Shown: piece by piece, positions 1 through 3,140 of the stretch
Position numbering within the stretch: the first letter of the stretch is position 1
Layout: the number at the start of each line of letters is the position of its first letter
From: a virus
Lineage: Duplodnaviria; Heunggongvirae; Uroviricota; Caudoviricetes
Length of the DNA stretch: 3,140 nucleotides
IMG/VR virus record: IMGVR_UViG_2778261511_000014
Span: 1-3,140 of that record
Reading direction: 5' to 3' (one strand)
Program-made: the position numbers and the translations under genes
Notes under the pieces: generated by a model
Told to the model about the DNA's origin: nothing
Seen by the model: the letters and a program-made list of their open reading frames with translations, nothing else
Databases searched by the model: none

Positions 1-822
1 GCGACGCCCGTTCGTTACGATGCCCGTTCGGTCAGCACCGGTATTGCCGGACGTAGTCTGACCGCTGACCTGATTGACTGTGCAGCCGAACCGACACAGT
101 TTAACGGACGATCGCTGGTACAGATTGCGCAGGCGCTTGCTGCGCCTTTCGGCATTGAGGTGGTGAACAACGGTGCGCCGTCGGGCGTTATTCCTGATGT
201 CCAGCCTGATCACGGCGAAACGGTGATTGAGGTGATCAACAAAATACTCGGTCAGCAGCAGGCACTGACTTACGACGACCCGCACGGCAGGCTGGTGATT
301 GGCGGTATTGGCTCAACGCGGGCACATACCGCGCTGGTACTCGGGGAAAACATCCTTTCCTGCGATACGGAGAAGAGTATCCAGGAGCGATTTTCTGTTT
401 ACCAGGTGGCGGGGCAGCGTGCCGGAAACGACGATGATTTCGGTGAGGCCACCACCACCGCGCTGCGGGCCCGCACAGAGGACGCATTTATTTCCCGTTA
501 CCGTCCGATGTATATCAGGCAGACAGGGCAGGCCACGGGGGCAGGCTCTGATTTGTATGTATTCAGGCCGGTGGCGCACAAAGTGGATTTTCATATCCGC
601 GTGACGCCGGACACACCGGAAATACGGGCTGCCATCACCGCGGAGTTGCGTTCATTCCTGCTGCGTGATGGTTATCCGCAGGGAGAGCTTAAGGTATCGC
701 GTATCAGTGAAGCGATTTCCGGTGCGAACGGGGAATACAGCCATCAGTTGCTTGCTCCGGCGGACAATATCTCCATTGCAAAAAATGAACTGGCGGTTCT
801 GGGGACGATTTCATGGACGTGA
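1..822 (+). CDS. Phage baseplate assembly protein, baseplate J-like (Mu gp47 / P2 gpJ family); 3' portion only, 5' end lies upstream of the window
   Basis: The frame that starts at position 1 is open with no stop until TGA at 820-822, so the ORF-track start at 160 (a GTG) is only an internal codon and the gene enters from upstream. Composition is GC-rich, as in the neighbouring structural genes. The gene sits directly upstream of, and overlaps by 10 nt, a DUF2313/gpI-like gene, which is the conserved position of the gpJ-like baseplate wedge gene in Mu- and P2-type tail clusters. The family assignment rests on synteny and general character of the translation, not on a recognised motif. Confidence 0.6.
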
Positions 823-1397
823 CAAACGATGATTACATCCGTCTGTTGTCGGCACTGTTGCCCCCTGGTCCGGCGTGGTCAGCCAGCGATCCGGCGATTG
901 CCGGTGCGGCACCGTTATTAACCCGTGCTCATCAGCGTGCGGATGCCCTGATGCGGGAGCTGGATCCGCGCACCACCACCGAACTGATAAACCGCTGGGA
1001 GCGTCTGTGCGGCCTGCCGGATGAATGTATTCCGGCAGGGACGCAGACCCTTCGCCAGCGTCAGCAACGGCTGGATGCGAAGGTTAACCTGGCGGGTGGC
1101 ATCAATGAGGATTTTTACCTTGCGCAGCTTGCTGCCCTGGGCAGACCAGATGCCACCATCACGCGATACGACAAAAGCACGTTCACCTGCTCATCGGCCT
1201 GTACTGACGCGGTGAATGCGCCGGAATGGCGGTATTACTGGCAGATCAACATGCCAGCCGCCACCAACACCACCTGGATGACATGTGGCGATCCCTGTGA
1301 TTCCGCGCTGCGTATCTGGGGTGACACCGTTGTCGAGTGTGTGCTTAACAAACTCTGCCCGTCGCATACCTACGTAATTTTTAAATATCCGGAGTAA
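813..1397 (+). CDS. ymfQ: Phage baseplate/tail protein, DUF2313 family (YmfQ-like; P2 gpI / Mu gp48-like)
   Basis: 194-aa ORF from ATG 813 to TAA 1395-1397. The N-terminus [23 protein letters not shown] carries the Y-x-R-L-L-x-x-LLP-x-G-x-AW signature I associate with DUF2313 proteins. The length matches what I recall for E. coli e14 YmfQ. The start overlaps the stop of the upstream gene (ATGGACGTGA, 813-822), and a weak Shine-Dalgarno-like GGGGA sits at 801-805. Confidence 0.75.
1391..1394 (+). promoter_or_regulatory. Shine-Dalgarno sequence for the tail fibre gene
   Basis: GGAG lies 6 nt upstream of ATG 1401, immediately after the DUF2313 gene coding region and overlapping its stop region. 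Confidence 0.5.
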
Positions 1398-1400
1398 TCC

Positions 1401-2147
1401 ATGCATCGTATAGACACGAAAACCGCGCAGAAGGATAAGTTCGGCGCGGGTAAGAACGGTTTTACCCGTGGTAACCCCCAGACCGGCACGCCTGCCACCG
1501 ATCTGGATGATGACTACTTTGACATGTTGCAGGAAGAGCTTTGTGGCGTGGTGGAGGCATCCGGTGCCAGCCTGGAGAAGGGGCGAAACGACCAGTTGCT
1601 TACCGCGCTTCGTGCTCTGCTGTTAAGCCGCAAGAATCCGTTTGGTGATATCAAATCGGATGGCACGGTGAAAACGGCTCTCGAAAACCTTGGTTTGGGA
1701 GAAGGTGCTCCAGCTATTGGCGTTCCGTTCTTCTGGCCCTCCGCGGCAATGCCAAATACTGTAATCGACAGCTGGTCCGGTATGGTGTTTTTGAAGTTCA
1801 ACGGGGCGAAATTTTCTGCCTCTGATTACCCTGTGCTGGCGAAAGTGTTTCCTTCGCTGGTATTACCTGAAGCCCGCGGTGATTTCATTCGTATCTGGGA
1901 TGACGGGCGAGGTGCAGATGGTGGTCGCGAATTATTAAGCTGGCAGGAAGCTACAAACTTTTCTCAGTTTGCCGGGAATATAGGCGGAGGTGCGGGACAC
2001 GCAATTAACTTTCATGATGGCATCGCCGGAAATCAGCCAGGATTTTCACGATTTAATTTCACCAGTAACTCTGTGGGTGATGGTGTGAGTTTTGTTGCTG
2101 TCAGACCGCGAAATATTACATTTAACTTTCTGGTGAGGGCTAAATAA
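1401..2147 (+). CDS. Short tail fibre protein: N-terminal constant (baseplate-attachment) region fused to a C-terminal variable region with a tail-collar-like receptor-binding domain
   Basis: 248-aa ORF from ATG 1401 to TAA 2145-2147, preceded by GGAG (1391-1394) with a 6-nt spacer. Residues around 110-160 ([44 protein letters not shown]) match the pattern of the phage tail collar domain, in which a Pro/Trp-rich stretch is followed by N-G and Y-P-x-L motifs. A candidate invertase crossover site lies in-frame at codons 93-101 ([10 protein letters not shown]). The gene is followed by a tfa chaperone gene with a TAATG stop/start overlap, as in Mu S-U, P2 H-G and e14 stf-tfa. Confidence 0.8.
1678..1703. 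other. Candidate site-specific DNA inversion crossover site (Hin/Gin/Cin/Pin serine-invertase type) inside the tail fibre gene
   Basis: The sequence is CTCTCGAAAACC-TT-GGTTTGGGAGAA: two 12-bp imperfect inverted half-sites (CTCTCGAAAACC and TTCTCCCAAACC when read inward) flank a 2-bp core TT at 1690-1691. The AAACC-NN-GGTTT centre matches the crossover sites of the gix/hix/cix/pix family as I recall them. It lies about 95 codons into a tail fibre gene, the position where these systems join a constant N-terminus to alternative C-termini. Confidence 0.55.
2135..2139 (+). promoter_or_regulatory. Shine-Dalgarno sequence for tfa, embedded in the 3' end of the fibre gene
   Basis: GAGGG lies 7 nt upstream of ATG 2147. 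The fibre stop and tfa start overlap as TAATG (2145-2149), consistent with translational coupling. Confidence 0.5.
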
Positions 2148-2740
2148 TGAAACCTGTTTTTGATGAAAATGGGCTGGCTACAGTGCCGGGCGATATGCGT
2201 TGTTTTTATTATGATGCTGAAACATCTGAGTATACGGGCTGGTCTGATGAATATATTAATACTGGCGTAAGTATGCCCGCCTGTTCCACTGGTATTGACC
2301 CGGGCGAATACATTCCGGGGAAAGTGGCAGTATTTACGGGTAAGGGATGGAGCCATGAAGAAGACCACCGCAATAAGACTGTTTACTCAATCGAAAATGG
2401 CGCAGCTGTTACAGTGGATTATATCGGTGCCATCAAAGACGGTTATGTCACGATTTCAGCGTTAACGCCATACGATAAATGGGATGGTGAGAAATGGGTG
2501 ACAGACACTGAGGCACAACACAGTGCCGCAGTAGACGCGGCAGAAGCACAGCGCCAGTCACTGATTGATGCAGCAATGGCTTCCATTAGTCTGATTCAGC
2601 TGAAATTACAGGCCGGACGGAAACTGACTCAGGCAGAAACAACCCGACTTAACGCCGTGCTGGATTACATTGACGCGGTGACGGCAACAGATACCAGCAC
2701 CGCGCCGGATGTCATCTGGCCTGAACTGCCGGAGGCGTAG
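2147..2740 (+). CDS. Tail fibre assembly chaperone (Tfa; lambda Tfa / Mu U / P2 gpG family)
   Basis: 197-aa ORF from ATG 2147 to TAG 2738-2740, with GAGGG (2135-2139) 7 nt upstream. The C-terminus LNAVLDYIDAVTATDTSTAPDVIWPELPEA is the hallmark conserved C-terminal motif of Tfa chaperones (lambda Tfa ends ...[13 protein letters not shown]...). Size and position resemble e14 TfaE as far as I recall, but I cannot confirm that identity. Confidence 0.85.
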   Translation: MKPVFDENGLATVPGDMRCFYYDAETSEYTGWSDEYINTGVSMPACSTGIDPGEYIPGKVAVFTGKGWSHEEDHRNKTVYSIENGAAVTVDYIGAIKDGYVTISALTPYDKWDGEKWVTDTEAQHSAAVDAAEAQRQSLIDAAMASISLIQLKLQAGRKLTQAETTRLNAVLDYIDAVTATDTSTAPDVIWPELPEA

Positions 2741-3140
2741 GCCATTCAATATCGGGTGCTGTTGACGTATCAACACGCATCAGCAGCACACGGTATTTCT
2801 TCCATTGGGTGAGAGTTGTAGCTTCTTCATAAGTTGCGATATCAGCATCAACAGCATCCTGACGCCAGGATATTTCACTGTCAGCTTTTTCCCGTAATTG
2901 GGATTTTTTAACTTCAGCAATAGCTATTAATTCCTTTTTGGTCGGCTGAGGAATATCTATCAGTGCTGGTTTTCCATTCAGTGTTCCAATCTGTTTTCCT
3001 GGTGGAATATCCATAAATAACTTTTTATGTTCTTCCTCACTGACTATTACACCATCATCAGGCCACAGACCTGATGCCTCAAATTTTTCTTTCTCCGATA
3101 TGGGGAAAAAGCCATTTGCTTTAGCGCTCCATACGTACAT
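2712..3140 (-). CDS. Second tail fibre assembly chaperone (Tfa family), convergent with the first; the alternative (currently unexpressed-orientation) partner of an invertible fibre module
   Basis: Minus-strand ORF of 142 aa ending at TGA (complement of 2712-2714). The C-terminus [30 protein letters not shown] closely resembles the lambda Tfa C-terminus ([22 protein letters not shown]). The N-terminus [14 protein letters not shown] resembles the typical Tfa N-terminal YSAKxNxFYP motif, so the ATG at 3138-3140 may be the true start; because it sits exactly on the window edge, a longer 5' extension cannot be excluded. The region is AT-rich compared with the left half of the window. Confidence 0.8.
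   Translation of the reverse strand: [142 protein letters not shown]

Follow-up and report, generated by a model that had tools for sequence, protein, structure and literature searches.

Does a 26-bp palindrome that lies in frame within a tail-fibre gene mark one end of an invertible DNA segment and, if so, does this segment belong to a switch that the prophage can still operate? The window - the whole stretch of 3,140 nucleotides that was analysed - corresponds to positions 3-3142 of its source contig NLPK01000047.1 (L003; assembly GCA_002230835.1), which begins only 2 nt before it. The source prophage is SfV/e14-like, has a Mu-type tail and is integrated beside tRNA-Pro/yejM; the features of its fibre locus are collected in Table 1.

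Table 1. Features of the fibre locus (window positions unless preceded by L003, which denotes positions in the source contig).
Feature	Position	Strand	Remarks
Fused baseplate ORF	ends 822		Upstream of ymfQ
ymfQ / Mu gp48-like baseplate gene	813-1397	+	Pfam Phage_Mu_Gp48 (E = 8e-26); directly 5' of the fibre gene
Tail-fibre gene	1401-2147	+	248 aa
Constant N-terminal fibre part, codons 1-97	1401-1691	+	Outside the invertible segment; common to both fibre forms
Left crossover site (pix-type)	1678-1703		Half-site CTCTCGAAAACC, core TT, half-site GGTTTGGGAGAA; identical to e14, architecture of gix/cix
Invertible segment, part inside the window	1690-3140		Full segment 1748 bp, reaching window-equivalent position 3437
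Cassette 1, variable fibre C-terminus now joined to the constant part	1692-2147	+	Weak Collar match
Tail fibre assembly (chaperone) gene, partner of cassette 1	2147-2740	+	Pfam Caudo_TAP (E = 1.6e-26); 64% identical to K-12 TfaE
Second tail fibre assembly gene, partner of silent cassette 2	2712-3140	-	Pfam Caudo_TAP (E = 7.4e-32); convergent
Silent cassette 2 ORF	L003 3144-3479	-	111 aa
Right (partner) site	L003 3426-3451		TTCTCCAAAACC-AA-CGTTTATGAAAA; inverted relative to the left site
pin remnant	L003 3506-3634		41-42 codons; resolvase fragment

Direct reading of the sequence confirms the palindrome just where the original prediction had seen it. The 26 bp at 1678-1703 (CTCTCGAAAACCTTGGTTTGGGAGAA) form two 12-bp arms whose symmetry about the TT core at 1690-1691 is imperfect (9/12), and they occupy codons 93-101 of the fibre ORF (ALENLGLGE; codon 93 begins at 1677) such that the core provides positions 2 and 3 of the Leu97 codon (CTT, 1689-1691). 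The centre of the site, AAACCNNGGTTT, occurs a single time in the window, while the chance expectation for an exact match is 0.01 (2 of 200 shuffles) or 0.12 if one mismatch is allowed. Moreover, the full 26-mer is found verbatim in K-12 e14, in phage SfV and in nine other loci, always at the same position of the fibre gene, and this recurrence together with the statistics far exceeds chance. Compared position by position with gix and cix, the site consists, as they do, of two imperfectly inverted 12-bp half-sites that end in AAACC around a 2-bp core, and it matches the left site of e14 in 26 of 26 positions. The proposal of a Gin/Hin/Cin/Pin-type crossover site is thereby upheld and the element is a standard member of this already well-known family. 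Hence we are confident that it represents the left recombination site of an invertible segment of the e14 P-segment type (Pin/Gin/Cin/Hin family).

Within the fibre gene, the site also coincides with a change in kinship. The constant part is 96% identical to K-12 stfP and to phages of the SfV family with homology that ends at 1704-1710, and SfV, SfI, SfII and SfIV match the window from position 1 to 1704. The module of cassette 1 recurs in phages 606R2, 500465-2 and mEp213, where homology extends from 1626-1684 to about 2753. As it is at the left site that homology to unrelated phages breaks off, the site appears as the joint where fibre modules are exchanged, and these breaks, combined with an in-frame second cassette (see below), agree with the claim that a constant N-terminal segment is joined here to alternative C-terminal ones. 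With ymfQ just upstream, the context is that of a late tail operon which continues into the fibre gene. Our scan of L003 1-3800 found no sigma-70-like promoter (0 vs 4.4 expected), a result compatible with transcription that, like that of Mu, enters from a late promoter further upstream and by which the cassette facing the constant part would be expressed. Downstream, the succession of a fibre gene and two convergent chaperone genes is how an invertible fibre segment is laid out, and the window ends ahead of its second half: the start codon of the second tfa gene is the final triplet of the window, and in flipped genomes (see below) this gene lies directly 3' of the alternative fibre gene. The convergent tfa genes overlap by 29 bp (2712-2740), likewise K-12 tfaP and tfaE, and in the overlap both strands encode the conserved C-terminal motif (...TSTAPDVIWPELPEA on one and ...TSTAPDIEWPTPPAVQAR on the other).

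An inverted partner site had been predicted to the right, and it is present in the source contig beyond the window. Its core (AA) is complementary to the TT core of the left site (L003 1692-1693) and the distance from core to core is 1748 bp, so both sites reside inverted on the same molecule. We found the partner by reading the sequence and with a regular expression for the centre pattern. A search that tolerated up to 3 mismatches to the left 26-mer gave no match, because the outer halves of the two sites differ by 5 mismatches, and an inverted-repeat finder applied to the window alone returned chance pairs only, since the partner lies outside it. Inverting the segment in silico keeps the fibre in frame (...ALENL/GFGEGANWVML..., with the slash at the joint) and generates a 194-aa protein with a Gp53-like C-terminal domain, whose stop codon abuts the ATG of the second tfa gene. 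The anticipated minus-strand ORF for an alternative C-terminus thus exists and is in frame after inversion; in one of the flipped genomes (L004) the resulting fibre CDS is annotated at 6002-6586. Taken together, a constant N-terminus outside the segment can be joined in frame to two C-termini, each with a Caudo_TAP chaperone gene of its own. While the notion of 'two or more' fibre forms holds in that an alternative form exists (248 aa vs 194 aa), there are exactly two and none beyond. In annotations, silent cassette 2 figures as a separate 111-aa 'hypothetical protein' on the minus strand, whose first ~13 residues (MMPFARYFCIFIN) derive from the spacer between right site and pin, as in K-12 stfE, and the fibre gene itself is labelled 'integrase' in several RefSeq genomes. 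Both the 111-aa call and the 'integrase' label are probable annotation artefacts. For the equivalent short e14 product, a function after inversion has been put forward (PMC12529663).

Inversion of this segment is also seen in natural genomes. Three complete E. coli genomes, those of B1S11, VTB97448v and MINF_2E, match the modelled flipped junction (600 bp) at 99.8%, and at least 6 other complete genomes match the native junction at 99.7%, so the segment exists in both orientations with exchange at the core. B1S11 and MINF_2E harbour this very prophage, also inserted at yejM/tRNA-Pro; protein accessions and truncated recombinase are the same too. When two flipped loci (L004, L005) are compared with L003 after flipping the latter, 37 mismatches are counted over 4886 bp, as opposed to 1340 with the native arrangement. 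The half-sites have been exchanged as a crossover at the core predicts: next to the cores, native loci read ...TT-GGTTTGGGAGAA on the left and TTCTCCAAAACC-AA... on the right, flipped ones ...TT-GGTTTTGGAGAA and TTCTCCCAAACC-AA..., and the G/T SNP of the inner half-site has moved along with the segment (L004, L005). The exchange is delimited by two differences between the sites, one in the outer halves at the base adjoining the core and one in the inner halves at base six. It must therefore have taken place within TT plus GGTTT, i.e. no more than 7 bp, which points to site-specific rather than homologous recombination. In all flipped genomes examined, an IS1B insertion truncates a PH-domain gene upstream of the tail module (L004, L005 1-937). 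Because they share this insertion, the three flipped genomes may be one clone or lineage, in which case only one inversion is documented since the invertase gene was truncated (see below), and the present switching rate may be very low or zero. In addition, the insertion suggests independent decay of the prophage from strain to strain.

As for the mechanism, we envisage that a dimer of a serine DNA invertase would bind each of the 26-bp sites, the left one and its inverted partner 1748 bp to the right, cut the 2-bp core (TT on the left, AA on the same strand at the partner) and rotate the strands so as to flip the segment. With the fibre promoter and codons 1-97 outside the segment, its orientation would pick which C-terminal receptor-binding cassette is expressed, and either form - the 248-aa or the 194-aa Gp53-like one - would be made in frame and along with its own Tfa chaperone. 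Given that the prophage's own pin is reduced to 41-42 codons, the reaction would have to be catalysed in trans by the Pin-family invertase of another prophage.

It is this enzyme where the locus departs from what was foreseen. A serine recombinase of roughly 185-190 aa had been predicted and a Pin-family gene does adjoin the partner site, yet in the source it is cut to 41-42 codons, and a full-length adjacent serine invertase (about 185-190 aa, combining a resolvase catalytic domain with a C-terminal HTH) is absent there. To the right of the partner site, L003 carries in this order the pin remnant, a GmrSD-type restriction gene, tRNA-Pro and yejM. The remnant comprises residues 1-41 of PinE without a single difference, the RVSTNDQ active-site region among them; homology to pinE extends to coding nt 122 and the Pfam Resolvase match covers positions 2-48 of 145. 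A Pin protein cut this short cannot be active, and the cis invertase is broken not only in the source but also in every close relative examined. Importantly, the truncation junction is identical in native (L001, L003) and flipped (L004, L005) genomes, which indicates that at least one inversion took place after the invertase had been lost. Presumably, this inversion was catalysed in trans by a Pin-family invertase from another prophage. In line with such a source, a bait query made of the single-copy GmrSD island plus the 3' part of pinE that is missing from the remnant matched at least 2 places in 10 out of 10 carrier genomes and 1 place in many genomes that have the GmrSD island alone. The query yields a place count only, with the searches listing the best place per record, and judged by these counts the extra places seem to be pin-like genes elsewhere in the carrier genomes. 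Full-length pin is found in three related loci (L009, L010, L033). Phage vB_EcoM-689R6 also possesses a PinE-like gene that is intact, but its record, being incomplete and permuted, was of no use as an intact reference. In Shigella flexneri SFBU0723 (L015 8213-8845) both sites are kept and the pin gene looks rearranged: its residues 98-184 match PinE at 94%, while residues 1-111, which overlap in position, do so at only 54%. This may reflect a hybrid invertase or one that has been disrupted.

The DNA of the remnant, rather than its product, may still serve a purpose. We sought the enhancer via gin-pin conservation and geometry instead of scanning for the Fis consensus, which is too degenerate to be informative. 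When aligned from the right site into the invertase gene, Mu gin and pin share two identical blocks, GTATCAACAAATGACCAGAA and TGTGCAGGATG. Their centres are ~95 and ~141 bp away from the right core, and the 122 bp that remain of pin include both. In the hin enhancer, the two Fis sites are roughly 48 bp apart at these codons, and on this model the blocks may correspond to them. Their geometry agrees with the roughly 100 bp described as separating the proximal Fis site from hixL (PMC3798978), making them candidate Fis sites. Hence, blocks in the pin remnant that are putatively equivalent to the Fis enhancer may still be of service.

How much of a switch is left in the source strain? One could argue that the pair of sites is the fossil of a once-active switch whose orientation has been locked in the source ever since pin was truncated. 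Loss of an intact pin from the source and from all close relatives examined would be in keeping with this, but the identical truncation junction in both orientations places one or more inversions after that loss. Similarly, while the prophage is decaying (a 2051-bp baseplate deletion in the source and IS1 in the flipped lineage), both sites, both cassettes, the tfa genes and the enhancer-equivalent DNA are all intact. Orientation does track lineage, in that the flipped genomes share IS1, which is what rare or past events would give rather than frequent switching, and SfV and many other loci retain the site without any switch. On the other hand, inversion in trans of an e14-type segment by the invertases of other prophages has been demonstrated (PMC12529663) and, going by the place count, an extra pin-like locus seems to be present in each carrier genome. 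To our minds, a locked relic is therefore a possible but rather doubtful scenario. A further option is that the host, rather than the phage, keeps an orphan switch which only invertases from other prophages flip, with the fibre variants or the leader-plus-cassette ORF acting as receptor blockers; this we consider improbable.

Two other explanations do without an invertase altogether. The flipped arrangement might have come about by RecA-dependent homologous recombination between short inverted repeats, the palindrome being incidental, and the sites do share an inverted stretch of ~21 bp (TTGGTTT[G/T]GGAGAAGGTGCT) that could pair in principle. However, a repeat of 21 bp that includes a mismatch barely reaches, or falls short of, the length that RecA needs to recombine efficiently. 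What is more, the exchange point is confined to 7 bp or less around the two core bases of a canonical invertase site, and experiments have identified this repeat as one that Pin recombinases act on, with pinE pinQ mutants being locked (PMC12529663), all of which makes the RecA route very unlikely. We give next to no credence to the idea that the palindrome arose by chance or as a by-product of the conserved peptide ALENLGLGE and has no role in recombination. Although the site is coding and the peptide is conserved in many Enterobacterales fibres (including loci without partner or invertase), it is the DNA, not just the peptide, that is identical to a validated site, and an exact match to the centre is hardly expected by chance (see above). 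With a partner, an in-frame silent cassette and a clean natural inversion at hand, this reading is already refuted. We therefore favour the view that the source-strain locus is an orphan switch, intact in cis, whose present activity would depend on foreign invertases. Because pin has been lost and about 2 kb of baseplate genes deleted, it should not be seen as a working host-range device. Of the 'phase-variable host-range switch' that had been proposed, the inversion locus with a natural flipped form stands, while the host-range function belongs to its ancestry.

Among known systems, the e14 P segment (reportedly treated by Plasterk and van de Putte in 1985) shares the layout of constant part, cassette 1 plus tfa, convergent tfa' plus cassette 2, right site and pin. 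In K-12 (L002), the identical left site occupies the same place in stfP and the right site is just upstream of pinE; the right site here differs from the latter at one base of its inner half. The published e14 repeats are TTGGTTTGGGAGAAGG and CCTTCTCCCAAACCAA (PMC12529663), of which window 1690-1705 equals the left one, the right repeat having one substitution (CCTTCTCCAAAACCAA). Identity between the two loci amounts to 96% in ymfQ, in the constant part of the fibre and at the 5' end of pin; homology at this level runs from ymfQ to five bases beyond the left site, where it stops, and is picked up only within the 3' half of the first chaperone gene and, a second time, at the right site with the 5' end of pin. 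Differences concern the chromosomal site (icd for e14, tRNA-Pro/yejM here), the length of the segment (1829 bp in e14 vs 1748 bp here if measured alike; given as 1797 bp for e14 in PMC12529663) and the cassettes, with amino acid identities of ~40% between cassette 1 and the variable part of StfE, 64% for TfaE and 33% for TfaP. Also, the StfE-like cassette is the expressed one in the source, whereas StfE is silent in the K-12 reference, and an intact pinE followed by mcrA in e14 contrasts with a truncated pin followed by the GmrSD gene here. By location, cassettes (33-64% identical), truncated pin and GmrSD in place of mcrA, the source locus does not qualify as the e14 P segment proper. It is rather an e14 P-segment-type system with a different cassette pair, so the biology is, as had been acknowledged from the outset, already known. 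For e14 itself, PinQ, PinR and PinE were found to invert the P segment, which is locked in a pinE pinQ double mutant, and inverted P segments occur in 33% of 562 E. coli genome sequences (PMC12529663). Both e14 orientations coexist in clonal MG1655-derived cultures according to sequencing and PCR, in keeping with Pin inversion of e14 (PMC4272514).

The Mu G segment resembles our locus in that its fibre gene contains a 26-bp site centred on AAACC-NN-GGTTT, constant and variable fibre parts are fused in frame, the chaperone genes are paired and convergent, and the invertase gene lies immediately outside the right site. Besides, gin and pin show high conservation at the 5' end of their coding regions, and the baseplate genes (gp44-48) of the source are Mu-like. 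With the same pattern search, the gix sites (TTATCCAAAACC-TC-GGTTTACAGGAA and TTCCTGTAAACC-GA-GGTTTTGGATAA) were located exactly on the annotated boundaries of the G segment. Mu differs in its core (TC/GA vs TT/AA here), its constant part (169 codons vs 97), the size of the G segment (about 3 kb) and an intact Gin, and the head and lysogeny modules of the source are of the SfV/lambdoid rather than the Mu type. The P1 C segment with Cin, which we inspected in P1-like JL22, has the same architecture and also the TT/AA core (CAATCCTAAACC-TT-GGTTTAAGAGAA and TTCTCTTAAACC-AA-GGTATTGGATAA), and the JL22 invertase is 83% identical to PinE. In contrast to our locus, however, cin is on the opposite side (upstream of S), the segment is larger, the fibre much longer and the host element a plasmid prophage. 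SfV, SfI, SfII and SfIV are the closest cultured phages to the left half of the window (96-97% over 1-1704); SfV and its relatives carry the identical 26-mer in orf21 together with a single cassette, a single tfa and neither partner nor invertase, hence no switch. Finally, control in trans, i.e. of e14 by PinQ/PinR and of the Salmonella H segment by Fin, is similar to what we propose for the source, as an invertase encoded elsewhere flips the segment. The local enzymes (PinE, Hin) are intact in those cases, whereas loss of the one in the source would make it totally dependent on foreign enzymes.

Some observations concern the prophage around the switch. Relative to intact relatives, the source lacks 2051 bp of its baseplate region. 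This deletion (window 531-547) creates the fused ORF that ends at 822 by joining a Mu gp44-like hub gene to the 3' end of gp47/J, with gp45, gp46 and most of gp47 gone, and its junction falls in an imperfect 17-bp direct repeat (GGCCNCGGNGGCAGGCT), the last 8 bp of which are perfect. It does not correspond to the jayE arrangement of e14: K-12 shares only the part right of the junction, not the deletion. Divergence from the near-identical prophage L001 is patchy, with ~5% over window 548-1348 (J 3' end and ymfQ), 8 SNPs over 2248-2448 in the N-terminal half of the first tfa gene and 0-1 per 100 bp elsewhere, a pattern suggestive of patches acquired from related prophages by recombination. In the region right of the window (L003 3640-5700), a GmrSD/DUF262 type IV restriction gene immediately follows the pin remnant, a hairpin with a 13-bp stem (L003 3681-3710) lying between the two, and the GmrSD island is present in 296 E. 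coli genomes. Since GmrSD after pin mirrors mcrA after pinE in e14, the invertase-side end of the prophage looks like a slot for anti-phage genes.

How general the site is, and how diagnostic, can be seen from our survey of 34 loci that encode the constant fibre N-terminus (one genome per species). In about 17 of the 34, the constant part finishes with a site of the same type, with representatives from Escherichia/Shigella, Citrobacter, Scandinavium, Lonsdalea, Yersinia, Kluyvera, Edwardsiella and Enterobacter. The site is accompanied by an inverted partner within 6 kb in only 4 of them, and by a full-length pin in only 3. At SfV (L043 7729-7754) and at L011, L012, L019 and L020, neither a partner site nor a second cassette nor an invertase was found within 6 kb despite an identical 26-mer. 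Such switchless 26-mers are either kept by the protein sequence or leftovers that invertases acting between prophages could target. In view of SfV and other loci like it, a bare site is no proof of a switch or of its activity; what makes the case for a switch at the source locus is its partner site, a silent cassette that is in frame after inversion, and natural genomes with the flipped arrangement.

What does this mean for the biology of these prophages? There is no new mechanism or family here but a new cassette allele of a known system, and the evidence for inversion after truncation, catalysed in trans, is its only mildly interesting aspect. In practical terms, the site explains why a fibre gene is called 'hypothetical protein' or 'integrase' and its silent cassette a separate 111-aa protein, as well as inversion differences of 1.7 kb between closely related assemblies, and the 26-mer alone must not be taken as a live switch. 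If the orphan switch were indeed kept by the host, fibre variants or the short ORF would block surface receptors against incoming phages, as has been reported for e14 StfE2, and a single invertase could coordinate several prophage loci of one genome, or rearrange DNA between them, by way of their copies of the 26-mer. In any case, the locus offers a natural example of an invertible segment that has outlived its own recombinase and yet flips, consistent with the cross-prophage experiments on e14.

Follow-up and report, generated by a model that had tools for sequence, protein, structure and literature searches.

A spare convergent tfa gene in an Escherichia coli prophage as the probable chaperone half of an e14-type tail-fibre inversion switch with a truncated invertase

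Two tail-fibre assembly (Tfa) chaperone genes face each other at the right end of a 3,140-nt stretch of viral DNA (the window), raising the question of what a second tfa gene is doing on the strand opposite to the fibre gene. The first-pass annotation of the window had predicted another fibre variable region upstream of this gene, on the minus strand beyond position 3140. Based on the window, its flanking sequence and its relatives, we propose that the spare tfa gene is very probably the chaperone half of an unjoined cassette in a Din-family inversion switch of the type seen in the P segment of e14. Switches of this kind are well known; the present locus is an allele that had not been characterised, with an orphaned invertase. 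The anatomy of the switch, its two crossover sites, an intact spare tip and the presence of both orientations in near-identical natural genomes were all observed directly.

The window is an exact match to positions 3-3142 of the contig NLPK01000047.1 (assembly GCA_002230835.1), 8149 bp of which were analysed as locus L015, which makes the sequence to the right of the window available. Searching for exact copies of the 248-aa fibre protein led to this contig alone. Complete E. coli genomes aligned to the window with at most 98.2% identity, in every case as two pieces separated by about 2 kb of extra sequence. Relative to the closest relatives of the source contig, an in-frame deletion of 2035 bp fuses the gp44-like and gp47 baseplate genes at positions 531-547, resulting in the loss of gp45 and gp46; this junction is just 530 bp from the end of the contig. 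An exact-pattern search with this junction (window 510-559) gave 0 matches in genome_contigs, metagenome_contigs and viral_contigs, and in none of the complete E. coli genomes was the junction contiguous. The loss of gp45 and gp46 makes tail assembly unlikely in the source strain; the source prophage is probably unable to build tails, and there may be no virion on which its switch could act.

Partial baseplate sequence (an ORF at 160-822, + strand) overlaps a gene of the YmfQ/Mu gp48 type (813-1397, +; PF10076 Phage_Mu_Gp48, 8e-26), which lies immediately 5' of the fibre gene and marks the late tail operon reading into the switch. The fibre gene (1401-2147, +) encodes a protein of 248 aa that matched phrog_1858, phrog_3100 and phrog_523 (tail fibre/tail collar fibre) with E values of 1e-60 to 9e-42. 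Its stop codon overlaps the ATG of the first chaperone gene (TAATG), which encodes Tfa197 (2147-2740, +; PF02413, 1.6e-26; phrog_105, 5e-84). The 248-aa fibre and Tfa197 are the pair joined to the late operon in the captured orientation. This expressed pair belongs to the StfE/TfaE type, and the StfP/TfaP type is represented by the spare pair with its Gp53-like_C tip.

The spare chaperone gene runs on the minus strand from an ATG at 3140-3138, the last three bases of the window, to a stop codon at 2714-2712, encoding 142 aa (Tfa142; 2712-3140). Its product matched PF02413 (Caudo_TAP) with an E value of 7.4e-32 and 110.7 bits against a cut-off of 22.1, as well as phrog_188 'tail fiber assembly protein' (4.5e-53), and its C-terminal part matched the solved Tfa of Mu (U, 5YVQ_B; 2.3e-5). 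Tfa142 belongs to the Caudo_TAP family both by this profile match, which includes the conserved C-terminal domain, and by its position after a fibre-tip gene. Both convergent genes encode PF02413 proteins, which agrees with the two facing Tfa genes of the annotation, and their 3' ends overlap by 29 nt (2712-2740). In L015 an in-frame TAG is located six codons upstream of the tfa142 ATG, which is the first start codon after it, indicating that the ORF does not extend into a larger, unrelated upstream protein. The gene is intact, and exactly the same Tfa142 protein is found in 341 blocks of public assemblies.

Comparison with K-12 showed that Tfa197 shares 64% overall identity with TfaE, which breaks down into 33.6% in the N-domain and 90 of 90 identical residues at the C-terminus. 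Tfa142 is 33.6% identical to TfaP, with the last 15 residues identical. Neither protein has high full-length identity to its K-12 counterpart, and by sequence the two pairs are the same classes but different alleles. The published model of Tfa assigns fibre binding to the variable N-domain and trimerisation to the conserved C-domain (PMC9608196); divergent N-domains together with conserved C-domains fit this modular model. From this pattern, each Tfa would be predicted to be specific for its own tip. A comparison with U and U' of Mu and P1, also suggested in the annotation, bore out similarity to U (32-43% identity) in the C-terminal ~63 residues, whereas U' gave no significant match. Orthology to these proteins was rejected, as the similarity is confined to the C-terminal domain.

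The predicted second variable region is indeed present beyond the right edge of the window. ORF111 (L015 3144-3479, -; 111 aa) ends one base before the tfa142 start codon on the same strand, and the 1-nt spacing recurs in relatives of the contig. The arrangement is mirrored in relatives with the opposite orientation, where tfa142 lies directly 3' of a 194-aa fibre gene. Its C-terminal end is a Gp53-like_C fibre-tip domain (PF21882; 26.2 bits, cut-off 24.9); the tip of K-12 StfP scored 58.7 bits against the same profile. The two tips are about 24% identical, though they belong to the same Pfam family. ORF111 lacks the constant N-terminal region of the fibre and instead has its own ATG and a leader, MMPFARYFCIFINVG, which is encoded outside the invertible segment; the leader MMPFARYFCIFINVGFGEG matches the K-12 leader MPFACYFFIFINVGLGEG. 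In the flipped relatives, the same tip sequence is fused to the constant region, resulting in the 194-aa fibre followed by the 142-aa Tfa. The joined tip (Sv) is about 41-50% identical to K-12 StfE. Sequence searches of the two tips against solved structures gave no significant match, the best being T4 gp37 (E=0.056). A simple scan for sigma-70-like promoters found none in L015 1-3800, including the minus-strand ORF111/tfa142 cassette. That the spare ORF is not expressed, as the first-pass annotation had put it, is an assumption; activity has been reported for StfE2, its counterpart in K-12 (PMC12529663).

The unjoined tip and its chaperone are bracketed, together with the joined ones, by two crossover sites in inverted orientation. 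The left, pix-like site of 26 bp is CTCTCGAAAACC-TT-GGTTTGGGAGAA (1678-1703, +), with its core TT at 1690-1691, and the right site is TTTTCATAAACG-TT-GGTTTTGGAGAA (L015 3451-3426; window-equivalent 3424-3449). The window contains a single copy of the 21-mer AAACCTTGGTTTGGGAGAAGG (1685-1705, +), and a second copy with two mismatches is found on the other strand of L015; the sequence AAACGTTGGTTTTGGAGAAGG is located at L015 3424-3444 on the minus strand. Only two copies of the crossover site exist in the 8149 bp of L015 (0 expected by chance), ruling out a shufflon-like system with more than two crossover sites. Both sites fit the 12-2-12 consensus of the Hin/Gin/Cin/Pin family, and both align with pix of e14, gix of Mu and the annotated cixL and cixR of P1. 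The segment between them is ~1.75 kb long, of which 1692-3140 lies within the window, and it runs about 295 bp past the right edge to reach the right site. Codon 97 of the fibre gene contains the core TT, so residues 1-97 (1401-1691) are constant and residues 98-248 (1692-2147) form the variable tip, which is of the StfE/tail-collar type. Homology to the flipped relatives breaks exactly at 1685-1709.

If the segment inverts, relatives in the other state should exist, and they do. We denote the orientation of the window, with the 248-aa fibre and Tfa197 joined, as A, and that with the 194-aa fibre and Tfa142 joined as B. At the tRNA-Pro/yejM site, four loci are in orientation A (L003, L005, L009 and L011) and five in orientation B (L004, L007, L008, L010 and L012). 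Against each of the five B loci, window 1-1709 aligned forward and 1685-3140 in reverse (99.3-99.4%), and the two alignments overlap exactly on a repeat of 25 bp (1685-1709). The 248-aa and 194-aa fibres of the relatives have residues 1-97 in common; among the B loci, L008 is the only one with a called ORF (164 aa) for the unjoined StfE-type tip. The left flanks split these prophages into two lineages, and both orientations are present in each, with flanks that are 99.9% identical and a segment that is 99.9-100% identical but inverted. Among complete E. coli genomes, the junction of the constant part with Sv (A) was found in 81 and that with the other tip, Sv' (B), in 21. The strains UTI89 and IHE3034 have 100% identical flanks and an inverted segment of 1939 bp. 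Both orientations are thus documented in near-identical relatives.

The same comparison locates the exchange. The two sites differ at two positions flanking the core. Between A and B, the outer half-sites stay fixed to their flanks, …AAAACC on the fibre side and …TAAACG on the pin side, and the inner half-sites GGTTTGGG… and GGTTTTGG… travel with the cassettes. This swap of partners brackets the exchange to 6 bp including the central TT, the pattern expected if recombination takes place at that dinucleotide.

Next to the right site, the invertase gene that would be expected is only a remnant. The pin remnant (L015 3506-3634, +; 42 aa; PF00239, 37.6 bits) consists of residues 1-41 of PinE followed by T and a stop codon, so that no intact serine invertase adjoins the segment. 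On the pin side, the DNA is 96% identical to K-12 pinE over 200 nt and then breaks off; the remainder of pin has been replaced by unrelated sequence, with a strong terminator-like hairpin, a GmrSD (DUF262) gene and yejM following in this order. At least 306 complete E. coli genomes carry the truncation junction. A single base distinguishes the retained 123 nt of pin from K-12 pinE, and these include the homologous counterpart of the enhancer annotated in P1 cin (+19 to +90), suggesting that the retained stretch may still work as a Fis-bound recombinational enhancer here. As 41 codons of pin provide no catalysis, a Pin-family invertase from another part of the genome would have to do any flipping, and we classify the locus as an orphan, trans-dependent member of the family. 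The same truncated pin occurs in both orientations with near-identical flanks, as in UTI89 and IHE3034, which argues for inversion after truncation; inversion catalysed in trans after the truncation is the simplest reading. In K-12, not only PinE but also PinQ and PinR, acting in trans, invert the P segment of e14 (PMC12529663), and this segment phase-varies in ordinary cultures (PMC4272514).

Pin-locus number and orientation were tallied by megablast, which is blind to distant invertases such as PinQ, in ten complete genomes that carry a 100%-identical truncated-pin junction and are not independent of each other. The pin 5' query matched 2-3 places in each of the three B genomes and one place in each of the seven A genomes. 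Given these limits, no weight is placed on the difference; UTI89 and IHE3034, moreover, are in opposite orientations with only one such place each.

The annotation had also noted a resemblance to the TfaE/TfaP pair of e14, in the opposite orientation to the K-12 reference. The likeness holds for the architecture, the protein family, the crossover sites and the StfE/TfaE-type joined pair. Gene order is the same (ymfQ, constant part of the fibre, tip-tfa facing tfa-tip, pin), the constant region is 97% identical to StfP (99/102), and window 531-1708 is 95.6% identical at the DNA level to the jayE-ymfQ-stfP 5' part. A second stretch, window 2462-2774, corresponds to the 3' part of tfaE, in this case on the opposite strand. 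In addition, the two systems share the crossover half-sites, the 29-nt overlap of the tfa 3' ends, the last 90 residues of Tfa197 and TfaE, the leader of the unjoined ORF, and a Gp53-like_C domain in the spare tip and StfP. The likeness does not extend to the alleles, as the tips are 24-50% and the Tfa N-domains 34% identical. Nor is this the e14 pair itself: the element has tRNA-Pro/yejM as its integration site and GmrSD as its neighbour, in place of icd and mcrA, the identity between Tfa142 and TfaP is no higher than ~34%, and pin is cut to 41 codons compared with the 184 aa of pinE. The segment is ~1.75 kb here and 1797 bp in e14, the orientation is opposite to that of the K-12 reference, and the intact relatives are full prophages of ~36 kb, whereas e14 is a 15-kb remnant. 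K-12 e14 was rejected as the source of the window, since only the two stretches above match at the DNA level and the flanks differ.

Similar to this locus, Mu has the order gp47, gp48, Sc+Sv, U, U', S'v and invertase (gin), and Mu and P1 follow the same logic with crossover sites of the 12-2-12 pattern; the N-terminus of the invertase is 88% conserved at the DNA level among pin, gin and cin. The differences lie in the fibre, which has 248 or 194 aa here compared with 504 aa, in the Tfa proteins, the similarity of which to the Mu and P1 proteins is restricted as described above, in the length of the segment (1.75 kb compared with about 3 kb in Mu and 4.2 kb in P1), and in the lack of a functional invertase in cis.

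Therefore, we propose the following switch, which closes the Mu-like tail operon of a prophage inserted beside tRNA-Pro/yejM in E. coli. The ~1.75-kb segment between the two 26-bp inverted sites holds two convergent cassettes, each consisting of a tip and its own Tfa. In the captured state, the constant residues 1-97 are fused to the StfE-type tip of 151 residues, with Tfa197 after it. Were the segment to invert at the central TT, the constant part would be joined to a Gp53-like tip of 97 residues and to Tfa142, changing the receptor specificity of the fibre. Flipping would be carried out by a Pin-family invertase encoded elsewhere. We infer that the source strain may still switch, although its truncated cis invertase gives no guarantee of this, and, by analogy with known switches, the two tips would be expected to bind different receptors.

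Convergent tfa genes alone are no proof of inversion, and some phages carry two fibre sets, so the spare gene might simply belong to a second, independently expressed fibre/chaperone set on the other strand. This can hardly be the case here, as ORF111 has no constant N-terminal region, the cassettes are framed by a specific inverted repeat of 26 bp and the exact inversion product is present in relatives. A more serious competitor is that the locus was once a switch and is now locked in this strain, leaving the spare tfa and tip as decaying passengers with no present function. The pin gene of 41 codons ending before a hairpin and the GmrSD gene, the gp44::gp47 deletion that takes out gp45 and gp46, and the simple scan that found no sigma-70-like promoter in L015 1-3800 all fit such a relic. 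However, the spare ORF and Tfa142 are intact, with Tfa142 identical to copies in hundreds of assemblies, and the very same truncated pin is found in both orientations with flanks that are 99.9-100% identical. Moreover, the e14 segment has been inverted in trans by other Pin proteins in experiments (PMC12529663), and the 123 nt of pin that are retained cover the region homologous to the P1 cin enhancer. We therefore regard a frozen locus as unlikely, though it deserves more weight than the other alternatives.

The cassette might also have been domesticated by the host for defence, with ORF111 and Tfa142 providing a free Gp53-like tip that masks host receptors and blocks the adsorption of other phages. 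ORF111 is built like StfE2 of K-12, with a matching leader and then a Gp53-like_C tip, and, once the P segment has inverted, StfE2 reportedly blocks the adsorption of T2 (PMC12529663). The orientation of the window is the one that creates an ORF of the StfE2 type, and the truncated-pin cassette adjoins a GmrSD type IV restriction gene and has been kept in 306 complete E. coli genomes. On the other hand, the tip is only ~24% identical to the StfP tip of StfE2, and the published evidence for StfE2 comes from over-expression and docking (PMC12529663). In addition, the scan gave no promoter-like site for the minus-strand cassette, which makes the StfE2-like reading a minority possibility, and we consider host defence rather improbable. 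The same low probability applies to a combination of the two ideas, that the host has retained an orphan switch which is flipped in trans by the invertases of other prophages, with the free tip of ORF111 and Tfa142, as a second StfE2 allele, blocking competing phages. The reading that we prefer remains that of a spare cassette in a switch of the e14 P-segment type.

On this reading, the locus would be a host-range switch of the textbook type for the tail-fibre tip of an E. coli prophage. Its invertase-destroyed version is widespread in E. coli, including the ST95 strains UTI89 and IHE3034, and a destroyed invertase in combination with both orientations implies trans-acting invertases. The orientation of the window creates a structural analogue of StfE2; if the anti-phage claim for StfE2 is true, orphan switches of this kind could be relevant to phage resistance.

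The e14-type switch also appears as a family of cassettes with differing tip and chaperone alleles, common to Mu-tailed and P2-type prophages. The P2-type prophage locus L006 carries the same cassette, 99.2% identical over 1456 nt, between the same flanking sites. It differs from the present locus in having a full-length invertase of 188 aa adjoining the cassette, and its fibre is an H-type protein of 447 aa, the constant part of which is a 350-residue P2 H-type shaft (PF12571) in place of the e14/Mu-like part of 97 residues. A further difference between the two is the outer half-site on the fibre side.

In the source contig NLPK01000047.1, at positions 3506-3725 (366-585 bp beyond the window's right edge), the pin gene for a Din-family serine invertase is cut off after codon 41, and its retained 5' part spans a stretch with homology to the P1 cin enhancer. 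To the right of the truncated gene, the contig carries a hairpin with a 13-bp stem, followed by a GmrSD/DUF262 type IV restriction gene. Of 5426 complete E. coli genomes, 306 share this truncation junction. The orientation of the invertible segment was compared in ten complete genomes, probably clonally related, with a 100% identical junction. Three of the ten have the orientation opposite to that of the window, and each of them contains two to three places matching the pin 5' query; in the other seven, which share the window's orientation, the query matches just one place each. The extra pin-like places hint at inversion in trans, a hint limited by the probable clonal relationship of the genomes.

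A sister cassette is present in the ST95 genomes UTI89 and IHE3034, where a segment of 1939 bp (positions 1561-3499) is oppositely oriented between the two, with flanks 100% identical and the same truncated pin in both. No second PinE-like 5' region was detectable by megablast in either genome, which implies that a more distant invertase would have inverted the segment in trans. The P2-type prophage L006 harbors the same invertible cassette as the window (8656-12085; 99.2% identity over 1456 nt) behind a 447-aa H-type fibre and adjoining an intact 188-aa invertase, and a prophage of this type could also provide an invertase in trans. Evidently, switch cassettes pass as whole units between Mu-tailed and P2-type prophages.

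Within the window, the convergent tfa genes share 29 nt at their 3' ends in antiparallel overlap (2712-2740), so that one stretch of DNA encodes the C-terminal tails of both Tfa proteins. Similarly, tfaP and tfaE of K-12 e14 overlap by 29 nt (5518-5546 of the e14 locus L002).

The plus-strand ORF at 160-822 contains an in-frame deletion joint at 531-547, through which a gp44-like gene for the baseplate hub runs on into the 3' end of the baseplate J/gp47 gene. Compared with the closest relatives, 2035 bp including gp45 and gp46 are absent, and a short imperfect direct repeat is found at the joint, with GGCAGGCT as its exact part. The gp44::gp47 junction had no match elsewhere in the public collections searched, and it calls for some caution, since the source contig ends only 530 bp away.

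A different deletion was observed in the related prophage L011 (11744-12298), where a terminase large-subunit fragment lies directly against the fibre gene and only about 440 bp of normal upstream sequence remains, reminiscent of the chimeric ymfN of K-12 e14. Prophages of this family seem liable to lose internal stretches while keeping the fibre switch. One intact relative, L016 (NZ_CP172111.1 1628000-1657500), a mosaic prophage about 36 kb long, combines lambdoid early genes with an HK97-type head and a Mu-like contractile tail. Among its early genes, yfdN/P/Q/R, ymfL and ymfR are named as in K-12 CPS-53 and e14, and the serum-survival gene iss adjoins its lysis genes.

Follow-up and report, generated by a model that had tools for sequence, protein, structure and literature searches.

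The window analysed here is a stretch of 3,140 nucleotides of tailed-virus DNA (positions 1 to 3,140 of IMG/VR record IMGVR_UViG_2778261511_000014), and it carries a Gp44-like hub gene, baseplate J, a Mu gp48-like YmfQ gene, the tail-fibre gene stf and two tfa genes of Pfam family PF02413. The stf gene (1401..2147, + strand, 248 aa), recognised from its ORF and a weak Collar-domain match, has a constant N-terminal part up to about position 1705, followed by a variable C-terminal part borne on the presumed invertible segment. Its stop overlaps by 1 nt (TAATG, 2145-2149) the ATG of a tfa gene for a TfaE-type tail-fibre assembly protein (2147..2740, + strand, 197 aa), which ends W-P-E-L-P-E-A-TAG. 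An alternative tfa (2712..3140, 142 aa) lies on the - strand as the presumably silent cassette in the present orientation. In the Pfam profile search, the + gene matched PF02413 with E = 1.6e-26 (residues 76-196 on profile positions 2-131 of 131), and the - gene with E = 7.4e-32 (residues 8-137 on positions 3-130 of 131). The whole-protein scores of 93.5 and 110.7 bits, respectively, both exceed the gathering cut-off for this family (Caudo_TAP) of 22.1 bits, and 617 homologues were found for the - Tfa. The prophage is defective, as about 2.05 kb of baseplate genes is absent, with the deletion junction at 531-547; in comparison with the e14 prophage of E. coli K-12, the window carries a different upstream deletion, giving a gp44-baseplate J fusion. 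The best E. coli match to the window is 98.2%; a search for the deletion junction found it neither in IMG/VR nor, as one contiguous stretch, in the complete E. coli genomes. We conclude that, very probably, the source element is a defective SfV/Mu-like prophage and the meeting point of the two tfa genes is the midpoint of an invertible tail-fibre (host-range) cassette of the e14 P-segment type. Owing to the prophage defect, expression of the cassette may have ceased altogether.

The left crossover site (AAACCTTGGTTTGGGAGAAGGTGCT, 1685..1709) contains at 1690-1705 a repeat, TTGGTTTGGGAGAAGG, identical to the repeat sequence of the e14 P segment, which flips physiologically in K-12 (PMC12529663). 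This site lies inside the 248-aa stf ORF, exactly where the similarity to SfV-like phages and K-12 e14 breaks off, at 1704/1705. The window contains one crossover site; its partner, expected to be an inverted copy of AAACCTTGGTTTGGGAGAAGG, would lie beyond the window end at 3140, and the invertase gene and the alternative stf 3' end would likewise lie outside. A relative that is 98% identical to the window (L001) continues with the alternative stf 3' part (9193-9528), an inverted crossover site and a recombinase gene, truncated in this case. Its two sites (7736-7760 and 9469-9493) are inverted, 92% complementary and 1708 nt apart. K-12 e14 has the same pair of crossover sites, and the same layout was found in e14, with pinE, and in phage vB_EcoM-606R2, with a gene annotated as DNA invertase. 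By analogy with these relatives, the window copy is probably invertible. Relative to the constant stf part, the junction is inverted in comparison with K-12 MG1655; the cassettes differ, so that this need not reflect flipping of the allele. According to the proposed mechanism, a serine invertase of the Pin/Gin/Cin family would recombine the site in stf with a second, inverted site located past the window end. As the segment now lies, the late operon would read stf with its constant part and variable part A, and then the 197-aa tfa; in the inverted orientation, it would read the constant part with variable part B, and then the 142-aa tfa. The + tfa is placed in the expressed orientation because its cassette is joined in frame to the constant stf part. 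As the last genes of alternative cassettes, the two tfa genes would be expected to meet tail to tail.

The original prediction had placed both gene ends correctly. The + gene stops at TAG 2738-2740 and the - gene at TGA, the complement of 2712-2714, so that with the stop codons included the two 3' ends overlap antisense by 29 bp (2712..2740). Around this overlap we found a 28-nt unit (2717..2744, TGGCCT-GAACTG-CCGG-AGGCGT-AGGCCA) that starts with the W-P codons of the + gene and closes with those of the - gene, read antisense. Its central CCGG (2729..2732) holds the third Pro codon of W-P-x-x-P for both genes, as CCG 2729-2731 on the + strand and as the complement of 2730-2732 on the - strand; read from the sequence, two bases are common to both invariant Pro codons. 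In general form the geometry is TGGCCN-N6-CCGG-N6-NGGCCA, in which two W-P-x-x-P motifs interlock at a common CCGG, and this 28-nt pattern gave one match in the window and none in 200 shuffles. The earlier claim that the mirrored protein motif lacks a DNA-level inverted repeat holds beyond the 28-nt unit; inside it, the W-P and next Pro codons form a quasi-palindrome. The conserved end of each gene thus abuts that of its partner on the opposite strand, in an interlock instead of a spacer. An insertion or deletion at the junction would break the motif in one tfa or the other, so that the geometry would be frozen.

In order to see how general this arrangement is, we surveyed 122 sources anchored on homologues of the - Tfa; kinship was uncorrected, and many of the 29-bp cases are close relatives. 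Among the 60 convergent tfa pairs found, the overlap was exactly 29 bp in 45 (kinship ignored). The W-to-W span was exactly 28 nt in 51 of the 57 measurable pairs, across 30 distinct sequences, and all 51 of these had CCGG. The ORF overlap varied (29, 20, 17, 14 bp) only with stop position. In alignment A1, W133 was nearly invariant, and P134 and P137 were invariant. The junction DNA was matched in 2189/5426 complete E. coli genomes, and also in active phages, e.g. SfIV and pro483. These results demonstrate that the anatomy of the cassette is conserved, and that the junction geometry is more rigidly conserved than annotation suggests; frozen geometry would explain the conservation of the 28-nt unit.

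The annotations of E. coli K-12, strain MJ-T and phage 606R2 show the identical arrangement. The sequencing or assembly error at the stops that the original prediction had entertained is rejected, as the same stops recur in many independent genomes. Since the arrangement recurs in these three and in 45/60 surveyed convergent pairs, the overlap is the product of neither chance nor such an error. A wider form of this objection would see in the - tfa a decaying relic, with an overlap and a long tail that mean nothing, or else in one of the stop codons an error. The prophage is indeed defective, frameshifted or truncated versions of the - tfa occur in some genomes (P0009, P0012, P0014), and the W codon of one partner is mutated to a stop in L019 and L029. 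Against these signs of decay, the - tfa ORF is intact with a full-length Pfam match and is 95-99% identical, with the same stop, in many genomes and viral contigs; K-12, MJ-T, 606R2 and HK97 share both stops with the window, and the P segment of K-12 is physiologically active in flipping (PMC12529663). We consider a relic or an error extremely improbable.

The geometry also bears on where each protein ends. The TAG of the + gene is the antisense of the CCT-A of its partner's W-P-T. At the corresponding place the - gene meets CAG, because its partner has W-P-E (GAA), and runs three codons further (Q-A-R) to its final TGA, antisense to the GTC-A of the partner's V-I. The Q-A-R-stop codons of the - gene (2712..2723, - strand) are accordingly antisense to the (V)I-W-P codons of the partner, in a codon register read from the sequence. 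In every long-tail protein of the surveyed pairs, W-P is followed by T or I, encoded by a codon with A as its first base, which makes the partner's TAG; the short-tail partners have W-P-E/V/A/P/L/G. The stop position of each tfa is dictated mechanically by the codons of its partner.

The last eight residues of the - Tfa, TPPAVQAR, had been proposed as an extension created by read-through into the other gene. This stands for the last three residues, QAR, but not for TPPAV, which is native. TPP is native since it belongs to the W-P-x-x-P end of the family: the match to the Pfam profile extends to residue 137, Mu U terminates in WPQKPE, profile and Mu U both end at W-P-x-x-P-E, and five residues of the - Tfa lie past the last aligned position. 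The suggested comparison with family members showed that Tfa proteins usually stop 4-5 residues past W-P. Among unpaired tfa genes, tails of 4 aa were found in 36, of 5 aa in 12 and of 8 aa in 4. Of these four, L054, L008 and L071 keep a fossil partner and L107 has none; as the ORF/HMM approach of the survey ignores ORFs < 50 aa, partner fossils were found by pattern or eye alone. Tails of at least 7 aa (distinct C-termini) occurred in 21/60 in interlocked pairs vs 8/64 elsewhere, and 8-residue tails were almost confined to interlocked pairs or their fossils (kinship ignored). Long tails are thus linked to the overlap. Homologues sharing the tail had been named as an argument for a native extension, and they formally exist, as K-12 TfaP and others carry TPPAVQAR. 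However, this comparison is confounded, because the homologues in question carry the overlapping junction as well, and their tail is the same DNA; the homology of the 142-aa - Tfa to the 137-aa K-12 TfaP is limited to the last 20 or so codons. The QAR extension is probably a neutral by-product. QAR is conserved wherever the junction is, a pattern also compatible with a function.

The conserved peptide DTSTAPDVIWP, the end of the Tfa C-terminal domain, is encoded at 2690..2722 on the + strand, and the same 11-residue motif at 2739..2771 on the - strand. Both peptides and their codon strings had been quoted correctly, and over the 30-nt strings given with them the nucleotide identity is 18/30. 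Both proteins carry the conserved C-terminal domain ending D-T-x-x-x-P-x-x-W-P-x-x-P, and residues 74-137 of the - Tfa align to Mu U (PDB chain 5yvq_B). The mirrored peptide belongs to the C-terminal domain that is conserved across the whole family of Tfa chaperones. The different evolutionary origins that had been suggested for the two modules are borne out: these are separate mosaic modules, with 30% identity over 81 aa, confined to the conserved C-terminal domain, and with DNA homology to K-12 confined to 2468-2774. The low identity of the motif DNA is that expected from saturated synonymous sites, and the differing codons reflect the old divergence of the two modules.

Alternatively, the codon differences could be kept by selection against a DNA inverted repeat, as the original prediction had also proposed, if a spacer-free palindrome were unstable or recombining. 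Long spacer-free palindromes are unstable in E. coli, and none of the 43 distinct surveyed junctions has arms that are alike outside the 28-nt unit; on average, the identity between arms falls from 0.68 inside it to 0.38, 0.36 and 0.27 further out. Our analysis of codon use revealed no avoidance, the same codon being used at identical residues slightly more often than expected from independent choice in the window (21 vs 16.3), in K-12 (17 vs 15.6) and in Mu (46 vs 41). At a protein identity of about 30%, saturation accounts for the DNA divergence without extra selection, and recombination between repeats in the two C-terminal domains would probably swap only equivalent gene ends. Such selection is thus unlikely, and old divergence is the explanation that we retain. 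A recent inverted duplication as the origin of the two arms was rejected, since arm symmetry stops at the 28-nt unit in all 43 distinct junctions. As a possible counter-example to repeat avoidance, long DNA inverted repeats were sought between Mu U and U', and none was found except the gix sites. A single ancient origin of both arms is possible but unsupported.

It had further been claimed that the overlap leaves no room for a terminator between the convergent genes. This is true; Mu and P1 have instead a 28-bp spacer with a strong hairpin. The question then arises whether the 2717-2744 quasi-palindrome is itself a selected RNA or DNA structure, such as a bidirectional terminator or an mRNA-stabilising hairpin, that replaces the spacer hairpin of Mu and P1. 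The region can form a hairpin on both strands, with energies for 41 nt of -14.0 and -12.8 kcal/mol and z-scores of -1.4 and -1.5; on the + strand, folding of 66 nt gave -29.3 kcal/mol (z = -2.4). In addition, the third base of the Pro codon covaries with the opposite base in a few junctions, as in TGGCCG...CGGCCA (L104) and TGGCCA...TGGCCA (L027), but other junctions, e.g. L080 and L089, mismatch at this position. Moreover, the W-P and Pro codons, which do not vary in unpaired genes either, already dictate every invariant base of the stem. Inspection of the sequence after the junction stem found no U-run on either strand, and a consensus terminator scan of L001 6800-10000 called five sites, none of them at the junction (L001 8763-8795). 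A terminator or structured RNA was rejected as the main explanation in view of the modest energies and z-scores and the missing U-run, and a selected structure of this kind appears very unlikely. No sigma-70-like promoter site was found in 3.2 kb of L001, where 4.3 were expected, and the - cassette lacks a separate stf 5' end, so it is probably read only after inversion. Only one strand would then be transcribed in each orientation, and since the cassette layout implies this, the lack of a terminator is probably harmless.

We also considered whether the interlock might be a selected design, not a frozen accident, through antisense late transcription, tied cassettes and a homology patch acting jointly. 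If so, late transcription, which meets no terminator of the Mu/P1 kind, would continue antisense through the silent cassette into the invertase gene, and would silence stray off-cassette expression or couple invertase expression to late transcription. Through their common 3' ends the cassettes would depend on each other, since the deletion or exchange of either would harm its partner. The 70-bp junction would serve as a homology patch moving fibre and chaperone modules between Mu-like, P2-like and lambdoid phages, and the fossils in HK97 and mEp213 would be leftovers of such transfer. We regard this design as a whole as unlikely. In relatives, the invertase gene lies downstream on the same strand.

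Whatever its origin, the junction provides a natural example of an antisense overlap that sets the C-terminal residues and the stop position of a protein. For annotators and for those who engineer tail fibres or tailocins, it means that altering the 3' end of one tfa edits the other. The full-text literature searched, which included work on the e14 P segment (PMC12529663) and summaries of Tfa structure (PMC9608196), does not describe the overlap or its geometry; an earlier account may exist among the 1980s-90s papers on the P, G, C and Min segments.

The closest known system is the e14 prophage of K-12 (stfP-tfaP / tfaE-stfE, pinE), which has the same upstream genes (jayE/baseplate J, ymfQ) and the same constant stf part at 95.7% identity. 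Its tfaP (1208132..1208545) and tfaE (1208517..1209119) are annotated with the same 29-bp overlap. Around this junction, an island of DNA homology (window 2468..2774, 93.8%, blastn) is inverted with respect to the constant stf part, and the C-terminal half of the + tfa (2468-2740) is 93.8% identical to K-12 tfaE. K-12 TfaE ends ...PDVIWPELPEA, and the TfaP tail is TPPAVQAR as in the - Tfa of the window. In contrast, window and K-12 carry unrelated modules in the variable stf part and in the N-terminal domains of both tfa genes. The overlap is thus the already annotated tfaP/tfaE junction in another prophage, and an ordinary part of a textbook host-range switch.

The G segment of Mu (S-U / U'-S', gin) and the C segment of P1 (S-U / U'-S', cin) follow the same logic, with a crossover site inside the fibre gene, two cassettes of fibre end and chaperone placed tail to tail, and a serine invertase adjoining, as in the e14-type layout. 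Their U and U' belong to the PF02413 family and have the C-termini W-P-Q-K-P-E and F-P-E-Q-P-E, and the mirrored motif of the window corresponds to the end of the conserved C-terminal domain of Mu-type Tfa. In the Mu Tfa (PDB 5YVQ), binding to the fibre is a function of the variable N-terminal domain, and the conserved C-terminal domain, unresolved in that structure, is proposed to mediate fibre trimerisation and assembly (PMC9608196). The junctions differ, however. U and U' do not overlap but are separated by a 28-bp spacer, the GC-rich hairpin of which (z = -3.5 and -4.1) has a U-run in one direction only; from W to W the distance is 70 nt, against 28 in the window family, and both tails have 4 residues. 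The window has no junction of this type but the 29-bp overlap without a spacer, a contrast which raises the question of transcript termination inside invertible segments.

Other relatives lack inversion. HK97 and mEp213 have a single tfa and no inversion system, and yet both keep the 28-nt interlock, the partner persisting as a fossil stretch of 10-30 codons on the opposite strand. The HK97 Tfa (gp29) shares its C-terminus and 70 nt of junction DNA (97%) with the window, with the C-terminal remnant of the partner on the antisense strand downstream of tfa; mEp213, the Tfa of which ends WPTPPEVQAR, is the mirror case. In the contrasting case of lambda, Tfa ends WPAVPVME and no partner fossil was seen. 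The 28-nt W-P-x-x-P interlock is thus a compact signature of P-type invertible fibre cassettes, and because it also marks their fossils in non-inverting phages such as HK97 and mEp213, it traces the horizontal movement of fibre modules.

In the window, a gp44-like baseplate hub end (PF22255) fused to a baseplate J C-terminus (positions 1-822) is followed by a Mu gp48-like YmfQ protein (813-1397), a 248-residue stf tail fibre gene (1401-2147) and a 197-residue tfa (2147-2740), all on the plus strand, and a second tfa of 142 residues lies on the minus strand (2712-3140). Both tfa products match the tail-fibre assembly protein family PF02413 (E = 1.6e-26 and 7.4e-32, respectively). The plus-strand tfa stops at TAG 2738-2740 and the minus-strand tfa at TGA, the complement of 2712-2714, so 29 bp are common to both ORFs in antisense, in line with the original prediction. 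One Tfa ends in ...DTSTAPDVIWPELPEA, the other in a 19-residue string (letters withheld). The stf stop and tfa start share one base (TAATG, 2145-2149), and such an overlap is the usual companion of translational coupling; on the minus strand of locus L001 (E. coli MJ-T), 1 nt lies between the alternative stf part and its tfa.

This overlap is most probably the tail-to-tail meeting point of two alternative fibre-chaperone cassettes in a Gin/Cin/Pin-type host-range switch, because stf contains a crossover site, relatives have the corresponding layout and homology breaks at that site. The stf copy of the 25-nt crossover sequence (1685-1709) includes TTGGTTTGGGAGAAGG; in e14, the cryptic prophage of K-12, this repeat borders the invertible P segment of 1797 bp on either side (PMC12529663). 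Both SfV-type phages and e14 cease to be homologous to the window at 1704/1705, exactly at the crossover site, and this is how the constant/variable boundary of such a switch behaves. The window has a single crossover site and lacks an invertase gene; that this copy can invert is suggested by its relatives. In E. coli MJ-T, the closest complete relative, the minus-strand tfa is followed by a short minus-strand ORF for the alternative 3' end of the fibre gene, by the 25-nt sequence of stf in inverted form, and by a recombinase gene. This recombinase gene, adjoining the segment at L001 9555-9677, has only 41 codons left, and the segment has therefore probably become fixed in one orientation in that strain; past the remnant, a gene for a 630-aa DUF262 protein (9779-11668) lies on the opposite strand.

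SfV/Mu-like E. coli prophages match the whole window, at up to 98.2%, in two pieces, since about 2.05 kb of baseplate genes are absent from it. Relative to MJ-T, about 2,051 bp are missing, namely the remaining hub gene, gpV, gp46 and most of gp47. The deletion junction lies at 531-547, where 17 nt (GGCCACGGGGGCAGGCT) are common to both flanks; it had no match in IMG/VR and no contiguous match in any complete E. coli genome. Given the hub/baseplate J fusion and the loss of these genes, the prophage is defective.

The predicted overlap is real, and its original interpretation is right in part. The element itself is already known: it is an e14-type P segment, and the K-12 annotation includes its overlap. 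In strain MG1655 of K-12, tfaP (1208132..1208545, plus strand) and tfaE (1208517..1209119, minus strand) share the same 29-bp overlap. Their junction is 93.8% identical to window 2468-2774 and, with respect to the constant part of stf, points the other way. The same 14-residue C-terminus recurs in three Tfa proteins that are unrelated in their N-terminal parts (142 aa in the window, 137 aa in K-12 TfaP, 146 aa in phage vB_EcoM-606R2), and the partner of each is a TfaE-type protein ending ...PDVIWPELPEA. Of 5426 complete E. coli genomes, 2189 contained DNA matching the junction, and so did phages, among them SfIV, pro483, P2-like and Klebsiella phages. This recurrence in K-12, in the other E. 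coli genomes and in phages excludes a sequencing error behind the overlap.

The peptide mirrored on the two strands closes the C-terminal domain of Tfa chaperones; this domain is conserved, whereas the N-terminal one, which binds the fibre, is variable (PMC9608196). The two Tfa of the window share 30% identity over 81 residues, confined to this domain. The 30-nt motif-coding strings quoted in the original prediction are correct and are identical at 18 of 30 positions. The prediction's denial of a DNA-level repeat holds only in part, as a short foldable palindrome is present. Every invariant base of this palindrome is explained by a W or P codon (W, P and P), and its stem is followed by no U-run. 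Selection against a DNA inverted repeat had been proposed to explain the different codons. The same codon was used at 21 of 39 aligned identical residues with codon choice in the window pair, against 16.3 expected if codons were chosen independently; the corresponding values were 17 against 15.6 in K-12 and 46 against 41 in Mu. None of these pairs showed a deficit of shared codons, and thus there is no sign of such selection. Separate origins of the two modules, the other explanation offered, agree with the data, in that old divergence suffices for the codon differences. No surveyed junction showed arm-to-arm likeness outside a 28-nt unit, which argues against a recent inverted duplication.

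This unit was defined in a survey of 122 sources, comprising 37 genomic and 80 viral loci with relatives of the minus-strand Tfa, the window and loci L001-L004, in which Tfa ORFs were detected by a profile built from the last 75 residues. Exactly 29 bp of overlap were found in 45 of 60 convergent pairs and 20, 17 or 14 bp in others; the span from W codon to W codon was exactly 28 nt in 51 of 57 measurable pairs (30 distinct sequences). The differing overlaps are due solely to the position of the stop inside this fixed frame. Its pattern, TGGCCN-N6-CCGG-N6-NGGCCA, matches the window once (2717-2744) and none of 200 shuffles; the central CCGG represents the invariant Pro codons of the W-P-x-x-P motif, one per strand, with two bases in common. 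Interlocked pairs occurred in Escherichia, Kluyvera, Citrobacter, Trabulsiella, Buttiauxella, Pluralibacter and Atlantibacter. Damage to this junction accounts for most exceptions to the 28-nt span: two have a degenerate partner (L025, L084), one a 3-nt deletion (L041), and an IMG/VR contig (L079) has an insertion of about 380 bp, the convergent genes lying 362 bp apart. In L079 a separate full or half copy of the 28-nt junction stands on each side (TGGCCTACGCCTCCGGCTTAACGGGC... and ...TGGCCTACACTTCCGGCTTAACGGGCCA), and the locus looks like an insertion into, or recombination between, two junctions. In two further damaged copies, from Buttiauxella and Cedecea (L019, L029), the frame is kept, one partner's W codon is changed to TAG or TGA, and the mutated tfa terminates ahead of W-P; here one cassette appears to be decaying while the other constrains the DNA.

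The same frame sets both stops. The plus strand reads TGG CCT GAA CTG CCG GAG GCG TAG and the minus strand TGG CCT ACG CCT CCG GCA GTT CAG GCC AGA TGA. The TAG of the plus gene is antisense to CTA within its partner's CCT-ACG (P-T); at the equivalent position the minus gene has CAG, because its partner has GAA (E) after W-P, and it therefore runs on through GCC-AGA, antisense to the partner's TGG and ATC, to a TGA antisense to GTC-A. In agreement with this rule, every 29-bp pair in the survey has one tail of 8 residues starting with T or I (a codon beginning with A) and another of 5 residues starting with E, V, A, P, L or G. The rule also fits 120 homologues: in their 8-residue tails, A (GCC, facing TGG-C of the partner) nearly always takes position 7, and residue 6 is Q, E, P, L or R, since the partner's Pro wobble base and the next base vary. 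Unpaired tfa genes had tails of 4 (n = 36), 5 (n = 12), 6 (n = 6), 7 (n = 2) or 8 residues (n = 4), and a fossil GGCCA partner was found for three of the last four (L054, L008, L071; not L107). Tails of at least 7 residues made up 21 of 60 distinct C-termini in interlocked pairs vs 8 of 64 elsewhere (Fisher's p = 0.005, ignoring phylogeny). The final 8 residues of the minus-strand protein had been regarded as a read-through extension. This holds in kind for Q-A-R, whereas TPP(AV) is the normal family end, as seen from the Pfam profile (ending W-P-x-x-P-E), from Mu U, the sole family member in the PDB (ending WPQKPE), and from unpaired tails. Homologues with the same tail, which the original prediction took as a sign of a native extension, do exist, yet this comparison is confounded because they share the same overlapping DNA. 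In eight homologues (P0009, P0012 and P0014, of 119 aa, and P0002, P0005, P0007, P0026 and P0027), at least 60% of the 142-aa Tfa, from the N-terminus, is matched at >90% identity before the protein enters another frame; P0009 ends ...MKKLQLSPNGRNTVCC, identical to the reading of window minus-strand ORF 2780-2920. Such proteins come from genomes whose allele of the silent cassette is frameshifted or read through.

As predicted, the overlap leaves no room for a terminator between the convergent genes. A terminator-like hairpin with a T-run within 80 nt was found for 21 of 59 distinct unpaired tfa genes vs 4 of 93 paired ones. The missing terminator is probably harmless. The minus-strand cassette lacks a separate 5' end of the fibre gene, and no sigma-70-like promoter site was detected on either strand of 3.2 kb of L001 (6800-10000), where 4.3 +/- 2.1 were expected from dinucleotide shuffles; the two tfa genes are thus probably never transcribed towards each other. 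Each would be read only once inversion had placed it behind the late operon.

Traces of the junction were also found in phages. HK97 has a single TfaE-type tfa (gp29) and no inversion system; just downstream, in antisense (L122, 1252-1340), lies a fossil of about 25-30 codons of the tail-to-tail partner, then a stop. In the mirror case, mEp213 (L123, around 1170-1250), the only tfa has the 8-residue tail and ends WPTPPEVQAR, and the other strand retains about 12 codons of a TfaE-type partner (APDVIWPELPEA-stop / ...CAPDVIWPELPEA-stop). The lambda Tfa, ending WPAVPVME, has no partner fossil. Collectively, the HK97 and mEp213 fossils indicate that the junction travels with fibre modules into non-inverting phages, and the 28-nt signature marks the history of this travel.

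We found no description of the fixed interlock geometry, the stop-setting codon logic, the contrast with Mu and P1 or the fossils in the searchable literature, which leaves out the original papers of the 1980s-90s; we offer these four points as additions and do not claim novelty. Differently built junctions were seen only in Mu, two surveyed Pectobacterium loci and P1, which was examined separately. In Mu and P1 a spacer of 28 bp separates the two genes and contains a strong hairpin (z = -3.5 and -4.1, respectively), unlike the interlocked junction of the window.
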